This document shows positions 1 to 64,000 of a stretch of 64,000 bases of DNA, piece after piece. The position numbers were made by a program, and so were the translations under genes. Below the pieces are notes generated by a model. That model saw only the letters and a list, made by a program, of their open reading frames with translations, ran no database searches and had not been told where the DNA came from. This stretch comes from an uncultured bacterium. GTDB lineage: Bacteria; Patescibacteriota; Minisyncoccia; UBA6257; GWB1-50-10. Within the stretch, counting starts at the first letter, position 1; each line of letters opens with the position of its first letter. The stretch covers positions 88,420 through 152,419 of the forward strand of contig CAVYJB010000001.1 in NCBI GenBank assembly GCA_963768835.1, read 5' to 3'.

Positions 1-2
1 GC

Positions 3-113
3 TCACCGGGGAATACGGAGGGTCGGCCAATGCCACCCATTGACGCGCCCGAACAGGTGGCCGAACGCATCGTCGCGCTCATCCGTTCTGGCGCGGCAGA
101 AGATTCGATGTAG
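3..113 (+). CDS. C-terminal fragment of an unidentified CDS running off the window start
   Basis: Open frame from window edge to TAG at 111-113; no recognisable domain. Confidence 0.2.
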   Translation, partial: SPGNTEGRPMPPIDAPEQVAERIVALIRSGAAEDSM

Positions 114-130
114 GCCGGACCTAAGCGGGA

Positions 131-565
131 GTGTATACTAAGAAGATGGGAACAACCCCCGCCCACACCAAGAAATGGGTCTGGGATTTGAGTGCCGCGG
201 CTCTTATCGGTGCGCTTATTCTTGCACTTATCGTCCTTGCCAGCCTTCTCATACTCGAGTACCGATCCCTCGCGGTTTCGGGATTCTTTCAAAGCGCACC
301 GCGCCCATCGTTCGCGAACCTAAGAAACCATCGTTTGCTTTCACCTGCAGACGCGAACCAAATCCAGCCTTGGATGACCTTCGAGTACCTGAACCGCGCC
401 TTCGGTCTTCCCCTCGATTACCTCCAAACAACTCTTACCATCACGGATTCTCACTATCCTTACCTTTCTATCGCTCGGTATGCACACGAAAAAAACGTGA
501 ACGAAGGCGCGTTCCTCGGCCAGGTGCAGGCGGCGGTGCGCGGCTATACAACTGCCCCGCATTAG
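131..565 (+). CDS. hypothetical membrane protein
   Basis: 144-aa ORF with N-terminal hydrophobic helix; immediately upstream of DedA-like gene. Confidence 0.4.
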   Translation: MYTKKMGTTPAHTKKWVWDLSAAALIGALILALIVLASLLILEYRSLAVSGFFQSAPRPSFANLRNHRLLSPADANQIQPWMTFEYLNRAFGLPLDYLQTTLTITDSHYPYLSIARYAHEKNVNEGAFLGQVQAAVRGYTTAPH

Positions 566-569
566 CCCG

Positions 570-1163
570 ATGGGATACGTTCTAAGCGCTCTTCTATCCT
601 ACCTTCTTCTCTACAAATACGCCGCGCTCTTTGCGGTGATTTTCACGGCCGCTATTGCCATTCCTTGGCCTGTGAATACGATCCTTCTCGCGGGAGGTGC
701 TTTCGCCAGCCAAGGGTTCCTCAATATCGGAGGGGCTTTCGCGGTCGCGGTGGTAGCAAATGTCCTAGGCGATCTCACGGCTTACGCCCTTACGCGCCGC
801 TACGGACATATTGTGACCCGATGGCTTCATATCGAACGGTCTCCTACCTTCGTCCGGCTTGAAGGTTATATCGGAAGCCACGCAGCCTGGACGGTACTCC
901 TCACACGTTTTGTTGGTTTCATGGGCTCTATTGTAAACGTTCTTGCGGGTCTCGCCACCGTGCCTCTCCGTACCTTCTTTACGCTAGACCTCATCGGCAA
1001 TGTGGCTTCTATTGTGGGCCCTTTGGGTGTAGGGTACCTCCTCGGGAATTATTGGGAGGCCCTAACAAGTATCGTCGGTACCGCAGGCGGCATCCTTTTT
1101 GTGACCGTAACCTTAATCTTGATCCTCCAGGTGCGGCGGCGACGTCGAAATAGCGATCACTAG
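570..1163 (+). CDS. DedA/VTT-family membrane protein
   Basis: 197 aa, multi-TM, glycine-rich DedA-like core (GGAFASQGF, NVLGDLTAYALTRRYG). Confidence 0.65.
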   Translation: MGYVLSALLSYLLLYKYAALFAVIFTAAIAIPWPVNTILLAGGAFASQGFLNIGGAFAVAVVANVLGDLTAYALTRRYGHIVTRWLHIERSPTFVRLEGYIGSHAAWTVLLTRFVGFMGSIVNVLAGLATVPLRTFFTLDLIGNVASIVGPLGVGYLLGNYWEALTSIVGTAGGILFVTVTLILILQVRRRRRNSDH

Positions 1164-1303
1164 CATATAAAAAGCCTGGGAATGAGATCCTCATCGGAGA
1201 TTGAGGATCATAGGGACGTAGTGGAAGGTCGATTGTTCTCCCCGCCTTTCAAAAAGAACCCCCACACCAAGCGAACTTGGTGTGGGGTATGTCCTCCGTC
1301 GAT

Positions 1304-1702
1304 TTAATGCGGGATCCTTGAAGGAGGAATGTATGCATAAGAGAACTGGCCTGTTGGACGACCCATCTTGTCCTTGAACGGCATTGCGAAAAGTAACACC
1401 GGGGCTCCTTTGGGAGCCTTCTTTAGCCAGTTGTACTCGTAGAAAGAAATCGCGACAAGTTGCTTCTGTGCTGGGGGTTCCCCTTCAATCTGCACCACCT
1501 CTAGCCGCCACTCTCGTCCAGGAACGGGATTTGATGCGTGCTGCGTAGAATCCTTCGGAATTTCCTTCGCTATTTCAGAAAAGTCAAAGACCCGAACGAT
1601 CTTCGCCTTCACTGTGAGAAAATCTCCCACTCTTAATGGCGAGGTTCCTCCACAACCACAGAGAGCGAATGCCACAGCTGCGATCACTGCAGATTTGCGC
1701 AT
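1304..1702 (-). CDS. putative lipoprotein
   Basis: Signal peptide with lipobox (AFALCGCGG) at N-terminus. Confidence 0.5.
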   Translation of the reverse strand: MRKSAVIAAVAFALCGCGGTSPLRVGDFLTVKAKIVRVFDFSEIAKEIPKDSTQHASNPVPGREWRLEVVQIEGEPPAQKQLVAISFYEYNWLKKAPKGAPVLLFAMPFKDKMGRPTGQFSYAYIPPSRIPH

Positions 1703-1756
1703 AAACCCTCCTATATTGTTTTCGGGATACTTCTTATAAAATACAACCGAAACGCA

Positions 1757-2011
1757 TTAAGTGTCAAGCGGGCCTCCCACCCGACGGCGCCCCCACCGGA
1801 TGCGATCCCAGAAACGCTCATGGGCATAATACGCGGCGCTCGTGTAGATGTTGCTCACTATTGTAAATCCCGCGGCAATGTCCAAGCGTCGGGTCCAAAG
1901 GTAAAGCACTGTGAAATCAAGAGCAAGAACGAGTATGCGGTAACTCACCGCTTTGGCAATGGAGCGTTTCCGCTCTTCAACGAATTGTGCTTTGTTTGCG
2001 CCTTGTTCCAT
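1757..2011 (-). CDS. small membrane protein (DUF2061-like)
   Basis: 84 aa, two TM helices, basic N-terminus; resembles DUF2061 family by memory. Confidence 0.4.
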   Translation of the reverse strand: MEQGANKAQFVEERKRSIAKAVSYRILVLALDFTVLYLWTRRLDIAAGFTIVSNIYTSAAYYAHERFWDRIRWGRRRVGGPLDT

Positions 2012-2017
2012 AGAAAC

Positions 2018-2740
2018 CTAATAACCGACGAACTCTTCCGAACGCACACGGTCGGGGTCCGTACCTGCTCCCTCAAGCATCTTCTGCATCGCCGTGACAA
2101 AGACAGGAGGACCGGAAATGTAATAGATTGGTTCCACAAGATCGGCGAGATAACGTTTCAGCATTGCCGCATCGATGAATCCGATCTCGTCTTCCCACGC
2201 TTCCTGAGACGCCGCGCGTTCTGTCATTGTGGCGATGAGCCGAAAAGAACCACCTTCCGCATGGTAGCCCTCAAGCTCCGTGAGAAAAGCGGTATCCTCC
2301 GGCCGACGATTCGAATAAAAGAGCGTGAGCGGAGTAGGGTTCCCGTCATGGAGCGCCTGACGTACGATGCTCCGAAAAGGCGTGATACCGATACCGCCAG
2401 CGAGGAAAACAGCCGACCGCGACGTATCATGGTGGAGCGTCATGGATCCGAAAGGGCCTTCCATCTGCACTCCAGCACCAAGGGGCATCGAACCGAGAAC
2501 TCGTTTGAAAGCAGTAGGACGCATGCGGGTCGCGACCACGAGCTCTGGCTCAAAAGGTGCGGAAGTAAAGGAAAAGGTGCGCTTCGGGCCTTCCACATCG
2601 GTCTCTACGGGCTCAAGAAGCGTCCAGTCGGCGTTCTGCCCCGGCTTAAATTCGAATCCTACTGGCTTTTCAAAATGGAACTCCATCGTACCCTCCGCAA
2701 CCAGCGTACGCTTTAGAAGCTTCGTGGTATAAATCGCCAT
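2018..2740 (-). CDS. FAD/NAD(P)-binding oxidoreductase, ferredoxin-NADP reductase-like
   Basis: FNR-like motifs: RxYS-type FAD binding region, GGIGITPFRSI NAD-binding glycine motif. Confidence 0.7.
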   Translation of the reverse strand: MAIYTTKLLKRTLVAEGTMEFHFEKPVGFEFKPGQNADWTLLEPVETDVEGPKRTFSFTSAPFEPELVVATRMRPTAFKRVLGSMPLGAGVQMEGPFGSMTLHHDTSRSAVFLAGGIGITPFRSIVRQALHDGNPTPLTLFYSNRRPEDTAFLTELEGYHAEGGSFRLIATMTERAASQEAWEDEIGFIDAAMLKRYLADLVEPIYYISGPPVFVTAMQKMLEGAGTDPDRVRSEEFVGY

Positions 2741-2804
2741 GCGCTCATTTTAACCTATGGGCCAATAGAGACATAGGGGCTATTCGATGTGCTACCATAG
2801 AAGC

Positions 2805-3821
2805 ATGGGGGGTAAGATACCATCGCTCTATATCCTTGTTGGCATTATCGTTGTTGTGGGGCTTTTCGTAGGCGGTCTGTTCGCTTTTCGCTCCGTCATC
2901 CTTGGCTTGCCTGCCGAAAACACGATTATCCCAACCAACTTCCTTGGCAACCGGAACACGGGTTCGGTAGGGAGCCACGTATCGGAAGCTCCGGGCTTTG
3001 CGGTACGGCGCAAGAACAAGAACACTGTTGTCGTGGAATGGACAAATCTGCCGGCCGGCACCGCGCGCATCGATGCGTATCGCGTCCGACAAACCGCGAA
3101 TGGGACTGAGCTTATCTATTGGGAGAGTATCCCGTTGGGACCTGACGCAGGAAGCGGTTCCAAAGAGTTCTCGATCGGACCGAATGATAACCCCGACGCT
3201 TATCTTTATTACTTCCAGACCGCGGGGGCAAACGGAACCATTCTCTGGACCTCCTCAAGCACACAGATTACAACTTCCTCACTCTTTGGAACTCCCGCGG
3301 GGCCGGAAGGGAACCCGAACCAGAATAACAACCCGAGCAATGGCAATAACCCTCCGTCAAACCCTCAGAACCCGACGCCTTCAACTCCCGCACCCACCTC
3401 AACCCCTCCCGTTTCAAGCCCGACTTCCACGGCCTCCGAACCCACCTCTACCGTGGTAATTCCCCCTCCGGAGACGCCGCCCCCAGTCGTGTACTACTAT
3501 ACCCCACAGGGTCAGCTCTCAAGTACCGCATCTTCTGGCCCGCCCACGGCGACTTTCTATGTTTACTTCCTCAACGGGAACATCCAAATCAATTGGCAGA
3601 ACCTTCCGGCTGGTACGGACAGTCTTGTGGTAGACCGCTCGGCTTCAGGCGATGGTCCTTGGACAGAGCTCATGGAACAAACGAATCCGGCGGACCCCGG
3701 GACCCTTGGTGTCCTTGATCAGACCGTCCAAGATCCTTACTACTACCAAATGGAAGCGCGGGGCGCCGATAACGTTATTGCAACCTATGGCCCTGTCTTC
3801 CTGCCTGGGCTTACTCAGTAA
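2805..3821 (+). CDS. membrane-anchored Pro/Thr/Ser-rich protein with two FN3-like repeats
   Basis: N-terminal TM; repeats VVVEWTNLPAGTARIDAYRV and IQINWQNLPAGTDSLVVDRS separated by low-complexity P/T/S linker; start taken at internal Met (MGGKIPSLYIL). Confidence 0.5.
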   Translation: MGGKIPSLYILVGIIVVVGLFVGGLFAFRSVILGLPAENTIIPTNFLGNRNTGSVGSHVSEAPGFAVRRKNKNTVVVEWTNLPAGTARIDAYRVRQTANGTELIYWESIPLGPDAGSGSKEFSIGPNDNPDAYLYYFQTAGANGTILWTSSSTQITTSSLFGTPAGPEGNPNQNNNPSNGNNPPSNPQNPTPSTPAPTSTPPVSSPTSTASEPTSTVVIPPPETPPPVVYYYTPQGQLSSTASSGPPTATFYVYFLNGNIQINWQNLPAGTDSLVVDRSASGDGPWTELMEQTNPADPGTLGVLDQTVQDPYYYQMEARGADNVIATYGPVFLPGLTQ

Positions 3822-3850
3822 GATTAACCTGCGGGTTTGTTCTTCCGATC

Positions 3851-4330
3851 CTACCGCGTGACAGAGGTCGTGGCCTTCTCCGCATAGGGAGCTGCTACGG
3901 TCGTTTGCCCGCTCGAAGCGTTGTAATAAACCGTATAGCCGGTGTCATAATCCGTGGTGCTCGTGTAGTGAGCTCCCGTGGCTTTCGGGTCATAAGGCAG
4001 CCGAGGGAGATAGATTGGAACTAGGCACGGCGCGATATTGTAGGTCGTGGTGGACGCCACCGATGACATACGCCGGGTGGAGGTTGGAAGTGGCCCCGAG
4101 ACGCAGACGAAACCAGTCCGATTATCGATAATATTCTGACGAATGCCGTTCAGAATCGCATTCACATGCGCGCGTCGCTGCGTGTCGCGGGCGATGGCAA
4201 GCTGCGCTGCCCAGTTCTGAGAAAGAACCGCAATGGCAAGGAGAAGGATGGTCAGCGCGATACCGATCAGGAGTTCCGCAATACTCACGGTACCGGCTCG
4301 CGGCGTGCGCCGAGGATTCTGAGATTCCAT
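3851..4330 (-). CDS. type IV pilin-like protein
   Basis: Prepilin-type N-terminus RAG/TVSIAELLIGIALTILLLA after short leader starting MESQNPRRTP; ATG at 4330 (ORF track extension upstream rejected). Confidence 0.6.
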   Translation of the reverse strand: MESQNPRRTPRAGTVSIAELLIGIALTILLLAIAVLSQNWAAQLAIARDTQRRAHVNAILNGIRQNIIDNRTGFVCVSGPLPTSTRRMSSVASTTTYNIAPCLVPIYLPRLPYDPKATGAHYTSTTDYDTGYTVYYNASSGQTTVAAPYAEKATTSVTR

Positions 4331-4334
4331 ATTA

Positions 4335-5771
4335 CTATTGTACTTCGGACCAGGAGATGGGGGTATACTGACTTCCCACGAGCGGGTAGCTTGGCGGCGG
4401 GCCGTAAAGGAGATTTGAATCATAAGAAATATTGCGCGTCTGGTAGCCTGTATTATCCGTGTAGGCAAAACCGTAACGAACATAGGAAGCGATCATCCCA
4501 TAGAGCGTAAGGCCGGTGCGGACATAGCCCGTGCCGCAATTGGAATCGTAGTAGTAGCGTCCCACGCGTCCGCTCTGCGCCGTGAGCGCTCCGTCGATGC
4601 GTAGGGTGTCCGCTGAGGAAAGACCCGTATTGATATTGTTTTGTGCAATGAGGCCAATAGAGTCACTGCCATCGTAATTCGTATACAGGAGATTGGAATT
4701 CACGGTGATAGAAGTGCTGGTTGCGATCCCAACGGGGAATGCGCCGGAGGCGATCGTGAGACGCTCATGGTTGATCTGGCCGCGCACCCAGATGTTGTCC
4801 TCGAAGAATAGGAGGCCGCTCGTCGGGACGGGATAGGTTCCAAGGAGGGCCTCATTCGAAACTGACCAGGTCCCCCACCCCGACTGTCCCTGGGAGTTCG
4901 TGCAGTTCTGGGGAGGCGCGGTAAGCGCCGTCACCTTGAAAATAGATACCGTGCCGGTGGAATTTAGGGCCACGTCGTACCCGAAGACCGTTGACGTTCC
5001 TCGGTAAATACCGTTCGTGATGGCAGCCGACTTTATCTGCGAGAGGGTCTGAGTAATACCATTGAAATCAAGTGCAGGGACACCGAGCTGCCGCCCAGCC
5101 ATAAATACATCCGGACGGTTGGGAAGTGTCGCGGGTGGATAAGGATCCGCAGGCGATACGAGGGTGTAGACCGCATACTCCGGCGGTGGGCCATAGTCAG
5201 GATCGGTATAGGTTGTGAGCGCGCTTGCCACAAGATTATGGGCAACTCCATCAAAGTGGATACCGCCATTTGAGGTGATGGGTCCGTAGACCACGGTTCC
5301 TGCGCCGAAGCGAACATTGTCGTTCGATCCGACTGCATACTTTGCAAGCGAGGGGATACCGAGCCGCACCCGAATGATTTTCTGGATAGAAGAATCGGTG
5401 AGGAGGCTTCCCGCACTTTGTATCGTAACAATAGTCGAGCTGGGCGTAGGAGGCGTAATGGTAAGGGCAAAGGCCCCAATCTGGTTACCATCTTTGTCAT
5501 AGAAAAGATGGACGTACGGGCCGGTGCTCGTCGCGCCGTGACCATCCCAGTAATCTGTCGACGCGTGGGCAAGGTGCCACCGATAATATTCGACGCCGGA
5601 TTCCGCGATAGCGAACGCTTGGGTTTTCCGGAGCTCCCGGACCGATGAGTTTAGGGTCGAAAAGGACCAAACCACAAATCCCGTGATGGCAACCAAGGTC
5701 ACCGCCGTGAAAATCAAGAGCTGAATTGATATCTGACCTTGGATGAAGCGAAGCGAGCGCATGGAATTCAA
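4335..5771 (-). CDS. large minor pseudopilin-like protein (GspK/PilX-like, Gln at +5)
   Basis: N-terminus RFIQG/QISIQLLIFTAVTLVAITG resembles prepilin leader with Q replacing E5; 478 aa; translationally coupled in pilin operon. Confidence 0.5.
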   Translation of the reverse strand: MNSMRSLRFIQGQISIQLLIFTAVTLVAITGFVVWSFSTLNSSVRELRKTQAFAIAESGVEYYRWHLAHASTDYWDGHGATSTGPYVHLFYDKDGNQIGAFALTITPPTPSSTIVTIQSAGSLLTDSSIQKIIRVRLGIPSLAKYAVGSNDNVRFGAGTVVYGPITSNGGIHFDGVAHNLVASALTTYTDPDYGPPPEYAVYTLVSPADPYPPATLPNRPDVFMAGRQLGVPALDFNGITQTLSQIKSAAITNGIYRGTSTVFGYDVALNSTGTVSIFKVTALTAPPQNCTNSQGQSGWGTWSVSNEALLGTYPVPTSGLLFFEDNIWVRGQINHERLTIASGAFPVGIATSTSITVNSNLLYTNYDGSDSIGLIAQNNINTGLSSADTLRIDGALTAQSGRVGRYYYDSNCGTGYVRTGLTLYGMIASYVRYGFAYTDNTGYQTRNISYDSNLLYGPPPSYPLVGSQYTPISWSEVQ

Positions 5772-6394
5772 TTGGAACGCAAGTTCCTAATGGTGACGAA
5801 ATCCGTGAAGGTGGTAGGTTTCGGAGAGGTCGAGGTTGAAACATCGGCAGTGAGTATGATCTGCACGGAGCGAACGATTGTAGGATCTGTGATAGGAAAC
5901 GAAATCGCAGGCTGTGTTCCTGTATAATTCGTGTCAAAGTAGGCGAAAGAGCTGGAGGAAGCAATGGTATTTGGCACAACAACCGTCACCACCTCGCCAG
6001 TCGAAGTCGGATAGGTGGGCGGGTTCCCGACGGGGACCGTCACGCCTTTTTGTAGGGTGTTTGTAGCGATGGTATAACGGACTCGCTCGAAAGTCCCGTT
6101 TTGGTTAATATCGCTGTAGAAAACGATGGTAGAAGTGCCCGCAGATTCCAGAGGGTACGCGCCAGCGGCCGAAGGGCCCATCGAGCGGACTTCTGTCACC
6201 ATGGACTGGAGCGTCGACTCGACATCCTGCTGGGGTCGGAGCTTCCGATCCAGGAACCCCTGAATGTTCGAGATAATACCGACAAACTGGGTGAGAACGA
6301 GAATCACGCCCATAGAGATGGCCAAGCCAACGATTATTTCGAGGAGCGACCACCCCTCTCTCCGTTTCCGCGTTGAGAAAAGCTTTGATTTCAT
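5768..6394 (-). CDS. type IV pilin-like protein
   Basis: MKSKLFSTRKRREG/WSLLEIIVGLAI prepilin motif with E5; start chosen at Met14 of listed ORF. Confidence 0.6.
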   Translation of the reverse strand: MKSKLFSTRKRREGWSLLEIIVGLAISMGVILVLTQFVGIISNIQGFLDRKLRPQQDVESTLQSMVTEVRSMGPSAAGAYPLESAGTSTIVFYSDINQNGTFERVRYTIATNTLQKGVTVPVGNPPTYPTSTGEVVTVVVPNTIASSSSFAYFDTNYTGTQPAISFPITDPTIVRSVQIILTADVSTSTSPKPTTFTDFVTIRNLRSN

Positions 6395-6399
6395 TGCGA

Positions 6400-8148
6400 T
6401 TAGTGAGTAAGATCGATCTCCGTACCTTGCCAACCGTTACCGACTGAAACAGTGCTCGTCGCATACGCGAAACCAGCTGCCGTTACGTTCACTCCATAGG
6501 AACCTGTTGAAAGTCCCTGGAAAAGCGCTTGTCCAGGCGGCACGCAGGGGCCGCTGAAATCAAAAGTCACGTCATCCACCTCCGGAGTGGTTGCTGAATC
6601 CTGCGTTTTGAGAAAAACTTTGTAACGTAGATAGCGATTTCCGTCGAAGAGACCACCGATCACCGAGGAGGATGCTGTGAAGTAGCTCCCAGCACCACTC
6701 GGCCCCACGAAGTTCCAGGTTGCATTGTCATTGTTGGCCGCAACTTGAAACTCAACGCTTCCCTGCCCTGTGGAAGGTGGCGCCGAACCGGGTCCCCAAG
6801 AAAGGTAATAGAGCGAAGAGGAGCTTGAACCGAGGTCGATAGTGTTCGAGATGAGCCAGGAAACCGTGGTGGTGCTGAAAGGTCCGCCGGCTGGTGCCAT
6901 CCGCAGAGCGCCCGGAACCGAAGTGGTGTCTGTGTTGCTTTGACCTGAGAATTGGCCGCCAGACCAGTCGGTCTGGGTAACAAACGCATGATCCGTGGTA
7001 TGAGACCACACCGAAGCTCCTTGGGAAATGTTCACGGTGGCGCTGGGAACCGAGGCGCCCGAAGCGGCGTCTTTCACTGTCACAGAGAGCGAATTGGGAC
7101 TTGTGGGGAGGAGAATAAAAGCAAAGCTCACAGTGGTACTGGGCGAGATAGAGAGAGAAAGAGACGGCGTGGCGCCTACAAGATCATAGCTCGAACCCCC
7201 ATAGGTGAAGACGTAGTTGTCCCATTCGAGATTGGGGTTCATATAGGTCCCACCACTCCCGGTTTTCGTGCTGGTCGCGAACTTCAGAACATTCGGGCTC
7301 GACCCGATAAGCTTCGCTCCCTGGTAGGAAAAACTTTGATTCGCAATCGGCACGCAGGTCGGTCCTTCAGTCATGACGGTAAGAGGACTAACGCGGTCAA
7401 TCTGGAAACTCACAGGTGTAAGCGTCCCCGCGGAGACGGTGGCGTAACCCGGTGATGGATTTGGGTTCGAGGGAATACCGAAGGGATAGTTCTGGGCGGT
7501 GGTATAACCAGCTTTCGTCACGCTAACATGGTAAGACTGGGTGCTTGTCGGAACCCCAACAAGTTGGAGTACACCGTTCAGGTTTGTGGTATCCGTAAGA
7601 TTGATAGTGGGGGTCGTCGAAGTGTTTATCACGTTCACCGTCGCCCCTGACACTGGATTGCCGTTCGCATCGAAAACGTTTACGAACAAGGAACCCTGAT
7701 TTGAGGCACTCTCAAGGTTCTTGGGGGCAACCCATGTTGTGAGAGAAAGAGGGACAAACCCAACACAGGAAAGACACTGCATCTGTAGCTGCACCAGCTT
7801 GTAATCCGCGGGGGCTGTGTCGGTTGGGGCAAGCCCATCAAAAGGATCATCAATATTTCGGATTGTTGTCGTAAGAAGGAAGGTAGCGCCCTCCGTCGAG
7901 GACACGGTCTGTGTGGGCGGGAGGATGCCCGACGGAATGCCCCCTACCGTTCCGACCGACGCATAGGGAAGGCCGCGGATGATTTCCACTTGGCGGTTCA
8001 ATAACGCCGTGGCTGCAGTACGGAAATCGGTGTTCGTCACTACTTGAAGGACCGCCGTATGAAAAATGTAGATGCCCCCAAACAGCACCATAACCATCAT
8101 GATGCCGATGAGCACTTCAATGAGCGATGTGCCGGCGCGAGCGTGCAC
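6400..8148 (-). CDS. giant pilin-like protein (582 aa)
   Basis: N-terminus MHARAG/TSLIEVLIGIMMVMVLF canonical class III signal with E5; long beta-rich Thr/Ser/Gly-rich C-terminal region. Confidence 0.6.
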   Translation of the reverse strand: MHARAGTSLIEVLIGIMMVMVLFGGIYIFHTAVLQVVTNTDFRTAATALLNRQVEIIRGLPYASVGTVGGIPSGILPPTQTVSSTEGATFLLTTTIRNIDDPFDGLAPTDTAPADYKLVQLQMQCLSCVGFVPLSLTTWVAPKNLESASNQGSLFVNVFDANGNPVSGATVNVINTSTTPTINLTDTTNLNGVLQLVGVPTSTQSYHVSVTKAGYTTAQNYPFGIPSNPNPSPGYATVSAGTLTPVSFQIDRVSPLTVMTEGPTCVPIANQSFSYQGAKLIGSSPNVLKFATSTKTGSGGTYMNPNLEWDNYVFTYGGSSYDLVGATPSLSLSISPSTTVSFAFILLPTSPNSLSVTVKDAASGASVPSATVNISQGASVWSHTTDHAFVTQTDWSGGQFSGQSNTDTTSVPGALRMAPAGGPFSTTTVSWLISNTIDLGSSSSSLYYLSWGPGSAPPSTGQGSVEFQVAANNDNATWNFVGPSGAGSYFTASSSVIGGLFDGNRYLRYKVFLKTQDSATTPEVDDVTFDFSGPCVPPGQALFQGLSTGSYGVNVTAAGFAYATSTVSVGNGWQGTEIDLTH

Positions 8149-8161
8149 GGTAGTAGGAGCG

Positions 8162-9241
8162 TTACTGAGTGAGTCCTTGGGAAATAGAATAGATGGGAAG
8201 CACGATGGATAGGGCTACGAATCCCACGATGACTCCCATAAAAACCAAAATAAGAGGTTCGATGAACGCCGTGAGATTTTTCAGGGAGCCATCGACTTCT
8301 TCGCTGTAGTAGCTCGCAAGATAGTTAAGGTTCTCGATGAGATTCCCGGTGCCTTCACCGATCTGAATCATACCGGTGAGGAGCGGCGGGAAAAGGCGCG
8401 GATGAGCCGCGAGGAGACGTGCGAATTGCTCGCCTCGGCGAACACCTTCGGTCGCGAGAACCAAATTCCTACGATAGACCCGGTTATCAAGGGTCTGACT
8501 CGTGATGGTCAGGGCTTCAACGATTTTGATACCACCCTTAAGAAGAATCCCTAGTACGCGGCTCAGGTTCGCCATGTTAACGTCCACCACAAGGTGAGAG
8601 AGTACAGGGGTCATCAGCATCACTCGATGAAAGAAATAACGCATGATCTTCAACTTCATGACGAGTCGTAGCGCTATAAAGAGGACGATGGCCCCGACGA
8701 TGATGATAACGAAGTAGGACTGAAGGAAGCCGAGAACGGCGATGAGGGCCTGTGTAACGGCCGGAAGTTTGACGCCGAGGTTTGAAAAGGCGGTCACAAG
8801 CTTGGGAAAGATGAAGAAGGTGAGGAAGCCACACACCGCGATGGTCATGACAAAGAGAATAGCAGGATAAATAAGCGCGGAAACCACTTTCCCTCGGAGA
8901 TCTTTTGACTTTTTCATCTCCTCCGCAAGGTACAATAGATTATCGCCGAGGGTTCCGCTCGTCTCCCCTACCTCTACGATGCTGATGAAGAAGTCACCGA
9001 AGACATCCTGAAAGTGCCGGAGACTCTTTGCAAGCGATTGCCCATTATTGATGTCAGAAATCAACTGGTCGATGACTCGGATGAGACCCTTCGAAGTCGT
9101 CTGGCTCCGTATGATCTTCAGGCCTTCGAACATTGGAAGGCCCGCCTTGATAATGATGGAAAGATGCCGTGCGAAGTTGATCTTCTCCTGAGTCTTGATA
9201 CGGTTGAAAAGACCGATGGAGATGTGAGGAGGGCTAATCAT
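8162..9241 (-). CDS. pilC: type IV pilus assembly platform protein PilC (GspF family)
   Basis: Two GspF/T2SSF-type repeats and three TM segments; ATG at 9241 overlaps pilB stop (CATGATTAG). Confidence 0.85.
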   Translation of the reverse strand: MISPPHISIGLFNRIKTQEKINFARHLSIIIKAGLPMFEGLKIIRSQTTSKGLIRVIDQLISDINNGQSLAKSLRHFQDVFGDFFISIVEVGETSGTLGDNLLYLAEEMKKSKDLRGKVVSALIYPAILFVMTIAVCGFLTFFIFPKLVTAFSNLGVKLPAVTQALIAVLGFLQSYFVIIIVGAIVLFIALRLVMKLKIMRYFFHRVMLMTPVLSHLVVDVNMANLSRVLGILLKGGIKIVEALTITSQTLDNRVYRRNLVLATEGVRRGEQFARLLAAHPRLFPPLLTGMIQIGEGTGNLIENLNYLASYYSEEVDGSLKNLTAFIEPLILVFMGVIVGFVALSIVLPIYSISQGLTQ

Positions 9242-17981: not shown

Positions 17982-19259
17982 GTGTCCAAAAATATCGTCA
18001 TTCTCGGTGCCGGGTTCGGCGGCCTTCAGACCGCCCTCCAGCTCGCAAGAGGACTTCAGCAACGAGGCCTGAACGACCGCTATGGCATCGTAGTGGTCGA
18101 CCGCCACTTCTACCATACCTTCACGCCACTCCTTTATGAGATAGCAACCACCTCGGAGCAGTCCGCAAACACGCCGATCCTCCGCTCTATCGTCACCTAC
18201 TCTCTCCACGAGCTCCTGGCCCCAGACGGCGTCCATTCCGTAGTAAGCGAGGTACAACATGTGGACTTCAAAACGGGCGAGGTTCATCTCGCGAGCGGGA
18301 AACTCCCCTTCGCTTACCTCGTTATAGCCCTCGGTTCGGAACCGAATTGGATGGAGATTCCCGGGCTCCCGGAACACGCTCTGCCTCTCAAAACCTTCAC
18401 CGACGCCATCGCAATTCGTGATCGTCTTGTCGCGCTTGTCCAAAAAAAACATCATGATGTTAAAATTCTTATCGGCGGCGGCGGCACGACCGGTGTGGAA
18501 CTTGCAGGTGAGATAAAAGAATGGATACCCGAACTTGAGGAAGAACTCCGGACTGAATGCCAAGCACAGGTTACCATCCTTGAAGCGGGCCCTTCTATCC
18601 TAGGCGGGCTTGACCCTCGCGTCATCCAGGCTGCTGATCGGCGCCTCCGGAAACTCGGTATCGCGGTGCGGACGAATATGCGTATCACGAAAGCGGGGCC
18701 AGACTCCGTCACGCTCGCTGATGGAAGTGTCGTTTCTGCAGATCTTCTTATCTGGACCGGCGGTGTGAAACCAGCATCAGCGTCCGAAGCCTGGCCGATG
18801 GAAAAGGAACCGCGCGGTCGCATCAGCGTCCGAGCTGCGCTCACCTGCCACTCATCCTCAGACCTGAAAATAGAACCCATGGTCTATGCGATTGGCGACA
18901 TCGCTTGCTTCCTCGACCCCAAAACCGGTCGTCCGCTACCCCTGATGGCACGACCCGCGATGATGGAGGGGCGAGTTGCTGCCCTGAACATCCTTTCAGA
19001 GATAGAAGCTTCTGAACGCGGCGTGGCAACCCCAGAACGGCGCGTTTACCATCCCCATGGTTATCCCTACATCGTGCCGGTCGGCGGGAAATATGCCGTC
19101 GCGAAGGTTGGCCCTTTTGTCATCCGGGGTCTCCTGGCCTGGGTCTTCAAAGGTTTCGTGGAGTTCAACTACCTCTGCTCCATCATGTCTCTCCCTCCTG
19201 CGCTCCGCATCTGGTCCCGCGGCCTCCGCATCTTTATCCGAAACGATCGACTCGGATAA
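17982..19259 (+). CDS. ndh: type II NADH dehydrogenase (NDH-2) / FAD-dependent pyridine nucleotide-disulfide oxidoreductase
   Basis: Two Rossmann GxGxxG motifs (ILGAGFGG, IGGGGTTGVE), 425 aa. Confidence 0.75.
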   Translation: MSKNIVILGAGFGGLQTALQLARGLQQRGLNDRYGIVVVDRHFYHTFTPLLYEIATTSEQSANTPILRSIVTYSLHELLAPDGVHSVVSEVQHVDFKTGEVHLASGKLPFAYLVIALGSEPNWMEIPGLPEHALPLKTFTDAIAIRDRLVALVQKKHHDVKILIGGGGTTGVELAGEIKEWIPELEEELRTECQAQVTILEAGPSILGGLDPRVIQAADRRLRKLGIAVRTNMRITKAGPDSVTLADGSVVSADLLIWTGGVKPASASEAWPMEKEPRGRISVRAALTCHSSSDLKIEPMVYAIGDIACFLDPKTGRPLPLMARPAMMEGRVAALNILSEIEASERGVATPERRVYHPHGYPYIVPVGGKYAVAKVGPFVIRGLLAWVFKGFVEFNYLCSIMSLPPALRIWSRGLRIFIRNDRLG

Positions 19260-19303
19260 TCCCTTTGCAAAGAAGAATCTGTTACACCAACCTGTCAAAG
19301 GAT

Positions 19304-19339
19304 AAAAAAACCGGGCATCCACAGAAACGTGGAGCCCGG
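19304..19339 (-). terminator. rho-independent terminator about 390 nt downstream of 5S rRNA
   Basis: CCGGGC(A)TCCAC...GTGGAGCCCGG hairpin followed by T7 on minus strand. Confidence 0.4.
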
Positions 19340-19730
19340 ATGTTACCTTGGAGCTAGAACCTATGCCCTTTGGGGGTCAAACATCCCGGTAAGGCCATGG
19401 CCACCTACTTCGCGATTGGAGGGGTCAAAGACCTGGAAACCGGAGCCGCACGCTTCGGAAGATCTGCACTCTGTTGCATCAAGGCTATCCTCCTCGTCGT
19501 CCTTGAGGAACCTTTGTGCAAACAGGGGGCTTACCGAATGGAGCGACAGGCGCCGTCGAGACGCCGAGTTTGTTTGAGGCATAACTACCTCATAGATTAG
19601 GTGGGAAGGTGGGTTATTTAGACGGGGTCTATTTCAAGGTGCGAAACGAAACCAACCCCAGGAACTACTGTATCAGATTTCCCAAGAAATAGCAATCCTT
19701 GGGAAATAAAAACCGCACCAGGACTTCGGT

Positions 19731-19842
19731 ATGCCGGCGTACCCTACTTTCCCGACTCCCGAAGGAGCAAGTATCATCAGGCCTGCGCGCTTTCACTTCT
19801 CTGTTCGGAATGGGAAGAGGTGGTACACGCGCCGGTTAAACA
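19731..19842 (-). rRNA. rrf: 5S rRNA
   Basis: Minus-strand match to 5S consensus: GCGCTTTCACTTCTCTGTTCGGAATGGGAAGAGGTGG (loop C/E region) and helix I ends; ends approximate. Confidence 0.7.
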
Positions 19843-19875
19843 CCAGCAAACCGAAACCGTGGTGCGGAACTACCA

Positions 19876-23000
<3,125 letters not shown>

Positions 23001-23234
23001 GTTCGCTCATCCGCGAACGGTATGGAGTTTTCAAAATTCAATCAGACAACAAAAAATCCGCCGGTTTGGCGGACTCGACTCGCGACGCGTAGAATTACAC
23101 GTCGTGTGACGCTCCGCCGTGATATGTCGGCCCGATGTTCATTCGCCATGGGATTATAGCAAACCGCTATGGGATGTCAATGGCTTCCACCTCGTTTGTG
23201 GATAACAGGAAGGGCCGAAACTCTTCAGCTTTGC

Positions 23235-23870
23235 CTACTCTGGAATCACCAATGGCACGAAGGTGAATCCGAAAAAATGGCGCTCCGTGAACGCATCCGG
23301 CCCGGTCTTATCAAGCACGTAGATGCTCTGTTTTATCGGCGCTACAATGCGCCCACCGATCCGGACCTGCTCCTTCCAGGCGGGAGGAATGAAGCGGGCG
23401 GCCGCCCCCGCGATGACGCGATCAAAAGGCGCCGCAGCCTCAAGCCCCTTAGAGCCGTCGCCGGGGAAAATCTTCACCGTACCGTTCTCCACGAAGTGGT
23501 AATGCTCGAGGCTTGCCTCCGCGCGCGCGACAAACGAAGCAACTCGCTCGAGAGCAATCACCTCCCCGCGGTCACCGACGATAGAGGCCAGGAGCGCCGT
23601 CTGCCAGCCGCTTCCTGCTCCCACATCCAAGATGCGTTCGCCGGGCTTTGGCTCCAAGAGTTCCAGCATGAAAGCAACCGTAAGAGGCTGCGAAATGGTT
23701 TGATCGGACCCGATGGGGAGCGGATAGTTTCCGTAGGCTTCGGCGCGGTACTCCGCGGGGACGAATAGGGCGCGGTCGATTGCTCGAAACGCTGCGATGA
23801 CAGGTTCGCTTTTCAGATATCCGTCACGAATGAGGTCACGGACCAAGCTCTCGTTCGTAGCTTCAGCCAT
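23235..23870 (-). CDS. pcm: protein-L-isoaspartate O-methyltransferase
   Basis: SAM-MTase motif ILDVGAGSGWQTALLA, conserved TISQP and PCMT C-terminal region. Confidence 0.8.
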   Translation of the reverse strand: MAEATNESLVRDLIRDGYLKSEPVIAAFRAIDRALFVPAEYRAEAYGNYPLPIGSDQTISQPLTVAFMLELLEPKPGERILDVGAGSGWQTALLASIVGDRGEVIALERVASFVARAEASLEHYHFVENGTVKIFPGDGSKGLEAAAPFDRVIAGAAARFIPPAWKEQVRIGGRIVAPIKQSIYVLDKTGPDAFTERHFFGFTFVPLVIPE

Positions 23871-24016
23871 GTCATCACTATTCTACCAAGTTCCACGAAA
23901 GAGAACAAAAAAAGACCCGATCCGTGGTTTCGTCGAAACATCGACGTATGGATTCGGGTCTGTTGACTTGGAATGGGTACGTGGCATGGTGTTCCCCAAC
24001 AAAAAAGGTGGATGGT

Positions 24017-24388
24017 TTAGTTGTTGAGATCTTCTGTGAGGAAGAGTGGTTTGAGCTGAGCATCAGCCCCGATACGAATCGAGTAGGGCTTCGCGCTTGA
24101 GATGAGGAACGTTCCCCGGATATCCCTCGTCTCATCATCGGAGCACGCAAGCTCTACGACCGTGTCCGTATCGTCGGGGCTTCGACCGGGCTTGATGTTG
24201 ATGGTCCTGATCGTCACCGAGAACTTTTTGCAAAGGTCGCAGTTGGTCAGAATCACATGCAACGGCCCGATCACCTCCCCCGTTTCCATCTTCCTTGCCA
24301 GACGCTTCCACGCCGCCACGCAGGCTATCCACGCCTTCGCCTCCAGCAAGTACTCCATTGGACACCTCCTGTTTTTAATGTATGACAA
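24017..24388 (-). CDS. hypothetical protein
   Basis: 123-aa ORF (likely starts at MEYLL, 24358); no confident family. Confidence 0.3.
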   Translation of the reverse strand: MSYIKNRRCPMEYLLEAKAWIACVAAWKRLARKMETGEVIGPLHVILTNCDLCKKFSVTIRTINIKPGRSPDDTDTVVELACSDDETRDIRGTFLISSAKPYSIRIGADAQLKPLFLTEDLNN

Positions 24389-24473
24389 ATAGCTCTCTGC
24401 ACCCCCATCTTAGGGTGTAAGGAGGTAAAGTCAAACCGCGGTTTTCCTTAGCGAAAAACCTCCTGTGGATAAC

Positions 24474-25499
24474 CTAGGCCAGCGCGGACTCAAGAATATG
24501 GGAGAGAAGGGCCGGGAACGCGATGCCATGGGCAGCGGCCGCCTTGGGGAGCAGGCTCTCCTCGGTAAGACCGGGGATGGTGTTCAACTCCAACACCTGC
24601 ACCGCACCATTCGTATCCAAAACCATATCCGTCCGCGAGAACCCGCGAGCTCCTACCAGGTAGTGGCAGGCGAGCGCCGCGCGCTGAATCTCGCGAAGAA
24701 AGCTCGGGGGGAACGGTGCTGGCGTAATCTCCGCCGTACCGTTGGGCTCATACTTCGCTCGGTAATCGAAGAAGGGGCTCACGCGGGGAACGATGGCGGT
24801 CGGGAGAAGCGCAAAGGCGCTCTTAGGGGTACCACGATCCAGCACGCCGCAGGTCACTTCATGCCCGAGAACGAAATTTTGGATAAGCGCCTCGCGCGAA
24901 AGATCGAAGACGCTTTCGAAAGCGTGTGCTACTTCGTCGGGTCCTTCGACGATCGTGGCACCCACGCTCGAGCCGCCCGCATTCGGTTTCACGATCGCTG
25001 GATAGCCGGCATAGAGACGGAGCCAGTTCAGAATACTCGGGAGTTGCTGCTGCCAATCACGTTTTGTGACGAGACGCGTGAGCGGGACCGCAAGACCAGA
25101 ATCACGAAAGAGGCGGAGCGAAAGATACTTGTTCATTGCGAGAGCTGAAGCCATCGCACCGGAACCGGTATAGGGCAGCCCAACGGAATCTAGGAGAGAC
25201 TGGACCGTACCGTCCTCACCGTAGGCCCCATGCATCGCAATGAAAGCGACGTCCGCAAGGCTCCGGAGTTCGTCGGGGGACACTTCCCAGACCCCGGTGC
25301 GGCTGATGAAAACGCGCCGCGGCTCGAAGCGGGCCGAGTCGATGGATCGAATGACATTCGCGCCGCTTCTGAGGGAGACTTCATGTTCGGACGACGGCCC
25401 GCCCACAAGGACGGCCACGCGTTTCCGCTTCCCACGCCGAACACCTGGTCCCACTGTTACCATTGGCTCCATCGTAACAAATTGAGGCCAGCAGGGCAA
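24474..25499 (-). CDS. ddl: D-alanine--D-alanine ligase
   Basis: N-terminal VAVLVGGPSSEHEVSLRSG, ATP-grasp motifs, C-terminal EVNT(L)PG-like ELNTIPGLTE. Confidence 0.85.
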   Translation of the reverse strand: MPCWPQFVTMEPMVTVGPGVRRGKRKRVAVLVGGPSSEHEVSLRSGANVIRSIDSARFEPRRVFISRTGVWEVSPDELRSLADVAFIAMHGAYGEDGTVQSLLDSVGLPYTGSGAMASALAMNKYLSLRLFRDSGLAVPLTRLVTKRDWQQQLPSILNWLRLYAGYPAIVKPNAGGSSVGATIVEGPDEVAHAFESVFDLSREALIQNFVLGHEVTCGVLDRGTPKSAFALLPTAIVPRVSPFFDYRAKYEPNGTAEITPAPFPPSFLREIQRAALACHYLVGARGFSRTDMVLDTNGAVQVLELNTIPGLTEESLLPKAAAAHGIAFPALLSHILESALA

Positions 25500-25544
25500 C
25501 CAAAAACGGCCCGAGGCCGCTCCCGCTCTCCACGGCAGGACAGG

Positions 25545-26597
25545 TTAAGGCAAAGCGGGGCCGCTTGTTGTTTCCTCTCCAATCATATAGTCACTCGCAT
25601 TCCTAAGATCCTGGGGGATGGCGAGTCCGAAGGAATGGGCAATCTGTTCGTTGATACCAAGGCGGAACTGGAAGGCACGCTGGATAGGGACGCGTGCAGG
25701 GTTTACACCTTCGAAAAGCAGTTTCGCGGCCAAGTTGGCTGCCTCGTCACCGAAATCCTCTAAATCGGCCCCGTAAGAAAGAGTACCTCCCTCCTCCAGC
25801 TCGGTACGATTCAAAACGATGAGCGGCTTGTGAATCGAAGGTTGGTTCGTGAGCGAAAGAAGGAGATCGAAATTTTCGGTCGTGAACGAATCTGGATAAC
25901 GGAATACAGCATCCACCGTGCGCGGGTCCAAGGTCCCGAACAGCTGATTCAGCGCCTCACGATCAGCCAGCTGTCGTACTATAAGCGTGACGCCACTGCT
26001 TGCCGCCGCCTGCTCGAGCGTCGTCATCACTTGCGGGTCCGCCCCCAGCATATCCGGAGGCCCTTGGGGCACAAGAATTGTACGAGCGTTCGGCATCAAC
26101 CTCAAAAAGTAGCTCAGGCGATCCCCCGCCACGAGCTCACTACCCCGTTCAATAAAAACGACATTATTACCGCTGCCACCTTCCGAAGCTGCTAGTCCGT
26201 CGTGGACAGGATCTATCGCGAGAGTGCAAATGACCGGAATGGTTTGAGTTTTTGCCTGAAGCGGCGGAACTGCCATCTGGCCTGTCACAATGAGATCCAC
26301 AGGCTCTTGGATAAGCGTATCCGCGGCGTGGTCAAGATTTGTGGCAGAATAGGGAACCTCAATGTCCTGATACTGCACCCGTACATGGTTCTCCTCCGCA
26401 AGAATGTCGAAGGCCGTGCGGAAGGTGTTAAAAATCGGTGGGAATTGGTAGTTGTATCCCAAAAATCCTACGACGTAGGTTCTCCCAACTGTTGGTGGAG
26501 TGACTGGAGCTCGATGTACGTAGTATTGCACCCATCCTGCCACTGCCACAACAATCAGAATCGCATAAATCCACCACTCGCGAGAGAATTTGCGCAT
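25545..26597 (-). CDS. ABC-type transporter periplasmic substrate-binding protein (COG2984-like)
   Basis: N-terminal TM/signal anchor, periplasmic binding fold-like sequence; family assignment by memory. Confidence 0.45.
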   Translation of the reverse strand: MRKFSREWWIYAILIVVAVAGWVQYYVHRAPVTPPTVGRTYVVGFLGYNYQFPPIFNTFRTAFDILAEENHVRVQYQDIEVPYSATNLDHAADTLIQEPVDLIVTGQMAVPPLQAKTQTIPVICTLAIDPVHDGLAASEGGSGNNVVFIERGSELVAGDRLSYFLRLMPNARTILVPQGPPDMLGADPQVMTTLEQAAASSGVTLIVRQLADREALNQLFGTLDPRTVDAVFRYPDSFTTENFDLLLSLTNQPSIHKPLIVLNRTELEEGGTLSYGADLEDFGDEAANLAAKLLFEGVNPARVPIQRAFQFRLGINEQIAHSFGLAIPQDLRNASDYMIGEETTSGPALP

Positions 26598-26689
26598 TGC
26601 CTATTCCCTGTCCTGTCCCTGTCCTGATTATACCACTCCATCGAAGCCTCAACGCTCCCTTATCACCCATGCCAGCTTTGAGGTTAGGG

Positions 26690-26820
26690 GTCTTCTCAGA
26701 CCCTGAGACATTCTGAGACACAAAAACGATGGCAAGGGCTGTGTCTCACCATAGTCTGAGAGGCTTCTTTTATCTTGAGAATAAAGGAAATCACCTGAGA
26801 CACCATCGTGTCTCAGGTGT
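26690..26820. promoter_or_regulatory. leader region with six CTGAGAC/GTCTCAG copies including perfect 12-bp palindrome
   Basis: CACCTGAGACAC-CATC-GTGTCTCAGGTG at 26792-26819 plus CTGAGACATTCTGAGACAC and GTGTCTCACC upstream of CDS 25545..26597. Confidence 0.3.
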
Positions 26821-26851
26821 ATCAGGCAGGGAAATAGCTGGACCGGTTGGC

Positions 26852-26924
26852 GGCGGGGTCACGAGGATTCGAACCTCGATTAGCGGTTTTGGAGACCGCC
26901 GTCCTACCATTGAACGATAACCCC
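26852..26924 (-). tRNA. tRNA-Trp(CCA)
   Basis: Acceptor GGGGTTA/TGACCCC, anticodon stem GCGGT/ACCGC with loop CTCCAAA, T-arm GGTTCGAATCC; CCA not encoded. Confidence 0.85.
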
Positions 26925-26950
26925 TCTCGACGTCTCCAGCATACGCAAAA

Positions 26951-26980
26951 AGCCCCGGTATTTCAACCGGGGTCTTTTGT
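26951..26980 (-). terminator. rho-independent terminator after rpmG
   Basis: CCCCGGTTGAAATACCGGGG hairpin then CTTTTTGCG on minus strand. Confidence 0.5.
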
Positions 26981-26984
26981 ACGT

Positions 26985-27155
26985 TACTTCTTCGCTTCTT
27001 TATGGATGGTGTGTTTCCGGCACCAATTACAGAACTTCTTGAATTCAATCTTCCGCTCCACCAACTTCTTGTTCTTGTGGGTGGTGTAATTCACGTGCTT
27101 ACAAACGGCGCACCGGAGCCGGATCAATTTCTCGCTATATTTGCCTTGTGCCATA
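26985..27155 (-). CDS. rpmG: 50S ribosomal protein L33
   Basis: 56-aa ORF MAQGKYSEKLIRLRCAVCKHVNYTTHKNKKLVERKIEFKKFCNWCRKHTIHKEAKK with CxxC...CxxC zinc ribbon; not in ORF track (under 60 aa). Confidence 0.7.
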
Positions 27156-27215
27156 CGGAGGTAAGAATACCGAATTACGGTTCACGAATCAAGTGCGGCA
27201 ACAACCGAAACCTTG

Positions 27216-27287
27216 AGCCGATGGTCGGGATTGAACCGACGACCTACTCCTTACCATGGAGTTGCTCTACCACTGAGCTACATCGGC
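27216..27287 (-). tRNA. tRNA-Thr(GGU)
   Basis: Acceptor GCCGATG/CATCGGC, D-arm GCTCAGTGGTAGAGC, anticodon stem ACTCC/GGAGT loop ATGGTAA, T-arm GGTTCAATCC. Confidence 0.8.
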
Positions 27288-27385
27288 TTCGCAGAAAGCA
27301 TACACAAAAGATGGAGCTTTGGCAATTAAAAATGTAGAGGCGGCCGCGTAACGCGAACCGCCTCTTGTAGCCCCTAGGGCTCGTT

Positions 27386-27901
27386 TTACTTCCACTGCCA
27401 CTTCCCGCCGCGCGCCTTTTGCAATTGGAGGTCTACGCCCTCCTCTGCTCCGGCTATCAGCGTGGCGATCATCGTCTGCTCTTCCGAAGCTCTGCCGTCA
27501 GCTGAGCGAACAACTAACTCTGCGGGAGCACCGTCCGAATCCCCACTCGTATTGGACATGACCGCAAATCCCTTGGTTATCAGGAGTTCTTTTGAGAAAA
27601 GGTTTGGCTCTTTCGGGACCGCTCCTTCCTCCAAAACTTTCTCGGAACCTTTTGCTCTCTGGTCCAACCGGTCGATCAGTTCCTTTTCAAAGTCGTTCGG
27701 ATCCGGTACGTCGGCTCTCCCGATATGCTGGGTTCTTCCGGTTCTTGGAGACAGGGGTTGCCTTGCCAGAACCCGATCCTGGTCCTCGAGGTCCCTCACG
27801 ATATCAGGGTCCTGGTTGCCCGGGTTAAACGCATTGAAAAGGTTTACTGGGACCACCCGGCCGGACGCTGAGCCCGACACATTGTGTTTTTTCCGTGACA
27901 T
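27386..27901 (-). CDS. hypothetical protein
   Basis: 171-aa acidic ORF between two tRNA-Thr genes; no recognised domain. Confidence 0.35.
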   Translation of the reverse strand: MSRKKHNVSGSASGRVVPVNLFNAFNPGNQDPDIVRDLEDQDRVLARQPLSPRTGRTQHIGRADVPDPNDFEKELIDRLDQRAKGSEKVLEEGAVPKEPNLFSKELLITKGFAVMSNTSGDSDGAPAELVVRSADGRASEEQTMIATLIAGAEEGVDLQLQKARGGKWQWK

Positions 27902-28007
27902 ACACTACTCCTACGGTTGGTGGGACTTATGTTGTTGTTTAGGTACAGCACTGCAAACGGATGTTAACATAATAACTTAATTATATGGAATCGTCAAGTA
28001 ACCTTAG

Positions 28008-28080
28008 AGCCAGCCCCGGGACTCGAACCCGGAACCTTTGCTTTACAAAAGCATTGCTCTACCAATTGAGCTAGGCTGGC
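28008..28080 (-). tRNA. tRNA-Thr(UGU)
   Basis: Acceptor GCCAGCC/GGCTGGC, D-arm GCTCAATTGGTAGAGC, anticodon loop TTTGTAA, T-arm GGTTCGAGTCC. Confidence 0.8.
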
Positions 28081-28279
28081 CGTCCCATTCCAAGGTAGCA
28101 AATAGTAGATGCAAAATCAAAGAGCGGCTGGCATTAGGGTACACACTGCGGAGATCGGTTTTTGATTTGCGCCGGATTGGACGGTGTTCGAACCATTATG
28201 CAAGGAATTGAGGTGGGGGTCAATTAAAAAAGCCCCCAGTGTTTGCTGAGGGCATGGAAATCTGCATTCCATCATGGCT

Positions 28280-28618
28280 TCAAAAGTTTCCTTTTCTTTT
28301 CCCTTCGTTTCGAGCCTGTTCAATCGCCTGTTCGAAGAGTTCCTTTTGTGCTGGCGTGAGATCCTCAAGAAGTTTGGCAGCTTCCTCACCCTTGGGAGGA
28401 CTGCTCACTGTTATGAAGTGTGGGTGCATGTATGCCCCATCGGAGAACTTGAGAACTTCAATAAATCTTGGTATCTTATTCTGTTTATCAATTGCGCTTG
28501 CAAAGAGTGCTTGTTGATAGGTCTCGAAGTAGGCATCGCGGACAGAATCGCCGTCGCGCCCCACAATTTCGACGACCCAGAGCTTCGTCATTTCGATAAA
28601 GGTTGTCCCCAGCTTCAT
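28280..28618 (-). CDS. hypothetical protein (113 aa)
   Basis: ATG at 28618 with AAGGAG RBS 7 nt upstream; longer listed ORF runs through tRNA-Tyr and is rejected. Confidence 0.45.
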   Translation of the reverse strand: MKLGTTFIEMTKLWVVEIVGRDGDSVRDAYFETYQQALFASAIDKQNKIPRFIEVLKFSDGAYMHPHFITVSSPPKGEEAAKLLEDLTPAQKELFEQAIEQARNEGKRKGNF

Positions 28619-28709
28619 CGCTTTTCTCCTTTGAGGTGTGAGTGTGGTTATGTGAAGACTTCTTGTCTGAAAAACAAAATAGCACTCATGTGCTATTTCG
28701 TCAATACCT

Positions 28710-28795
28710 TGGTGCGCCGGGTAGGATTCGAACCTACGTAGCCCGAAGGCGCTTGATTTACAGTCAAGTGCAATTGACCACTCTGCCACCGGCGC
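28710..28795 (-). tRNA. tRNA-Tyr(GUA)
   Basis: Acceptor GCGCCGG/CCGGCGC, anticodon stem CTTGA/TCAAG loop CTGTAAA, long variable arm, T-arm GGTTCGAATCC, CCA encoded. Confidence 0.85.
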
Positions 28796-28802
28796 ATCCT
28801 GC

Positions 28803-29186
28803 CTATGAATGGTTACCCAACGGCCCCGCAGAATCAAGGGGTGGGGCTTCTTCCTTTTTCTCTTCCGCCACAACCGCCTTCACCTCTGGCGTGAAGGTAG
28901 CTTCCCGTTCCACGTCTTTCTTAAGGCGGCCAATCTTCTTCGAGAGCCCATTATCAAGCTTGAGCAGCATCACCCGGAACCGTCGGAGTGCTTTCTCGGA
29001 GAACGAAAGAAGCCGTTCATCCGCACGCTCAAGGTAATGCGTGACCCAGGAGGGGGCAGCGGGGCGCGGGCGGGAAGAATCTACATCGCTCACGCGCGGC
29101 AAGGCACGGGCTACGCCGTAGAGCACAGCGCCCACGCTCACCATAAGTATCATCTCCAGAATGAACTCAAAGCTCATACCGGACAA
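28803..29186 (-). CDS. hypothetical membrane protein
   Basis: 127 aa with N-terminal TM helix, Lys/Glu-rich C-terminus. Confidence 0.4.
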   Translation of the reverse strand: MSGMSFEFILEMILMVSVGAVLYGVARALPRVSDVDSSRPRPAAPSWVTHYLERADERLLSFSEKALRRFRVMLLKLDNGLSKKIGRLKKDVEREATFTPEVKAVVAEEKKEEAPPLDSAGPLGNHS

Positions 29187-29613
29187 ACCGCTCCACGCGG
29201 ATGTTTTCCCCTACTTTCGCGACCGTGCGCTTTACGAGCGCTTCCACGGTGAGCGACTCGTCCCGTACGTAAGGCTGTTTGAGAAGTTCGGCAGGATTCT
29301 TCGGATCCATCGCCGCGATATGCATCGCAAGCTCGTGCGCCAGCTCGCGGAACGGATCTGAACGCACCACGAAGTCGGTCTCTGCGCGGAGCTCAAGGAG
29401 TACCCCAACCCGCTCATTGTGAATATAAGACTGGAGGAGCCCCGCACCTGTCGCGCGGTTTCCTTTTTGTTCTGCCTTCGCCCATCCCCGCTCGTGGATC
29501 AGGGCTATCGCTTTCTCGACATCGCCCTTCGCGTCCTCAAGAGCGCGCTTACACTCCATCACGCCCGCTCCGCAGAGCTCGCGCAGTTTTTTGACGTCAT
29601 TCCCGCTCACCAT
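29167..29613 (-). CDS. tsf: elongation factor Ts (short form)
   Basis: N-terminal UBA-like VKKLRELCGAGVMECKRALEDAKGDVEKAIALI; 148 aa, shorter than E. coli EF-Ts. Confidence 0.7.
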   Translation of the reverse strand: MVSGNDVKKLRELCGAGVMECKRALEDAKGDVEKAIALIHERGWAKAEQKGNRATGAGLLQSYIHNERVGVLLELRAETDFVVRSDPFRELAHELAMHIAAMDPKNPAELLKQPYVRDESLTVEALVKRTVAKVGENIRVERFVRYEL

Positions 29614-29630
29614 GGATTAGAAGATGAAAA

Positions 29631-30326
29631 TTAAGCTGCGACCGTCGGCTTGGTAGCTATCTCAAGTTTGCCGAGCACCCACTCGATACTCGTGCGCGCG
29701 TGGTCATTCGCGAAAATCGGATAGTTGACGCGCTCCGGGTTATCGTTGGTGTCGAGGACGGCTACTACGGGAATCTTCAGCTGAAGCGCCTCCCGAACCG
29801 CGGTCGCCTCCCGCTCGATATCTACCACAAGAAGCGCATCCGGAAGCCGCGTGTACGCCGCGAGCCCGCTGAACGCCTTCTCGAGCTTGCCGATCTCCTT
29901 CGTGAACTGGCTCTGTTCTTTCTTTGTGTACTTCTGGAGTTCCCCGACCTCCCTACGGGCTTGAAGATCGTGGTAGTACTTCAGCCGCCCCTGGATCACC
30001 TTGTGATTCGTGAGCGTGCCGCCGAGCCACCGGTTGGTCACATAAGGAAACTTATGCGCCTCGGCGAAGGTTCGGATAGCCTCTTTCGCGGACGGTGAGG
30101 TTGCCACACAAAGAACGAGGCCTCCCTTCTGCATGACACCCTGGAGGAATACGCCAGCGGTCTCCAGCCCATCCCAGGTGGCCTGCGGATCCAGGAGTTC
30201 AATCTCCTGCCGCGTGCCGCTTACGTAGGGCTTCATCCTCGGGTGGGTGCGCGAACGCTTGTGGCCGTACATCACGCCCGCTTTGGCGAGTTCCTGGATC
30301 ATTTCATCAGTCACTACCGTTGGCAT
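29631..30326 (-). CDS. rpsB: 30S ribosomal protein S2
   Basis: MLEAGVHFGHQTRRWNPKM-like MIQELAKAGVMYGHKRSRTHPRM and conserved S2 core. Confidence 0.9.
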   Translation of the reverse strand: MPTVVTDEMIQELAKAGVMYGHKRSRTHPRMKPYVSGTRQEIELLDPQATWDGLETAGVFLQGVMQKGGLVLCVATSPSAKEAIRTFAEAHKFPYVTNRWLGGTLTNHKVIQGRLKYYHDLQARREVGELQKYTKKEQSQFTKEIGKLEKAFSGLAAYTRLPDALLVVDIEREATAVREALQLKIPVVAVLDTNDNPERVNYPIFANDHARTSIEWVLGKLEIATKPTVAA

Positions 30327-30371
30327 AGCTGTACTATCATAGACGAGGATTCAAAATCTGTCAAAGCATGA

Positions 30372-31025
30372 CTAGGCATGCCGACGTCGCCACTCCGAGA
30401 TCTTTTTATGATCCCCCGAGAGTAGCACTTTCGGCACGACCCATCCTTTTCCACGCGCCCCCTTCGGCCGAAAGGTTTCCGGCCGCGTGTAGACCGGATA
30501 CGAACCCTTAATTTCCTCAAGCGACTCATGCTTTCCGAGAACACTGGGAATATGGCGCGCTACAGCCTCCGTGACCACAAGTGCCGGGAGTTCCCCGCCT
30601 GAGAGAATGTAAGGACCGATGGAGAACTCCTCATCGGCGACGTGCGCTGCCACCCTTTCATCCACGCCTTCATAGCGCCCGCAGATGAGAACAAGATGGT
30701 CGTACCGCGCGAGCCGCCGCGCGTCGGCCTGTGTGAATTGTTTTCCGCGCGTCGAGAAAAGAATAATGCGGTTCTTCTTACCCTTTAATTTCAGAGATTG
30801 GATAGCGGCGTACACCGGTTCAATCTTTAGAACCATCCCAGGCCCACCACCGAACGCTCGTTCGTCCACCTTGTGATGTCGATCTTTCGAAAACCGGCGA
30901 AAATCAAGCGGCAGGACTTTTAAAAGCTTACGATCCACCGCTTTTCCAAGAATGGAGGTGTGGATATAGGACCCGAGAGCCTCCGGGAAGATAGTGAGAA
31001 CGTGAAAGGTTGTCATACAATTCAA
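30372..31025 (-). CDS. trmD: tRNA (guanine37-N1)-methyltransferase
   Basis: FHVLTIFPE N-terminus, SPOUT knot motifs, DERAFGGGPGMVL. Confidence 0.85.
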   Translation of the reverse strand: MNCMTTFHVLTIFPEALGSYIHTSILGKAVDRKLLKVLPLDFRRFSKDRHHKVDERAFGGGPGMVLKIEPVYAAIQSLKLKGKKNRIILFSTRGKQFTQADARRLARYDHLVLICGRYEGVDERVAAHVADEEFSIGPYILSGGELPALVVTEAVARHIPSVLGKHESLEEIKGSYPVYTRPETFRPKGARGKGWVVPKVLLSGDHKKISEWRRRHA

Positions 31026-31372
31026 GCTCCATGAGCACGTGCTTCGGCAGCCGCGAGGTCCAGTCTGAACTCAAGTGTCTCTCGATCGATACTTTCAAGC
31101 AAGTCTTCCAGCCGAGCGTTGTAAGCGTTCAGCCATGCCGCATAGAAACTATCCTCTGCTGCCACCCTGAGACCACCTTCTAAATATAAACGCCCGCGCT
31201 TCAAATCCATCTCCACCTGGCCTTCCGGAGACGCGACGTCCGCCATCTCCCGCTCATTCCACTCCGAGAGCAGCTGCTGGGTTTCCGGGTCCTCGATCCC
31301 TTTCGCACGTAACATTCCCACGACACGTTGCCGCAGCTCTTGACTCTCCGGTGATGGGAATTGTTCCGTCAT
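31022..31372 (-). CDS. hypothetical acidic protein in the rimM position
   Basis: 116-aa ORF between trmD and KH-domain gene; no PRC-barrel similarity noted. Confidence 0.35.
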   Translation of the reverse strand: MTEQFPSPESQELRQRVVGMLRAKGIEDPETQQLLSEWNEREMADVASPEGQVEMDLKRGRLYLEGGLRVAAEDSFYAAWLNAYNARLEDLLESIDRETLEFRLDLAAAEARAHGA

Positions 31373-31462
31373 ACCACGATTGTACCGCGGTGTATCTACC
31401 GCGTAAACCGCCGAAACAAAACCCCGCCTTCAAAGGCGGGGTTACACACGATAAGTGAAAAG

Positions 31463-31756
31463 TTATCCCTCCGCGCCTTCCCGCGGCACATGAGGTGCTC
31501 GGAGCGAGCCCTCCGGCTCTTCGATCTTCAGGTTCACACGCGCGTTATTCTTAACGCCCACGATGCGGAGCAAGGTCCGAATCGCCTTCGCGGTAGAACC
31601 TTGACGACCGACCACCTGACCCATGTCCTGCTGGTTGACCTTGAGAGATAAGAGGACGCCCATCTCATCCACCTTCCGGTCGACCTTCACGTCGTCAGGA
31701 TGGTCCACGATGGACTTCACGAGGTATTCCAGGAACTCCTGATCGGTTTTCGTCAT
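31463..31756 (-). CDS. KH-domain RNA-binding protein (YlqC-like)
   Basis: KH motif VGRQGSTAKAIRTLLRIVG; located between rpsP and trmD as in many bacteria. Confidence 0.7.
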   Translation of the reverse strand: MTKTDQEFLEYLVKSIVDHPDDVKVDRKVDEMGVLLSLKVNQQDMGQVVGRQGSTAKAIRTLLRIVGVKNNARVNLKIEEPEGSLRAPHVPREGAEG

Positions 31757-31864
31757 ACTGGGTTGCTATCGGTTCTTCACTTCGACCTTTTCACTCTCGT
31801 GTCCGAATTCTTTCAAAGTTGGTTTGCGTGATATCGGTTCCCCCCGCACGCGCACAAGAACGCG

Positions 31865-32203
31865 CTACGCCGTCGGGGCCGCCGCCGCAGGCGAGGCAGA
31901 TGCCGCTGCTGCTGCCTCCTTCTCTTTCTCCGTCACCTTCTTTTTCTTATGTACGGCAATCTTAGCTCCTTTCACCACGCCCGAGCGGACGAGAAGGTTC
32001 CAAGCCGTTTCGGTCGGCTTCGCACCCACCTTCACCCAGTGGGCAGCGCGCTCTTTGTCGATCAGAAAAGCATCTGTGTGGGGGTTGAACCATCCGATAT
32101 CCTCCGTGACACGCCCCTGCAGCTTGGAACGCTTCTCCGCCACGACGATCCGGAAGGATGCCTGGCGTTTCTTGCCAACCCGCTTGAATTTAATAGCTAG
32201 CAT
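31865..32203 (-). CDS. rpsP: 30S ribosomal protein S16
   Basis: MLAIKFKRVGKKRQASFRIVVAEKRSKLQGR...GWFNPHTD typical S16; Lys/Ala-rich tail. Confidence 0.85.
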   Translation of the reverse strand: MLAIKFKRVGKKRQASFRIVVAEKRSKLQGRVTEDIGWFNPHTDAFLIDKERAAHWVKVGAKPTETAWNLLVRSGVVKGAKIAVHKKKKVTEKEKEAAAAASASPAAAAPTA

Positions 32204-32256
32204 GTAGCTCCTAGATTACTGAATATCGGGGGAAAATGCAAGACCTGCCTTGCGCG

Positions 32257-34422
32257 CTAGGCCTCGAGTTTCAGGGAAAGCACCTTGGAAACGCCGTCGT
32301 CCCCCATCGTGACACCGTAAAGAATATCAGCCGCCTCCATCGTGGAACGGTTATGGGTTACGATGATAAACTGCGATTTCCCCGAGAATTCTTTGATAAG
32401 CTCGGCAAACCGTCGGGCGTTCTCCTCGTCGAGAGCCGCGTCGATCTCGTCCAGAACCAAGAAAGGCGGTGGTGAGACGCTGATAAGGGCAAAGAGCGCT
32501 GCGAGGGAAACCAGGCTCTTCTCGCCACCCGAAAGCATCTCAAGAGATGTTATTTTCTTCTTCGGAAGCGAGAGTTCCACTTCTACGCCTGCGTCGAGCT
32601 CTGGGTCACGTTTCTCCTCAGGTTCCGTAGGTGCGGGAGTCGTTTCCTCGCCCGCTTCGGCCGTGACCTCCACCGGCGCCGGCGGTTCATACTTTGTAAG
32701 TTTTAGGTGGGCCCGTCCCCCGCTGAACATAAGCCGGAAGTACTTATTGAATTCCTCATTCACGGCCCGAAAAGCGCTCTTGAATTCGCCGTGGATGCGG
32801 ACCTCGAGATCGCGGATAAGAGTTCTCAGATCCGCCGCGGCTTTTGTAAGATCCTCGAACTCGCGGTGCAGGAATTCGTAACGCTCCTCGCTCTCCCGGG
32901 CTTCCTTCACGAGGTTCTCGTCGATCTCACCAATGGCCGCCATTTCGCCCCGGAGACGCAGCATCCGGCGCTCGCTGTCCTCGTCCGGAGGTTCGGTCGG
33001 CGCGGGGAGTTCCTCAAGCTCGGAAAGCGACCGACCAATACTCTGCCACTCCCGTTTGACCTCTTGAAGACGGAGTTCCACCTTCTCGCGTTCAAACGCG
33101 AACGTACGAATCTGGTCATGAAGCGCGCGGAGCTCGTTTTTCTTGGCCTCAAGACGTTCCACATCACTCCGAAAAGCCTGGTTCAACTTCTGCTGCTCTG
33201 CGGCGACGTTCTCCTCTTTCTTCTGAAGCTCGCGGATACCGTTGTCGACGGCAGCAAGCGCCTTACGAAGTTCCTCCCGCTCTTTCTCGAGTCCTTCGAC
33301 CGAGTTTGAACGCGGTTTGCTTTCAAAGCGCGCAAGTTTCTTCTGCCAACCTTCAAGTTCACGCTTCACGTGCACAAGGTCCTCCGAAGTGAGGAGTCCG
33401 GCAACTTCCCGCGCAAGGTCCCGAAGTAGGGACTCCATCTCAGCGATAGAATGCCTCTCGGTCGTCTCCGGCGTGAGCCCGAGCTCGATACGCGCCTCGA
33501 TGCGCGCAAGCGCCTTCTCTGCCTCGCCGCGCCGCACTAGGGCCTCCGAGAGTTCCGCCCTAATCTTTCGGGTACCAGCTCCGTCGTCGGGCGAACGGTA
33601 GGTGCGGTCAAGTTCCTTCTCAAGCTTCGCAATCTCATCTTCCAGGACATGGATCTTCCCTGTCACCTCGCCGGAAGGTTCCGAGAGCTTTTGGAGCTCC
33701 GCCTTGAGCGCACGTTCACGGTACACGTATGTGCGGTTCTCGAGGTCTCGCAAGGTTGTTTCGATCTCTGTGCGGCGCTCGAAGCGCCCCTTCTGTCGTC
33801 GGAGGAACCGAAGGTGCGGTGCAAGCTCATCGAGCATCGCCTTCACCTTCTCGAGGTTCCCTTCGCTTGACGCAAGTTGCCGTTCGGACTGAGCCTTCTT
33901 CAGACGATACTCACGGAGTCCTAGGATTTCCTCCACCATCGCGCGGCGCTCCTGCGGAGAACTGCGGACAAAAAGATCGCTCTGCCCCTGGCCTACCATC
34001 ATGAGGCCGCGGCTTCCCATGCGCGCGCGCGCGAGCATCGGAACCAGATCACGAAGGCGCACTTCGCTGTCATGCAAGAAGTACTGAGAAACTCCCGAAC
34101 GGTCCACTTTCCGTTCCAGTGCGACTTCCTCGGTCGCGAGCGGGAAGATGCGCGAACGGTTGTCAAAATGGAGCGAGACTTTCGCCAGGCTCACCGCCGG
34201 ACGCTTCGGAGTCCCGGCGAAAATGAGGGTATCGAGCGTCTCACCCCGAAGCTGCTTAGCTTCGCGTTCGCCCAGAACCCAACGAAAAGCGTCGATAATG
34301 TTCGATTTCCCGGAACCGTTCGGTCCCACAACAGCCGTGACCCGCGCAGGAAAATCCAGCACGGTCTTCGCCGCGAAAGATTTAAACCCCTGGAGCTCGA
34401 TGCGTTTTAGAAATGTCTCCAT
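32257..34422 (-). CDS. smc: SMC-family chromosome segregation ATPase, short hinge-less form (721 aa)
   Basis: SMC N-terminal head IELQGFKSFA...VVGPNGSGKSNIIDAFRWVLGE; C-terminal LSGGEKSLVSLAALFALI...LVLDEIDAALDEEN; central 400 aa all coiled coil, no glycine-rich hinge. Confidence 0.7.
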   Translation of the reverse strand: METFLKRIELQGFKSFAAKTVLDFPARVTAVVGPNGSGKSNIIDAFRWVLGEREAKQLRGETLDTLIFAGTPKRPAVSLAKVSLHFDNRSRIFPLATEEVALERKVDRSGVSQYFLHDSEVRLRDLVPMLARARMGSRGLMMVGQGQSDLFVRSSPQERRAMVEEILGLREYRLKKAQSERQLASSEGNLEKVKAMLDELAPHLRFLRRQKGRFERRTEIETTLRDLENRTYVYRERALKAELQKLSEPSGEVTGKIHVLEDEIAKLEKELDRTYRSPDDGAGTRKIRAELSEALVRRGEAEKALARIEARIELGLTPETTERHSIAEMESLLRDLAREVAGLLTSEDLVHVKRELEGWQKKLARFESKPRSNSVEGLEKEREELRKALAAVDNGIRELQKKEENVAAEQQKLNQAFRSDVERLEAKKNELRALHDQIRTFAFEREKVELRLQEVKREWQSIGRSLSELEELPAPTEPPDEDSERRMLRLRGEMAAIGEIDENLVKEARESEERYEFLHREFEDLTKAAADLRTLIRDLEVRIHGEFKSAFRAVNEEFNKYFRLMFSGGRAHLKLTKYEPPAPVEVTAEAGEETTPAPTEPEEKRDPELDAGVEVELSLPKKKITSLEMLSGGEKSLVSLAALFALISVSPPPFLVLDEIDAALDEENARRFAELIKEFSGKSQFIIVTHNRSTMEAADILYGVTMGDDGVSKVLSLKLEA

Positions 34423-34427
34423 GAAAG

Positions 34428-35138
34428 CTATTCCTCGTGCACGTGCTGTTCGTCTTTCAACTTTACGAGCGCCTCCTCGGCCGCGTGAATCTCGGCCTCC
34501 TGCTTCGAAGCGCCGTCCCCTTCTGCGATCATGCGCTCGGCGAAGAATACACCCATCTTGAAGTGCTTCTCGTGGTCCGGCCCTTCGGCGCCCAGAACAC
34601 GGTAGGTCGGCGTCACCTTGAACTCGTCCTGCGCGAGCTCCTGGAGGAGACTCTTAGGGTCCCGATAGAGGCCCTTCTCGAGAACCTCCGGAAGGTGGCG
34701 GAGCACGAAGCGATCCACGAGCTTGCTCGCGGCCTCGTACCCCTGATCTAGATAGACCGCTCCGATGACCGCTTCCATCGCGTTCGCAAGAATGACCTCG
34801 CGCGCCTTTCCTTGGCTCCGTGCTTCCCCGCGGGAGAGAAAAAGGAATTGTTCCAGATCCAACTCGCGCGCGACGCGCCCGATCATCTGATAGTTCACAA
34901 GCGCGGCGCGCAGACTAGTAAGCGTCCCCTCCTGCGCTTCGGGATGCGCCTCGAAAAGACGTTCCGTGACCGTGAGTTCGAGAACTGCGTCGCCTAAATA
35001 CTCGAGGCGCTCGTTCTGCGGCAACGGCCAGTCGGGGTGCTCGTTCAGGTAGGAACGATGCGTCAGCGCTTCCTTAAGGAGCGCTATATTCTTGAAATCC
35101 ACGTTCAGGTTGTTTTCTAGGTCTTCGATGCGCGCCAT
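34428..35138 (-). CDS. rnc: ribonuclease III
   Basis: Signature ERLEYLGDAVLELTVTERLF, C-terminal dsRBD. Confidence 0.85.
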   Translation of the reverse strand: MARIEDLENNLNVDFKNIALLKEALTHRSYLNEHPDWPLPQNERLEYLGDAVLELTVTERLFEAHPEAQEGTLTSLRAALVNYQMIGRVARELDLEQFLFLSRGEARSQGKAREVILANAMEAVIGAVYLDQGYEAASKLVDRFVLRHLPEVLEKGLYRDPKSLLQELAQDEFKVTPTYRVLGAEGPDHEKHFKMGVFFAERMIAEGDGASKQEAEIHAAEEALVKLKDEQHVHEE

Positions 35139-35177
35139 TGTAGTGCTGCACCGAGGCCACCAATCAAGGTCCGGCGG

Positions 35178-35645
35178 TCAGGCCGCGGGCTTCGGATCTT
35201 GATTGCCGGTCTCTGCGCTCTTCGACTGTGTTTCCAGCTCTCGATAAACGGTTCCCAGAACTCCGTTCACGAACTTGGGCGAATTGATGCCTCCGTAGCT
35301 CTTCGCGATCTCGATAGCCTCGTTGATAGCCACCTTCGGTGGCACCTCGCTACGGTCGGCATAGAGAAGCTCGTAGAGACCAATGCGAAGGACGTTCCTA
35401 TCGATGATGGCGATCTGTTCCAAGGGCCACTCGGGCGCCGCGCGTACGATGATGGCGTCGATCTCCTTCAGATGCTCAACGATGCCCTTCACGATACGCC
35501 ACACGAACTCCGGCTCGTCGATGCCGGGGCCGAACTCCGCCATATTGCGTTCCACAACAGACGGGAGATCGTTCGCGTGCTTATAGAAGTCCCACTCGTA
35601 CAGGGACTGGAGAACGATCGTGCGGGCCAGATGTCGAGTTGCCAT
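35178..35645 (-). CDS. nusB: transcription antitermination factor NusB
   Basis: RHLARTIVLQSLYEWDF N-terminus and NusB helical fold-like sequence. Confidence 0.75.
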   Translation of the reverse strand: MATRHLARTIVLQSLYEWDFYKHANDLPSVVERNMAEFGPGIDEPEFVWRIVKGIVEHLKEIDAIIVRAAPEWPLEQIAIIDRNVLRIGLYELLYADRSEVPPKVAINEAIEIAKSYGGINSPKFVNGVLGTVYRELETQSKSAETGNQDPKPAA

Positions 35646-35846
35646 TGAAACGCCGAAGCCGAACTAGGGAGTCGCGTGCGCCGCGCTCCGTGCTTTCCGC
35701 TTGGGATACGCGCCACACTGAGGACATGCGCGGTGTGGCATCGTTGGGCCGCCGCAGACCGCACAAACTGTAAGGGTTCGCTTCTTGAGAGCCAACTGGG
35801 AACGCCGCCGACCCACTTTTGATTTGGAGTGATGGCGTAAGTCGTG

Positions 35847-36536
35847 TCATGGTCGTTTGGGACGAGAGACCGTACCTCTCACAGGGCGTATCTCTCTACC
35901 TTTTTTGAGTGTACCGTAGCCCCGAAGGAAGGTCAACCGATGCGCACGCGAGTAACCGTGGCGCCGGAGCGCCGCGAGGTGCGAGCGCGTGCCGTAGCCT
36001 TTATGGGCCGCAAACCCATAGCGGGGGTCCCGCCGATCGAGACGAAGGAGTAGGTGGTCTCGGCGCACCTTGGCGACGATGGACGCAAGAGCGATAGCCG
36101 GTATCCGTTCGTCACCCCGGATAAGCGTGAGCGGTTGACGGCGGTTCCCTACCACCTTGAGCGCCCGGGCTGACACAAAAAGACCACCATCCAGGAGAAT
36201 CTGCGCATTTTTGGCCTCCATAGGCCGTTCCTGGGAGAGCCGGACAAGAGCTCGGCTTGCGGCCCGGTTTGCCGCACGAGTAATGGAGGTCCGATCTACG
36301 GTCGCGGGACCAGCAGAAGCTACTGCAAAGGGAATATGGGCTTCACGAACGTGAGTGTACCATCGTTCCCGCGCTACAGGCGAAAGCTTTTTGGAATCCC
36401 GGAGAACCCCGAGTCTTCCAAAACTCCGAAAATGGATCCGGGCGGGAAGAAGGAGCGCGCAAACCGTCACGGGCCCCGCGAGGGGACCCCGCCCGACCTC
36501 ATCGATGCCGATACGGTATATTATGCGATGCCCCAT
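35847..36536 (-). CDS. rnhB: ribonuclease HII
   Basis: IGIDEVGRGPLAGPVTVCALLLP catalytic motif; basic C-terminal extension. Confidence 0.8.
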   Translation of the reverse strand: MGHRIIYRIGIDEVGRGPLAGPVTVCALLLPARIHFRSFGRLGVLRDSKKLSPVARERWYTHVREAHIPFAVASAGPATVDRTSITRAANRAASRALVRLSQERPMEAKNAQILLDGGLFVSARALKVVGNRRQPLTLIRGDERIPAIALASIVAKVRRDHLLLRLDRRDPRYGFAAHKGYGTRSHLAALRRHGYSRAHRLTFLRGYGTLKKGREIRPVRGTVSRPKRP

Positions 36537-36680
36537 CGTGCCAAGACTTAGTTTCCATTCCAGAATAGCCTACCAAGAGGTAGGCGTCCACGAGTCCCTC
36601 CACTTTCTATACACTGGAAGCGTTATTGTCCACTATGCCGCAAGGGCGAAGGCCTCTACAATTAGGAACGTACCACCCCC

Positions 36681-39600
36681 ATGGAAAAGTTCGTCCACCT
36701 TCACGTCCACTCGCACTACTCGCTCCTCGATGGACTCGCGAAGATTGACGATCTTGTGAATGCGGCGAAGGAAATGGAGATGGACGCGCTCGCCCTAACC
36801 GATCACGGCAATCTCTACGGGGCAATCGAATTCTACAAGAAGGCAAAAGCGGCGGGCGTGAAACCGATCTTGGGCGTCGAAGCGTATGTCGCGCCCAACG
36901 GACTTGCATTGAAGCGGCCGAAGATGGACGAGACGCGTTACCATCTCACGCTCCTTGCAAAAAACGAGACTGGATGGAAAAATCTTCTCAAGCTTGTCAC
37001 GACGTCGTACCTCGACGGTTTCTATTACAAACCTCGCATCGATAAAGAGCTCCTCGCTGCACATCACGAGGGGCTTATCTGTCTCTCGGGATGCTTTTCA
37101 GGCGAGCTTGCGAAACTCGTCACCGCAAAACGGATGGAAGAAGCCGAAGCGCTCGTCCGCTGGTACCGCAACACTTTCGGCGACGACTTCTACATCGAAG
37201 TTCAGCCGCACATGTACCAGCCGACAATGCCGCTAACTGAAGCGCCACTCGTCGCGCTCGCGCACAAGATGGGAGTCCCGCTTGTTGCAACGCAAGACGC
37301 ACATTATGTACACCGGGAAGACAAGACCGCACACGAGATTCTCCTCGCCGTGCAAACAAACTCTAAACTCGACGACGAGGACCGTTTGAGTCTTCGGAAC
37401 TTCGACATTTCCCTCCGATCTCCAGCAGAGATGATGGAACTTTTTAAGGAACTCCCAGCCGCCATCGAAAACACAGTTGCCATCGCCGAGAAGTGCAATG
37501 TCACGATTGAACTTGGGAAGACAAAACTCCCCAAGTTTAATTTGCCAGAAGGTGAAACGTCCGCGAACGCGTATCTTTCGAAGCTTGTCGATGAACGCCT
37601 CCCCGCGCGCTATTCCGAACCCTCCCACGCCGTCACCGAACGAGTGGCGTATGAACTCTCGGTCATCGAGAAAACCGGTTTCGCGGATTACTTCCTCATC
37701 GTCCAGGATTTCATCCGCTGGGCACGGGCCCACGGCATCGTTGTAGGGCCGGGCCGGGGCTCAGCCGCCGGCAGCATCATCTCCTACATCCTTGGTATCA
37801 CCAACATTGATCCTTTGAAATACGACCTGCTGTTTGAGCGATTCCTAAACCCCGACCGCATCCAGGTCCCGGACATCGATATCGACTTTACCGATACCCG
37901 CCGCGACGAGGTGGTTTCCTATGTCCGCGAACGGTATGGAGCCGATCGGGTCGCTCAAATCATCACGTTCGGGACTATGCTCGCCCGCGCTGCCATCCGC
38001 GATGCTGGCCGCGCGCTCGGCCTCCCCTACGGCTTCTGTGATACCCTGGCAAAGCTTATTCCTGGGATGCCCCTCCACACGACCATCGACCAAGCGCTCG
38101 ACGCCGTCCCGGAGCTTAAAACTAAATATGCGACCGAACCGGACGCGAAGAAGGTCATTGACGCCGCGCGCAAACTCGAAGGAGTCGCTCGGCATGCCTC
38201 GGTCCATGCCTGCGGGGTCGTCATTTCCGCCGAGCCACTAACAAACTTCGTCCCGCTTCAACGCGCTCCCCAAGGGGACGACACCGTCATCACGCAGTTC
38301 GAGATGCACTCCGTCGAGGACCTCGGGCTCCTCAAAATGGACTTCCTGGGTTTAAAGAACCTGACCATCATTGAAAAGACACTCCGCCTCGTGAAGGAGA
38401 CACGCGGCGTGGACATCAACCTCGACACGCTTCCTTTGGACGATTCGGTAACCTTCAAACTTTTCCAGAGCGGCGAAACAACCGGCATTTTCCAATTCGA
38501 ATCTTCCGGCATGCGCCACTATCTAAAAGAGCTCAAGCCGACCTCACTTGAAGACATCATCGCGATGGGCGCGCTTTATCGACCAGGACCGATGGAACTT
38601 ATCCCGCACTACATCAAGCGCAAATTCAAAAAGGAACCTATCGCCTACCTCCACCCGCAGCTCGAACCCATCCTCGCTACGACCTACGGCGTGGGCGTCT
38701 ACCAAGAACAAATGATGCGCATCGCGCGCGACCTCGGCGGCTTCACACTCGCGGAGGCCGACACGCTCCGGAAGGCCATCGGGAAAAAGATAAAGAAACT
38801 CCTCGACGAGCAGCGGGAGAAGCTCATCAACGGGATGAAAGAAAAAGGTATTCCAGCGAAAACCGCTCTGGCTATCTGGGAACTCTTCCCGCCCTTTGCA
38901 CGCTACGGTTTCAACCGGAGCCACGCCGCCTGCTACGCGATAGTGAGCTACCAGACCGCTTATTTGAAATCCCACTATCCGGTGGAGTTCATGGCTTCGC
39001 TTCTGAACATCTCCGGCACCGAGATCGACCGCATCACCTTCCTCGTCGGCGACGCGAAACGGCTCGGCATCCCCGTGCTCCCACCCGACGTGAACACGAG
39101 TTTCCAGAGCTTCACGGTGGACGGTGAGAAGGTGCGCTTCGGGCTCCTCGCGGTGAAGAACCTTGGTGCAAACGTCGTGGATGCCATCATCACCGAACGG
39201 AGTAGCGGCGGGCCCTTCAGCTCGCTTTCGGACCTGCTCTCCCGCGTCCAGCATCGGGATATGAACAAGAAATCCCTGGAATCGCTCATCAAATGCGGGG
39301 CGCTCGATTCGCTCGGTGTGGAGCGCGGCCAGGCTCTGGATAACATCGACGACCTCATTAAGTTCAACCAAGCAGCGAAGCGGATGAACGGCTCGAACCA
39401 GTCCTCGCTTTTCGGCGCGGCGACGTTTGCCGCAGTTCGGATGCGGCCGGGTACGCCGGCCGACAAAGGCACGATGCTCGCTTGGGAAAAGGACCTTCTC
39501 GGCCTTTACCTTACTGATCATCCCTGGAACGCCTATATTCCGAAGGTGGCCGGCCAAGTGAAACCCCTCAAGGAGGTTCGCGCGCTTCCGGCGCCCACAA

Positions 39601-39860
39601 GCGACACCAGGAACGGCCCGCGGCTCCGCTTGGCCGGCATCATCTCAGGGATCCAGAAAATCATGACAAAGAGCGGCCAGCCGATGCTTTTTGTGACGCT
39701 CGAAGATCTGGACGACAATCTGGAAGTGCTCGTCTTCTCCGACACCTTGGCTAAGCATCCTCTCACGTGGCAGACAAACAAAGCGGTGATGATCTCGGGG
39801 CGCCTCTCCTGGCGCGACGCAGAACCAAAGCTTATCTGTGACGGTGTGAAAGAACTCTAA
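36681..39860 (+). CDS. dnaE: DNA polymerase III alpha subunit (1059 aa)
   Basis: PHP domain FVHLHVHSHYSLLDG, palm/fingers, HhH and OB regions; lacks long C-terminal tau-binding tail. Confidence 0.9.
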   Translation: MEKFVHLHVHSHYSLLDGLAKIDDLVNAAKEMEMDALALTDHGNLYGAIEFYKKAKAAGVKPILGVEAYVAPNGLALKRPKMDETRYHLTLLAKNETGWKNLLKLVTTSYLDGFYYKPRIDKELLAAHHEGLICLSGCFSGELAKLVTAKRMEEAEALVRWYRNTFGDDFYIEVQPHMYQPTMPLTEAPLVALAHKMGVPLVATQDAHYVHREDKTAHEILLAVQTNSKLDDEDRLSLRNFDISLRSPAEMMELFKELPAAIENTVAIAEKCNVTIELGKTKLPKFNLPEGETSANAYLSKLVDERLPARYSEPSHAVTERVAYELSVIEKTGFADYFLIVQDFIRWARAHGIVVGPGRGSAAGSIISYILGITNIDPLKYDLLFERFLNPDRIQVPDIDIDFTDTRRDEVVSYVRERYGADRVAQIITFGTMLARAAIRDAGRALGLPYGFCDTLAKLIPGMPLHTTIDQALDAVPELKTKYATEPDAKKVIDAARKLEGVARHASVHACGVVISAEPLTNFVPLQRAPQGDDTVITQFEMHSVEDLGLLKMDFLGLKNLTIIEKTLRLVKETRGVDINLDTLPLDDSVTFKLFQSGETTGIFQFESSGMRHYLKELKPTSLEDIIAMGALYRPGPMELIPHYIKRKFKKEPIAYLHPQLEPILATTYGVGVYQEQMMRIARDLGGFTLAEADTLRKAIGKKIKKLLDEQREKLINGMKEKGIPAKTALAIWELFPPFARYGFNRSHAACYAIVSYQTAYLKSHYPVEFMASLLNISGTEIDRITFLVGDAKRLGIPVLPPDVNTSFQSFTVDGEKVRFGLLAVKNLGANVVDAIITERSSGGPFSSLSDLLSRVQHRDMNKKSLESLIKCGALDSLGVERGQALDNIDDLIKFNQAAKRMNGSNQSSLFGAATFAAVRMRPGTPADKGTMLAWEKDLLGLYLTDHPWNAYIPKVAGQVKPLKEVRALPAPTSDTRNGPRLRLAGIISGIQKIMTKSGQPMLFVTLEDLDDNLEVLVFSDTLAKHPLTWQTNKAVMISGRLSWRDAEPKLICDGVKEL

Positions 39861-39943
39861 GGCACGGACCTCGCGTGACACGAGGAAATATAAAGGCCCC
39901 GCACATCGCGCAGGGCCCTTTTGGAGCCTACAACTCCCGCCAT

Positions 39944-40339
39944 TCACTGGTTCCAATACCGATAGCTGGCAGCGGCATACTCGGCGTCACTCGCAACTCC
40001 ATATCGGTAAATCCTTTTCACCTTGCCCACTTCCTCGTTATCGTCCAACCGCAAATAATGATCGCTCCCATATTTGAGAGGGGCATGCATTAGTACGGTC
40101 GTACCGTCATTCATAGATACCGCACACATGACCGTATCGATCTCGGCATAATCCCCGCGGTGCACCCGCTGCAGAACAGCGCGGTTCGAATCGAGAAGCA
40201 CCGCGACCGCGGAGTCCGCCGAGGGTATAGCCGTTTTGGGGTTGTTTGGAGTACTGGTAAGTATGACGAGGATAACGGCAATGATAACCACCGCTGCAAA
40301 AATTCCCATGCTTTTGGGGTGCGAACTTGGCTTTTCCAT
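39944..40339 (-). CDS. hypothetical membrane-anchored protein
   Basis: 131 aa, single N-terminal TM. Confidence 0.4.
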   Translation of the reverse strand: MEKPSSHPKSMGIFAAVVIIAVILVILTSTPNNPKTAIPSADSAVAVLLDSNRAVLQRVHRGDYAEIDTVMCAVSMNDGTTVLMHAPLKYGSDHYLRLDDNEEVGKVKRIYRYGVASDAEYAAASYRYWNQ

Positions 40340-40454
40340 CGTCTACCCTTTCTGTATTCGTGAGTTAAAGAAGGCTGATTATGTCTAACATTAAAAACGA
40401 GTAGCTGTCAATCACTTCCAAAACCGAGAAAGAGCGAGGTATAATCAAAACGCT

Positions 40455-42218
40455 ATGGCAAAGGGAGCAAAAACTTCGGACGAGCAGCTGGAACACCTAC
40501 GGCACTCTCTTGCGCACCTTCTGGCCGCCGCGGTCTTGGATATCTACCCCGGGACCAAGAATACCATTGGGCCCTCTATCGAGAATGGCTTCTATTATGA
40601 TTTTGAGTTCTCAAAACCCATCTCGGACACCGACCTGTCAAAGATCGAGGACAGAATGCGCGAAATCCTTAAGAGCTGGCGGTCCTTTAAACGAAGGGAG
40701 GTTACGACCGCAGAGGCGAAGAAGCACTTCGCAAAAAATCCTTACAAACTCGAGCTTATTAAGGAGTTTTCGGGCGAGGGCAAAACCCTCTCTCTCTACA
40801 CTTCAGGAGAATTCACTGACCTCTGCCGCGGCGGTCATGTAGAGGACGCACAAACCATCGACCCCGCGGGGTTCAAGCTCGACCATATCGCCGGGGCCTA
40901 CTGGCGCGGAAGCGAGAAAAATACCATGCTCACGCGCATCTACGGACTCGCCTTCCCAACCAAGAAGGAGCTTCTCGCGTACCTGGCTCTTGTCGAGGAA
41001 GCGAAGAAGCGGGATCACCGCCTAATCGGCAAGCAACAAAAGCTTTTCACGTTTAGCGAATTCGTCGGCTCCGGCCTTCCCCTTTGGCTCCCGAACGGAA
41101 CTATCTTGAAGGATGAGATCGAGAAGTTCGCGAAAGAGACCGAGGAGAAAGCCGGCTATGTCCGCGTGTCGACTCCGCACATCGCGAAGGAAGAGCTCTT
41201 CAAGAAATCGGGGCATCTCCCCCATTACGCGGAGTCAATGTTCCCCCCCATGAAACTCGATGACGGGAACTATTACCTCAAGGCGATGAACTGCCCCATC
41301 CATCACCTCATCTACGGGTCGGAGCCACGGAGCTACCGCGATCTTCCAGTCCGACTCGCTGAGTACGGGACAGTCTATCGGAACGAGCTCTCCGGTACAC
41401 TCGCCGGGCTCCTCCGCGTCCGGATGCTGTCGATGAACGATGCGCACATCTACTGCCGCGCCGACCAAATCGAAGAAGAATTCCGATCCGTCCTCGCCAT
41501 GACCCTTGGATACTTCAAGATTTTTGGGTTAGAAAATTACTCCTTCCGTCTCTCGCTCTGGAGCTCGAAGAACAAAGAGAAGTATATTAACGAACCAAAG
41601 AACTGGGAGCTCGCCGAGAGCATCTTGCGGAAGGTTCTTGTGAAACTAAAGGTTGATTTCGTCGAAGCCGAGAACGAGGCGGCCTTCTACGGCCCCAAGG
41701 TGGATATCCAATACAAATCCATCGGCGGGCGCGAAGAAACCATGTCTACCATCCAGCTCGACTTTGCCGCCAAGAAGCGGTTCGGGCTGTCCTACACCGA
41801 CAAGAACGGCAAAGAGAACGGCGAAGTCTTCGTCATCCACCGAGCTCCGCTATCGACCCACGAGCGCTTCATCGCCTATCTTATCGAACATTATGCGGGG
41901 AATTTTCCGACCTGGCTGTCGCCTGTACAGGTACGCGTGCTGCCTATCGGCGAAGCCCACCAAGTGTACGCCGGGCATGTGGCTGAGGTGCTCACATCGG
42001 GTGGTATCCGCGTGGAGGTGGATGAGGCCGCCGAGACTTTGGGAAAGCGCATCCGCGAAGCGGAGCTTCAGAAAATTCCCTACGTCCTCGTCCTCGGCGA
42101 CCGGGAGATGAAGGAAAAGAGCGTGAATGTCCGCGCACGCCATCAGAAAGAAACCATGACAGTTCCTCTCGATGCTTTTGCACAGAAACTCTTGAAGGAG
42201 ATCCAGGAAAAGAAATAG
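40455..42218 (+). CDS. thrS: threonine--tRNA ligase (lacking N-terminal TGS domain)
   Basis: HxxxH editing motif RHSLAHLLAAAV, class II motifs, C-terminal anticodon-binding domain; 587 aa. Confidence 0.9.
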   Translation: MAKGAKTSDEQLEHLRHSLAHLLAAAVLDIYPGTKNTIGPSIENGFYYDFEFSKPISDTDLSKIEDRMREILKSWRSFKRREVTTAEAKKHFAKNPYKLELIKEFSGEGKTLSLYTSGEFTDLCRGGHVEDAQTIDPAGFKLDHIAGAYWRGSEKNTMLTRIYGLAFPTKKELLAYLALVEEAKKRDHRLIGKQQKLFTFSEFVGSGLPLWLPNGTILKDEIEKFAKETEEKAGYVRVSTPHIAKEELFKKSGHLPHYAESMFPPMKLDDGNYYLKAMNCPIHHLIYGSEPRSYRDLPVRLAEYGTVYRNELSGTLAGLLRVRMLSMNDAHIYCRADQIEEEFRSVLAMTLGYFKIFGLENYSFRLSLWSSKNKEKYINEPKNWELAESILRKVLVKLKVDFVEAENEAAFYGPKVDIQYKSIGGREETMSTIQLDFAAKKRFGLSYTDKNGKENGEVFVIHRAPLSTHERFIAYLIEHYAGNFPTWLSPVQVRVLPIGEAHQVYAGHVAEVLTSGGIRVEVDEAAETLGKRIREAELQKIPYVLVLGDREMKEKSVNVRARHQKETMTVPLDAFAQKLLKEIQEKK

Positions 42219-42240
42219 TTCGTCTGATGGGAATAAAAAT

Positions 42241-42271
42241 GCGCCTCCCAAAATTGGGGGGCGCGTTTGTG
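42241..42271 (+). terminator. rho-independent terminator after thrS
   Basis: GCGCCTCCCAAAATTGGGGGGCGC hairpin followed by GTTTGTG. Confidence 0.5.
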
Positions 42272-42535
42272 AAAGCGTGCCACATTTTTCTTTACGACCA
42301 GGGTTTATCGGTTTCGAAAAGATCTTCTCCCTTCGGTATGAATCCGCGACGGTTCTTCCCCGCCAAGCCTACAATCGCTGCAACGAACGCGGTGATGAGT
42401 GTTACAATGCTCATGACTTTGAAGCTTGGGAACCGCATGATATAGATCCTTTCCAGAAAATTCTTTTAAAGATCGGTGGGTTGTGCCTCTAATGTATCAG
42501 ATATTTTCATCTCTGTCAATTGCCGGTATAATAAA

Positions 42536-43426
42536 ATGATGGAACGGAAACTCGTCGTCGTGGTCGGACCTACCGCAAGCGGAAAAAGCGCGCTCGCGGT
42601 TGCCTTAGCGAAGCGATTCAACGGAGAGGTCGTTTCCGCAGATTCCCGACAAGTCTACCGCGGCCTCGATATTGGTTCGGGCAAGGTCACGCGGCGAGAA
42701 ATGCGCGGTGTTCCACATCATCTTTTAGATATCGCGGACCCCCGCCGGACCTTCACGGCAGCGCAGTACCAGCGGAGAGCGCTCAAGGTTCTTCAAGGAA
42801 TCTGGCGGCGCGGCCATATCCCCATCCTCTGCGGCGGGACAGGGTTCTATGTGCGGGCAGTTGTGGACGGTATCACGTTCCCAAACGTGAAACCGAACGC
42901 AACCCTGCGAAAGCGGCTGAATCGCGTATCGACCCCCAAACTCTTCGCGCTCCTCTACCAGAAGGACCGGACACGTGCGCGGACCATCGATCGGAAGAAC
43001 CGTCGTCGCCTCATCCGCGCGCTTGAGATTGTCGCAGCCAAAGGCAAGGTTCCGAAGCTTATGGCCCACCCTCCCTTCACTGAAGTGCTAATGGTGGGTC
43101 TCCGAAAAGATACAAAAGAGCTTAGGAAACGCATTGAAACAAGGCTTGCGCGACGCCTGAAGCAAGGAATGGTGCGGGAAGTACGGGAACTCCACGCGCG
43201 TGGTGTCTCCTGGAAACGCCTAGAGGATTTCGGGTTGGAGTACCGCCACGTGGCGCGGCATCTTCAAGGAAAAATTTCTAAGGTTGAGATGGCCAAGGCT
43301 ATTCTCCATGATTCTTTTGCATACGCCAAGCGCCAGATGACGTGGTGGAGACGCGATGCGCGCATTGTCTGGCTTGAAAATGCTCCCGAGGCTATTCTTC
43401 TCGCGCGACAGTTCATCAGGGGATAA
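42536..43426 (+). CDS. miaA: tRNA dimethylallyltransferase
   Basis: P-loop VVVGPTASGKSALAVALA, SADSRQVYRGLDIGSGK; start at MMERK. Confidence 0.85.
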   Translation: MMERKLVVVVGPTASGKSALAVALAKRFNGEVVSADSRQVYRGLDIGSGKVTRREMRGVPHHLLDIADPRRTFTAAQYQRRALKVLQGIWRRGHIPILCGGTGFYVRAVVDGITFPNVKPNATLRKRLNRVSTPKLFALLYQKDRTRARTIDRKNRRRLIRALEIVAAKGKVPKLMAHPPFTEVLMVGLRKDTKELRKRIETRLARRLKQGMVREVRELHARGVSWKRLEDFGLEYRHVARHLQGKISKVEMAKAILHDSFAYAKRQMTWWRRDARIVWLENAPEAILLARQFIRG

Positions 43427-43430
43427 AAAG

Positions 43431-43469
43431 CCCCCACCTTCCAAGATCTGGAAGATGGGGGATGTTTTA
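43431..43469 (+). terminator. rho-independent terminator after miaA
   Basis: CCCCCACCTTCCA-agatc-TGGAAGATGGGGG hairpin then ATGTTTTA. Confidence 0.5.
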
Positions 43470-43479
43470 GAAAAGCAGG

Positions 43480-43640
43480 AATTGAATCGGTAGTGCGTAC
43501 AAGCGGTCGGTGACCGCCCGATTCCCAGCGTGTCTCGGATGGGGTTATGAGCCCTCGAGGCGCTCCTACTCTTCGTACTCCGGTAAGGTGTCGGGCACCT
43601 AGCAGCCTCTTATTAGGCCACATACCCCGCGGGGGTTTGT
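43480..43640 (+). ncRNA. candidate small RNA of unknown identity between two plus-strand terminators
   Basis: About 160 nt noncoding, structured GC-rich sequence ending in CCCCGCGGGGG-TTTGTTTT terminator at 43617-43640; weak resemblance to SRP RNA domain IV (CCGGUAAGG...AGCAGCC) not convincing. Confidence 0.2.
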
Positions 43641-43783
43641 TTTCGGTGCTTCGGCGATATGTTGCGTGCCACCAATAGCGCCGTTAGGGGCAACATCCGG
43701 AGACCAGCATTCCCACTGCTAACCTATAAAAAGAACGGTGGTTGAATAGTAACCCCCGTGCATCAAGCTGTCAAAATTGAGCC

Positions 43784-45205
43784 TCAACCGAGCTTCTTTG
43801 TGAAAAGCTCCTTCAAGACCGCAGGGTCTGCTTGACCCTTTGTCTTTGCCATCCCCTGCCCAATAAGGAACTGAAGTGCGTTCCCTTTTCCTTTCTTATA
43901 GTCCTCCACAACCTTGGGATTCGCGGCGATGACCTCCTCCACAAACTTGCCCAGTTCGCCTGTATCGCTCATCACTTTCACGCCACCTGTTTGTATAAGC
44001 ACCTCGGGGTCCTCGCCAGTCTCCACCATCTTTAGTAGAAGGTCTTTTGCGAGCCGGCTTGAGAGCTTTCCCTCCTGAACGAGCGCCACGAGATGCGCGA
44101 ACTCTTCAGGCCCCACCTTGGACGCTCCGACCGAAAGTCCTCGTTCGTTTAAGAGTCCCCGAAGGTCGCTCAAGAAGTAGTTTGCTAGGAGTCCGTAGTC
44201 TCCTTTTTGCAGTCGTTCCTTGAGTTCCGAGGCCGCATCCTCAAAGTAATCCGCAAGCGCTTTTTCCTCCACAAGACGCTCCACCTGGTCGCGGTTCAGG
44301 CCGAACTCTTCCCCGAACCGGCTGCGTTTGGCCGCGGGGAGCTCCGGCAGCTCGTCCCGGAGAGCTTCGATATTGAAGACCCGAAGGTCCAGAGGCGGGA
44401 GATCCGGCTCTGGGAAATACCGATAGTCGTGTGCGGACTCCTTAGAACGCTGGCTCTCCGTGACCTGCTTTTCGTCGCTCCAACCTCGCGTCTCCTGCTT
44501 TACCTCCTTCCGTGCATCCAGGAGTTTCCCTTGTCGGGCTATCTCATATTGGATGGCGCCGTAGACTGCCTTGAACGAGTTTAGGTTCTTAACCTCCACC
44601 TTAGTGCCCATATCCAAACTGATGTTCGCCTCCACTCGCATTTGGCCTTTCTCCATATCGGCGTCCGAGACCCCAAGATAGCGTAGGATGAGGTGGAGCT
44701 CTTTTGCGAACGCCACCGCTTCCTCCGCGGATTTCACATCGGGCTCTGTGACAAGTTCCATCAGTGGCACGCCGGCCCGGTTATAGTCCACGTAGGAAGC
44801 GCCGGATTCGGACTCCTTCTCGCCTGGGAGCGCATGCAGGAGCCGCCCCGTGTCCTCCTCAAGGTGGATGCGCCGGATACGGATATCCTTCAGGGTCCCG
44901 CCCGAAATGAGCGGGTCTTCATACTGGGATATCTGATATCCCTTGGGGAGGTCGGGATAGAAATAGCTTTTGCGATCAAAGTGAGAATCGAGCGCCACGG
45001 TTCCTCCGAGCGCCAAACCCGTCCGAAGAACGAAGAGGATCGCCTCCTTGTTCGCCACGGGAAGCGTTCCAGGATGTGCGAGGCAGATGGGACAGACATT
45101 CACGTTCGGCCGCCGCTCTTCCGGGTTATTCGGACACCCACAGAACATCTTATTCGCGGTTTTCAGCTCAGCGTGAATTTCCAGACCAATCGTAGGGATT
45201 CGCAT
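43784..45205 (-). CDS. gatB: aspartyl/glutamyl-tRNA amidotransferase subunit B
   Basis: GLEIHAELKT, FCGCPN zinc-binding N-terminus, C-terminal YqeY-like helical domain. Confidence 0.9.
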   Translation of the reverse strand: MRIPTIGLEIHAELKTANKMFCGCPNNPEERRPNVNVCPICLAHPGTLPVANKEAILFVLRTGLALGGTVALDSHFDRKSYFYPDLPKGYQISQYEDPLISGGTLKDIRIRRIHLEEDTGRLLHALPGEKESESGASYVDYNRAGVPLMELVTEPDVKSAEEAVAFAKELHLILRYLGVSDADMEKGQMRVEANISLDMGTKVEVKNLNSFKAVYGAIQYEIARQGKLLDARKEVKQETRGWSDEKQVTESQRSKESAHDYRYFPEPDLPPLDLRVFNIEALRDELPELPAAKRSRFGEEFGLNRDQVERLVEEKALADYFEDAASELKERLQKGDYGLLANYFLSDLRGLLNERGLSVGASKVGPEEFAHLVALVQEGKLSSRLAKDLLLKMVETGEDPEVLIQTGGVKVMSDTGELGKFVEEVIAANPKVVEDYKKGKGNALQFLIGQGMAKTKGQADPAVLKELFTKKLG

Positions 45206-45225
45206 ATATTTATATTCTACACCCG

Positions 45226-45735
45226 CTACCAGACCTTCGTAACTGTCATCTCTCGCACATTCCCCGGCCGGGATGGGATTTCGAACCGGACTACGTCACC
45301 CTCGGTCTTGTTCTGTAACGCCGCCGCAAACGGCGCGAGCAGGGTCGTGGTGGTAATCCGTTTTCCTTCGCTCTCGATCTCGACGCCCCCACCCTGCGGG
45401 AGAATAAAGTATGTCGTGCTTTTTCCGTCGGCTCCCTTGACCTCAACGATTGCTCCTGCCTCAACGGCGCGGCACGTCGGAAGCCCCGACTGGGAAAGCT
45501 CTTCCAAGGCCGCAATCGCTTTCTCTTTTTCGGCGAGAGTGCTGTTTATCTTATCTTCGATGGCACGCATCTGGAATCTGGTCGTGTCGCTGTGGGACTG
45601 CGTGGCGCTGGGGGAATCCACCACACCCTGGTGTACTGTCTTCAGACTCCTCTCGAGCTCCGAGCGCTGTTCCGTAAGCTTTTCTATGACCGCGCGTAAG
45701 ATAGTCTTCTTATCCATGTTGACGTTAATCATCAT
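45226..45735 (-). CDS. greA: transcription elongation factor GreA family
   Basis: N-terminal coiled coil and C-terminal FKBP-like domain (KVW C-terminus, GDVVRFEIPSRPG). Confidence 0.7.
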   Translation of the reverse strand: MMINVNMDKKTILRAVIEKLTEQRSELERSLKTVHQGVVDSPSATQSHSDTTRFQMRAIEDKINSTLAEKEKAIAALEELSQSGLPTCRAVEAGAIVEVKGADGKSTTYFILPQGGGVEIESEGKRITTTTLLAPFAAALQNKTEGDVVRFEIPSRPGNVREMTVTKVW

Positions 45736-45804
45736 AAACGAGTTCCTGGGTTTTGAAAATAAAAACCGCCAGGTGGCGGTTTTCTGTTTCTCTTAATGCG
45801 GGGG

Positions 45805-46230
45805 TTAATCTACGACCTCAATCCCCATGTTCCGGGCGGTTCCGGCGATAATCCTCATCGCAGCGTCCACGTCCGTGGTGTTCAAATCCTCCATTTTACG
45901 CTCTGCAATGGCCCGAAGGTCCGCCTGCGTCACTTTCCCCACCTTCTTCGAATGAGGCTCGGCTGAGCCCTTCTCGATGCCCGCAGCCTTCCGAAGAAGC
46001 GCTGATGCCGGCGGGGTCTTCAGCTTAAAGGTAAAGCTCCGGTCCTCGTAAATCGTTATCTCCGCAGGGACGATATCCCCCGTCATGGCCTTCGTGGCCT
46101 CGTTAAACTGTTGGCAGAACTGCTGGATGTTCACGCCATGCTGCCCCAACGCCGGTCCGATGGGCGGTGCGGGGTTCGCGGCGCCCGCGGGAATCTGGAG
46201 TTTCAGGGTCGTTTTGATGGGTTTCGCCAT
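45805..46230 (-). CDS. rplK: 50S ribosomal protein L11
   Basis: [26 protein letters not shown] conserved L11 N-terminal domain. Confidence 0.9.
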
Positions 46231-46232
46231 GG

Positions 46233-46793
46233 TTATACTTTCTGTACCTGCAGAGAATCGAGCTCCAAGAGTGTATCACGGCCGAAGATAGGAACCAAGA
46301 CCTTCACCTTGCCATGCTCTTCGTCCACCTCGGCGATGCGACCTTCCTGTTCCTTAAACGGCCCGTCATTCACGCGTACGAGTTCGCCCACCTTGAGGTC
46401 CACTTTGTACCGCGTTTCTTTCTCGCCCATCCGCGCAAGAAGCTCTTTGATCTCCTCGTCGGAGAGCGGAGTCGGCGTCGCGCTGTCCGCGCCCACGAAA
46501 CCGGTGACGCGCGGCGTGTTCCGCACCACCGACCACGAGTCGTGATCCATAATCATATCCACGAGCACGTACCCGGGGTAAATCTTCTCCTCGATGGTCT
46601 GACGCTTGCCCCCCTTCACGCGGATTTTCACCTCCTTCGGTACGACGACCGCGAAGATCTTGTCCGTCATCATGAGAGATTCCACGCGCTGCTTCAGATA
46701 GCGGTCCACCGCATCCTCATATCCCGCATATGTGTGGATAGCGTACCAGCGTCGCTCGCCTTTCTTAGTTTCGTTCCCCTTGCGTTCCTCCAT
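46233..46793 (-). CDS. nusG: transcription termination/antitermination factor NusG
   Basis: NGN domain [12 protein letters not shown] and C-terminal KOW ([23 protein letters not shown]). Confidence 0.85.
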
Positions 46794-46796
46794 GGG

Positions 46797-46979
46797 TTAA
46801 ATGATCCGTTGAAGTACTTGAAGGAGTACGGAGTCGAGGAAGCCGAGAAAAATAGCGAGTCCGAGAGAAAAACCGATCACAAACCCGGTGTACCGCGCGG
46901 TCTCACGGGTCGTCGGCCAGTTAACGCGCTTCAATTCCTGGCGTGATTCCTCGATGAAAATTTTGAGCTTCGTGAACAT
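46797..46979 (-). CDS. secE: preprotein translocase subunit SecE
   Basis: 60 aa, RxEL(K)KVxWP motif (RQELKRVNWPTTRE) then single TM; upstream of nusG. Confidence 0.7.
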   Translation of the reverse strand: MFTKLKIFIEESRQELKRVNWPTTRETARYTGFVIGFSLGLAIFLGFLDSVLLQVLQRII

Positions 46980-47006
46980 GGTTCCTGTAGATTAGGAGCT
47001 CCAGGC

Positions 47007-48947
47007 TTAAATGTCAAGATTTTTGACGCTTGCGGCGTGAGCTTGGATGAAGTTTTTCCGTGGTTCCACCTCCTCACCCATAAGAATATCAAAGAGACGG
47101 TCTGCCTGCACCGCGTCATCCACATTGACCTTCAAAAGCACGCGAGCCTCCGGATTCATCGTTGTCTCCCAGAGCTGGGAAGGGTTCATTTCACCGAGAC
47201 CCTTGTAGCGTTGGATGCTCACGCTCTCGGTTCCCATGGTTTTCTGGGCACGATCCCTCTCGGCGTCCGAGTAGGCGTAGCGGACCTCTTTCCCCTTCTG
47301 GAGGCGGAAAAGCGGGGGTTGGGCGATATAAAGATGGTTGTTTTCGATGATCTGGGGAAAATAGCGGTAGAAAAGCGTGAGCAGGAGCGTCCGGATGTGC
47401 GCGCCATCCACGTCCGCATCGGTCATTAGGATGATCTTGTGGTAGCGGAGCTTCGTGATATCGAAGCTGTCCGAGATGGCCGTGCCCATGGCGACGACGA
47501 GCGCCCGTATTTCCTTGTTTAAAAGCATCTTATCGATACGCGCCTTCTCCACATTCAATATCTTGCCTCGCAAAGGCAGGATGGCCTGGAAACGACGGTC
47601 GCGCCCCTGTTTCGCCGAGCCGCCGGCCGAGTCGCCCTCCACGATGAAGATCTCCGAATCTTCGGCGTTCCGGGAACTGCAGTCCGCAAGCTTGCCCGGG
47701 AGCGTGAGTCCTTCGAGCGCCCCTTTGCGGAGCACTGTGTCCTTCGCCGCTTTCGCCGCCTTCCGCGCCTTCGCCGCGAGGAGGTTCTTCTCCATGATGG
47801 CGCGCGCATCCGAACCGTACCGCTCCATGAATTCCTTCAGGGCGTCTGCCACCACAACCTCAACGGCCGTCCTGGCGCCAGGGTTCCCGAGACGCGCTTT
47901 CGTCTGCCCTTCGAACTGCGGCTCGCGGATCTTGATGGAGACGGCGGCCACGAGCCCTTCGCGGATATCGTCCCCCGTGAGATTCTCCTCGGCCTCTTTG
48001 AGGTATCCCTCCTTTCGCGCGTAGTCGTTCAGAGTACGCGTGAGCGCCGCGCGGAAACCCGTAAGGTGAGTCCCGCCGTCCGGGGTATAGATATTATTCG
48101 CGAAGCTCATTTCCTCGCTCTCCACGTCGTCCGTATAGGCGAACGCGGCTTCGATATCGATGTCGTCCTGATCCTTGCGGACGTAGAAGAAATTCGAATG
48201 AATGGTTTTCTCGATGCCAATGAGATACTTCAGGAAAGATTTCAGGCCGCCGTCGAAGTAGAACCCATAGTAAGCGGACCCTCCGGACCGGGCGTCCAGG
48301 AGCTCGATGCGGACCCCCTGGGTGAGATAAGCCTGTTGGCGAAGGTGATCCAGAATCTTCTTAAAATCGAACTCGATTTTCGGAAATATCTCCGGATCCG
48401 GCTGGAACACGATGCGCGTCCCCGTCGTATCTGACTTCCCTATCTTCTTCACGCTGTACTGCGGCACGCCGCGCTTATACTCCTGCACATACACACCGCC
48501 ATCTTTGTTGACCTCCGCCTTCATCCATGTCGAAAGCGCGTTCACAACCGAAACACCGACGCCATGGAGACCGCCTGAAACCTTATACGACTCGCCTCCA
48601 AACTTGCCTCCGGCGTGGAGCGTGCAAAGCGCGGTCTCGAGTGCCGATTTCTTTGTCTTCGGATGGATGTCGACAGGAATACCGCGACCGTCGTCCGTGA
48701 TCGCCACCTTGTTGTCTTTCAAAAGCTCCACGCGGATGTTGCGCGCGAAACCCGCCATCGCCTCGTCGATGGAGTTGTCCACGACCTCCCAGACGAGGTG
48801 GTGCAAACCATCCACGCCTGTGGTGCCGATGTACATTCCCGGCCGCTTCCGAACAGGCTCAAGGCCCTCCAAGACATAGATATCTTTTGCAGTATAGGAA
48901 GCACCGCTCGGGGCGTTTTTACCGTTCTTTTTGGTAGTTTCAGCCAT
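47007..48947 (-). CDS. gyrB: DNA gyrase subunit B
   Basis: GHKL ATPase LHHLVWEVVDNSIDEAMAG, QTK loop, TOPRIM EGDSAGGSAKQGRDR, C-terminal PLRGKILNVEKA; start at MAETTKKNGK. Confidence 0.9.
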   Translation of the reverse strand: MAETTKKNGKNAPSGASYTAKDIYVLEGLEPVRKRPGMYIGTTGVDGLHHLVWEVVDNSIDEAMAGFARNIRVELLKDNKVAITDDGRGIPVDIHPKTKKSALETALCTLHAGGKFGGESYKVSGGLHGVGVSVVNALSTWMKAEVNKDGGVYVQEYKRGVPQYSVKKIGKSDTTGTRIVFQPDPEIFPKIEFDFKKILDHLRQQAYLTQGVRIELLDARSGGSAYYGFYFDGGLKSFLKYLIGIEKTIHSNFFYVRKDQDDIDIEAAFAYTDDVESEEMSFANNIYTPDGGTHLTGFRAALTRTLNDYARKEGYLKEAEENLTGDDIREGLVAAVSIKIREPQFEGQTKARLGNPGARTAVEVVVADALKEFMERYGSDARAIMEKNLLAAKARKAAKAAKDTVLRKGALEGLTLPGKLADCSSRNAEDSEIFIVEGDSAGGSAKQGRDRRFQAILPLRGKILNVEKARIDKMLLNKEIRALVVAMGTAISDSFDITKLRYHKIILMTDADVDGAHIRTLLLTLFYRYFPQIIENNHLYIAQPPLFRLQKGKEVRYAYSDAERDRAQKTMGTESVSIQRYKGLGEMNPSQLWETTMNPEARVLLKVNVDDAVQADRLFDILMGEEVEPRKNFIQAHAASVKNLDI

Positions 48948-49170
48948 TGTTTTGGGGGGCGGGACAACAAAAAAAGGGCTCCCAACCCACAACACCATTG
49001 TATCAAAAAAACGCTTGTATTACAAGCGTAAATGGCAATTTTGACTCTCTAAAAATCCCGAAAATGAAGGGGTTTTTAGGGGGCGGTTTTCGGAGGATAA
49101 TTTACCGGATAGAAATAGAAAGAGCCACCGTATCGGCTGGCTCTTTGGGGTTCGCATGCTTCTGACGTGG

Positions 49171-49677
49171 TTATGCGGGGAGATTGACCCGAGACGCTTC
49201 TGCCGATGCCCGGGCCAGCTCCGTGGACGCGCGGATCAACTCGAGAAAGCTTTTCCGATCCATGCTCTCGTTGATAAGACCGGATGCCCATTCAAAGGGA
49301 TGGGGGTCAACCGCCATTAGTCCGTTGAACTCCGCTCGGGCGAGAATTCTCTCCGGTTGGCTCCTCTTCAGATCAAAGGCGCTGGCCCCGTGAATGGGAA
49401 AACCGACCATGAGTTTTTCGTTGACATAAAACAGGTTAGAATTCATCTTCGAAAGGCGTGGTTCGAGTATTTCCCAGACCTCCTTCAAGAGGGTGGGGTT
49501 AAGCGTGAACACTACGCCCTCATGCGTTCGAACAATGGCGGGGAAAAACCCCATAAGCCCGTGGACAAGCTCGAGAGAGTGAACGGTTTTGAGCTGGTAC
49601 CCCGTCTGATCTCCCGCAAGAAGCTGCTGGAGATTCTCCGGGATTCCAAGAATCGGCTTTCTGATTCGTTGCGGCAT
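49171..49677 (-). CDS. hypothetical protein
   Basis: 168-aa ORF, no recognised domain. Confidence 0.35.
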   Translation of the reverse strand: MPQRIRKPILGIPENLQQLLAGDQTGYQLKTVHSLELVHGLMGFFPAIVRTHEGVVFTLNPTLLKEVWEILEPRLSKMNSNLFYVNEKLMVGFPIHGASAFDLKRSQPERILARAEFNGLMAVDPHPFEWASGLINESMDRKSFLELIRASTELARASAEASRVNLPA

Positions 49678-49802
49678 ATATACCTCCTTGTAAAGTGAGA
49701 GGGATTCTGGATGTTGCTGCTCACTATACTAACGACCTCTTAGGAAATGTAAAGCTCCAGCAAGGCTGGAGCTTTATCCCCCAGGCCAACGGGCGCCAAC
49801 GT

Positions 49803-50720
49803 TTATCGCCAGAGCCCAAACTCCAACCGGATACTATTCCTAAATCGGCCGAAGGAAGATGGCCATCGAAGAGCGCGGTTGTTCCCCCGTTGTCGTCCAC
49901 GGGTGAAACCCTGGACTCCAACGCCGGTCCGCCGCCATCCTCCAGGGCTCTGCGTGTAGGCGCTTGGTGCGGAAACACTGGAGCGAGCAACCGAGAAACT
50001 TGCGCCATCGCTATTCAAGGAAGACGGGGTTGCGAGTGCCTGCCCCCCGCTCGTAATCATAGTGAGCGACCCTGCTCCTGCGGCGGCAAGCGTCTCTTGG
50101 CTTCCATTCACGACTGCATAGCCGCCCGTGAACTGCATCGTACCGAAATTATCCAGCGAAATGAACCCGCCCACTCTACCGGCCCCATTTGTGGGCATTT
50201 CTTCTATCCAGTCAGCAGAGGAATGCGATGACACATACGAGATGCTTGTTTGATAGTGCCCTCCAGTCGTGTTGTCGTTGAAAGAGAGTTGCCAGTTGTT
50301 GGTGGAGGTCTCGTTCAGGGACACGGTCACGGAGTCGCCGCCATGCACGGTGAGCGGGATGATCTGCTGAGATTGCGGTAATATTTCATACCATGCCTGA
50401 TACGTTACGACGCCGTTCTGGACGATCGCCTGCGTGCCCGCCTGGATAAGGTCTTGGGATGAGATGCCGCCGATGCCGACCCAGGTGGCGTCCGCCGCGA
50501 TGCCTGTGGTGGCGGTTACCGACGGGGCAGAGACACTCCACGCCCCGCCGATGCCGCTGTACACACTGCCGGCGGAAGCTACATACCCCGACCAGTTTTC
50601 CGATACGCCGGTACCCGCCGTTGCGTTCGGTGGCGTCTGAGCAAACGTCGGAGCCGCCACGAGAAAGAGTATCGCAGCGGCTACCCCGGTCGAGATCCCT
50701 ATTGAGATCTTGCTGGACAT
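49803..50720 (-). CDS. secreted peptidase G1 (eqolisin/glutamic peptidase)-like protein
   Basis: Signal peptide; motifs SENWSGYV, ATWVGIGG, YQAWYEILPQ, GDSVTVSL parallel to scytalidoglutamic peptidase ESNWGGA / AWVGIDG / YDAWYEWYPE / GDSIQMSV (from memory). Confidence 0.5.
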   Translation of the reverse strand: MSSKISIGISTGVAAAILFLVAAPTFAQTPPNATAGTGVSENWSGYVASAGSVYSGIGGAWSVSAPSVTATTGIAADATWVGIGGISSQDLIQAGTQAIVQNGVVTYQAWYEILPQSQQIIPLTVHGGDSVTVSLNETSTNNWQLSFNDNTTGGHYQTSISYVSSHSSADWIEEMPTNGAGRVGGFISLDNFGTMQFTGGYAVVNGSQETLAAAGAGSLTMITSGGQALATPSSLNSDGASFSVARSSVSAPSAYTQSPGGWRRTGVGVQGFTRGRQRGNNRALRWPSSFGRFRNSIRLEFGLWR

Positions 50721-50738
50721 AGTGTGATTACGTTTAAC

Positions 50739-51746
50739 TTAGAACCCGAAGAGGTGCTGGAAGAACCCACCGATGGCACCAAAGATACTGCCCATGAAAC
50801 CCATTCTGTGGCCGCCCGATCCCGTGCTCGTGGAGTTCGGCGGTACGGTTCCGTTTCCTTGGTCAATGACGGAGGACGCGGTGACCGAGGTGCCGTTGAC
50901 CGTGCCCTGCATGATGACGCTGTCGCCGACACTTACGCTCGAGAGCGAAGAGGTGGCATTCCCCTTGGTAACAGCGGCACTCGAGGCATCCACCGTATAG
51001 GTGATGTTGCTCCTGTTGGTGACGGTAAGCGTCGGGCCGTTAACCGCAGTGACGTTGCCGCCGATGACCGGCTCTCCATTGCCCTGAATCGCGGGCATGG
51101 GCGGCCTCTGCCCCCCCATCGCGCCATCGCGGATGGCAGTCGCCGTGACACTCGTGCCGTTGATCGTCCCCTGCACCATGACCGTGTCGCCAACCGCAAG
51201 GTTCGACACCGAGGAACTTGCTCCATTCTTAGTGACCGTCGCGTTGGTCGCATCCACGGTATAGGCGCTATCGGCGGTGCCACCAGGCCCCATCTTGGAG
51301 GTTACAGTCAGGGAAGAACCGCTAATCGAACCAATCGTCCCGAAGACACCCGGTTTCATACCCCTCGCACCGCGTCCCATCATACCGTCACGGATGGAGG
51401 TTGCGGTAACGTTCGTTCCGTTCACCGTGCCTGCAACCATAACCATATCCCCTACGCTTACGTTGCTGAGCGAAGAAGCACTGCCATTCTTTGTTACCGT
51501 CGCATTGGATGCATCAACGGTATATACGGTCGTCGATACCGTCGTTGTGGCGTTACCTCGGGGATTACTTGTAACCGTGAGGGTTGAACCGTTTATCGTA
51601 GAGACGGTTCCAAACACTCCAGGGGCCCGACCCCCCATACTCCAGTGGCCAAAGCCCCCAGGGCCGGCCGCAAGCGCTATCCCACTGAACAAAAGCGACC
51701 CCGTAACCGCCGAACCGATAATCGCGAACATGATTTTTTCTCTCAT
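50739..51746 (-). CDS. secreted protein with three tandem DUF5666-like repeats
   Basis: Signal peptide MREKIMFAIIGSAVTGSLLFSGIALA; three ~80-aa repeats with core TLTVT...YTVDASNATVTKNG..SLSNVSVGD.VMV.GTVNGT.VTAT.IRDG. Confidence 0.55.
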   Translation of the reverse strand: MREKIMFAIIGSAVTGSLLFSGIALAAGPGGFGHWSMGGRAPGVFGTVSTINGSTLTVTSNPRGNATTTVSTTVYTVDASNATVTKNGSASSLSNVSVGDMVMVAGTVNGTNVTATSIRDGMMGRGARGMKPGVFGTIGSISGSSLTVTSKMGPGGTADSAYTVDATNATVTKNGASSSVSNLAVGDTVMVQGTINGTSVTATAIRDGAMGGQRPPMPAIQGNGEPVIGGNVTAVNGPTLTVTNRSNITYTVDASSAAVTKGNATSSLSSVSVGDSVIMQGTVNGTSVTASSVIDQGNGTVPPNSTSTGSGGHRMGFMGSIFGAIGGFFQHLFGF

Positions 51747-51940
51747 ATGATATTTATTAGCAATTGGTTTATCGACCTTTCTAATACAAAGGGTAGGACG
51801 GTTACGGTGCATCCGGGTTTTCTATCAATGCACGCGGCAAGCAAGCCTCACAGAAGATGATTGACATCGCCTTGGCGGTCGGTCTACAGTGAAAACAGCT
51901 ATCTAACTCAATAACACGGTTTACCCCGAGAGGTGAGAAA

Positions 51941-52678
51941 ATGGGAACAACGATTGGAGCACTGCATGCACCCACGGCACCGTACGGAGCCGCCGAATTG
52001 AAGCGTGTTTTCCCGAGGAATTTGGCGACTGGCCTCGCAATCGCAATCGTGATTCATCTCTGTATTGTAGGCTCCTACTATGTCACCCGGCTGCTTCAGG
52101 CAGAGGAGCCACCGATGGTCATTGTGCGCCTCATGAAGTACACCGACCTCGGCCCCCCTCCCTCCATCGTCGCTTCGGACGTGCCGCCACCAATCTCTGT
52201 TTTGGCGGCCACGGCGAAACCGTCCGTTGGTTCACCGGTTCCGGTACCCGACGCTGAGGTAACGGCCGATCAGACGCTTGCGACGCAGCAAGAGATGAGC
52301 GCGGCTCCCGCACCCGTCACCGAAGCGACCGGCGGAGCCGATGTGCAGGTGCAACAGGACATCAAAATCGACGACGATACGCCGCCGGCGGATTTCGTCG
52401 CGGTCGAGAAGAACCCGGTCATCATAAAGAGCGTCAAGCCGGTGTATCCCGATCTCGCGATGCGCGCGGGCCTCGAAGGAAGTGTCTGGGTGAAAATCTG
52501 GGTTGATAAGGAAGGGAAAACAAGGAAAGCCGTTGTTATGAAAAGCGATGCCGACATCTTCGAAGAACCGGCGCTTGCAGCGGCGCGACAGTTCGTGTTT
52601 ACACCCGCTTATATGAACAATGGCCCCGTGGCGGTATGGGTTTCCATCCCGTTCAAGTTCAGACTGGAGAAGAAGTGA
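51941..52678 (+). CDS. TonB C-terminal domain protein
   Basis: N-terminal TM, Pro/Ala-rich linker, C-terminal TonB_C-like KPVYPDLAMRAGLEGSVWVKIWVDKEGK...FTPA. Confidence 0.6.
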   Translation: MGTTIGALHAPTAPYGAAELKRVFPRNLATGLAIAIVIHLCIVGSYYVTRLLQAEEPPMVIVRLMKYTDLGPPPSIVASDVPPPISVLAATAKPSVGSPVPVPDAEVTADQTLATQQEMSAAPAPVTEATGGADVQVQQDIKIDDDTPPADFVAVEKNPVIIKSVKPVYPDLAMRAGLEGSVWVKIWVDKEGKTRKAVVMKSDADIFEEPALAAARQFVFTPAYMNNGPVAVWVSIPFKFRLEKK

Positions 52679-52776
52679 GCCCGAACGTGTCCACCGCGCA
52701 GACGGAATATCGGAATGCCCAGGTTCGTTATGAACCCGGGCATTTTATTACTCTTCACTGAGCCGCCCTCCGCCGC

Positions 52777-53679
52777 ATGCGCGTGCGATACGAGTGCTAT
52801 ACTGAAATCGTGACTTACCTGCAGGCTCTCATCATTGGAATGCTCCAAGGTATCACGGAGCTCTTCCCTATCTCGAGCTTGGGGCACAGCGTGATCCTGC
52901 CTCAGCTCGTGGGGTGGTCTATCGACCAGAACAGCCCCATTTTTCTCACGTTTCTTGTAGCAACCCACACGGCGACCGCTCTGGTTCTTTTTTTCTTTTT
53001 CCTCAAAGATTGGCTCCTGGTCCTTAAGGGGATGTGGGTTTCGCTCAAGGAACGGGCCATAGAGGCGGGGGGGCCGTATGCGAAGCTGGGGTGGATGCTC
53101 GTGGTAGCAACCATCCCTGCGGGGATACTGGGTCTTCTGTTCCAGGACACCTTCAAGAGTCTTTTCGCGTCCCCGCGCCTCGTCGCGGTTGTCCTGATAT
53201 TGAACGGCGTCATGCTCTGGAGCGCGGATATTCTGCGCAAGAAAAGAGCGGCCCAAGAAGTTATTTCGCAAGAAATGAGCGACGCCCGCATCGCGGAGCG
53301 TTCCTGGTGGCAGGCCACGAAGGTGGGGTTGCTCCAGGTGCTCGCGCTCGTACCGGGGTTCTCGCGGACAGGCTCGACCATCACCGGCGGTCTTCTGGTG
53401 GGGCTCTCTTATGAGGACGCGGCTCGCTTTTCGTTCCTTCTCGCGACCCCCATCATCGGCGCGGCCTCGCTCCTAAAACTTCCGGAACTCGTAACCACGC
53501 AGGGCGAGGCGATGTTCATCGGACAGACGCTCGTGGGCGCTGTCGCGGCGGGGCTCTGCGCCTACGTCTCGGTGCGCTTCCTCCTGAAGTATTTCGAGAC
53601 AAAAAAACTACGGCCTTTCGCCGTATATTGCATCGCCATCGGAGCACTCGCTTCCCTCCTCTTCTTCCTACATGGATGA
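52777..53679 (+). CDS. uppP: undecaprenyl-diphosphate phosphatase
   Basis: BacA/UppP motifs GITELFPISSLGHSV and PGFSRTGSTITGGLLVG; exact start uncertain. Confidence 0.8.
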   Translation: MRVRYECYTEIVTYLQALIIGMLQGITELFPISSLGHSVILPQLVGWSIDQNSPIFLTFLVATHTATALVLFFFFLKDWLLVLKGMWVSLKERAIEAGGPYAKLGWMLVVATIPAGILGLLFQDTFKSLFASPRLVAVVLILNGVMLWSADILRKKRAAQEVISQEMSDARIAERSWWQATKVGLLQVLALVPGFSRTGSTITGGLLVGLSYEDAARFSFLLATPIIGAASLLKLPELVTTQGEAMFIGQTLVGAVAAGLCAYVSVRFLLKYFETKKLRPFAVYCIAIGALASLLFFLHG

Positions 53680-53895
53680 CTTCTTCTTGCCGCCGGCGAA
53701 CCAAGCGTACACGAACGCCAGGACACCGATGACAAGCGCCGCAAGCCCGTGTTTGAAGTGAATGATAGAAGATCCTGCGATGTGCCCCGGGAAGAACGAG
53801 GGCAGGGAGCCGGCCGGCGTCACCCAATAGAGGACAGCGAGAATGACGAAGAGTACGCCGAGAATAACTCCAAAAATTGCGCCGGGCTTCTTCAT
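53668..53895 (-). CDS. small two-TM membrane protein
   Basis: Start at MKKPGAIF; two hydrophobic helices; 12-nt convergent overlap with uppP. Confidence 0.4.
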   Translation of the reverse strand: MKKPGAIFGVILGVLFVILAVLYWVTPAGSLPSFFPGHIAGSSIIHFKHGLAALVIGVLAFVYAWFAGGKKKSSM

Positions 53896-54078
53896 GTATT
53901 CAGTATATAGGATACCGAAGATTCCGTAAATCAAGCCTCAGGGCCGTCTAGAACTCCTATTTCCTCTTCACGCCACGCCCTCTACGGCTTCCCGGCCAGC
54001 ACACTGGGCATGGAGTGCTACCTCGATACTTATGCCCGCGGCTGCAGGTTTTCCAGCCCCTGCTTACTTTCTTCACAA

Positions 54079-54321
54079 TCACTTCTTCTTTTTCCACCGC
54101 GGAGCAAATCGGATAAGGAAGGCGTATAGCTTTGCCAGGGGTTTGCTCATACCCCTTCGGACCATTGCTTCATAGCTCGCCCTTTGAAACTCCTTCAGAT
54201 TGCTCCCTTCATAGCACAGCTTCCCGTTCTTGAAACAGAAGCTGCAGTATAGATCAGATTCTCGCGGACCGGGATCCTTTGCGAACGGCATCATGCAACT
54301 CTCGCAACTGTTCTTCTTCAT
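54079..54321 (-). CDS. small Cys-rich (zinc-ribbon-like) protein
   Basis: CESC...CSFC pairs in 80-aa ORF, Lys-rich tail. Confidence 0.3.
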
Positions 54322-54382
54322 TTCTTCTTCATTTCAATATTTTAAAGAATAATCTTCTCTATGGCCATCCGAACGGGGGAAA

Positions 54383-54718
54383 TCATATTTCCCAGGCTAC
54401 CACGCCAAAGCGCTTGAGCTTTTCCTTGTATCCTGGGTAACGATAATATGCTCTACGCATCGCCGCGATAGAGGGCACTGAGGGCATAATCCTTCTGAAC
54501 GGGATGGCTTTGGTCATAGACGTGATGCTCCTGAAATGGCGTGCGCGCTTCACTTTCCGCGTGATACGCTCCTTGCCGCACACGATGACTAGAATATCGT
54601 CCTTCGCAATATTTCTGTAAAGCTTGGTAGCGGCTCTGGTTTCCACAGTCTTCAGCTTATCCCTTATCTTCTTGAAATCCTTATCATCGGCGCGGAACCT
54701 CAACACTATCTTTCTCAT
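54383..54718 (-). CDS. ASCH/PUA-like domain protein
   Basis: 111 aa; weak ASCH-like pattern (KTVETR); low confidence. Confidence 0.3.
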   Translation of the reverse strand: MRKIVLRFRADDKDFKKIRDKLKTVETRAATKLYRNIAKDDILVIVCGKERITRKVKRARHFRSITSMTKAIPFRRIMPSVPSIAAMRRAYYRYPGYKEKLKRFGVVAWEI

Positions 54719-55359
54719 GCGAGGACTCTCTTTATTCTTTCAACGGCTAGCGGCATGTTCCGTTGTCCTTGACCCACTGGGTAGTAGACCGGATACGCTC
54801 TGAAGTGGACGCTCTCAATCTCCAAAGTCTCAGATTGGACACCTTTATAGCTACTTACCTTGACCGGCTTACCCAGCAAGATTGAACTGACCTGGTTTCC
54901 AAAGAGGACAACTTTCTTCGGCTGGACCAGAAAAATCTCCTTTCGAGTACTTGCAAGATATTTCTTGAAAGTGCCGTTTGAGAGATGCCTGGCGTCGTCC
55001 TGTGTGCATTTCGCCAAATTCGTCACATACACCCCATGTTTCGACAGCTCCCGATAAAGTACATTCGCAAAAGCTTCTGTCCACTCTCCGGCTCGAAGTG
55101 TTTGGGTCAGTTTATAATTGGCGGCGGACAGGAATTTCAACTTGAAAAACAACCCCCACGCGCTCTTTGTCCCAAGCCAAGGTGCATGCAGACCGGTCCA
55201 CCCCGCATGCGTGGACACATTCCTTCCCGTCGGATTCATGAATATAAACATGACATCCGGTTTATGGACGCAACCAGCGCCATAGACGGGCGTTAGCCGA
55301 GGGGACCCGTGCGCTCGATGCAATCGATCTATTTCGGGATGCAACTGAATTAATTGCAC
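54715..55359 (-). CDS. uracil-DNA glycosylase superfamily protein (family 4/5-like)
   Basis: UDG-like motifs FIFMNPTG near N-terminus and GVYVTNLAKC, C-terminal conserved Phe/His region. Confidence 0.55.
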   Translation of the reverse strand: MQLIQLHPEIDRLHRAHGSPRLTPVYGAGCVHKPDVMFIFMNPTGRNVSTHAGWTGLHAPWLGTKSAWGLFFKLKFLSAANYKLTQTLRAGEWTEAFANVLYRELSKHGVYVTNLAKCTQDDARHLSNGTFKKYLASTRKEIFLVQPKKVVLFGNQVSSILLGKPVKVSSYKGVQSETLEIESVHFRAYPVYYPVGQGQRNMPLAVERIKRVLA

Positions 55360-55397
55360 GCAGCTGGGTAACTTAGAAAACTCAAACGGCCTTTAAT

Positions 55398-55994
55398 TTA
55401 AAACACGAACGGGATTAGCATCTTCGTTCTCTTCTGGTATGCAGGGTACCCGTTCGGGAATTGTTGCGACATAATCCCCTCTTCTACCCCCGCACTGTGG
55501 ATGAAATACCAGCAGAAGAAAATGAACGGGACAAGCCAGAGTGCGCTCGTAACAAATACCGTCCCGAGGATAGCTAAAAGGATACCGGTATAGATGGGAT
55601 GGCGCACCCAAGCGTAGGGCCCCGTGGTCACAAGATCGGTATTTTCCTTTAAAGACATCGGCATGCCCCAGTTCCTCCCCAGATGCCGGCGAGCCCATAT
55701 TGCAAGCGCTAGGCCTAGAATGCAGAGAAGTATTCCGAGGCTGTTCACGATCGTGCTTGAAAAGACGATGTCTCTAATGGAAGAAAATTGACGGAACGCC
55801 GCCGACTCAAGCACCGAGAAGAGGACGATGGTGATGATAATGCGGACACCCACATTGCCTTTTCTTCCCACGGTCTTCTTGGCACCAATGGAAGAAATGA
55901 GCCAGTATGCAAGGAAGGCGATCCAAAGAATCGAGAGGAGCAATCGGAAAATGGTCATCGGTACCATTATGGAAGGGGTGAGAGTGAGCGTCAA
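55398..55994 (-). CDS. isoprenylcysteine carboxyl methyltransferase (ICMT/PEMT) family membrane protein
   Basis: Multi-TM with C-terminal RHLGRNWG...TTGPYAWVRHPIYTG signature. Confidence 0.65.
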   Translation of the reverse strand: MTLTLTPSIMVPMTIFRLLLSILWIAFLAYWLISSIGAKKTVGRKGNVGVRIIITIVLFSVLESAAFRQFSSIRDIVFSSTIVNSLGILLCILGLALAIWARRHLGRNWGMPMSLKENTDLVTTGPYAWVRHPIYTGILLAILGTVFVTSALWLVPFIFFCWYFIHSAGVEEGIMSQQFPNGYPAYQKRTKMLIPFVF

Positions 55995-56039
55995 CGATTC
56001 CTCTATTGTTTAAATCCGGTAACGGCATATGATGAGCGT

Positions 56040-56804
56040 ATGGATACCCTCACGTACGTGATAGTTCTCGTCCTCGCGATTCTGCTCTCGGGCATAAAGG
56101 TGATCACGGAATACCAGCGGGGGGTCATCTTCCGCCTGGGCCGCCTCGTCGGTACGCGCGGCCCCGGACTTATCTTCGTCATCCCCATCTTCGAGAAAAT
56201 GGTGCGGGTGGGGCTTCGCACGGTCACTATGAACATCCCTTCGCAGAAGATTATCACGAAGGACAATGTTTCCATCGACATCGCGGCGGTCGCCTACTAC
56301 CACGTCGTGGACTCCCAGAAGTCCGTGGTTGCCATCGAGAACGTCCACGACGCCGTGAACCAGATCAGCCAAACGACGGTCCGGAACGTGGTGGGCCAGT
56401 TCATGCTCGACCAGTTCCTGTCCCAGACCGTCGATATCAACGAGAAAATCAAGAACGTCATCGACGTCCACACCGAGCCTTGGGGCATTCAAGTGACGGC
56501 TGTCGAGATCAAGGACGTCATCCTCCCGGACAATATGCAGCGCGCGATGGCCAAGGAGGCCGAAGCGGAACGGGAGCGCCGGGCGAAGATCGTCGCTGCA
56601 CAGGGCGAGTTCCAAGCGGCCGAGAAACTGGGGCAGGCAGCCGAGATTATCGCCGCCCACCCCGTCGCGCTTCAGCTCCGCACGCTCCAGACCATGGCGG
56701 AAATCGCCACAGAAAAGAACTCCACGATTATCTTCCCCGCGCAGTTCATGACAACCGTGAAGGAGGCGTTGGAAATGCTGAACGAGGACAAAAAGAAGAA
56801 GTAA
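56040..56804 (+). CDS. SPFH/band 7 (stomatin-like) protein
   Basis: N-terminal TM then SPFH domain (VIFRLGRL..., IPSQKIITKDNVSIDIAAVAYYHV), coiled-coil C-terminus; ATG at 56040. Confidence 0.8.
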   Translation: MDTLTYVIVLVLAILLSGIKVITEYQRGVIFRLGRLVGTRGPGLIFVIPIFEKMVRVGLRTVTMNIPSQKIITKDNVSIDIAAVAYYHVVDSQKSVVAIENVHDAVNQISQTTVRNVVGQFMLDQFLSQTVDINEKIKNVIDVHTEPWGIQVTAVEIKDVILPDNMQRAMAKEAEAERERRAKIVAAQGEFQAAEKLGQAAEIIAAHPVALQLRTLQTMAEIATEKNSTIIFPAQFMTTVKEALEMLNEDKKKK

Positions 56805-56878
56805 CTCTCGTTCCTTGAAGGTGGAAATACCCATCCTTTCGATGGGTATTTTATTCTTACCGAACCTAGCCGGTCGGA

Positions 56879-58417
56879 CTACTTTTTCTTCGCTGGCTTC
56901 TTGGAGCTCTTGCGGACGGGCGCGGCCGCCTTGGTAACGCCGGCGCCTCCGGACAATGCCCCGAGATCGAGTGTCTGGTCGATGCGCACCTGCGCCACGA
57001 AGTCGGGGATGTGGCTCACAAGCACCAGGGCGCCGTCGTACTGGTCCAGAGCTTTCGCGATGACCGGCAGGTGCCGGAAATTGATGTGATTCGTGGGTTC
57101 GTCGAGGAAGAGAAGCCCCGGGCGCAGGAGCACCAACTGGGCGAACGCCACGAGCCCCTTCAGGCCCTCCGAGAGGGCGCCAATCTTCGTTTTCAGGATG
57201 CGCTCGTCGAGGAGGAAGCCGGCGGCAATAGAGCGGACTTCCTGGTCGCTGTTATACGCGGCGACATCGGTGAGCGCGCGGTGGACCGTGGCGTCAAAGT
57301 CGAGCGTGGAGAAATCCTGGCGGTAGTAGCCGACGCGCGTTCGGGGAGCGATGTGCTCGCCCGACGCCTGACCTTTTGCGAGATGCTCCAGGAGGGTGGT
57401 CTTCCCGATACCGTTCGGCCCCGCGAGGAGCAGGTGCTCCTTTCGCCGGAGTTCGATATGCACGGGCCAGGCGGTCGGCGCGTGCCCTTCCATGACCGTG
57501 ACGGACGTGAGGGTAAGAAGAACCCCCATCGCTTCCTCCTGGCAGGGAATGACGAAGCTCCGGATGGTCTTGTCCTCCTGGCGCACGGTGACAATCTCAC
57601 TCTCGAGCTCCTCGATCTTCTCGCGCATCTTGCGGGCCACATCACGCATGTGGCCTCCTTTCTGGCCGAAGAAGTTCGCCTGCTCCTTCCGGTGCTCGAT
57701 ATCAAGGGCTAGCCGGGCGTTTTTCGCCCGCTCGCGCTCCAGCCGGGCGAGAATGTCCGCGACAACCGTGAGATAGTTCCCCGCGTACTGCTCTACCGTC
57801 CGGGTCACGGATTCGAGATACAGGACGCCGGTCGTGAACGCGTTCAGGAACTCGGCGTCGTGCGAAATGACGATGCAGGTCTTCTTATAATCGACAAGGA
57901 ACTTCGTCAGGTGCTCGATGCCCGCCCGGTCGAGGTTATTCGTCGGTTCGTCGAGGAGCAGGATGTCGGGGTCCTGGATGAGCGCGTGGGCGAGGAGAAG
58001 GCGCGCTTGCTGGCCGCCGGAGAAGGTCCGGAGCGCCCGGTCATGCGGAGCCTTGAGGCGCACGACGTCGAGAAGGCGGTCGATGCGGGGGTCGATATCG
58101 TACGTCTTCTTCGGAAACGCCAAGGCAAAGAACTCGCGCACCGTGAGATCGAGCTGCTCGCGGGGGATGACTTGGCGCGCGGTCGCCATGGTGACGTCAG
58201 GGGCGACGGCGACTGAGCCGTTCTCGGGAACCAAAGAACCGGTAATAAGCTGGAAAATGGTCGTCTTTCCGGCACCGTTCTGCCCCATGAGCGCCACCTT
58301 CGAGCCCCGGCGAATCGAAAAGGATACCCCGGAGAGGATGGGTTTTGTGTAACCGTACTCGAAGGAAACGGCATTGAATCGGATGATAACGTCGTCGTTT
58401 TGCATGAATTTACTCAA
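56879..58417 (-). CDS. ABC-F family ATPase (tandem ABC domains, no TM)
   Basis: Two Walker A (GQNGAGKTT, GPNGIGKTT), two LSGG signatures, inter-domain linker, Lys-rich C-terminal tail. Confidence 0.85.
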   Translation of the reverse strand: MSKFMQNDDVIIRFNAVSFEYGYTKPILSGVSFSIRRGSKVALMGQNGAGKTTIFQLITGSLVPENGSVAVAPDVTMATARQVIPREQLDLTVREFFALAFPKKTYDIDPRIDRLLDVVRLKAPHDRALRTFSGGQQARLLLAHALIQDPDILLLDEPTNNLDRAGIEHLTKFLVDYKKTCIVISHDAEFLNAFTTGVLYLESVTRTVEQYAGNYLTVVADILARLERERAKNARLALDIEHRKEQANFFGQKGGHMRDVARKMREKIEELESEIVTVRQEDKTIRSFVIPCQEEAMGVLLTLTSVTVMEGHAPTAWPVHIELRRKEHLLLAGPNGIGKTTLLEHLAKGQASGEHIAPRTRVGYYRQDFSTLDFDATVHRALTDVAAYNSDQEVRSIAAGFLLDERILKTKIGALSEGLKGLVAFAQLVLLRPGLLFLDEPTNHINFRHLPVIAKALDQYDGALVLVSHIPDFVAQVRIDQTLDLGALSGGAGVTKAAAPVRKSSKKPAKKK

Positions 58418-58550
58418 GTCGCAGGTCGAAGGCTAAGTATGCAATTTTAAAATACTTAACGCAACCACGAGAGAGTTCCGCGGGATGCAAAAGGCCTCGA
58501 GCAATGAACCTAGAGGCCTTCTTTATCACCCGCGCGTATTGCCAACTAGT

Positions 58551-59768
58551 TCAGGAACTCGGATTGACGGACCCCCACCGTGAGGAAACAAGGAGGAGCA
58601 CCAGACCGACGACGACGACCCCGCCCGCCGCAAGGAATGCCGTTCCCGGACCCGCCGTCTGCCAAAGGTATCCCCCGCCGATACCCGCGACGAGCGCCCC
58701 CAGGCCGACCGCCGCGTTTAATAGCCCCATCGCTCCGCCGCGGAGCTCGTCGGTCGAAAGCTGCGCCGCGAGCGAACGCTGGACGCCATCGGTGAGCGCG
58801 GGGAAAAGCCCCAAGAGGAGAAAACCAATGGCGAGCGCCCAGGATGAATGCGCGGCAAAGAGAAAGTAGTAGCCAGCAAGGAGAATCCCGTAGCCCGCGC
58901 AGATGACCGTCCGGGCACCGAGCCGATCGCTCATCTTCCCCGCCGACATCGAGAACCCCGCGTAGGAGAGGTTGTAGATCATGTAGAAGAGCGGAATGTC
59001 CGCGAGGATGAGCCCTAGGGATTGCGTCGTGAGGAGGAGAACCGCGATGGGAAGGCTGCCCACCGAGAGCACGAATACCGCGAGCGCGTACAGCTTGAAC
59101 GCGGGCGAGAGGCGCGCGAACGCAGCTCGAAGGGTCGCTCGTTCCCTCTTCACTGTGAGGGCGATGTCGGAGATAAAGAAAAGCGTGAGAATCGTGATGA
59201 TGCCCACGACGAATGCTGTGAGGAACACGGTGTTGAAGTGGAGCGGGTAGGCCCGCAGGATGAGATACGCGACCAGAGGGCCGAGGATGGAACCCAGGGT
59301 ATCCATCGCCCGGTGATATCCGAACGACCGCCCAAGCTCCTCCTTCGGGGTCGAGAGGGAGATGATGGCGTCCCGCGGCGAGTCCCGGAAACCCTTTCCC
59401 ACCCTATCGAGCACGCGGAGCCCCAAGGCGCCACCCACTGCGGTGACGAACACATAGAAGGGCCTCGTGAGGACCGAGAGCACGTACCCGAAAACCACGA
59501 GCGGCTTCCGTCGTTGGAATCGGTCTGAAAGGTTTCCGGAGTAGATCTTGAAGAGGTTTGAGAGGCCTTCCGCGACGCCGTCCACGAGACCAAGTGACTC
59601 GGCCCCGGCTTTCAAAACCGTCGTGAAGAACGCAGGGAACACCGAAAACACCATCTCCGAGGAGAAATCATTAAAGAGGCTCGTGAGCCCGAGGAAAAAG
59701 ATGTTCTTCGGAAGCCCTAGGATTCGTGGGCCTGTGCGCCGCGTTGTGTCAGATTCGGGCTGTGGCAT
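58551..59768 (-). CDS. MFS transporter
   Basis: 12 predicted TM helices, MFS motif-like GxLxDRxGxR region (SDRLGART). Confidence 0.75.
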   Translation of the reverse strand: MPQPESDTTRRTGPRILGLPKNIFFLGLTSLFNDFSSEMVFSVFPAFFTTVLKAGAESLGLVDGVAEGLSNLFKIYSGNLSDRFQRRKPLVVFGYVLSVLTRPFYVFVTAVGGALGLRVLDRVGKGFRDSPRDAIISLSTPKEELGRSFGYHRAMDTLGSILGPLVAYLILRAYPLHFNTVFLTAFVVGIITILTLFFISDIALTVKRERATLRAAFARLSPAFKLYALAVFVLSVGSLPIAVLLLTTQSLGLILADIPLFYMIYNLSYAGFSMSAGKMSDRLGARTVICAGYGILLAGYYFLFAAHSSWALAIGFLLLGLFPALTDGVQRSLAAQLSTDELRGGAMGLLNAAVGLGALVAGIGGGYLWQTAGPGTAFLAAGGVVVVGLVLLLVSSRWGSVNPSS

Positions 59769-59787
59769 ATGCCGGATGGGTATCTAT

Positions 59788-60228
59788 CTAAATTTTAGCA
59801 CCGACGGTCTCTCGGCTAAAGCTTTTGGCGGCGGAAATCCCGATGACCGCGCCGATAATGGCTCCGGCGACGAAATCAGAGAACCAGTGGATGCTCATGG
59901 ACACCCCAAGCCCGACATACAGCGCGTAGAGGATTGCCACGACCTTCAGAAGCTTATGCTTGGGATAAAGAGCGATGAGAGCAAACATGGAGGCGAACGC
60001 CACCATGGCGTGCGAGGAAGGCCATCCCCAAAATACGCCGCCGCGAAGAAGCCCGAACCGAAATCCGTTGCTGATATCAACAGTCGAGGCCGTGAGCATG
60101 CTGGGCGGCTGGATTCGTCCGGTGAAGGGACCTTCTTGATAGGCAGGGAAATTAATACTTCTCCAAAAGTTCGTTGAGTTTAGCACAGAATTCGGGCGTA
60201 AAGCGTGAATCTTCAAAGGTATCATCAA
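59788..60228 (-). pseudogene. PAP2-family phosphatase C-terminal fragment (possibly truncated gene)
   Basis: PAP2 motifs 2 and 3 present (PSSH; SMSIHWFSD) but motif 1 KX6RP and N-terminal TMs absent; 5' end overlaps AT-rich NERD gene. Confidence 0.4.
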
Positions 60229-60934
60229 AGTACCTCTTTATGCCATCCGCACTAGTGATTATATATACCTCAGGCTTTTCAATCTTTTCTATTTTATATC
60301 GATCACCAACCATAAGAATCGCGCCTTTCACTTTAATTTGGCTAAAATCGTTTTTCATGAGCCACTCTTCAAGTGCCTCGTTGTGATACGCAGCTTCTCT
60401 AACGGGGCTTTTCCATCTTCCCAGCTGGCAATAGCAGGTATTACCATCGGGGTATCTTGAGATCTTATACACCTCGCTTTCGATGAAACGGTATTCGCCA
60501 GATAGGTTCTTGACCTCAATGGTGATAATTCCCTTCGGCCCAACGACAATGGCGTCAATATCAAATCTCTTACCGGGAATCTTAAAGTTTCTGTATAACC
60601 GATAGGAGCTACCAAGCATTTCGAGAAGTCGCTTAAACGCCTTTTCCTCTCCTAGGTTCCCTTTCAAGGCATTTTGAAGGTTGTACTTCGCCCTATCTAA
60701 CAAGTCGTCGAGCTTATGAAGTAACTTAGTTTCACCCAGTGTTATCAGGACACCCAAGAGTATGCCTATGGCACCTATCGTTGCTTTTTCATCGAGCCAG
60801 AGTTTCCGAGAGACAATATCTCTAATGCTCCAATTAAGCGCGAGGTAAGATAAGAAACCGAGCGCAAGTATAGTAACGATAATTATAAGTGCGTTCTTTA
60901 TTATTTGTCTTTTAGAAAACGATAATTTGAGCAT
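60152..60934 (-). CDS. NERD (nuclease-related domain) membrane protein on AT-rich island
   Basis: Two N-terminal TMs then NERD-like region GNLGEEKAFKRLLEML...RFDIDAIVVGPKGIITIEVKNLSG; local GC far below window average. Confidence 0.6.
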   Translation of the reverse strand: MLKLSFSKRQIIKNALIIIVTILALGFLSYLALNWSIRDIVSRKLWLDEKATIGAIGILLGVLITLGETKLLHKLDDLLDRAKYNLQNALKGNLGEEKAFKRLLEMLGSSYRLYRNFKIPGKRFDIDAIVVGPKGIITIEVKNLSGEYRFIESEVYKISRYPDGNTCYCQLGRWKSPVREAAYHNEALEEWLMKNDFSQIKVKGAILMVGDRYKIEKIEKPEVYIITSADGIKRYFDDTFEDSRFTPEFCAKLNELLEKY

Positions 60935-61129
60935 TGATGTTTAGCTCGATAGGTCTTTTATACTTGCGTGCCTTGGATTCAAACTCATCTAAATGCTAGA
61001 CCGCCTGTCGGAAATGACAAGCGGTTTAGCACATTTGTAGGCCTCTCGCATGGGGTACCCACACAGGCGAGACACCGTAAGGACCCCTTAAGGATGGCCG
61101 AGGAGGTCCGACGACGCAAGGGGGTCGGG

Positions 61130-61590
61130 GCCTGAAATGTAACATGTAACAAATGTAACACGACGTGCAAGGTTCGGGGAACGTCGCTTTTTCGGGAGAT
61201 TACCGACTAAGGCACATAGATCAAGGATTCTTTGATGGTCGAAGTGTAACATGGCAAATGCAACACCCGGAGGACTGTTTCCGCCTGAGCGAAAGTTAAC
61301 AAAGTTTACACAGGAAGAGACGTTAACTTTTATGCGTTAACTTTCTGAATCTTCGATGAAAATGGCACAAATGGCACTCCACGGTGTGACTTTATTGTGT
61401 GCCATTCTGGTGTGCCAAAGAGCCGCAAACCGGACAAAGCGGACACAAAAGGACGCAGTCCGGACGTGTCCCATTTGAACAGGGACGTGTCTCATTCCCT
61501 AAAATGGATGCCTGTAAAATAAGGCTTTTCTATGCAAATGAGACAAATGAGACACTTTTAGGGGGTGTTCCGATCGTGTCTCATTTTTCA
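61130..61590. repeat. noncoding region with at least nine different short direct-repeat doublets and inverted repeats
   Basis: GTAACA x3; GGCAAATGCAACA; GTTAACAAAGTTTACA; CGTTAACTTT x2; ATGGCAC x2; GTGTGCCA x2; CGGACA x3; GGACGTGTC x2; AATGAGACA x2; 11-bp inverted repeat AAATGAGACAC/GTGTCTCATTT next to RT stop. Confidence 0.6.
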
Positions 61591-62550
61591 GCCTACCAAT
61601 CCAATCCGTTTTCTGATGGCATAGGTGTTCCCGTGTTGCAGGAGCCCTCGGTAGGAGGATGCGGTCTCCGGTTTCGGGCGTCTCCCCATGCGCGTGAGCA
61701 CTCTTCGCTTCGTCGCGGTGCGAAGCACCCGATGATCCGGAAAGTGCACCCAGCCCAGGAAATCGACGCCGGAGGCGAGCGTGAGGATGGAAATCTTGTC
61801 GGGGTGAAGATCGAGCTTGAGCCGTTCGAAGAGGAATGCTCGGATCCTGGGGAGGATCTGCTCGAGTCGCGCGCGATCGTCCGAGAAAATCACGAAGTCG
61901 TCGGCGTAGCGGATGTAGTGGTGGGCGCGGAGGCGGTGCTTCGCGAATCGGTCGAACTCATTCATGTACACGTTCACGAAGAGCTGGGAGGTGAGATTGC
62001 CGAGGGGCAGGCCGATGCCAGGCCGCGTCGAGGAGAAGCTGCTGACAACGGCGCGGGCAAGCCATACAGTTCCTTCGCCCAGGTCCCGCGCAAGAATTCC
62101 GAGAAGCGCTTCGTGGTCAACGCTCGCGAAGAATTTCCGGATGTCGCACTTCAGAATCCAGCAGGTCTTCGTGTTGTTCTTGCTGGCCTGCCAACCGAAG
62201 CGCCGGAAGCGATCCAGAGCTTTATGTGTCCCCTTTCCGACCCGGCACGAAAAGGAATCGGCGATGAACTTCCTGTCAAAATGGGGGTAGAGCACGCGGT
62301 AAACGGCATGATGAAGGAGGCGGTCGCGGACGGTGGCTTTATGGATGTTCCGCGGCTTCGGATCGGAAATATTGAACGCTTGATAGCCGCCGTGCCGGTA
62401 GGTACGATGGAGAAGGTCGCGATGCAGAGAGAAGATGTGATCCACCAGGCGCAGGGAGAACTCCGCGACATCCGGTTTGTATCGCTTCCCGGGCAGGAAT
62501 TCTTGCCACGCCTGAAGTAAGTTCTCGACACTCGCGATTTTTTCAAACAT
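61588..62550 (-). CDS. diversity-generating retroelement reverse transcriptase
   Basis: RT motifs incl. YADDFVIF and DGR-type LGNLTSQ (I/LGxxxSQ); 320 aa from ATG 62550; cognate TR/VR pair present. Confidence 0.8.
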   Translation of the reverse strand: MFEKIASVENLLQAWQEFLPGKRYKPDVAEFSLRLVDHIFSLHRDLLHRTYRHGGYQAFNISDPKPRNIHKATVRDRLLHHAVYRVLYPHFDRKFIADSFSCRVGKGTHKALDRFRRFGWQASKNNTKTCWILKCDIRKFFASVDHEALLGILARDLGEGTVWLARAVVSSFSSTRPGIGLPLGNLTSQLFVNVYMNEFDRFAKHRLRAHHYIRYADDFVIFSDDRARLEQILPRIRAFLFERLKLDLHPDKISILTLASGVDFLGWVHFPDHRVLRTATKRRVLTRMGRRPKPETASSYRGLLQHGNTYAIRKRIGLVG

Positions 62551-62572
62551 ATGGATACGGAGCAACCCGGTA

Positions 62573-62583
62573 CCCCCCCCCCC
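62573..62583. repeat. C11 homopolymer between divergent RT and avd starts
   Basis: Eleven consecutive C on plus strand (G11 on RT coding strand), 23 nt upstream of RT ATG 62550 and 12 nt before avd TTG 62595; lies inside the longer listed RT ORF (encodes GGGG). Confidence 0.9.
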
Positions 62584-62594
62584 GACGGAACCAA

Positions 62595-62942
62595 TTGCCG
62601 GTAGTTCAAAAATTCGTCTCGGCATACAAGCTCTGGCACGAAATCGTTCCGGACTTTCCTAAAACTTCGCGCTATACCTTGGGCTCGAGAATCGACTCCC
62701 TTTTTCTGGAGACGATCGAACTCATTTTCTCCGCCGCCTCCGTCACCCCCGCGGAGAGGTTCGCAAGAGTGGGAATCGCGGCAGCGAAGCTGGATGCCTT
62801 GAAATTCCTTCTTCAAATTTCCTGGGAGATAAAAGCGCTGGATACCAAGAAATACATCCTGCTCTCCGAAAAACTCGACGAGGCGGGGAGGATGCTCGGC
62901 GGATGGTTACGGCAACTCTCGGAGAAAACTTCCCCGCGGTAG
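62595..62942 (+). CDS. avd: Avd-like four-helix-bundle accessory protein of DGR
   Basis: 115 aa; pattern KLWHEIVPDFPKTSRYTLGSRIDSLFLETIEL...DEAGRMLGGWLRQL resembles Avd/TIGR02436 four-helix bundle; TTG start as listed; opposite strand to RT and TR. Confidence 0.6.
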   Translation: MPVVQKFVSAYKLWHEIVPDFPKTSRYTLGSRIDSLFLETIELIFSAASVTPAERFARVGIAAAKLDALKFLLQISWEIKALDTKKYILLSEKLDEAGRMLGGWLRQLSEKTSPR

Positions 62943-62961
62943 CGCGGGGAAGGAAGCGGTA

Positions 62962-63076
62962 AGCTTCGAGAGAGCACGCAGTTGCCGTCGTTCCACCTGT
63001 TGTCATCCAGGTCGTTCGCATTCAGGTTCCACTCGCGGTCGTTCGAGTTCCAGTTCACGTTCACCGCAACCACGCG
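62962..63076 (-). repeat. DGR template repeat (TR), 115 bp
   Basis: 115-bp repeat of 63318-63432; all 22 mismatches occur where this copy has A on the minus (RT-sense) strand; translates as Asn (AAC)-rich pseudo-ORF VAVNVNWNSNDREWNLNANDLDDNRWNDGNCVLSRS. Confidence 0.85.
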
Positions 63077-63254
63077 TTCTATGCGCGACGCGCCGCCCAT
63101 GCCACCGCTCCTCGAATACTCTTGGAGCTGTATCGTATTCCGGGTCTAACCCGATAGCGCATCGCACCAGCTGACCTCTTTTATTTGTTGAAATCTCCCC
63201 GCCGGAGCCGTGACCGCAGCGATGTCGAGAAACTTCCTCTTTATTGTAACAAAA

Positions 63255-63279
63255 GACCCCGTTCATACCGAACGGGGTC
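63255..63279 (-). terminator. GC-rich hairpin plus T-tract 37 nt downstream of VR/target stop
   Basis: GACCCCGTTC-atacc-GAACGGGGTC 10-bp stem followed by TTTTGTT on minus strand; position matches DGR VR-proximal stem-loop and a rho-independent terminator. Confidence 0.6.
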
Positions 63280-63315
63280 AACACCGAGAACCCAAGAATC
63301 CGAGAATCCGAGAGG

Positions 63316-63981
63316 TCAGCTGCGAGAGAGCACGCAGCGGCCGCCGAACCACCTGTAGTCATCCAGGCCGAACGCATCCAGGCCCCACCCGCGGCCGTCC
63401 GAGGACCAGAGCACGCGCACCGCAACCACGCGCCCTTCCAACTGCACATAGAAGACGTTCGCGTAGCCGTTCATGAGGAGCGTGCCTTCTTCGCCCTTCG
63501 GTTGCTTCGTGAGCAGATCGCGGATGAGGGCCGCGAACTCTCCGGGCGTGAAGGGCTCCGGGTGTCCGAGTTCCGTGAGGATCTCGGAGTCGAGCATATA
63601 CTTCGTGAGCTTCGTCTGCGTGAGCGTGCCCTGGAACGCTTCGATGGTCTCGGGAATCAGGGGGAGCACCCACTGCTCGAAGTTGCTCCCGAGCCAGAGC
63701 TTCACAGGACCCTTCTTCCCGAAGAACGATTCCTTCGTGAAGGACTCAGTCGCTATCGCGATGCCGTCCGTGATGAGCTTCAGGGATTTCAGGGCGAGCT
63801 TCTTTGCGCCGTTCGTGCCAGCGACGATGAGTTTCGCCACTTCCTTCGCGAGACCTGTACCTGTCTTCATTCTTTCGAACATCCGTTCCTCGTTCCCCCC
63901 GAGCTTCACGACTTCCTTGTAGACTTCCGTGAAGAACTCTGCCCCGAAGAGCATGCCGCCAACCAACTTTGATTTCTGCAT
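63316..63981 (-). CDS. DGR target protein (221 aa) with C-terminal variable region
   Basis: ATG 63981 with GGAGGTG RBS; no signal peptide or TM; C-terminus ...AVRVLWSSDGRGWGLDAFGLDDYRWFGGRCVLSRS encoded by VR. Confidence 0.75.
   Translation of the reverse strand: MQKSKLVGGMLFGAEFFTEVYKEVVKLGGNEERMFERMKTGTGLAKEVAKLIVAGTNGAKKLALKSLKLITDGIAIATESFTKESFFGKKGPVKLWLGSNFEQWVLPLIPETIEAFQGTLTQTKLTKYMLDSEILTELGHPEPFTPGEFAALIRDLLTKQPKGEEGTLLMNGYANVFYVQLEGRVVAVRVLWSSDGRGWGLDAFGLDDYRWFGGRCVLSRS
63318..63432 (-). repeat. DGR variable repeat (VR), 115 bp, at 3' end of target gene
   Basis: 93/115 identical to TR; differences only at TR adenine positions; begins at target stop codon. Confidence 0.85.
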
Positions 63982-64000
63982 AGTGCACCTCCGTATGGTG

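Follow-up and report, generated by a model that had tools for sequence, protein, structure and literature searches.

A complete diversity-generating retroelement of the Patescibacteria B3 class, with comparative evidence suggesting a priming RNA upstream of its template repeat

Introduction

The reverse transcriptase gene, small companion gene and repeat pair near the end of a 64,000-nucleotide stretch of bacterial DNA (the window) raise two questions: whether they make up an intact diversity-generating retroelement (DGR), and where the RNA that would prime such an element lies. A preliminary description of the DNA had proposed a complete DGR, with a reverse transcriptase (RT), an Avd-like protein, a template repeat (TR) and a target gene bearing a variable repeat (VR). 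All four parts were found at, or a few bases from, the coordinates it gave, and the DGR reading is supported in that every feature testable by sequence alone is present (RT, Avd, TR and VR, IMH and IMH*, and a hairpin after the VR). On this evidence the locus is a real, apparently intact DGR, with a layout already known from Patescibacteria (CPR). The four components do lie within 2.4 kb, as described, but the system does not end there: it continues past the window edge, with a second cassette beyond position 64000. The features on which the assignment rests are the following.

61588..62550, minus strand: DGR reverse transcriptase of 320 aa when read from the ATG at 62550, within a longer ORF that opens at 62625
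62574..62584, no strand: homopolymer tract, C11 on the plus strand and G11 on the RT strand; it lies in the 44 bp that separate the starts of the divergent avd and RT genes
62595..62942, plus strand: accessory gene avd (115 aa), running divergently from the RT gene and converging with TR
62955..63076, minus strand: TR, containing 30 A and 9 AAC codons and ending in the ~12-nt IMH*
63311..63432, minus strand: VR, codons 184-221 plus the stop of the target ORF
63322-63311, minus strand: IMH, CAGCTGACCTCT, the end of VR, containing the TGA stop at 63318-63316
63316..63981, minus strand: target gene, 221 aa, with GGAGGTG 5 nt upstream of its ATG
63255..63279, minus strand: GC-rich 11-bp hairpin GACCCCGTTCG-GTA-TGAACGGGGTC followed by TTTTG (terminator scan)

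Genes and class of the element

The ATG at 62550 is the likely start of the RT, because alignments to the bRT of Bordetella phage BPP-1 and to 80 relatives begin at residue 1-2. The motifs LGNLTSQ and YADD, both of which had been reported for this gene, can be read in the translation and fit the [LI]GxxxSQ motif and YxDD catalytic box of DGR-clade RTs, and the protein matches Pfam RVT_1 with 84 bits. Its closest solved relative is BPP-1 bRT (PDB 8ub7, the identity of which with BPP-1 brt was verified) at 151.6 bits and E=2.7e-43, followed by a group II RT at 73.8 bits; group II and retron RTs score ~74 bits, which leaves bRT ahead of the other solved relatives by ~78 bits. By these scores the RT falls with the DGR enzyme and not with retron or group II RTs, the placement that the preliminary description had named as counting against its reading. 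Residues K29, F66, R74, I76, and Q187 of bRT align with identical residues in the PDB-search alignment, and I181 aligns with Leu. A search of GTDB genomes gave 567 relatives of the RT, from which 80 loci with 59-70% identity were kept, nearly all of them labelled Patescibacteria/CPR or unclassified bacterium. A motif cluster downstream of the RT gene was dropped as a part of the DGR, as it is not common to the relatives.

The neighbouring 115-aa gene had been described as Avd-like, and the HMM check bears this out, with 55.4 bits against Pfam bAvd (cutoff 40); the NCBIfam equivalog NF033474 (DivGenRetAVD) gives 69.2 bits, under its cutoff of 80, and no PDB match was obtained at the sequence level. 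Most DGRs, though not all, have an Avd. The gene is divergent from, and directly upstream of, the RT gene in every one of the 75 related loci with DNA on that side, and 63 of these 75 carry a G/C run of 8-14 (mode 10) in the spacer between the two genes.

The order of target, TR, convergent avd and divergent RT gene recurs in related Patescibacteria loci, and in the 53 relatives with a detectable TR this repeat lies just past the avd stop on the RT strand. In window coordinates the core order is TR-(avd)-RT with a reversed avd, which is the arrangement defined as architecture B3 and found in 90% of a CPR set (Wu et al. 2018, PMC5758913). The instance is one more B3 DGR, and its gene layout is not peculiar to the locus: order and orientation (a target with 3' VR, a TR on the same strand, a reversed avd and the RT) are those of CPR B3 DGRs, with no difference in gene layout. 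The preliminary description had called the layout worth characterising; it is present as described but is the B3 architecture, already published as the usual one for DGRs of CPR bacteria (PMC5758913). What is specific to the locus, compared with these, is a tandem second cassette and a possible remote second target.

The second cassette, just beyond position 64000, was seen in 1111 bases of DNA past the window that were taken from the Logan contig L001, and its RT is truncated to a 35-codon stub. The possible second target, a paralog designated P0010, is elsewhere on the same contig.

The target protein has N-terminal helices and a C-terminal alpha/beta domain, and the diversified part comprises its final ~35-38 residues, in agreement with the earlier statement that VR forms the last ~38 codons of a 221-aa ORF. 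No Pfam domain was found in it, as with most CPR DGR targets, and a Foldseek search against the PDB returned no match. Its 90% cluster has a single member, the target-family alignment holds 29 members, and the protein is unrelated in sequence to Mtd of BPP-1. DGR variable proteins with a C-type lectin fold include Mtd, TvpA (2y3c), and those of the FGE-sulfatase type, in which VR forms the ligand-binding face. The GC-rich hairpin that starts ~31 nt beyond the VR end and 36 nt beyond the target stop is a candidate both for the terminator of the target gene and for a homing-enhancing stem-loop; in BPP-1 a stem-loop 3' of IMH enhances homing, and the same GC-rich hairpin follows the VR of P0010.

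Template and variable repeats

TR and VR were located as described, at an offset of 356, although the repeat is slightly longer (122 nt) than the 115 given earlier. The two copies differ at 24 of 122 bases, and 22 of the 24 mismatches fall on TR adenines when the minus strand, which is the coding strand, is read. The contrast is sharpest in the first 110 nt, where 21 of 27 A sites are changed and all 83 non-A sites are the same in both copies (Fisher p=1.6e-17), and all 21 of these A-to-N changes lie on codon positions 1 or 2. Seventeen codons can be diversified, none of them into a stop, which corresponds to ~7e15 protein variants. When the whole window was scanned with any base allowed at TR-A positions, no further VR was found.

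At its end, VR carries the IMH, which differs from the IMH* at the TR end, AAGCTTACCGCT. The first templated base of TR is predicted to be G 62967, and the differences that remain between TR and VR are at 62966, 62961, and 62957. At each of the three, the base of VR, and not that of TR, is the Watson-Crick complement of the primer-type strand described below, and all 24 differences are thereby accounted for. The locus combines the traits by which a DGR is recognised: TR/VR differences concentrated at TR adenines, a VR at the 3' end of a coding target, and an IMH/IMH* pair with a downstream inverted repeat.

Structured RNA around the template repeat

In BPP-1 every priming element but 20 nt lies 3' of TR. 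Here avd sits antisense directly after TR, and the DNA on the 5' side of TR holds a conserved structure, the parts of which are listed below together with two elements that follow TR.

63074..63231, minus strand: conserved structured 5' domain of the DGR RNA, ~160 nt immediately 5' of TR, defined by covariation and a covariance model; on the minus strand its parts are, in order, the H1 hairpin, an A-rich strand, the primer-type strand, H2, H3, a single strand, and H4
63168..63182, minus strand: primer-type strand AAAAGAGGT plus the linker CAGCTG, in the 5' domain
63167-63156 with 63094-63083, minus strand: H2, a 12-bp helix
63153-63141, minus strand: H3
63140-63129, minus strand: single strand GAATACGATACA, 12 nt, between H3 and H4
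63128-63107, minus strand: H4
62952..62960, minus strand: P0 3' strand ACCGCTTCC, pairing with the upstream primer-type strand across TR
62929..62952, minus strand: stem-loop CTTCCCCGCG-CTAC-CGCGGGGAAG then TTTTCTCC, directly behind TR and overlapping the avd stop (terminator scan)

Within the 5' domain, 28 of 32 pairs show compensatory changes (RNAalifold), and the minimum-energy fold of the locus itself yields H1-H4. When an explicit structure that includes the helix across TR was scored, 92.3% of cells were paired, compared with 72.4% in shuffled alignments and 35-54% in slid registers, and the covariation was 0.665 against 0.260, a level that none of 500 shuffles reached. The covariance model R1 scores 116.6 bits here, its sole match in the window. 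Across 1.24 Mb it gives 74 matches, one per cassette and without exception upstream of TR on the RT strand; ~20 of the loci matched were outside the training set, and BPP-1 has no match. With Rfam gathering thresholds applied, neither the window nor 17 related loci gave a family for the 5' domain, the H1 hairpin alone giving a sub-threshold match of 18 bits to RT-9 (RF03080, cutoff 46).

The helix across TR comprises 9 pairs, 7 of which show changes on both sides in an alignment of 44 loci; only 6 of the 9 can pair in this locus, and just one diagonal scores well in a register scan. The stem-loop that follows is terminator-like on the TR strand. A site of this kind is present at the same position in 46 of 53 relatives, as opposed to 21 of 1060 random windows, and in 0 of 53 on the avd strand, although the T-run after the hairpin is short here (TTTT). 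We regard the stem-loop as a candidate intrinsic terminator and as a candidate Avd-binding stem-loop; Handa et al. report stem-loops of the latter kind close behind TR in 207 of 278 DGRs that have an Avd. A promoter scan of the minus strand found no sigma-70-like site ahead of the 5' domain.

By comparison of the related sequences, four of these features belong to the clade: the poly-G tract, the structured RNA that precedes TR, the terminator that follows it and the helix across it. We found no description of any of the four in the literature covered, to which Paul et al. (2017), reportedly the primary paper on CPR DGRs, did not belong.

Complementarity of the primer-type strand to IMH

The last 12 nt of the primer-type strand are the exact complement of the VR end, that is, of IMH (12/12), while the TR end is mismatched. 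The relation is not confined to this locus. Among 114 linker positions at which TR and VR differ, the Watson-Crick complement is the VR base in 88, the TR base in 12 and neither in 14, and a Watson-Crick run of at least 5 is formed with 31 of 44 VRs as opposed to 1 of 44 TRs. In the second cassette the primer strand is complementary to the VR end at 13 of 13 positions. Within the clade the A at 63172 hardly varies, and the priming nucleotide is predicted to lie near 63168-63172. Complementarity between primer strand and IMH has already been proposed for BPP-1 (Naorem 2017), and we computed that Sp48-56 of BPP-1 is a perfect 9-bp complement of VR 118-126 and not of TR.

Proposed RNA architecture and mechanism

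The comparison with 80 relatives suggests that the priming RNA scaffold precedes TR here, unlike in the textbook phage system. Under such a permuted reading, the primer strand, a stop-type duplex, the stem-loops and a segment resembling the “thumb-ring” would all lie 5' of TR, with the pairing strand and a hairpin of terminator or Avd type on the 3' side. The order of elements would be that of the BPP-1 spacer (primer strand, duplex, short stem-loop, 12-nt single strand, stem-loop), but placed before TR. The complete account, in which the locus is a chromosomal DGR of the Patescibacteria B3 class with a permuted RNA and with the priming and homing steps given below, is the best explanation taken as a whole, and we hold it to be quite probable. 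Its two boldest parts carry less confidence: that the DGR RNA of the whole B3 class, this locus included, is a circular permutation of that of BPP-1 seems to us an evenly balanced proposition, and we would say the same of the smaller claim that one RT serves two cassettes which differ in their Avds, TRs and targets. A circular permutation would explain why avd lies antisense directly after TR.

In mechanistic terms, TR would be made as an RNA of its own, ~320 nt long, on the minus strand and reaching roughly from 63246 to 62925, which would consist of the ~160-nt structured 5' domain, TR, a 9-nt strand, and a terminator hairpin that possibly binds Avd. The strand 63182-63168 would pair just 3' of TR, so as to loop TR out beside the 12-bp H2. 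RT-Avd may then prime cDNA near 63168-63172, with copying expected to begin at G 62967 and misincorporation to occur opposite TR adenines as the cDNA is made. The RNA-linked cDNA could be guided to VR by the primer strand, since all 12 nt of this strand are complementary to IMH whereas IMH* is mismatched to it. The same RT may also serve the neighbouring cassette that has no RT of its own and the remote paralog. Where the transcript begins and ends, which nucleotide primes and whether the element is active at present are all deduced from the DNA.

Much of this is shared with BPP-1, the prototype DGR that has been studied by experiment and in which the gene order is mtd-avd-TR-brt. The two systems have in common a homologous RT, an Avd, an IMH that differs from IMH*, a hairpin after VR, a primer strand complementary to IMH and not to IMH*, a duplex beside the template:primer duplex that loops TR out, and a stem-loop immediately 3' of TR; adenine-specific mutagenesis at AAC codons also appears to be shared, judging here from the repeat pair. 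Unlike in BPP-1, avd is on the opposite strand, a small-genome bacterium, rather than a phage, carries the element on its chromosome, an intrinsic terminator appears to mark the end of the TR RNA, and the primer strand, the strand of the stop-type duplex, the stem-loops and the single strand are 5' of TR, where BPP-1 has a 140-nt spacer on the 3' side.

Alternative explanations

The RNA upstream of TR could instead be a leader, a regulatory element or a separate small RNA, with a BPP-1-like spacer 3' of TR that is co-transcribed with the RT gene. The position of the BPP-1 elements is in keeping with this, as are the short T-run after the TR hairpin, the lack of a promoter-like site upstream of the 5' domain in our scan, and the report of Handa et al. 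that CPR DGRs carry BPP-1-like elements downstream of TR, which comes from a search of only 40 nt upstream and 100 nt downstream. We nevertheless consider such an arrangement improbable, since the upstream strand and the bases that directly follow TR form a helix with compensatory changes, the upstream strand bears the primer signature of Watson-Crick complementarity to IMH and not to IMH*, terminator-like hairpins follow TR in most relatives and on the TR strand only, and the region 3' of the TR hairpin is avd coding sequence on the other strand. As a separate observation, the downstream elements claimed by Handa et al. for CPR, if real, would conflict with a permuted arrangement.

That the DGR is recently active is likely, because the first 110 bases hold 0 non-A differences, the ORFs are intact and so are the RNA elements. 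A reading in which homing has ceased, the TR/VR differences record past events and the locus is decaying could draw on the neighbouring upstream cassette, in which only 35 RT codons are left, on the VR of P0010, which has 7 non-A differences from the TR of this locus, and on the VR of this locus being identical in two assemblies, which may come from the same sample; Wu et al. moreover caution that function should not be inferred from sequence alone. It is set against intact RT, Avd and target ORFs with the catalytic motifs present, the high covariance-model score, the perfect 12-nt match of IMH to the primer strand and the 0/83 non-A differences, which argue for recent homogenisation, and an extinct element appears to us an unlikely one. 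A still more distant reading would take the RT for that of a retron, a group II intron or a defence system and the repeat pair for an ordinary duplication. NCBIfam does place a group II RT/maturase model first (135 bits, Drt and retron models being weaker) and gave no DGR-specific RT model, but these scores are all far under their cutoffs. A group II intron was rejected on this basis (TIGR04416, 135.1 bits against 300), as was a retron (St85 RT model, 48 bits against 235), and no group II intron or retron RNA family was found in the window with Rfam at gathering thresholds. With bRT as the best solved relative by a wide margin, an Avd adjoining the RT and an adenine-specific mismatch pattern that speaks against ordinary duplication, we give this last reading practically no weight.

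Significance

The locus adds one intact DGR to the many in CPR bacteria, and it brings a small target protein family with up to ~7e15 variants. The comparative RNA result outweighs the instance, as it offers a specific RNA architecture that can be tested, for a class of DGRs that is both the largest and the least studied, and supplies coordinates for a primer strand, a predicted cDNA start and a terminator. How the cDNA finds and enters its target, the retrohoming step, is still incompletely understood according to a 2026 paper. The covariation between primer strand and IMH over 44 loci lends independent support to an RNA primer that guides cDNA to IMH, and, if the architecture is true, it would show on phylogenetic grounds that the RNA joined to the cDNA recognises IMH by base pairing. 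The engineering of mutagenesis tools from DGRs would also profit from a TR RNA that is compact (~320 nt) and self-contained.

Components, layout and genomic setting

All four components named in the preliminary description of this diversity-generating retroelement (DGR) are present in the window, and its assignment as a DGR is correct.

Features of the locus (window positions)
61588-62550, minus strand, reverse transcriptase gene (RT1)
62595-62942, plus strand, avd1, 115 aa
62952-62929, minus strand, terminator-like site directly after TR
62955-63076, minus strand, template repeat (TR1), 122 nt
63279-63255, minus strand, terminator-like site after the target gene
63311-63432, minus strand, variable repeat (VR1), 122 nt
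63316-63981, target ORF, 221 aa

As proposed, an RT with the LGNLTSQ and YADD motifs is encoded on the minus strand, in an ORF that ends at 61588. Its start is likely the ATG at 62550, since alignments to bRT of the Bordetella phage prototype BPP-1 and to 80 relatives start at residue 1-2 of that version. The best solved relative is 8ub7 (151.6 bits), which equals BPP-1 bRT in length and shares sequence fragments with it, while group II and retron RTs reach ~74 bits. Group II, retron and Drt identities were rejected, with the NCBIfam models for these three all far under their cutoffs, and Rfam identified no intron or retron RNA in the window. GTDB genomes hold 567 relatives of the RT; the best 80 of these, at 59-70% identity, are nearly all labelled Patescibacteria/CPR or plain "bacterium". 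The proposed Avd passes the Pfam bAvd cutoff (55.4 bits, cutoff 40) and misses that of NCBIfam DivGenRetAVD (69.2 bits, cutoff 80).

Between TR and RT, the avd gene runs on the opposite strand. It is divergent from and directly upstream of the RT gene in 75/75 related loci with upstream DNA, and 53 of the 75 have an adenine-biased TR on the RT strand just past the avd stop, with VR 234-3606 nt further upstream of TR (median 335). This TR-(avd)-RT layout is published as architecture B3 (Wu et al. 2018, PMC5758913). Given the same layout in relatives, the locus is of a known kind: it adds one more B3 example, and the DGR is ordinary for this published class.

We also noticed an 11-C homopolymer (G on the RT strand) at 62574-62584, in the spacer separating the divergent avd and RT starts. 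In 63/75 related loci this spacer holds a G/C run of 8-14 (mode 10), which is kept although slippage-prone; candidate roles are a promoter element, phase variation or an RNA element. Directly downstream of the RT stop, all 8 window matches to AAATGNNACA fall within 450 bp (61135-61586; ~1 expected by chance), forming tandem pairs as well as inverted copies (TGTAACA, ATGGCAC, ATGAGACAC / GTGTCTCATT). No ORF accounts for this cluster, and it is absent from the 650 nt downstream of RT in 74 relatives (0 matches in 73, 1 in one).

The window is chromosomal, holding 23S and 5S rRNA and five tRNAs, and the DGR has ABC-ATPase, MFS, PAP2 and NERD genes as neighbours. In the stretch 19732-22999, the 23S rRNA gene, adjoined by the 5S, probably carries an insertion, because its span of 3103 nt exceeds the 2925-position model, and no 16S gene lies within the 64-kb window. 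Such an insertion and the absence of a nearby 16S are both common in CPR genomes.

Adenine signature and target protein

The TR/VR pair stands as described, with a length of 122 nt rather than 115. The repeats differ at 24 positions on the minus strand, of which 22 are TR adenines. In the first 110 nt, 21/27 A sites differ versus 0/83 non-A sites (p = 1.6 × 10^-17), and all 21 changes alter the first or second codon position in the VR-bearing target ORF. No other VR was found in the window by a scan ignoring TR-A positions. The 29 target homologs, those named being from Candidatus Brennerbacteria and Jorgensenbacteria, share a ~185-aa conserved body and a hypervariable C-terminus. Invariant or near-invariant VR columns (V185, V186, V188, W192, W199, W211, G214, F218, S219) all match TR codons without A at positions 1 or 2. 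TR1 can encode ~7 × 10^15 protein variants, with the stop codon unreachable. The AlphaFold model of the target is confident (pLDDT 84.4).

A second cassette and a remote paralog

L001, a Logan contig that matches the window with one mismatch, runs 1111 bases past its end (window position = 65112 minus L001 position); over 2869 bases the two assemblies differ once, at 62615 (Phe/Leu, Avd codon 7). Its positions 1-1036 hold a second DGR cassette, directly upstream of the target gene and beyond the window end.

Features of cassette 2 (L001 positions; strand given for avd2)
1-87, VR2 end of a cut gene
239-406, 5′ RNA domain (covariance model, 145.9 bits)
~398-526, TR2, unrelated to TR1; 13/14 differences at adenines
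540-887, minus strand, avd2, intact (bAvd 52.4 bits; 60% identical to avd1)
929-1036, RT gene, truncated to 35 codons

Cassette 2 may either be served in trans by RT1 or be a recent relic. L001 begins (position 1) inside VR2, a break that could reflect read heterogeneity at VR or confusion of the TR/VR repeats.

Outside the window, on the same 353-kb contig, lies a 56%-identical target paralog, P0010 (L002 8177-8860). Its C-terminal VR-like stretch matches TR1 at 76/83 non-A sites (92%) and differs at 17/27 A sites (p = 3.5 × 10^-8); its IMH (the VR end), CAGCTGACCTCT, is identical to that of the window VR, and the downstream hairpin is the same. P0010 is a possible remote second target, although the 7 non-A differences from TR1 disfavour very recent homing. 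There is no RT, avd, TR or RNA domain near it; phage Mu Gam, NlpC/P60 and peptidase C39 genes follow directly downstream. Among relatives, L010 (10287-11136) and L046 (16667-17261, minus) each have a second RNA domain and TR, L072 (17771-19796) carries an additional, more distant RT together with a TR/VR of its own, and L023 has one TR and two VRs (579-705, 3841-3967).

Structured RNA around TR

Upstream of TR, the clade shares a conserved stretch of ~170 nt, which both cassettes of this locus have as well. RNAalifold gave 32 pairs in this region, 28 with compensatory changes. Pairs of an explicit structure were then counted in a MAFFT alignment of 44 loci, with the upstream region joined to the post-TR segment. 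The structure consists of P0, a helix bridging TR, a 12-bp H2 with its 3′ strand ending just before TR, and hairpins H3 and H4. Standard pairs occupy 92.3% of cells, compared with 72.4% when shuffled and 35-54% with partners slid, and the covariation score (0.665 vs 0.260) was reached in 0/500 shuffles. P0 has both-sided changes at 7/9 pairs, and a single diagonal scores well in its register scan. The minimum-energy fold of the locus itself recovers H1-H4 and the terminator.

A covariance model made from the upstream alignment gave 74 matches in 1.24 Mb, one for each cassette and without exception on the RT strand, upstream of TR, including ~20 loci outside the training set. Its sole match in the window is 63231-63074, and it has none in L002 or BPP-1. 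No Rfam family reaches threshold for this domain. A sub-threshold match of the H1 hairpin to RT-9 RNA (RF03080; 63175-63224, minus; 18.1 bits, cutoff 46.1) may be chance or distant kinship to an RT-associated motif.

Between 60900 and 64000 the terminator scan gave only two terminator-like sites, and the minus strand carries both. TR is followed by a terminator-like hairpin in 46/53 relatives, against 21/1060 random windows and 0/53 for the same site on the avd strand. An Avd-binding stem-loop occurs just downstream of TR in 207/278 Avd-containing DGRs (Handa et al.), and the hairpin here could be terminator and Avd-binding stem-loop at once.

Primer-type strand and a proposed permuted RNA

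In the 44 loci, an upstream strand is paired to the TR flank at -7 to 0 and is mismatched with it at +1 (3/44 paired) and +3 (8/44 paired), whereas its pairing with the VR flank holds from +1 to +6, in 31-43 loci out of 44. TR and VR differ at 114 linker positions, and among these the strand is the Watson-Crick complement of VR at 88, of TR at 12 and of neither at 14; Watson-Crick runs of at least 5 from +6 occur with VR in 31/44 loci and with TR in 1/44. In the window, AGAGGTCAGCTG (63179-63168) reverse-complemented is CAGCTGACCTCT, the exact VR end (63322-63311), where TR carries AAGCTTACCGCT; the primer-type strand of cassette 2 matches VR2 at 13/13. The three TR/VR differences not due to adenine mutagenesis (62966, 62961 and 62957) are exactly the positions here where VR but not TR is the complement of this strand, so all 24 are accounted for.

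Likewise in BPP-1, Sp48-56 (AGGTGGTCA), whose last base is the priming A56 known from experiment, complements VR 118-126 perfectly; against TR the same stretch has two mismatches and one wobble. Naorem et al. 2017 noted this primer/IMH complementarity for BPP-1 and suggested base pairing between IMH and the RNA primer linked to the cDNA, so the principle is not new; the integration step is incompletely understood according to a 2026 paper.

The clade order is H1, A-rich strand, primer strand, 6-nt linker, H2 5′ strand, H3 stem-loop, 12-nt single strand, H4 stem-loop, H2 3′ strand, TR, P0 3′ strand and terminal stem-loop. In contrast, that of BPP-1 is upstream strand, TR, Avd stem-loop, primer strand, stop duplex strand, short stem-loop, single-stranded thumb ring and bRT stem-loop. 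From this anatomy and the covariation we infer that the two RNAs are circular permutations of each other. By analogy with BPP-1, priming would occur near 63168-63172, with G 62967 as the predicted first templated base. The novelty lies in covariation over a distant clade and in the use of the IMH-complementarity signature to assign a putative primer strand 5′ of TR; taken as hypotheses, these comparative results on DGR RNA raise the interest of the locus.

Follow-up and report, generated by a model that had tools for sequence, protein, structure and literature searches.

The closest analogues of the repeats described here are, we think, the direct repeats bound by Cox/Xis-type proteins or by the CII protein of lambda. 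The sites of Cox and Xis proteins and the arm sites of integrases (the cox-boxes of P2, X1-X2 and P'1-P'3 of lambda) resemble them in being short (9–13 bp) tandem direct repeats, in being located 50–150 bp from the crossover and beside the recombinase or excisionase gene, and in having an element-specific sequence that can double as a transcriptional operator. For the large serine recombinases, on the other hand, we know of no requirement for accessory arm sites. In the CII promoters of lambda a TTGC-N6-TTGC direct repeat straddles the -35 region of pI, pRE and paQ; here again there is a direct repeat with a short core in temperate phages, and one protein, CII, serves several promoters including that of the integrase. 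Direct and inverted repeats just upstream of the small terminase gene (terS), as one cluster per genome with a phage-specific sequence, are the common trait shared with cosB of lambda (R3-I1-R2-R1, with gpNu1 binding R3, R2 and R1) and with pacL/pacR of SPP1. The iterons of geminivirus and rolling-circle Rep proteins also have tandem short cores plus an inverted copy beside a TATA-like element, and a lineage-specific core is common to all copies. In promoters of single-subunit RNA polymerases of the SP6/K11 type (..GTGACACTATAG..), as in the repeat family studied here, ACACTATA comes after an A/T-rich stretch and a triplet that varies, and the variable triplet of our repeats would presumably fall at about -11 to -9, i.e., at the specificity positions. 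Finally, iterons of replication origins come as at least three copies, accompanied by the gene of an initiator and by an unwinding element rich in A/T, and integron attC sites are imperfect palindromes (R''/L''...L'/R', RYYYAAC / GTTRRRY) found beside cassettes and the IntI integrase.

We have analyzed a 64-kb window (the whole stretch of DNA under study) of a patescibacterial genome in which a region densely populated by short repeats, at 61130–61590, is located between a NERD-domain gene and the reverse transcriptase (RT) of a diversity-generating retroelement (DGR). The features are collected in Table 1. The noncoding and repeat-packed character of the region was borne out, all the repeats listed in the original prediction being present in their places and the open reading frames being short and unsupported. 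The doublets use all three frames across phages and the GAGAC and GTAAC cores hold stop codons, so the array was judged noncoding. The at least nine different units that had been proposed turned out to be variants of a single frame, AAA-[T/G]-NNN-AC, present as two tandem contiguous copies with a 9-bp period and closed by AC. The frame is constant, and the 3-nt core varies between modules and is common to the copies within one module. The skeleton AAANNNNACAAANNNNAC has four matches in the whole window, all on the + strand at 61292–61553, when only 0.05 are expected from shuffles (0 of 100 shuffles reached four). Similarly, seven of the nine window sites of AAA[T/G]NNNACAC fall in 61151–61586, and the tandem-repeat check with TRF detected five arrays of period 9.

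Table 1. Features of the window around the repeat array, with their coordinates.
Feature	Position	Strand	Basis or remarks
NERD-domain gene, 41% GC	60152–60934	-	Pfam NERD, E=4.6e-17
Scaffold, conserved noncoding block	60994–61134	+	Precedes repeat modules in other genomes; nhmmer, alignments
10-bp hairpin ACCGCCTGTC-GGAAAT-GACAAGCGGT	61000–61026	.	Sequence, MFE folds; within the NERD-proximal outer scaffold end
Scaffold palindromic box, GGGGTACCC centre	about 61040–61072		
Scaffold GGTCGGGG box	61120–61129		
E1, core GTAAC: AAATGTAAC-ATGTAAC-AAATGTAACAC	61135–61161	+	Aligned to GAGAC modules
Hairpin CGACGT-N14-ACGTCG plus T-run	61161–61194		Where the inverted copy of E1 would usually sit
E1', degenerate doublet AAGTGTAAC-ATGGCAAATGCAACAC, cores GTAAC / GCAAC	61242–61266	+	
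E2, cores TTAAC / TTTAC	61292–61344	+	Doublet at 61292–61312
E2 inverted copies, CGTTAACTTT twice	61321–61344		61321–61330 and 61335–61344
E3, core GGCAC	61360–61419	+	Doublet at 61360–61377
E3 inverted copies GTGTGACTTT, GTGTGCCATT, GTGTGCCAAA	61386–61419		
E4, cores CGGAC / GGGAC	61427–61496	+	Doublet AAACCGGAC-AAAGCGGACAC at 61427–61446
E4 inverted copy GTGTCCCATTT	61466–61476		
E4 inverted copy GTGTCTCATT	61487–61496		GAGAC core
E5, core GAGAC: AAATGAGACAAATGAGACAC, 20 nt, GTGTCTCATTT	61536–61586	+	Complete family member
Inverted repeat behind the RT stop	61545–61555 / 61576–61586		
Period-9 arrays	61135–61160, 61292–61310, 61360–61377, 61426–61445, 61535–61554		TRF
DGR reverse transcriptase	61588–62553	-	Pfam RVT_1, E=1.4e-23; 3' end abuts E5
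bAvd	62595–62942	+	Pfam
DGR TR and VR	62955–63076 and 63311–63432		80% identical

A module usually also contains one to three inverted copies of the form GTGT-NNN-CATTT, 9–60 bp away from its doublet. E2, E3, E4 and E5 fit the skeleton exactly and have an inverted copy within ca. 10–60 bp; E1, with a 7-nt middle copy, and the degenerate E1' have none. The inverted repeat noticed earlier behind the RT stop is real, and E5 ends 1 nt before that stop codon. Directly after the closing AC, none of the window modules has a TA-rich hexamer (TATAAA, TATTTA or TACTTA), the sequence at this place being TTTTAG in E5 and GACGTG, CCGGAG, AGGAAG or AAAAGG in other modules. The window modules look degenerate at this position and, given also their irregular spacings, they can be taken as partly decayed. 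By our own reading of the letters, a decayed stretch (..TTTGATGGTCGAA) before E1' would resemble the scaffold. The second inverted copy of E4 is probably the upstream inverted site of E5.

These modules belong to a family that extends well beyond this genome. A scan of metagenomes with the motif AAATGWRACAAATGWRACAC listed at least 121 matches, and in 101 of the 121 matches listed the pair was GAGAC/GAGAC, i.e., the 20-mer of E5, which shares their architecture. The consensus of the GAGAC family (94 non-redundant modules analyzed) reads [GTCTCAT]..CTCGGTCGGGG..doublet..TA-rich hexamer..GTGTCTCATTTT; among the matches listed, the hexamer was TATAAA in 32 of the 94 modules and an inverted site was found 20–23 nt downstream in 37 of them. 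The two cores of a pair nearly always match. They were equal in 15 of 16 loci of a 22-base viral scan, in 44 of 130 matches of an open viral scan (against 1/16 expected, a few being ordinary tandem repeats) and in 113 of the 121 metagenome matches listed (against 1/4 expected). More than 12 different cores are known by now. In phage contigs, GTAAC, GTCAC, GGCAC, GGGAC, GCGAC and GTTAC were found directly upstream of the small-terminase gene, a position that the doublet occupies in at least seven phage lineages and with at least five different cores; the core of E3, GGCAC, occurs three times upstream of terS in one phage locus (L172). Each phage locus of ca. 13 kb contains one doublet cluster. 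Arrays with several cores also recur (L278, L308, L248, L230, L222, L236 and L284), and GAGAC is usually their innermost module.

Among 50,697 annotated phage records there was a single 31-nt match to the array DNA, at chance level (E=0.7), and 72,556 plasmid records contained no similar sequence. The literature search found the doublet 16-mer in no paper, and the matches to the 11-mer were unrelated primer sequences. The doublets are variants of one widespread short repeat signal, apparently undescribed so far. The serial local duplication that had been proposed for their origin does not agree with these data, as the units are not independent, the frame is conserved and more than 100 unrelated contigs carry the 20-mer of E5 without any change.

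The scaffold that precedes the array was recovered by its profile with nhmmer (E=7e-22), the window stretch being itself among the three source sequences of that profile; independent support comes from a third copy in L024 (E=6e-13) and from the alignments, in which the window scaffold aligns with 25 others and carries GGTC-containing boxes. The window has one scaffold for six modules. L024 has three copies, each divergent from its neighbor gene and flanking short cassettes, and L298 is alike. In the window the first gene outside the scaffold is the NERD gene, which is divergent from the doublet orientation. Compared with real tRNA 3' ends, the outer edge of the scaffold has only 13–19 identical positions out of 26; a true tRNA fragment was rejected at this level of identity and with an unpaired T-stem, and ARAGORN found no tRNA or tmRNA at the scaffolds. 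Modules in other genomes do adjoin tRNA genes, besides forming multi-module arrays, and in 10 of 10 doublet-tRNA pairs (six loci) the tRNA gene was on the scaffold side and on the opposite strand. Beyond the scaffold end, a hairpin followed by a T-run was seen in 26 of 88 on the opposite strand, against 14 on the other.

On the other side of the module, the commonest gene directly downstream of GAGAC modules codes for a member of a zinc-ribbon protein family (13 loci, five of them with the gene immediately downstream). Large serine recombinases were found in 12 loci, often co-oriented and starting 120–373 nt downstream, and a ParB-methylase in 10, both assignments being backed by Pfam. By tblastn, relatives of the recombinase were detected in 21 loci, 18 of them module-bearing, and a tyrosine integrase in a single locus. 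The nine members of the zinc-ribbon family gave matches to HTH_17 (four), MerR (two) and Exc (one), all under the curated cut-offs. A position of the modules at an element boundary is supported in L246, L213, L308 and L222. In L246 a tRNA and a DJ-1-like gene are followed by the scaffold, a GAGAC module and, in convergent orientation, a DGR RT with its 3' end first (49% identity to the RT of the window); scaffold, module and RT 3' end thus succeed one another as they do in the window. L272, of the phage family of L084, carries the same divergent RT/bAvd pair. The original suggestions of an iteron-like or recombination site, and of scars of repeated insertion, came close to this comparative picture, in which like modules are found at the recombinase-side ends of phage-like elements. 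As for the window itself, it has no recombinase gene and the second end of the element falls outside it; no empty site was found for comparison and an exact look-up of the RT protein returned no record. Two Logan contigs of ERR11594402 overlap exactly over 61132–61161, and a branch of the assembly graph falls at E1.

The explanation that we favor, with roughly even confidence, is that the array consists of putative protein-recognition repeats that stem from temperate phages or islands, where they occupied the recombinase-proximal end, and that accreted at one junction. The region would comprise at least six stacked copies of a single short module for DNA recognition, whose home would be the temperate phages and integrative islands of Patescibacteria with large serine recombinases. 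There the module would lie 100–150 bp inward from one element end, preceded by a scaffold with an outer edge similar to a tRNA 3' end, and the first gene downstream would code for the recombinase, for a zinc-ribbon protein that seems to carry an excisionase-like HTH or, in phages, for the small terminase. The repeats are candidate binding sites of a small HTH protein encoded by the element, and the 3-bp core would set the sequence preference of this binder, in the manner of an immunity or specificity group. A protein bound at the tandem pair and the inverted copy could act on transcription of the adjacent gene, on assembly of the recombination complex at that end, or on both. In the window, E5 and the DGR would form one element, as in L246, the scaffold would be the junction with the chromosomal genes NERD-PAP2-MFS, and the modules in between would most likely be what several related elements left behind when they recombined there.

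The phage terS contexts have neither a scaffold nor a nearby recombinase, and therefore no single role, in recombination or in transcription, fits all contexts. In L246, as in the window, the module faces the 3' end of a convergent gene and thus cannot be the promoter of that gene. To our eye the spacing from doublet to hexamer seems unfit for the standard sigma-70 -35/-10 geometry, and a scan of the window for sigma-70 promoters and intrinsic terminators gave nothing convincing. A LexA/SOS box was also discarded, its motif being present only in L024 among 80 related genome loci (ca. 1.3 Mb). Like Cox/Xis and arm sites, the modules adjoin a gene with possible DNA-binding matches, the zinc-ribbon gene with its weak HTH_17, MerR and Exc matches, but they go with large serine recombinases (the 21 loci against one tyrosine integrase), have two tandem copies only, and their motif is also found at the head of the packaging operon where phages have no att site nearby. 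The CII promoters differ in their period (10 against 9 in the modules), and the modules have many specificity cores and inverted copies, with no CII-like gene identified. The commonest module subfamily has its TA-rich hexamer only 2 nt after the repeat; another has TATTTT ca. 12 nt after the second core, which may be close to the CII geometry.

It is unlikely, in our judgment, that the modules are instead packaging sites of the pac or cosB type bound by the small terminase, the chromosomal arrays being copies or mimics from several phages. Such a role would suit the doublets adjoining terS upstream in the seven or more phage lineages and their single cluster per phage locus, in some cases with 5–9 sites of both orientations packed into 200 bp (L115, L133, L137 and L123). 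The order of two direct copies, ca. 20 bp and an inverted copy is reminiscent of the layout of cosB, and the palindromic box of the scaffold is found ca. 110–130 bp upstream, where the nicking site would be. However, most GAGAC modules precede a recombinase or zinc-ribbon/HTH gene and not terS, which is 3–4 kb off in L226 and L084 (in the former with an opposite-strand gene in between). Unlike cosB and pacL/pacR, the modules are often away from terS and can be duplicated within 1–3 kb, as in L298 and L024, where two of them are 0.85–3 kb apart. The HTH of TerS does not covary with the core either, which counts against the favored reading too: GAGAC and GCGAC phages alike have GRSTYYRW-like recognition helices, and the helix differs between two GTCAC phages. 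The contig ends near modules have no common end point, on which ground we also rejected that they are physical genome ends. Overall, the unique, terS-adjacent position of a cosB or pac site is found in the phage loci and not in the window or in most GAGAC modules.

We are similarly doubtful that the modules act as hairpins, be it in RNA (a terminator, an attenuator or a small RNA together with the scaffold) or in single-stranded DNA (attC or IS200-type). Base pairing would explain a core common to direct and inverted copies, and more than 12 cores would be easier to evolve by pairing than by co-evolution with a protein. In most family members a stem of 11 bp is made by the second repeat and the inverted copy, and a T-run comes after it; in E1 an unrelated hairpin with TTTTT replaces the inverted copy at the same place, and a region of 666 nt folds better than its shuffles, with a z of -6.8 for the - strand and of -4.6 for the + strand. 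However, a hairpin leaves the universal tandem direct pair unexplained, and the inverted copy is missing in 31 of the 94 GAGAC modules (among the matches listed) and in the terS modules of phages. The pairings of E4 would cross rather than nest, and heterologous pairs exist, such as the GAGAC doublet of L210 with a GTTAC inverted site. The loops, of 19–20 nt, are long for terminators, of which the scan found none in the window.

The structured noncoding RNA that had been among the first candidates was not supported, in that Rfam, searched at gathering and at permissive thresholds, gave no relevant match at E<=10 in 60800–63400, nor did the scaffolds of nine further loci yield any. RNAalifold revealed no consensus structure of the scaffold on either strand. 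With 26, 23 and 14 sequences it recovered the module hairpin, to which nearly all of the -7.2, -13.7 and -1.7 kcal/mol is due, plus a mini-hairpin of 3–4 bp, with essentially no compensatory changes; a variable middle hairpin seen by eye is possible, the MAFFT alignments being imperfect. A small RNA gene on the opposite strand of the scaffold, which the hairpins with T-runs beyond the scaffold end and a TAAAAT box had suggested, was rejected with this absence of structure and because the TAAAAT box is missing in one subfamily. Integron attC sites were rejected too: the consensus cores are unfit, a tyrosine recombinase was present in one locus, and a tandem direct pair is not a feature of attC.

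Another possibility, which we consider a rather long shot, is that the arrays are working multi-specificity devices at the island edge, with each module answering the regulator, excisionase or terminase of another phage group. The DNA next to the array, here the NERD nuclease gene and, on its other flank, the DGR, could then be switched on, mobilised or packaged by any of several phages, infecting or resident, and the array would be, if this is true, a natural “OR gate” with which to sense phages or hitch-hike on them. In a more radical variant of this idea, the 3-nt core would be read by base pairing instead of by a protein. Arrays recur in unrelated contigs, usually with GAGAC innermost, and the units of L278 differ at their cores as if kept different on purpose, which leaves room for this reading. 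These units are 85–96% identical outside the cores and hence look maintained and not decayed, so that a “graveyard” of elements may not explain all arrays.

It is very improbable that a phage-plasmid-like element uses the modules as the iterons of its replication origin or as its partition site, with a Rep- or ParB-like binder. Rep-binding iterons do come to mind, given short direct repeats whose cores are element-specific, the inverted copy and the adjacent A/T-rich hexamer, and the ParB-domain methylase is a frequent neighbor (the 10 loci mentioned), but each module has just two tandem copies, no Rep or initiator gene was seen beside the modules, the array region shows no clear turn of GC skew, the plasmid records contained nothing similar, and the end of an element upstream of a recombinase or terS is an atypical place for an origin. 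The modules differ from the geminivirus iterons in their bacterial chromosomal or phage context, with neither a Rep/HUH gene nor the nonanucleotide hairpin. Promoters of a T7-like polymerase were rejected as well: no single-subunit polymerase was present in any fetched locus, there is one cluster per locus of ca. 13 kb and not many promoters, and the TATA is present in about one third of the GAGAC modules (among the matches listed) and in no window module. Nor is the array a CRISPR, since its units are of 9 nt and contiguous and not repeats of 23–50 nt with unique spacers.

Finally, that the doublets are scars of the neighboring DGR RT (by target-primed synthesis or template switching) or of replication slippage, as initially suggested, is scarcely credible and already largely refuted, for although the array abuts the RT stop codon and slippage can produce exact tandem copies at a period of 9, the 20-mer has the same flanks in more than 100 contigs, an RT-like match was found near only three of ca. 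220 module-bearing loci (L246, L272 and, weakly, L315), other cores occur in phages without RT, the conserved frame and inverted copies imply selection, and the TR/VR pair, 1.4 kb away, is unrelated in sequence to the array, which lies beyond the 3' end of the RT and was rejected as a DGR component (TR, VR, IMH or RNA spacer).

To our knowledge, almost no regulatory or recombination signals have been experimentally characterized in Patescibacteria (CPR), and their phages and islands are known mostly by gene content. The practical result is that these odd repeats are not produced by the neighboring reverse transcriptase. The 20-bp motif, found in more than 100 metagenome contigs among the matches listed, provides a handle for finding and delimiting mobile elements of Patescibacteria, DGR carriers included. 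Variants that differ in the 3-bp core only would constitute a compact system for studying the divergence of DNA-recognition specificity among competing phages, and the stacked arrays, if functional, would let an island respond to many phages in a manner not seen before.

The short repeats that the original prediction had listed at 61130–61590 were all present on inspection of the sequence, but they were not nine different units. When aligned, all the direct repeats had a common frame, AAA-[T/G]-NNN-AC twice, contiguous and closed by AC, i.e., one motif with a variable 3-nt core (we refer to this pair of 9-bp repeats as the doublet and name it by its core, e.g., GAGAC). TRF found five period-9 tandem arrays in the region, and a repeat search over 60900–61700 gave nine direct-repeat families and eleven inverted pairs. 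The skeleton AAANNNNACAAANNNNAC had four matches in the 64-kb window, all on the + strand within 61292–61553 (0.05 expected), and seven of the nine AAA[T/G]NNNACAC sites of the window fall in 61151–61586. Inverted copies, GTGT-NNN-CATTT, were located a few tens of bases downstream of every doublet but those of modules E1 and E1'. In E5, the GAGAC module abutting the RT stop, the 20-mer is present and followed by a degenerate hexamer (TTTTAG), with the inverted site at +22 and a further inverted copy upstream, at 61487–61496. Two Logan contigs from one sample overlap over exactly 61132–61161 (E1), indicating that the assembly graph branches there. The repeat region had no match in Rfam at any threshold, none in plasmid records and only one, at chance level, in phage records. 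A 40-aa ORF with a hydrophobic stretch and a basic tail crosses two of the modules and is unsupported as a gene (see table).

Among 80 related genome loci, one other genome (L024) had two copies of the E5 sequence AAATGAGACAAATGAGACAC. Both are followed by TATAAA and the inverted GTGTCTCAT, and preceded by ca. 140 nt homologous to window 60994–61134. In viral contigs, the strict pattern AAATGNNACAAATGNNACACTATAAA was found at 16 loci with cores GAGAC, GCGAC, GTCAC, GTAAC and GGGAC, the two NN being identical in 15 of them. An open pattern gave 130 matches with equal cores in 44 (1/16 expected), a few of these equal-core matches being ordinary tandem repeats. Metagenome contigs contained at least 121 matches to AAATGWRACAAATGWRACAC; among the 121 listed, cores were equal in 113 and were GAGAC/GAGAC in 101. 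The architecture was tallied on 94 non-redundant GAGAC modules among the matches listed. The six bases after the doublet were TA-rich (TATAAA in 32, next TATTTA, TACTTA and TGGATA), and the inverted GTCTCA was 9–15 nt downstream in 24 modules, 19–23 nt downstream in 38 (20–23 nt in 37) and not found for 31. About a third had an upstream inverted copy. The 16-mer of the doublet had no match in the literature searched. Four tandem 9-mers, AAATGAGAC-AATGGAGAC-AAATGAGAC-AAATGAGAC-AC, directly followed by 6–9 T and a conserved ..GGAATCAG.., define another family (loci L212, L235, L254, L277, L282, L287, L292, L310 and L312, at least some from soil metagenomes); it lacks the scaffold described below and its flanks differ from those of the doublet modules.

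On the side of the module away from the recurrent neighbor genes described below there is a conserved noncoding block of ca. 100–150 nt, the scaffold, with the boxes ..GGCTNNC..CTCGGTCTAGAACC.. and ..GTCTCGGTCGGGG.., and past it opposite-strand genes and sites with a hairpin plus T-run. Genuine tRNA genes were found beyond the scaffold at six loci, and in 10 of 10 doublet-tRNA pairs they were at the scaffold side and on the opposite strand. Read from the opposite strand, the scaffold's own outer edge resembles the stretch of a tRNA from the T-loop to the 3' end (GGTTCTAGACCGAG-N7-G-CCA), although only 13–19 of 26 positions are identical to real tRNA ends; ARAGORN called no tRNA at scaffolds. 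In one scaffold subfamily (e.g., L263, L266, L241), TATCAAAGATTTG / TATCAAAGTTTTG, 20–35 nt upstream of the doublet, would fit the IHF consensus (WATCAANNNNTTR). At L024 and L298, scaffold+module units repeat in direct orientation at distances of 0.85–3 kb, on either side of one to four small genes. L024 also has, at 4500–10000, short cassettes flanked by three scaffold copies and coding for a LexA-like repressor, a weak Cas2 match, a weak match to a Pycsar-effector TM protein and a radical-SAM/DUF5131 protein, an arrangement suggestive of a small island with genes of defence type.

Around GAGAC modules, clustering of the neighboring proteins identified large serine recombinases at 12 loci, often starting 120–373 nt downstream and co-oriented. 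By tblastn they were detected at 21 loci, of which 18 bear modules; only one locus had a tyrosine integrase. Other neighbors were ParB-domain DNA methylases (10 loci), LexA-like repressors (four) and a zinc-ribbon protein family (13, immediately downstream in five), whose C-terminal part gave weak matches to HTH_17 (four of nine members), MerR (two) and Exc (one), all below curated cut-offs. Taken together, these surroundings have the anatomy of the recombinase-side end of an integrative element. In phage contigs, with one doublet cluster per ca. 13-kb locus, the gene directly downstream of the doublet codes for the small terminase, and genes for the large terminase, portal and head come next. 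At least seven lineages, with at least five different cores among them, have this arrangement, and here the surroundings look like the head of a packaging operon. Terminase sites would fit these phage contexts, but neither the recombinase contexts nor the duplicated modules, and the core is not tracked by the TerS recognition helix. One viral contig, L084 (IMGVR_UViG_3300020195_001307), has an exact 9,117-bp period (0 mismatches in 5,363 compared bases), which may reflect concatemerization, mis-assembly or a small replicon. Besides a GAGAC module it carries ParB-methylase, methylase, terS, a short terL, PfkB, ribonucleotide reductase and NUDIX. At L265 (1771–1890, − strand), ca. 0.7 kb from a scaffold+GAGAC module, the LOOT RNA model has a clear match (97 bits, E=7e-18).

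Window features and module arrays in other loci
Locus	Feature	Position	Strand	Content or context
Window	5S gene	19732–19847		adjoins 23S
Window	23S rRNA match	19897–22999		3103 nt (model 2925 nt)
Window	NERD-domain gene	60152–60934	−	then PAP2, MFS, ABC-F gene, same side of array
Window	40-aa ORF MKMAQMALHGVTLLCAILVCQRAANRTKRTQKDAVRTCPI	61356–61478	+	crosses E3–E4
Window	DGR RT	61588–62553	−	other side of array
Window	bAvd	62595–62942	+	
Window	TR	62955–63076		
Window	VR	63311–63432		inside 221-aa target gene
L308	array			tRNA-His, scaffold, CTGAC, GTTAC, GAGAC
L248	array			scaffold, GGAAC, GTTAC, GAGAC
L230	array			scaffold, GTGAC, GGGAC, GAGAC, then serine recombinase
L222	array			tRNA-Met, scaffold, GCGAC, GAGAC
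L236, L284	array			two modules each
L278	tandem array	2050–2800		five units of 75–117 nt, 85–96% identical apart from doublet cores

Modules with different cores recur in arrays (see table), with GAGAC usually nearest to the genes of the element (exceptions L324 and L278). The units of L278 have the cores TAGAC/CGGAC, GAGAC, GTAAC/GTTAC, CTGAC and TAGAC/CAGAC, and by eye strong hairpins with a T-run lie between some of them; the scan scored one, at 2160–2187, immediately before the first unit. The window array is the richest among those found, its 460 bp containing six to seven cores. In our reading, several related elements have each left modules at one junction, and the array has partly decayed since no module is followed by a TA-rich hexamer and the spacings are irregular. 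That such arrays serve as functional devices for multi-phage sensing or hitch-hiking seems to us improbable.

Along the window, GC content is 41% in the NERD gene, 59% in 60985–61134, 45% in the array and 58% in the RT. To judge by relatives of the MFS gene, the organism belongs to Patescibacteria / Paceibacteria. By tblastn, an RT 49% identical to that of the window, with the same divergent bAvd, was found in L272, of the same phage family as the module-bearing L084, and an RT fragment, also 49% identical, in L246. In L246, a tRNA and a DJ-1-like gene share one strand and are followed by scaffold, GAGAC doublet, inverted site and the convergent 3' end of the RT. The window has the same order, with five additional modules separating its scaffold from the GAGAC one, DNA conservation between both being limited to the module sites. 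Because of this shared order we take E5 and the DGR as one element with its edge at the scaffold, leaving NERD-PAP2-MFS outside. One scaffold copy of L024 is 95 nt from the MFS gene, which hints at a recurrent junction near this gene. The RT and bAvd genes are divergently oriented, with TR and VR on the strand that does not code for bAvd, and a TR-to-RT transcript would cross bAvd in antisense. Just beyond the DGR target gene, a contig covering DNA past window position 64000 (L099, 1–1111) has another bAvd-like gene, of 97 aa, and an ORF of 68 aa, giving a DGR locus with two Avd genes in opposite orientations. Elsewhere in the window, the 23S rRNA gene probably carries insertions, its match being longer than the model; the Rfam scan detected no 16S gene in the window.

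The modules have one conserved frame, cores that agree within the module, a fixed architecture, a position at element ends or operon heads, and recurring arrays. The repeats would be putative protein-binding sites, with the 3-bp core setting specificity. The favored candidate binder is a small element-encoded HTH protein, which may affect transcription of the first gene, the recombination complex, or both; the most evident candidate is the zinc-ribbon/HTH_17-like family. The nearest working parallels are Cox/Xis-type proteins and integrase arm sites in attP, CII acting on direct repeats at the integrase promoter, and cosB. Alternatively, the modules could work as hairpins in RNA or ssDNA: folding of the region is favorable (z=−6.8 and z=−4.6), a stem is accompanied by a T-run, and E1 has, in the equivalent position, a hairpin that is not homologous. 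Against this, no consensus structure beyond the module hairpin was obtained on either strand, a third of the modules have no inverted copy, and the universal tandem pair is left unexplained. ACACTATA strikingly resembles SP6/K11 promoters; a T7-type promoter was rejected, as no such polymerase was found in the fetched loci and there is one cluster per locus. Origin iterons were also discarded, with no initiator gene in the module neighborhoods examined. The proposal that the repeats are scars of reverse transcription or slippage is effectively excluded because the modules are conserved in over 100 contigs that lack an RT.

For protein-recognition repeats derived from the end of an element and accreted at one junction we see about an even chance, and our confidence in any one binder or role is much lower. 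Short specificity repeats at the end of a mobile element are a familiar kind. The module family, its abundance in Patescibacteria metagenomes, the 3-bp core variants and the heterospecific arrays appear to be undescribed: neither Rfam nor the literature searched gave a match, and annotated phage or plasmid records gave none that was significant.

Follow-up and report, generated by a model that had tools for sequence, protein, structure and literature searches.

The DGR carried by the window (the whole 64,000-nt stretch of DNA analysed here) is an ordinary member of the CPR type and possesses the published architecture B3, in which avd lies inverted between TR and RT. The reading preferred in this work, to which a probability of roughly 0.7 is assigned as a whole, joins this architecture to a TR RNA made as its own unit, RNA elements in a permuted order, and avd and RT genes read divergently. 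Tolerance of the inverted avd would come from dividing the cassette into separate transcription units in place of a single avd-TR-RT operon, and what probably makes the layout workable is that the template RNA possesses a promoter, a conserved folded leader and a terminator-like hairpin of its own.

Gene order and orientation of the DGR

The DGR is complete, with the target gene and its VR, the TR and the RT all on the minus strand, and follows the order VR-TR-(avd)-RT; avd alone reads in the plus direction, against TR and RT. The genes and repeats are as follows.

63316..63981, minus strand: DGR target gene, 221 aa (ORF; the C-terminal ~40 codons are the VR)
63311..63432, minus strand: VR, 80% identical to TR, at the 3' end of the target ORF
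63255..63279, minus strand: GC hairpin and T-run after the VR, a terminator-like site; relatives show a hairpin and T-run here too
62955..63078 (approximate), minus strand: TR, from the repeat comparison; variable adenines from 63078 to 62982
62595..62942, plus strand: avd, 115 aa, TTG start (bAvd, DivGenRetAVD); convergent with TR, divergent from RT
62573..62583: simple-sequence repeat, C11 on the plus strand (G11 in the RT sense), 11 nt upstream of the avd start codon
61588..62550, minus strand: DGR RT, 320 aa from ATG 62550 (ORF 61588..62625, family-consistent ATG; RVT_1)

The original prediction had placed RT, TR, VR and target on the minus strand and an Avd-like ORF on the plus strand between TR and RT. 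Both placements are borne out, the former by the ORFs and the repeat comparison and the latter by Pfam, NCBIfam and a family HMM. It had also described the avd TTG at 62595 and the RT ATG at 62550 as 44 nt apart, which is correct, the two genes standing head-to-head across a gap at 62551-62594, and it was right that co-transcription of avd-TR-RT is inapplicable here, avd being divergent from RT and antisense between TR and RT. The description of this layout as unusual was wrong. According to the accessible text of the survey by Wu et al. [quoted passage not shown]

The same arrangement is found throughout the relatives, which were taken as the best 80 RT loci from a search of genome contigs, 74 of them informative in having enough upstream DNA. 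Inverted avd sits directly upstream of RT in 74/74 of these informative loci. Almost all of the best 80 bear the label of a CPR/Patescibacteria MAG or of an unclassified 'bacterium', and the closest, from CPR MAGs, share 60-70% identity with the window RT. Relatives on viral contigs keep the B3 layout down to 49% RT identity; in relatives at 35-37% RT identity, avd is upstream and on the same strand. CPR DGRs are reportedly also the subject of Paul et al. 2017.

The TR/VR repeat extends over 122 nt at 80% identity, and 22 of its 24 mismatches are at TR adenines; within the variable part, every mismatch falls on a TR adenine. The last ~25 nt of TR are IMH*-like, with two differences from VR (one TR adenine and one T-to-G), and by sequence would constitute the IMH-like invariant part. 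VR is the sole match to TR within the 64-kb window. Membership among DGRs follows from this adenine-specific pair, the position of VR at the target 3' end and the inverted repeat downstream, where the hairpin at 63279-63255 is predicted to be the target-gene terminator and/or the VR-side inverted repeat. The element has been active, because VR carries 22 adenine-site differences from TR. The target protein, whose variable region would be expected to adopt a C-type lectin or Ig fold, has no Pfam or NCBIfam match.

The RT matches Pfam RVT_1 (E 1.1e-23). Among proteins of solved structure it comes closest to the Bordetella phage bRT (8ub7_A, E 2.7e-43), with group II intron RTs far behind at 1e-19. 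Its sequence contains YADD and LGNLTSQ, the latter conforming to [I/L]GxxxSQ, which we take to be the mark of DGR RTs; homology and motif together point to the DGR clade. In many relatives the RT starts ~7 codons further upstream, which makes the in-frame TTG at 62565 a possible alternative start in the window. Initiation there would shorten the avd/RT gap to 29 nt.

Predicted promoter and structured leader of the TR RNA

In the preferred reading, TR would be made as its own non-coding RNA of ~317 nt, from ~63236 to ~62920 on the minus strand, running from an extended -10 start through a structured leader and TR to a GC hairpin and U-run on the avd stop codon. The features of this predicted RNA are listed below.

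63243..63251, minus strand: predicted extended -10 promoter of the TR RNA (TGTTACAAT), -10 hexamer TACAAT from 63248 to 63243, at a conserved aligned site
63200..63221, minus strand: leader hairpin H1 (CGCTGCGGTC / GGCTCCGGCG), an RNAalifold helix (columns 47-56/79-88 of alignment A3) with compensatory changes
63079..63186, minus strand: structured leader core (covariance model R1), ending directly at the first variable TR adenines
63186-63168, minus strand: A-rich 'primer-like' strand, part of the leader core
63167-63156 with 63094-63083, minus strand: helix H3, 12 bp, part of the leader core, ending just upstream of TR
63152-63149/63145-63142, minus strand: hairpin H4, part of the leader core
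63128-63121/63114-63107, minus strand: hairpin H5, part of the leader core
62954..62960, minus strand: TR 3' flank (ACCGCUU), predicted partner of the leader strand AAGAGGU
62921..62952, minus strand: GC hairpin of 10 bp capped by a tetraloop and followed by UUUUCUCC, a terminator-like site with the avd stop codon in the loop

At the aligned promoter site, TGnTAnnnT is present in 34 of 52 relatives and TAnnnT in all 52, the figure for random windows being 1%. Promoter-like matches among the relatives peak ~230 nt upstream of TR, and we infer a start of the TR RNA near 63236.

The leader core behaves as a conserved, structured RNA. Covariance model R1 has a single match in the window, at the core (95.8 bits, E 8.8e-18), and elsewhere matches once per locus and always on the RT-sense strand, including at 20 loci outside model building. 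The core model has 97.2% of its cells paired, with double changes in 20 of its 23 pairs, values reached by 0/500 shuffles, while in the full leader alignment compensatory changes occur in 33 of 40 predicted pairs. A further hairpin, H2, is absent from the leader of the window and of several relatives. The 3' strand of H3 ends within a few nucleotides of the first variable TR adenines.

A predicted contact links the leader to the far end of TR. In the relatives, the leader A-block is complementary, in one constant register and with compensatory changes, to the ~9 nt that precede the hairpin, and pairing between leader and TR flank is stronger for cognate than for non-cognate combinations (p=1.8e-4, ungapped-run test). 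The MFE fold of the window likewise pairs the leader strand with the TR 3' flank, through a weak duplex of 6 bp plus an A.G mismatch. An RNAduplex comparison of cognate and non-cognate pairs, TR end against the whole leader, gave no signal, and is a weak test. By analogy, the A-rich leader strand and the TR 3' flank would form a template:primer-like duplex, and the 12-bp helix just upstream of TR would act like a cPRT Stop. No RNA antisense to avd would then be needed, because the primer-like and Stop-like elements lie 5' of TR and not in a 3' spacer.

No Rfam family fits the region, the sole match being a weak one to anti-hemB (E 0.17) on the VR-side hairpin. The accessible part of the survey text of Wu et al. 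(2018) makes no mention of promoters, homopolymers or a structured leader, and both the leader RNA and the avd/RT gap repeat appear undescribed in the accessible literature.

The hairpin 3' of TR

In the window, the stem-loop immediately 3' of TR occupies 62952-62929 and is followed by a U-run at 62921-62928. Hairpin stem lengths vary among the relatives and MAFFT/RNAalifold were unsuited to them; conservation was assessed by a per-locus hairpin census with random-window and opposite-strand controls. A hairpin with a T-run was present at this position in 41/52 relatives in the TR sense and in 0/52 in the avd sense, compared with 1.25% of random windows. From the TR 3' end to the avd stop codon the median distance is 8 nt over the 52 loci, and 12 nt in the window. 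Hairpin and U-run are predicted to be the terminator-like end of the TR RNA. Part of the conservation of the U-run could be a coding constraint, because it overlaps codons of the lysine/glutamate-rich tail of Avd.

To judge from the DGR RNA of the Bordetella phage, the hairpin is probably also an Avd-binding stem-loop. In its characterised form, Avd is a pentameric barrel of four-helix bundles able to bind RT and a stem-loop on the 3' side of TR, and the window has one at the expected position. In the accessible text of Handa et al. (bioRxiv 10.1101/2023.10.23.563531), such stem-loops are predicted just 3' of TR in 207/278 Avd-containing DGRs. It could be a protein-binding stem-loop only, with substantial read-through.

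Expression of the cassette

The original prediction had posed a dilemma, in which either a TR-RT transcript reads through avd in antisense or avd and RT use two promoters in 44 bp. For TR the dilemma largely dissolves, since TR has a conserved promoter of its own and a terminator-like hairpin. In the preferred reading, the target gene would be terminated by the hairpin after VR, and avd and RT would be expressed divergently from the very short gap between them. The gap holds only two ribosome-binding sites and the repeat, so the promoters of the two genes would lie inside each other's 5' coding regions. A sigma-70 consensus scan of the window found no promoter in or near the 44-nt gap. Positional scans of 68 relatives gave modest peaks of -10-like hexamers: for RT, in 12-13 loci, at ~20 nt on the upstream side of the G-run, and for avd, in 16 loci, overlapping the RT start codon.

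Co-transcription of TR and RT is an unlikely alternative. The hairpin would then only bind Avd, the antisense of avd would be the Sp spacer (with primer site, cPRT Stop strand and RT-binding stem-loop), and RT would be translated from the same RNA. BPP-1 has all of these elements in the 140 nt 3' of TR, and neither the window scan nor the scans of 68 relatives found a strong RT promoter. As read from the sequence, UUGCCG/CGAGAG after the window hairpin can pair with CGGCAA/CUCUCG of TR. The accessible text of Handa et al. (bioRxiv 10.1101/2023.10.23.563531) reports Avd stem-loops together with up/downstream cPRT-Stop duplexes as predicted for 207 of 278 Avd-containing DGRs, from taxa that include CPR, and, for many DGRs including those of CPR, putative cPRT-Stop duplexes that involve sequence downstream of TR. 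Downstream duplexes in CPR would imply a functional antisense-avd RNA and count against separate units.

Other results argue the other way. The synonymous entropy of avd is ~0.8-1.0 save at scattered lower codons, the sole sustained drop being in the last ~7 codons, and synonymous sites are free beyond these. No conserved RNA signal was found within antisense avd by synonymous-site and complementarity tests in the relatives. RNAduplex likewise detected no cognate-specific complementarity of antisense avd (1-120 nt) to the 3' end of TR or to the stretch that precedes TR, in tests of low power (the positive control reached only -1.7 kcal/mol). The U-run follows the hairpin in 79% of loci and on the TR-sense strand only, and a covarying primer-like strand and a Stop-like helix are already in place 5' of TR.

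It is highly improbable that the leader is instead a regulatory 5' UTR, a riboswitch-like element or an independent small RNA, outside the DGR RNA mechanism. A conserved loop motif in H1/H2 (GGUUACGGCU-like) could bind a ligand or protein, and H2 is dispensable in the window and several relatives. The leader, however, occurs once per DGR, always abuts TR on the TR strand and fits no Rfam family; the 3' strand of H3 stops a few nucleotides from the first variable adenines, and the A-block covaries with the TR 3' flank, which together favour a role within the DGR RNA.

Conservation of Avd

The plus-strand ORF matches Pfam bAvd (PF22296) with E 9.6e-15 over positions 4-107 of 107, its 55.4 bits exceeding the gathering score of 40. 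The NCBIfam DivGenRetAVD model matches over its full length (E 3.1e-19) at 69.2 bits, under the 80-bit equivalog cutoff. The best PDB matches of the Avd family profile are 4dwl_A (E 0.029) and 8ub7_B, an Avd (E 0.15). A check for a minus-strand Avd in any frame, proposed with the original prediction, found none: three minus-strand ORFs across the region are without a Pfam match, and the family Avd HMM, run over all stop-to-stop frames of the 64-kb window, matches only the plus-strand frame 62376-62939 (E 9.7e-49).

No exact copy of the Avd sequence is on record in public assemblies. A full-length Avd, inverted at this same place, is kept in 74 MAGs that were assembled independently, at 32-63% amino-acid identity, and seven residues are invariant in an alignment of 21 sequences. 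These invariant residues and the saturated synonymous sites point to purifying selection on the Avd protein. TTG is the commonest avd start codon in the relatives (27/41). The idea that the ORF is an assembly inversion or what remains of a decaying or non-functional Avd, in an element that works without Avd or is dead, is barely credible: the DivGenRetAVD score below its cutoff, the TTG start and the failure to find a strong promoter would fit it, but the bAvd score exceeds its gathering threshold, the intact ORF recurs at one site in separately assembled MAGs under evident protein-level constraint, TTG is usual for avd, and the VR differences show past activity.

A conserved repeat in the avd/RT gap

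The C11 tract is the only G/C run of at least 8 nt in the window. A simple-sequence repeat occupies the avd/RT gap in 73 of 75 loci. In 584 kb there are 70 G-runs of at least 7 nt, and 65 of them stand at this site, in 65 of the 75 loci; in five more loci its place is taken by a dinucleotide repeat, (GT)n, (CT)n or (GA)n. The tract is G9-11 in most loci, and in one near-identical pair it is G11 in one member and G8 in the other, with flanks 99% identical. The repeat may be phase-variable. Two other explanations of the G-run were rejected. It is not a poly-Pro or poly-Gly coding tract, its length not being a multiple of three and both proteins aligning from residue 1 downstream of it, and it is not an assembly artefact, being specific to site and strand over many independent assemblies.

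Implications

As the published norm for CPR DGRs, the inverted avd adds nothing new in itself. A tentative wider reading, given somewhat less than even odds, has two parts. First, the CPR DGR RNA would be a circular permutation of the Bordetella phage RNA, with the primer-like strand, cPRT-Stop-like helix and stem-loops in a ~110-230-nt leader 5' of TR and the RNA ending at the Avd-binding hairpin, a permutation that would have freed the TR-RT interval for an inverted avd. Second, the avd/RT gap would be a conserved repeat slot that could subject Avd and RT to phase variation by strand slippage. CPR bacteria count among the richest DGR carriers, yet all mechanistic models derive from a single phage element whose genes are ordered differently. 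The predicted ~317-nt RNA, with its promoter, leader, TR and hairpin, offers a concrete substrate on which to ask whether cis-primed reverse transcription persists with the elements permuted, and the avd/RT repeat, if a true switch of expression, would give population-level on/off control of targeted hypermutation.

Comparison with known systems

Compared with the CPR B3 DGRs, the window is the same in gene order and orientation, has a single target gene and shows no difference in layout. It differs from the B3 relatives in its GC content, which at 55% is high for the clade (matched leader segments are roughly 30-55%), and in having the short form of the leader, without hairpin H2.

Contingency repeats in promoters include the poly-C tract of Bordetella fim, the TA repeat between the divergent hifA and hifB of Haemophilus influenzae, and the poly-G tracts of Neisseria porA and opc. 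The CPR DGR tract, a candidate for such a locus, resembles them in its make-up, a repeated mono- or dinucleotide, in its place within a short regulatory gap that separates divergent genes, and in differing in length between near-identical elements. Unlike them, it lies between two ribosome-binding sites and not clearly between -35 and -10, and is conserved over a very deep clade.

The BPP-1 DGR of Bordetella phage (mtd-avd-TR-Sp-brt) was compared using the RNA topology of Handa et al. (bioRxiv 10.1101/2023.10.23.563531) and PDB entries 8ub7-8ube and 4dwl. The two systems share a homologous RT (8ub7_A), an Avd whose family profile finds BPP-1 Avd as its best PDB matches, adenine-specific mutagenesis as seen in the window TR/VR, and a stem-loop of 7-11 bp immediately 3' of TR. 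Also common to both is a short duplex with the TR 3' end beside a ~12-bp helix (~11-13 bp across the comparison) that has one strand immediately upstream of TR; in the window these RNA elements are predicted and their functional equivalence is one we infer. In contrast to BPP-1, avd of the window runs against TR and RT, which are not separated by a non-coding spacer: where BPP-1 has its 140-nt Sp spacer 3' of TR, conservation is confined to the hairpin and U-run. The strands that resemble primer and Stop are 5' of TR, in a circularly permuted order, and the TR unit has its own predicted promoter and a U-run after the hairpin.

The avd gene and the layout of the cassette

The region contains a complete DGR with the target gene, variable repeat (VR), template repeat (TR) and reverse transcriptase (RT) on the minus strand and the accessory gene avd on the plus strand, an orientation claimed in the original prediction and borne out here. 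The claimed gap of 44 nt between the avd TTG start at 62595 and the RT ATG at 62550 was likewise found.

Features of the DGR (coordinates, strand, feature)
63981-63316, minus, target gene, 221 aa
63432-63311, minus, VR, at the 3' end of the target gene
63248-63243, minus, TACAAT of the predicted TR-RNA promoter TGTTACAAT
~63078-62955, minus, TR
62595-62942, plus, avd, TTG start at 62595
62550-61588, minus, RT

Alignment of TR and VR placed a TR adenine under each mismatch of the variable part, and only the IMH-like end (~25 nt) differed at two more positions, a TR adenine and a T-to-G change. The RT matches RVT_1 and its nearest solved relative is bRT (8ub7_A, E 2.7e-43), the RT of the Bordetella phage BPP-1 element, with group II intron RTs far behind. 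The plus-strand ORF at 62595-62942 matched Pfam bAvd with a score above the gathering score and matched NCBIfam DivGenRetAVD over the full length (E 3.1e-19), yet under that model's strict cutoff. The top two PDB matches of a 21-member family profile were both BPP-1 Avd (4dwl_A and 8ub7_B). A search of all frames of the 64-kb window with the family HMM matched the plus-strand avd frame alone (E 9.7e-49), so no accessory gene is hidden on the minus strand.

In relatives the RT often starts ~7 codons further upstream (MKIQLSH-KFE...), and the annotated ATG of the window may therefore not be the true start. An in-frame TTG at 62563-62565 lies five codons 5' of this ATG and 7 nt 3' of a G11 run. 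A longer RT ORF, starting at 62625, crosses the G-run and lacks conservation. Wholly antisense to the RT gene runs a plus-strand ORF of 373 aa (61399-62520), taken to be a putative shadow ORF of a GC-rich coding region and not a gene.

The layout had been called unusual, a claim that is refuted both by the literature and by the relatives. Among the DGR cassette classes set out by Wu et al. 2018, architecture B3 is 'TR-(avd)-RT', with parentheses denoting the reverse strand; the inverted layout has thus been published since 2018. With each species represented by a single genome, a scan recovered more than 560 RT relatives; the best 80 (59-70% identity), almost all from CPR/Patescibacteria MAGs, were used for comparison. 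Every locus that extended more than ~100 nt upstream of the RT (74/74) had avd inverted and directly upstream of the RT. In the 52 loci where TR and VR were callable through adenine-specific mismatches, the TR lay on the RT strand, tail to tail with avd, at a median of 8 nt from TR end to avd stop. Seven relatives from viral contigs (L081-L087) kept the layout down to 49% RT identity. Conserved across these loci, it is a stable trait of a large clade. Three further viral-contig relatives (L088-L090, RT identity 35-37%) have avd upstream on the same strand in the classical avd-TR-RT order, with ~290 nt from avd to RT, room for a TR plus spacer. A covariance model of the leader core described below (R1) found no match in these three loci, which bracket the origin of the arrangement of inverted avd and leader. 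The earlier finding correctly describes an architecture that was already known, and the window element is an addition to the CPR family of B3-type DGRs. The main gain lies in the anatomy of the TR transcription unit and in a repeat slot, of which no earlier description was found in the literature searched, Paul et al. 2017 not being covered.

A predicted transcription unit for the TR

The original prediction had posed a choice between TR transcripts reading through avd in antisense and two promoters back to back in the gap. Two promoters would not fit into so short a gap, and the promoter-like signals of RT and avd are weak. Comparison of the relatives points to a third arrangement for the TR, which is probably the one used: the TR would be made from its own promoter, its RNA ending in a hairpin and U-run.

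Immediately 3' of the TR, the TR-sense strand carries a GC-rich hairpin with a U-run behind it (62952-62929 plus UUUUCUCC in the window, with the avd stop codon inside the hairpin loop). On the TR-sense strand, 41 of 52 relatives have this pair of elements, compared with 0/52 for the avd-sense strand and 1.25% of random windows; the stems vary between loci with pairing maintained. The position of the avd stop varies, being inside the loop at some loci and ahead of the hairpin at others, while the distance from hairpin to TR is nearly fixed, so the hairpin is tied to the TR and not to the Avd protein. At the other end, a conserved extended -10 promoter lies ~230 nt 5' of the TR in relatives and ~150-170 nt in the window. 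At the aligned site, 34/52 loci have TGnTAnnnT and 52/52 have TAnnnT, with a background of 1% in random windows. The predicted window RNA of ~317 nt (~63236 to ~62920) folds alone into the same helices as the leader alignment.

The stretch from promoter to TR is a non-coding leader with strong conservation, for which RNAalifold predicted 40 pairs from 49 sequences, with compensatory double changes in 33. Within a 110-nt core 97.2% of cells were paired and 20/23 pairs had double changes; none of 500 shuffles reached the observed values, and slid controls showed 30-55% pairing. The core covariance model gave one match per locus, always on the RT-sense strand just 5' of the TR (63186-63079 in the window, 95.8 bits), also matched 20 loci outside its training set and had no further match in 642 kb. 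No Rfam family matched the leader. A second leader hairpin (H2; columns 125-197 of the full leader alignment A3, e.g. L015:~3290-3330), whose loop repeats the CGGUUACGGCU-like motif of the H1 loop, is present in most relatives. It is absent from the window, L001, L008, L013, L052, L060 and L063 and partial in L039 and L044; long and short leader forms thus coexist, and the window belongs to the short-leader subgroup. The leader of L054 is aberrantly long with a partial R1 match.

Read-through from the TR into antisense avd is unlikely. Synonymous-site and complementarity tests gave no sign that antisense avd is required as RNA: synonymous-codon entropy along 70 aligned avd genes was ~0.8-1.0 with scattered lower codons, and a sustained drop occurred only over the ~7 final codons, where avd overlaps the hairpin and U-run. 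In a low-power test, the first 120 nt of antisense avd showed no cognate-specific complementarity to the TR 3' end or to the segment upstream of the TR. On the other side, the U-run encodes the Lys/Glu-rich Avd tail, so its conservation may be partly coding.

At 63280-63315 (minus), in the interval that separates the VR end from the VR-side hairpin, three to four tandem copies of (C/T)TCTTGG / GGATTCTCGG occur, and the relatives' consensus there in the leader alignment is 'ccTTgG..ccTTgG.cctTTg'. These repeats may be part of VR-side target recognition or of the terminator region.

A repeat slot between avd and RT

In relatives the gap consists of an avd SD-like motif, a repeat tract, an RT SD-like motif and the RT start codon. 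In 65/75 loci the RT-sense strand has a run of at least seven G, most commonly 9-10 long and 9 nt from the avd start codon (interquartile range 8-11). These 65 account for all but five of the 70 such G-runs in 584 kb, where a single C-run of that length occurs; the window tract, C11 at 62573-62583, is the sole G/C run of at least 8 in 64 kb. Seven loci have no G-run of at least 6, and five of them (L002, L031, L054, L055 and L060) carry a dinucleotide microsatellite in the slot: (GT)9, (GT)10, (CT)9, (CT)11 and (GA)7. Two elements with flanks 98.7-99.3% identical differ as G11 versus G8. The property kept seems to be a simple-sequence repeat at this site, not a particular sequence. That the repeat type differs yet the slot is kept suggests, as a hypothesis, that slipped-strand length variation or non-B DNA structure at the tract would affect the regions where the divergent avd and RT genes start. 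Among viral-contig relatives that share the inverted avd, the gap is 0-30 nt long and lacks a tract, so the layout does not require it.

Other features of the window

Within 450 bp just 3' of the RT stop (61135-61586), AAATGNNNCA occurs eight times, counting both strands (e.g. AAATGTAACA twice and AAATGAGACA three times), and an inverted pair lies at 61542-61555/61576-61589; the window total is 11, where chance alone would give ~6 in 64 kb. The array looks like iterons or a putative protein-binding site array. It is absent 3' of the RT in 80/80 relatives and so is not part of the DGR. Five minus-strand tRNA genes (Trp, three Thr, Tyr) lie at 26852-28795 and 14605-14679, four of them within 2 kb. 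The window GC content of 55% is high for a CPR genome.

Relation to the BPP-1 DGR RNA

[quoted passage not shown] By analogy, the CPR hairpin 3' of the TR would fit the Avd-binding stem-loop. A 12-bp leader helix (63167-63156 with 63094-63083 in the window), whose 3' strand ends a few nt from the first variable adenines, sits where a Stop helix would be expected.

Seven nt 5' of this helix, an A-rich block (typically AAAAAUGAAGA) is complementary, in fixed register, to ~9 nt before the terminal hairpin (UCUUCAUUU). Compensatory variants of this pairing include GAAGC/GCUUC, UACAG/CUGUA, UACGA/UCGUA, GAAACA/UGUUUC and GGAGGGU/AUCCUUC, and cognate pairing exceeded non-cognate (p=1.8e-4); the window duplex is weak (AAGAGGU/ACCGCUU, one A.G). 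The order of primer-like strand, short linker and Stop-like strand is that of the phage RNA, yet it lies 5' of the TR and not 3'. On the basis of this topology and the covariation, the CPR DGR RNA may be read as a circular permutation of the phage DGR RNA.

Follow-up and report, generated by a model that had tools for sequence, protein, structure and literature searches.

A hypermutable simple repeat in the 5′ coding part of avd probably acts as a slipped-strand ON/OFF switch of Avd, and hence of DGR mutagenesis. We give this reading, drawn from sequence comparison, a probability of roughly 0.6. The repeat was encountered as an 11-nt homopolymer in the window (the whole 64 kb stretch of DNA that was analysed), and it recurs, in one form or another, at the same position in most related DGR loci.

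In our assessment, little is known of how DGRs are restrained and naturally regulated. It is costly to keep mutating a useful binding protein, and the Patescibacteria DGR clade is one of the largest DGR reservoirs. A conserved slippery repeat in avd would offer a simple and testable form of DGR control for this clade. The wider proposal, that the avd repeat gates targeted hypermutation across the whole clade and that populations mix cells with the diversifier ON and OFF, stands in our judgment at even odds.

The DGR cassette of the window

The element in the window is a complete DGR, with a TR/VR pair, a DGR-type reverse transcriptase (RT) and Avd (Table 1). The mismatches between TR and VR fall at TR adenines in 22 of 24 cases and lead to any base, and the bAvd match spans residues 4-107 of the window Avd. 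The avd gene is antisense to TR and RT and lies between them, which is architecture B3, defined by Wu et al. 2018 (PMC5758913) as TR-(avd)-RT and making up 90% of the CPR elements in their set. The window and all 154 of the relatives described below arrange TR, inverted avd and RT in the same order and orientation as the CPR/Patescibacteria B3 DGRs (PMC5758913).

Table 1. Coordinates of the DGR features in the window
Feature	Position	Strand	Basis
DGR reverse transcriptase (RT), 320 aa, MFEKI start	61588..62550	-	Pfam RVT_1 1.4e-23; motif LGNLTSQ; homologues begin MFE
CATATG palindrome: RT start codon (62550..62548, -) abuts the proposed avd ATG (62551..62553, +)	62548..62553		sequence
Leader ORF from ATG 62551 in the C11 state, MDTEQPGTPPPDGTNCR then stop	62551..62604	+	translation; proposed true avd start
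C11 simple-sequence repeat, proposed switch	62573..62583	+	read directly; G6-G14 or dinucleotide repeats at the homologous position
avd body, 115 codons from the conserved Leu codon TTG 62595 to the stop	62595..62942	+	Pfam bAvd 9.6e-15
GC-rich hairpin with 10-bp stem and T-run, directly 3′ of TR, overlapping the avd stop	62929..62952	-	terminator scan
Template repeat (TR), 122-nt direct repeat with VR	62955..63076	-
Variable repeat (VR), 3′ end of the target gene	63311..63432	-
DGR target gene, 221 aa, no Pfam match	63316..63981	-	ORF list; VR covers the C-terminus

The closest RT homologues are Patescibacteria RTs with the same surrounding cassette, and those with a named source come from Paceibacteria, Brennerbacteria and similar groups. 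The window itself is a segment of a Patescibacteria (CPR) chromosome that carries 23S and 5S rRNA genes and tRNAs. The 23S rRNA match (19897-22999, -) is 3103 nt long against a model of 2925 positions, suggesting one or more insertions; it is followed by the 5S gene at 19732-19847, and a 16S gene was not detected anywhere in the 64 kb. On the 3′ side of RT are a protein with a NERD (nuclease-related) domain and an MFS transporter (60152-60934 and 58551-59768, both -), with no convincing ORF between the NERD gene and the RT stop (61000-61590).

The hairpin at 62929-62952 looks like an intrinsic terminator of the TR RNA. A hairpin with a T-run occurs near the 3′ end of avd in 79 of 121 relatives, as found by a simple search run without a control. 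If the hairpin does terminate transcription, the TR RNA would neither be co-transcribed with RT nor continue antisense through avd.

The repeat in the window and in related loci

The run of 11 C residues at 62573-62583 of the forward strand, G11 on the RT strand, was read directly and is confirmed as real. The original prediction had placed an 11-nt homopolymer in a 44-bp gap, and this is correct, as the interval 62551-62594 between the RT ATG at 62550 (-) and the TTG at 62595 measures 44 bp. The run is the longest homopolymer of the 64 kb window, in which the next longest G/C run has 7 residues. C-runs of 5, 6 and 7 residues number 51, 9 and 2, respectively, and G/C run counts in the window drop about 5-fold with each added base. 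By extrapolation, fewer than about 0.01 runs of at least 11 residues are expected in the window, and C11 is thus far beyond expectation. It also exceeds the length, about 7 residues or more, from which a G/C run counts as an unstable repeat.

Related loci were sampled from species-representative genomes (80 loci) and from metagenomes (80 loci), together with contigs of several exact RT proteins; 154 of them hold both genes, with RTs 59-82% identical. The avd gene is antisense to RT and immediately upstream of it in 154/154 loci. At the position homologous to C11, 134 of the 154 carry a run of G6-G14 on the RT strand (mode G10, mostly 9-11 nt), a further 13 carry a dinucleotide repeat, (GT)7-18, (CT)8-10 or (GA)6-10, and 7 carry neither. 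By comparison, 573 kb of DNA flanking the same loci contains one other G/C run of at least 8 nt and not a single dinucleotide repeat of at least 5 units. The nearest RT neighbours of the dinucleotide loci are poly-G loci, and this scatter indicates that the repeat has been replaced several times independently. What is conserved at the site, as judged from these loci, is some simple repeat and not one particular sequence.

A structural role of the DNA was considered and set aside. A G-quadruplex or i-motif is unlikely, because a single run of 6-14 G cannot supply four G-tracts and because other repeat types substitute for it. A common non-B structure is unlikely too, given repeats that are homopurine in one locus (poly-G, GA/CT) and alternating purine/pyrimidine in another (GT).

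Length variation on identical backgrounds

Twenty contigs from different groundwater samples (L169-L188) share 1360 nt of identical flanking sequence and differ in the repeat, which is G7 in 4 contigs, G8 in 11 and G9 in 5. These contigs came from two assembly pipelines. An apparent second variable site 3′ of RT in the same set turned out to be a difference between gene callers, as the next 330 nt are also identical except for one SNP. In the 90%-identity cluster of RT P0069, the only differences among the N-terminal variants are the count of Gly codons or the frame used before the run, and these variants imply the lengths G6 and G11 as well. A second lineage, of the Liptonbacteria type, has G9 in 3 contigs, G10 in 2 and G11 in 2, again with identical flanks. 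In this lineage, ATG-AA-C10 opens an in-frame Avd of 120 aa with a Pfam bAvd match, and C9 and C11 do not. Length therefore varies among otherwise identical genomes in two related lineages. Furthermore, three more diverged pairs, with identities of 99.8%, 97.4% and 96.3%, show no indel apart from the repeat.

Other sets of identical contigs show one length throughout, G10 in L083-L088 and G10 again in L024, L100 and L101, which means that consensus lengths can be stable. All homopolymer lengths taken from short-read assemblies carry some error. For the window, exact look-ups of its Avd, of both RT versions and of P0001 (the 345-aa ORF) returned no encoding contig, and a DNA pattern of the tract flanks with a variable gap had no match in the JGI metagenomes.

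The repeat might also lack a function, being a product of assembly or sequencing error or a site of frequent neutral mutation. Runs of 9-11 identical bases are prone to error, many identical contigs share identical lengths, and the L192 scaffold breaks into a run of N's that abuts the G-run, about 10 nt upstream of the tract; such a break fits read heterogeneity or poor read quality. Against an artefact or neutral hotspot stands the presence of a repeat at the same position in 147 of the 154 loci, from varied assemblers, projects and candidate phyla, and its near absence elsewhere in the 573 kb. Different repeat types occupy the site, and several lengths occur within the JGI and within the MEGAHIT assemblies. 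A repeat devoid of function is, in our estimate, very improbable.

In the L169-L188 set, the avd of every contig (e.g., L177) is shifted by -1 in mid-gene at a T7 run (AAGTTTTTTTCCAAATAG), about 250 nt 3′ of the tract, and the VR region differs between samples despite this frameshift. Either avd is here a recent pseudogene with standing VR diversity, or frameshifts at homopolymers are bypassed. Given the frameshift, the tract variation in this set may be neutral.

The start of RT

The original prediction noted a longer RT reading frame in which slippage would frameshift the enzyme. The first half of this statement stands: the ORF list contains an RT frame of 345 aa from 62625 in which the run is read as GGGG. 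The second half does not, since homologues place the RT start at 62550. The closest homologues (P0003, P0004, P0005, P0008 and P0010; 69-78% identity) begin with MFE, which corresponds to 62550 in the window. In most other relatives, RT starts with MKIQLSH, seven codons earlier and still 3′ of the run, from which a stop codon often separates it. These starts put the run outside the RT coding sequence. The 345-aa ORF was accordingly rejected as the true RT, as homologues start downstream of the run and the extension is an open antisense frame of avd.

In most relatives MKIQLSH precedes the residues x-F-E. The lineage of the window has lost the ATG of MKIQLSH; the homologous stretch reads TGLLRIH, and RT begins at the following Met. 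In several relatives (L024, L041, L046 and L052), the stretch from the G-run to the conserved His of RT is free of ATG, GTG and TTG codons.

Gene callers often miss or split avd and extend the RT ORF through the G-run, as in L001/L002, L084-L088 and L169-L188, and the extended calls are proteins of 345-380 aa with GGG stretches. The annotation of many such genomes therefore has mis-started or missing avd genes and wrongly lengthened RT ORFs. Because of these extensions, database clusters of RT hold N-terminal variants that encode the tract length, and polymorphism of the tract can be mined from them without reads.

The start of avd

The codon that had been taken as the avd start of the window, TTG 62595, corresponds in relatives to TTG, CTG, TTA, CTT, CTA, CTC or, in a few, an Ile, Val or Met codon, followed by a conserved P(I/V)(I/L)QKL. 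Such codon variety marks a conserved hydrophobic residue as opposed to a start codon. Read in the avd frame, the repeat codes for prolines in every case and is followed by 3-4 codons, which in the closest relatives of the window read RRNQ, RRNE or RRND; the differences between the window and relatives after the repeat are mostly synonymous (CGA/CGG, AAC/AAT, TTG/CTG/CTA). An in-frame stop is often found directly 5′ of the repeat.

The possible starts were classified in 135 non-redundant repeat-bearing loci. An in-frame ATG lies 5′ of the repeat in 38 and an in-frame GTG or TTG in 18, and in 23 the codon at the Leu position is the sole possible start. The remaining 56 have no ATG, GTG or TTG in the avd frame from the upstream stop to the Leu position. 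The avd body (about 116 codons) is intact in 125 of the 125 relatives free of contig-end cuts, including 51/51 uncut loci of the start-less class, where the next in-frame start comes 2-70 codons downstream and is not conserved.

When the frame is disregarded, nearly every locus has a candidate start. In 134 of the 135 loci, the 60 nt on the 5′ side of the repeat contain an ATG that is open into it, compared with 53% at control positions drawn at random antisense to the body of RT. Most loci derive this ATG from the codon for the conserved His near the N-terminus of RT, read as its reverse complement. That His codon is CAT in 89 cases and CAC in 2, compared with 54.6% CAT in RT bodies (binomial P=3e-21, indicative only, as the loci are related). 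The back-to-back CATATG arrangement of RT and avd starts is found in L001 as well as in the window. The ATG 5′ of the repeat is, from this pattern, apparently under selection.

Loci without a repeat provide the most telling single comparison. In 6 of 6 non-redundant cases their avd has an ATG in frame and upstream of the Leu position, compared with 38/135 with a repeat (Fisher p=7e-4); in 3 of the 6 the His codon supplies this ATG, about 20 codons before the Leu. Longer tracts go with a lower in-frame fraction, which is 100% without a repeat, 50% up to G7 and 27% from G8 upwards. CP066687.1 (L083), a complete genome, has avd in the ON frame, with an annotated bAvd of 135 aa that overlaps the RT start. 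Taken together, the tract most likely lies inside the 5′ coding part of avd, with the start in the window at ATG 62551.

In silico translation from ATG 62551 gives an Avd of 129 aa with C9 and of 130 aa with C12, both running into LPVVQKF, and peptides of only 17-37 aa with C10, C11 and C13. As C11 is out of frame with this ATG, the assembled genome is in the OFF frame. The sequences before the proposed ATG, read by eye, show no Shine-Dalgarno-like motif. The Leu codon of the window is a TTG with GGA a few bases upstream, and Avd might be made there from TTG 62595 as a fallback start, whatever the tract length.

An alternative role for the repeat is that of a spacer in a promoter or 5′-UTR, where its length would tune the initiation of transcription or translation of RT, avd or both. 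The run is suitably placed upstream of the RT ATG, at a distance of 10-30 nt in relatives and of 22 nt in the window, and in some loci it sits about 10 nt from that ATG and could mimic a ribosome-binding site. The terminator-like hairpin after TR also suggests that RT has its own promoter between the hairpin and its start; RT would probably need one nearby, which leaves some room for a spacer role. However, hexamers resembling -35 or -10 elements are not conserved at any fixed spacing to the tract (no position exceeds 0.6 bit over 60 nt on each side in 135 loci). A scan found no promoter-like site at the window tract either, a weak test because Patescibacteria promoters and their consensus are poorly known. 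Nor does a spacer explain the start-less avd frames, the 89:2 ratio of CAT to CAC, the open ATG of 134/135 loci or the in-frame starts of the repeat-less loci. We regard a spacer role as quite unlikely, and the suggestion in the original prediction that the tract alters promoter spacing is weakened.

A probable frame switch in avd

The proposed switch would operate as follows. The ribosome would start avd at the ATG that precedes the repeat (ATG 62551 in the window) and read a short leader, the repeat as prolines and 3-4 further codons (RRNQ) before it reaches Leu 62595 and with it the Avd body. As the DNA is replicated, slipped-strand mispairing would alter the length of the repeat and thus bring the body into frame with the ATG or take it out of frame, C11 being the OFF state of the window and C9 or C12 the ON state. 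In part of the cells, the repeat would then turn DGR hypermutation on or off in a heritable and reversible manner. Wu et al. 2018 (PMC5758913), citing work on the Bordetella phage, state that association of Avd with RT is required for mutagenic retrohoming. If this requirement of the Bordetella phage system applies, a switch in avd would gate the activity of the DGR. From the pattern of frames and lengths we infer that the ATG is the functional start, that the repeat switches often and in both directions, and that Avd and DGR activity are lost in OFF frames.

The distribution of frames admits a second interpretation. With a repeat, the upstream ATG is in frame with avd in 30 loci, at -1 in 52 and at +1 in 44. 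These near-random values fit rapid switching, and they fit equally well models in which the frame of the DNA is irrelevant. In one such model, slippage of the RNA polymerase, or a shift of the ribosome on the CCC-C proline codons, yields a fixed fraction of Avd from any genomic length; the tract would set a low dose of Avd instead of being a heritable switch, and the process could coexist with switching in the DNA. The spread of 30/52/44 is about that expected without selection on frame, the tracts are mostly 9-11 nt long, and avd bodies are intact where the consensus tract is out of frame, all of which agree with recoding. The population that tolerates the T7 frameshift within avd while its VR differs between samples agrees with it too.

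Recoding has more difficulty with the 13 loci that use dinucleotide repeats in place of a homopolymer. Dinucleotide repeats are classic substrates of DNA slippage and, to our knowledge, not of transcriptional slippage or of shifting on proline codons. In addition, the length polymorphism is seen directly in the DNA, and the loci do not share one frame offset, which programmed +1 or -1 frameshifting would require. A programmed ribosomal frameshift with a fixed offset was rejected for this reason, since the offsets 0, -1 and +1 all occur (30, 52 and 44 loci). Moreover, established transcriptional slippage takes place mostly at A/T runs (general background; see also PMC1088944). We consider recoding at the level of RNA or ribosome unlikely as the explanation of the repeat, and the slipped-strand switch in avd remains the preferred reading. 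The general idea of the original prediction, that slippage toggles the DGR, is upheld by the positional conservation, the length differences and the replacement by dinucleotides; the two mechanisms it named, a frameshift of RT and a change of promoter spacing, are less well supported.

Novelty and implications

The original prediction put such a switch forward as not known to have been described for DGRs, and we likewise found no paper linking DGRs with phase variation. No paper within the literature search connects DGRs, or the B3 layout, with phase variation by repeats; the main CPR DGR paper, Paul et al. 2017, was outside this search. In Wu et al. 2018 (PMC5758913) the words homopolymer and start codon are absent, and the repeat and the problem of the avd start are not described. 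Each of the three elements, DGRs, the B3 layout and phase variation through repeats, is known, and their combination is new as far as the literature search shows.

If the switch is real, the ON fraction of a population would be set by slippage and selection, and the system would amount to bet-hedging at two levels, with a contingency locus in control of a diversity generator. The ON/OFF state of the DGR could then be read from metagenomic reads and compared with VR diversity. It would also extend the biology of contingency loci from pathogens to ultra-small environmental bacteria.

Relation to known systems

The closest parallel is with the contingency loci of Neisseria, Haemophilus, Campylobacter and Helicobacter pylori. 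As proposed for avd, their phase variation is translational: a poly-C/G run of at least 7 nt or a dinucleotide repeat such as CT/AG lies a few codons after the ATG, changes of 1-2 nt shift the frame of the gene body, and many genomes are in the OFF frame. In both, length differs between otherwise identical sequences. They differ in that their hosts are mucosal pathogens, whereas here the host is a free-living or episymbiotic groundwater Patescibacteria, and in that they gate genes for surface antigens or restriction-modification, whereas here the gated gene would encode the accessory factor of a mutagenic retroelement. Furthermore, contingency repeats are strain-specific, while the avd repeat is conserved across a very deep clade.

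Repeats also act as promoter spacers, as in the TA repeats of H. influenzae hifA/hifB, N. meningitidis opc and porA, and the poly-C of B. pertussis fim3. These switches resemble the avd repeat in that the repeat can lie between divergent genes and is commonly poly-C/G. They set the spacing of the -35/-10 elements or of activator sites, however, whereas the flanks of the avd repeat are without conserved promoter elements, and the evidence from reading frames puts the repeat inside avd. Programmed slippage, or rescue of homopolymer frameshifts, is known from transposases of IS elements, Thermus dnaX and the poly-A tracts of endosymbionts. There too, a homopolymer separates an upstream start from an out-of-frame downstream body, but the runs are A/T with a fixed offset, in contrast to the G/C runs, occasional dinucleotides and all three offsets seen here.

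Finally, repeat-controlled mutator switches are reported in the form of tandem-repeat variation in mutL and mutS of Salmonella and others. As proposed for avd, a hypermutable repeat gates the capacity to generate mutations. The mutL/mutS switches alter mismatch repair of the whole genome, whereas the avd repeat would control targeted hypermutation of a single variable region.

Follow-up and report, generated by a model that had tools for sequence, protein, structure and literature searches.

Two repeats in the window (the whole stretch of 64,000 nucleotides that was analysed) are almost certainly the template repeat (TR, 63076..62962) and the variable repeat (VR, 63432..63318) of a chromosomal diversity-generating retroelement (DGR) in a CPR/Patescibacteria bacterium. 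This identification draws on the repeat pair and its adenine specificity, the identities of the adjoining genes, an architecture conserved in related loci, and a target family that is hypervariable at the same positions, all of which were directly observed. It bears out the initial annotation, which had read the pair as a DGR signature; the adenine pattern, the reverse transcriptase (RT), Avd, the target layout and the related elements were all found as that reading predicts. Within this known class the element is ordinary, apart from the slippery C run in its helper gene, which is unusual. Surveys of CPR bacteria already cover the class well, and the TR/VR pair is one further clean case of it; the result mainly confirms that a DGR can be recognised by reading the sequence alone. 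The cassette is ordered as target gene with VR, TR, avd (on the opposite strand) and RT, and comprises the following features:

63316..63981, minus strand: target (variable-protein) gene, 221 aa, with a GGAGGTG ribosome-binding site upstream
63318..63432, minus strand: VR, ending on the first base of the TGA stop codon
62962..63076, minus strand: TR, non-coding, with 29 A across 19 codons
62595..62942, plus strand: avd core, encoding a bAvd-like four-helix-bundle accessory protein, on the strand opposite to RT, TR and VR
62551..62594, plus strand: avd 5' leader, with ATG at 62551-62553, the family-typical MDTEQPGTPPP and then a run of 11 C (C11) at 62573-62583
61588..62550, minus strand: DGR reverse transcriptase, 320 aa from MFEKIAS, with LGNLTSQ and YADD motifs

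Adenine-specific differences between the two repeats

In an ungapped alignment of positions 62962-63076 with 63318-63432, 93 of 115 bases were identical with zero gaps, which is the count originally reported. All 22 mismatches fall on a plus-strand T of the 62962 copy, that is, on a minus-strand A, and the VR carries C (10), A (7) or G (5) at these sites, in agreement with the original description; read in the minus sense, the changes from TR to VR are A>G (10), A>T (7) and A>C (5). A tally of the substitutions by TR base places them at A only, and not across the four bases, with 0/86 mismatches at non-A positions; the probability that 22 randomly placed mismatches would all fall on A is 6.9e-18 (hypergeometric). 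The TR contains 29 minus-strand A, 22 changed and 7 unchanged, and the resulting 76% is close to the 75% expected under random-base replacement of each A. The homology between the repeats ends abruptly at both flanks.

Among the 19 A-containing codons of the TR, nine are AAC and one is AAT, and none of the 19 is able to mutate to a stop codon; both translations given by the initial annotation, of TR and VR, were reproduced exactly. Codon positions 1 or 2 account for 21 of the 22 mismatches, and 14 amino acids are changed. The remaining mismatch (TR 62966 / VR 63322) is a synonymous CGA>CGC inside the final 5 nt of the repeat. Since three related elements display non-A differences between TR and VR in this same final 5-nt stretch, it may be a 3' boundary mark (IMH vs IMH*) and not a product of mutagenesis; thus, of the 22 mismatches that had been attributed to mutagenesis, 21 stand as such and one is perhaps a boundary difference. 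The 3' end of the repeat carries a conserved GC-rich 15-mer that lacks A (CTGCGTGCTCTCTCG), and TR/VR homology reaches just 4 nt past the last differing A; therefore, a classical 34-bp IMH is not evident.

The TR is located 242 nt downstream of the VR, with the RT start 411 nt beyond it, and a scan of the window that allowed any base at TR adenines detected no VR other than 63318..63432. A paralogue on the same contig (P0010, in L002) was considered as a current target and rejected, as it matches the TR at 90/115 positions but with 7 non-A mismatches.

We also weighed an origin of the two copies by ordinary duplication or gene conversion, the TR copy being a pseudogene fragment of the target C-terminus, with normal or strand-biased point mutation. 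A 95-aa ORF over the TR (62813-63100) is called as a gene in the Logan annotation, in favour of this origin; however, it is antisense to the well-supported avd gene, and we rejected it as lacking support as a gene. The 22 differences are without exception at a single base of a single copy (P 7e-18), with zero differences at the 86 non-A positions, the repeats adjoin RT and Avd genes, and the pattern recurs at four other loci. Furthermore, A>G, A>T and A>C are all present, so that a deaminase-like or transition bias does not fit. The data already contradict an origin by duplication, and the chance that it accounts for the pair is negligible.

Reverse transcriptase, target family and related loci

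The RT matches RVT_1 (E 1e-23) and PHROG 1423 (E 4e-102), and its best PDB match is 8ub7_A, the brt of Bordetella phage BPP-1 (E 1.8e-43), whereas the group II intron RTs in PDB reach 1e-19. A longer reading from ATG 62625 was rejected, given that relatives align only from MFEKIAS (62550) and that the upstream part is antisense to avd. A different class of retroelement for this enzyme (group II intron, retron or defence RT), with the repeat pair unrelated to it, is very improbable. The top NCBIfam match is indeed a group II intron RT/maturase model, at 135 bits far under its 300-bit cutoff, and some related phage RTs carry a 'retron-type' annotation; but BPP-1 bRT is matched 24 orders of magnitude better than any RT of a group II intron or retron in PDB, Rfam models of group II introns and retron ncRNAs gave no match in 60900-64000, Avd adjoins the RT, and the 320-aa protein has no maturase/endonuclease extension.

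The VR constitutes the last 38 codons of the 221-aa target ORF, in frame, in a protein with three N-terminal helices and an alpha/beta domain. A family alignment of 29 members displays variable columns exactly at the AAC-templated positions. No Pfam model matches the target family, and its signal for a C-type-lectin-like fold is weak; the VR-encoded C-terminal tip of the target is probably a lectin-like binding face, with which the target would presumably bind a ligand. C-type-lectin-fold DGR variable proteins (Mtd, Treponema TvpA 2y3c and FGE-like) are among the closest known systems. A 221-aa protein family that had no annotation can hence be assigned as a DGR target; its members probably serve an episymbiotic bacterium as variable binding proteins. 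One target homologue, P0022, comes from the GW2011 Jorgensenbacteria genomes, the source of earlier CPR DGR surveys. Named target and Avd homologues belong to Brennerbacteria, Jorgensenbacteria, Wildermuthbacteria and other Patescibacteria, and the related loci are Patescibacteria MAGs; judged indirectly, from these homologues and loci, the host lies within CPR/Patescibacteria.

Four of the loci fetched (L003, L008 and L009/L010), representing three independent related elements with the same target family, share the target-TR-(avd)-RT layout, and their mismatches are restricted to A in 20/22, 20/21 and 13/14 cases, respectively. Comparison across related genomes therefore yields three independent elements with A-restricted mismatches and a 29-member family varying at AAC positions, which agrees with the adenine mutagenesis originally claimed. 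The TR-(avd)-RT order with a reverse-strand avd was also identified in L003, L008, L009 and L013-L019; a metagenome scan for further loci returned only a duplicate of L005.

By analogy with the Bordetella phage DGR, we infer a transcription unit, cDNA priming and homing along the following lines. The TR would be transcribed, probably as a separate RNA; RT and Avd would reverse-transcribe this RNA, inserting random bases opposite template adenines; and the A-free homologous ends would guide the cDNA to the target gene, where it would take the place of the VR. Up to 18 codons (~10^16.5 protein variants) at the target C-terminus could in this manner be re-randomised, while the TR would stay unchanged.

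The avd gene, its C run and the state of the element

The avd core, taken to begin with the TTG at the conserved LPVVQK motif, matches PF22296 bAvd (E 1e-14), NF033474 DGR Avd (E 3e-19; 69 bits, under the 80-bit cutoff) and PHROG 3206 'Avd protein of DGR' (E 3e-19). Its conserved ATG start is out of frame because of the C11 run: the frame of ATG 62551 reads MDTEQPGTPPP and then encounters a stop codon, and the bAvd core (RRNQ-LPVVQKF...) lies in another frame. With C11, the ATG frame is +2 relative to the core, and C12 or C9 would join both. This run (62573-62583) is the sole G/C run of at least 8 nt in the 64-kb window, and on the minus strand it falls in the RT 5' untranslated region. In frame with the core, the sole start available is the TTG at its first codon, which could serve as an alternative start.

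Five related cassettes have simple repeats at this position of avd, and four of the five are out of frame; among six cassettes found by searches that did not rely on Avd, five are out of frame. The tract measures C6, C8 and C11 among relatives of ~90% identity, and C9 vs C16 in another comparison; in one relative the repeat is a CA dinucleotide and not poly-C, and in the in-frame relatives the run is translated as P2-P5. All G/C runs of at least 8 nt and all dinucleotide repeats of at least 6 units in the loci fetched by then are located at avd/RT junctions. The tract is identical between assemblies L009 and L010, and also between the window and L001, all of these being consensus assemblies. 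Just past the window end lies a second cassette with TR, VR and avd, whose RT is only a stump and whose avd has the same C11 and the same frame shift, with no start codon at the core. Avd proteins within 90%-identity clusters come in long (124-140 aa) and short (70-120 aa) forms, which were considered as frameshift variants; this argument was dropped because the P0041/P0185 forms, encoded by identical DNA, differ only in the start codon selected by the gene caller.

Contingency loci undergo phase variation through poly-G/C tracts in Campylobacter, Neisseria, Helicobacter and Bordetella. As in these loci, the repeat of avd (a C run or CA units) separates the start codon from the conserved domain, varies in length between relatives, and puts the start out of frame in most assembled genomes; at 11 units, the run in the window also exceeds the minimum of about 7-8 units that marks such tracts. 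Conversely, avd encodes a mutagenesis cofactor and not a surface structure, its host is an uncultured CPR bacterium, and contingency loci vary within populations and switch reversibly, whereas the avd repeat is known here from consensus assemblies. In the literature searched, nothing relevant linked phase variation or homopolymeric tracts to DGRs or Patescibacteria. We tentatively consider it possible, while stopping short of favouring it, that the avd repeat is hypermutable and acts as a stochastic on/off switch of Avd, together with a TR expressed as a separate small RNA whose leader perhaps replaces the 3' spacer. Slipped-strand changes in repeat length would then turn Avd, and with it mutagenic retrohoming, on or off at random, and the window would represent the OFF phase of both tandem cassettes. 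If true, the slippery repeat would constitute a simple, testable on/off switch atop a hypermutation system, the control of DGRs being little understood.

It is also conceivable, yet rather unlikely, that the element is a relic or is switched off now, with past mutagenic homing and a present avd frameshifted at C11. This concerns the state of the element and not its identity, and is therefore compatible with the DGR explanation. In its favour, the reading from ATG 62551 runs to a stop with the bAvd core in the other frame, and the second cassette carries the same C11 and shift and no start codon at the core. Further, the VR is identical between the window and L001, a Logan contig independently assembled from one sequencing run, which differs from the window at one base outside the VR. 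Conversely, none of RT, TR, leader RNA and target ORF is disrupted, and a TTG, a legitimate bacterial start which gene callers use on related DNA, sits exactly at the first codon of the avd core. The NCBIfam Avd model starts at this same core position, so that the N-terminal extension of Avd is perhaps dispensable. Moreover, 76% of A were changed with no decay at non-A positions, which argues for homing that was recent relative to the point-mutation rate. Among five near-identical contigs of a related Giovannonibacteria DGR no VR differences were detected, these being consensus assemblies and hence uninformative on in-population variation. The initial statement that the element 'has been active' accordingly stands for historical mutagenesis; for ongoing diversification, consensus sequence gives no support.

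The template RNA and comparison with known DGRs

DGRs of CPR and DPANN organisms were reportedly treated by Paul et al. in Nat Microbiol in 2017. Architecture B3, i.e., TR-(avd)-RT with avd on the reverse strand, characterizes 90% of CPR DGRs (Wu et al. 2018, PMC5758913), and a Patescibacteria-restricted DGR clade has been described as clade 2 (Roux et al. 2021, PMC8144416). With TR at 63076..62962 (-), avd at 62595-62942 (+) and RT at 62550..61588 (-), the present element displays zero architectural differences from CPR-type B3 DGRs, and it shares with CPR-type DGRs an upstream target with a C-terminal VR and no recognisable domain, as well as a chromosomal location in a Patescibacteria genome. 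The CPR-type DGR literature examined contained no mention of a repeat run in avd, a 5' leader RNA, or a tandem cassette with an RT stump.

The DGR of BPP-1 (mtd-avd-TR-brt) has a homologous RT (E 2e-43, with IGxxxSQ and YxDD motifs) and a homologous Avd, and shares with our element the adenine-specific differences, the AAC-rich, stop-avoiding TR codons, the C-terminal VR and a stem-loop soon after the TR. In contrast to BPP-1, avd lies here on the opposite strand, between TR and RT, and consequently a spacer RNA such as the 140-nt one used for cDNA priming in BPP-1 would be antisense to avd or absent. Further differences are a hairpin with a T-run within ~35 nt after the TR, a conserved structured domain of ~160 nt 5' of the TR, TR/VR homology that ends 4 nt after the last variable A without an evident 34-bp IMH, and a location in a bacterial chromosome instead of a phage tail-fibre locus. 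The structures around the TR are as follows:

63255..63279, minus strand: GC-rich hairpin and T-run, 38 nt downstream of the VR, a terminator-like site
63243..63251, minus strand: extended -10-like box TGTTACAAT, directly after the post-VR hairpin, read from sequence
63200..63221, minus strand: leader hairpin 1, with a 5-bp stem and a conserved 12-nt loop (GGYYAMGGYT core)
63078..63179, minus strand: leader three-way-junction RNA domain, with a 12-bp closing stem and two hairpins, ending 1-2 nt before the TR
62929..62952, minus strand: 10-bp stem with a CUAC tetraloop, then TTTTCT, 9 nt after the TR

An equivalent hairpin and T-run follow the VR in 5/5 compared cassettes; the hairpin at 63255..63279 probably terminates transcription of the target gene, and may in addition correspond to the inverted repeat that other DGRs have downstream of the VR. 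A TGnTAnAAT-like box occupies the same place in 5/5 cassettes, and a two-hexamer promoter scan did not report the one at 63243..63251; on sequence grounds, the TGTTACAAT box is a candidate promoter for a separate TR RNA. At the other end, a hairpin with a T-run after the TR was found in 5/5 cassettes, the avd stop codon being situated, on the other strand, in the loop of that at 62929..62952. Avd-binding stem-loops have been predicted just downstream of the TR in 207/278 DGRs (Handa et al., bioRxiv 10.1101/2023.10.23.563531), and the stem-loop at 62929..62952 is a candidate Avd-binding site and/or TR RNA terminator.

For the leader, a whole-RNA fold of 63240..62900 was not significant by itself (z = -1.7), and structural support thus comes only from comparative analysis. 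In hairpin 1, evaluated on hand-picked segments from 8 cassettes, 97.5% of cells are paired, 5/5 pairs show compensatory changes, and 0/500 shuffles match the score. The three-way junction comprises 27 pairs (RNAalifold), with 95% of cells paired, compensatory changes in 17/27 pairs, and likewise 0/500 shuffles matching the score; a covariance model of it (R1) recovered the domain 5' of the TR in 11 distinct cassettes, one of them with a different target class. A search of 60900-64000 against Rfam (cmscan, E up to 1), including the RT-associated motifs of Weinberg et al. 2017, gave no match for the leader/TR region, the sole hit being anti-hemB at chance level (19.9 bits vs a 49.5-bit gathering score).

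The TR RNA is pictured as probably a separate transcript of ~320 nt, with the structured leader on its 5' side and a stem-loop on its 3' side. In the Bordetella phage element, cDNA synthesis is positioned and primed by a 3' spacer RNA, a role that the conserved leader may take over here. If true, the leader RNA would show how RNA and protein assemble in DGRs with a reverse-strand avd, where the place of the 3' spacer is taken by a gene on the opposite strand.

Adenine-specific variation and cassette anatomy

The initial annotation had read positions 62962-63076 and 63318-63432 as the template repeat (TR) and variable repeat (VR) of a diversity-generating retroelement (DGR), with 93/115 identities and all 22 mismatches at a plus-strand T of TR, that is, a minus-strand A. 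Our recomputed gap-free alignment and recount reproduced both figures, the translations given for the two repeats were exact, and substitutions were not spread over the four TR bases, with 0 of the 86 non-adenine positions differing; the observation holds throughout, and the DGR reading is correct. In the minus sense, the substitutions from TR to VR comprised 10 A>G, 7 A>T and 5 A>C, and the probability that 22 randomly placed mismatches would all hit adenines is 7e-18. TR holds 29 minus-strand adenines, 22 changed and 7 unchanged in VR, which fits the 3:1 ratio predicted if every adenine is replaced by a random base. The similarity breaks off sharply at either edge. The 3'-most mismatch (62966/63322, CGA/CGC) is synonymous and lies within the last five bases of the repeat; because three related elements carry non-adenine TR/VR differences in these same bases, this difference may reflect the limit of the transferred segment and not mutagenesis. 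Adenine occurs in 19 TR codons, nine of them AAC and one AAT; none of the 19 can reach a stop codon by adenine mutation, and TR gives access to about 10^16.5 protein variants.

Features of the cassette, in genomic order from the target gene
63981..63316, minus: target ORF, 221 aa, with a good ribosome-binding site
63432..63318, minus: VR, last 38 codons of the target, ending at the T of the TGA stop
63279..63255, minus: GC-rich hairpin and T-run, 38 nt 3' of VR
63221..63200, minus: second leader hairpin, with a conserved GGYYAMGGYT loop
63179..63078, minus: three-way-junction RNA, 102 nt, directly 5' of TR
63076..62962, minus: TR, non-coding
62952..62929, minus: stem-loop 3' of TR (10-bp stem, CUAC tetraloop) with a T-run
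62595-62942, plus: bAvd-like accessory gene avd, between TR and the reverse transcriptase (RT) gene (PF22296, E 1e-14)
62550..61588, minus: RT gene (RVT_1, E 1e-23)

The avd gene is the sole functional part on the plus strand, all others being on the minus strand, and it also matched the NCBIfam profile 'DGR protein Avd' and the PHROG profile 'Avd protein of DGR' (both E 3e-19). The RT displays the motifs LGNLTSQ and YADD; its top solved relative is chain 8ub7_A (E 1.8e-43), verified as brt of Bordetella phage BPP-1, and group II intron RTs reach 1e-19. TR also falls within a 95-aa minus-strand ORF (62813-63100), antisense to avd. This ORF, and not avd, is in the Logan annotation; it is in all likelihood a gene-calling error masking the accessory gene.

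By analogy with the Bordetella phage system, the RT and Avd would reverse-transcribe the TR RNA, random bases would go in opposite adenines, and the resulting cDNA would replace VR. Likely homology anchors are the adenine-free 15-nt termini of the repeat, CGCGTGGTTGCGGTG on the 5' side and CTGCGTGCTCTCTCG near the 3' end.

Related elements and a second cassette

Three independent elements, represented by four fetched loci, share the target family and the order target-TR-(avd reverse)-RT. Their TR/VR mismatches fall at adenines in 20/22 cases in a Brennerbacteria metagenome-assembled genome (L003), 20/21 in the MAG contig JBGGGZ010000212 (L008) and 13/14 in Jorgensenbacteria from the GW2011 groundwater set (L009/L010). 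IMG/VR contigs bearing RT relatives at 49-62% identity likewise have a reverse-strand avd directly upstream. The order TR-(avd)-RT corresponds to architecture B3, found in 90% of the Candidate Phyla Radiation (CPR, or Patescibacteria) set of Wu et al. (2018) and almost never elsewhere (PMC5758913), and one DGR clade is confined to Patescibacteria (Roux et al., 2021; PMC8144416). Therefore, the window element is a typical CPR-type B3 DGR, and its intrinsic surprise is low, since this class is already known.

Over the part that it shares with the window, the Logan contig L001 is 99.97% identical, differing only at 62615, and it runs 1.1 kb beyond position 64000. There, upstream of the target gene in the minus sense, L001 1-1033 (window coordinates 65111-64079, past the window end) carries a second cassette, consisting of the end of a truncated target gene with VR2, the leader motif (105 bits), TR2 (13/13 mismatches at adenines in the homologous part), a reverse-strand avd2 59% identical to avd and likewise bearing a C11 run, and an RT stump retaining only the first ~40 codons. 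The one intact RT, that of the window, may act on both templates. Tandem DGR cassettes recur in the lineage, as the IMG/VR contig L018 (3-2797) harbors two cassettes with two related RT genes in tandem, between which lie a leader motif, a TR region and a reverse-strand avd.

The repeat run inside avd and the leader RNA

The window contains a sole G/C homopolymer of at least 8 nt, a C11 run (62573-62583) located between the divergent avd and RT starts and, in the avd sense, between the ATG and the helix-bundle start LP(V/I)(V/I)QKL. Among the loci fetched to that point, all G/C runs of at least 8 nt and all dinucleotide repeats of six or more units lay at avd/RT junctions.

Repeat run (avd sense) and frame of the avd start codon relative to the avd core
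Window cassette 1: C11, out of frame
Second cassette (L001): C11, out of frame
L003: C7, in frame
L008: (CA)14, out of frame
L009: C9, out of frame
L018: C8, out of frame

The start was out of frame in 5/6 cassettes, all six found without reference to Avd, a count in which the C-run frames call for caution, as homopolymer lengths in assemblies are possible errors. In the window (62551-62595), the ATG frame reads MDTEQPGTPPP and then a stop, and the core RRNQLPVVQKF is read in a different frame; a run of C12 or C9 would fuse both, and translation could begin from the TTG that forms the first core codon. The N-terminal extension, with the run translated as P2-P5, is present in 66 of the best 120 Avd homologues. 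The CA repeat that replaces poly-C in L008 shows that conservation applies to the repeat and not to a proline motif; of the proline codons in these genomes, CCC makes up only 18-45%. Tract length varies among relatives of ~90% identity (C6, C8 and C11; also C9 vs C16). Judged from sequence, the run has the signature of a contingency locus and may act as a phase-variation switch on the DGR. Variation in Avd protein length was dropped as frameshift evidence, being a gene-caller artefact: for identical DNA (loci L037-L042), public collections list Avd proteins of either 139 or 120 aa, according to whether GTG or TTG was chosen as start, so differing lengths among the proteins of a cluster do not show that their sequences vary. 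No link between DGRs and phase variation was found in the literature searched, which did not cover Paul et al. (2017).

As for the leader, RNAalifold on five cassettes folded it into a three-way junction of 27 pairs, 10 with compensatory changes, and a covariance model built from these five matched four more IMG/VR loci and a Giovannonibacteria DGR with a different target class, always just 5' of TR. Over nine distinct sequences, 95% of cells pair and 17/27 pairs show compensatory changes; 0 shuffles reach the score, and slid registers drop to 28-50% paired. The second hairpin, farther 5', is supported in eight cassettes from hand-picked segments, the overall covariation support for the leader being 8-11 cassettes. 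No Rfam family matched in 60900-64000. In the Bordetella phage element an essential structured RNA lies 3' of TR, whereas in the window the corresponding stretch is antisense to avd; the 5' leader may therefore have taken over part of that role. A phase-variable avd together with a lineage-specific 5' leader RNA is a joint reading that we hold tentatively, as somewhat short of probable, and which, if true, would be of interest to DGR specialists.

In all five cassettes compared, a TGnTAnAAT-like box immediately follows the target's terminator hairpin, a ~160-nt leader separates this box from TR, and a stem-loop with a T-run lies 9-20 nt 3' of TR. This anatomy fits a separate RNA of ~320 nt and suggests a transcription unit different from that of the Bordetella phage model. 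The stem-loop at 62952..62929 agrees with the Avd-binding stem-loop predicted just downstream of TR in 207/278 DGRs (Handa et al., bioRxiv 10.1101/2023.10.23.563531).

Target family and genomic surroundings

The target has 29 homologues, in which no Pfam domain was found, and those named by organism are all Patescibacteria (Brennerbacteria, Jorgensenbacteria). Conservation across the family alignment is good save at positions templated by adenine-containing TR codons, with the consensus RVVAVxVxWxSxxRxWxLxAxxLxDxxWxxGxCVFSRS. The AlphaFold model (pLDDT 84) comprises three N-terminal helices and an alpha/beta domain, from which the fold is plausibly lectin-like. A 56% identical paralogue (P0010; L002 8177-8860), on the same 353-kb contig and outside the window, has no RT nearby; its VR-like end matches the window TR at 90/115 positions, with 18 adenine and 7 non-adenine differences, and it is either a former target of this TR or the target of another template. 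Family members also occur in other Patescibacteria genomes (L004, L005/L006, L007, L011/L012); their fetched flanks contain no RT, avd or TR, and they are orphans or remotely served. In L007, the gene after the family member encodes an RNase H domain protein.

The window carries 23S and 5S rRNA and five tRNA genes, so the DGR is chromosomal. The 5S rRNA comes after the 23S rRNA, no 16S rRNA gene is present in the 64-kb window, and the 23S match (19732-22999, minus) spans 3103 nt against a 2925-position model and thus probably holds an insertion. Direct and inverted copies of the word CAAATGnnACAC (11-12 nt) are densely clustered at 61130-61590, in the intergenic stretch from the RT stop codon to a NERD-domain gene, with 11 of the 21 window-wide matches (~9 expected by chance in the whole window); this cluster is absent beside the related DGRs, and a Logan contig break coincides exactly with its start. 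The product of the next gene 3' of the RT (60152-60934, minus; 260 aa) has membrane-like helices at its N terminus as well as a NERD nuclease-related domain (E 5e-17); the gene lies in an AT-rich stretch, in contrast to the GC-rich DGR.
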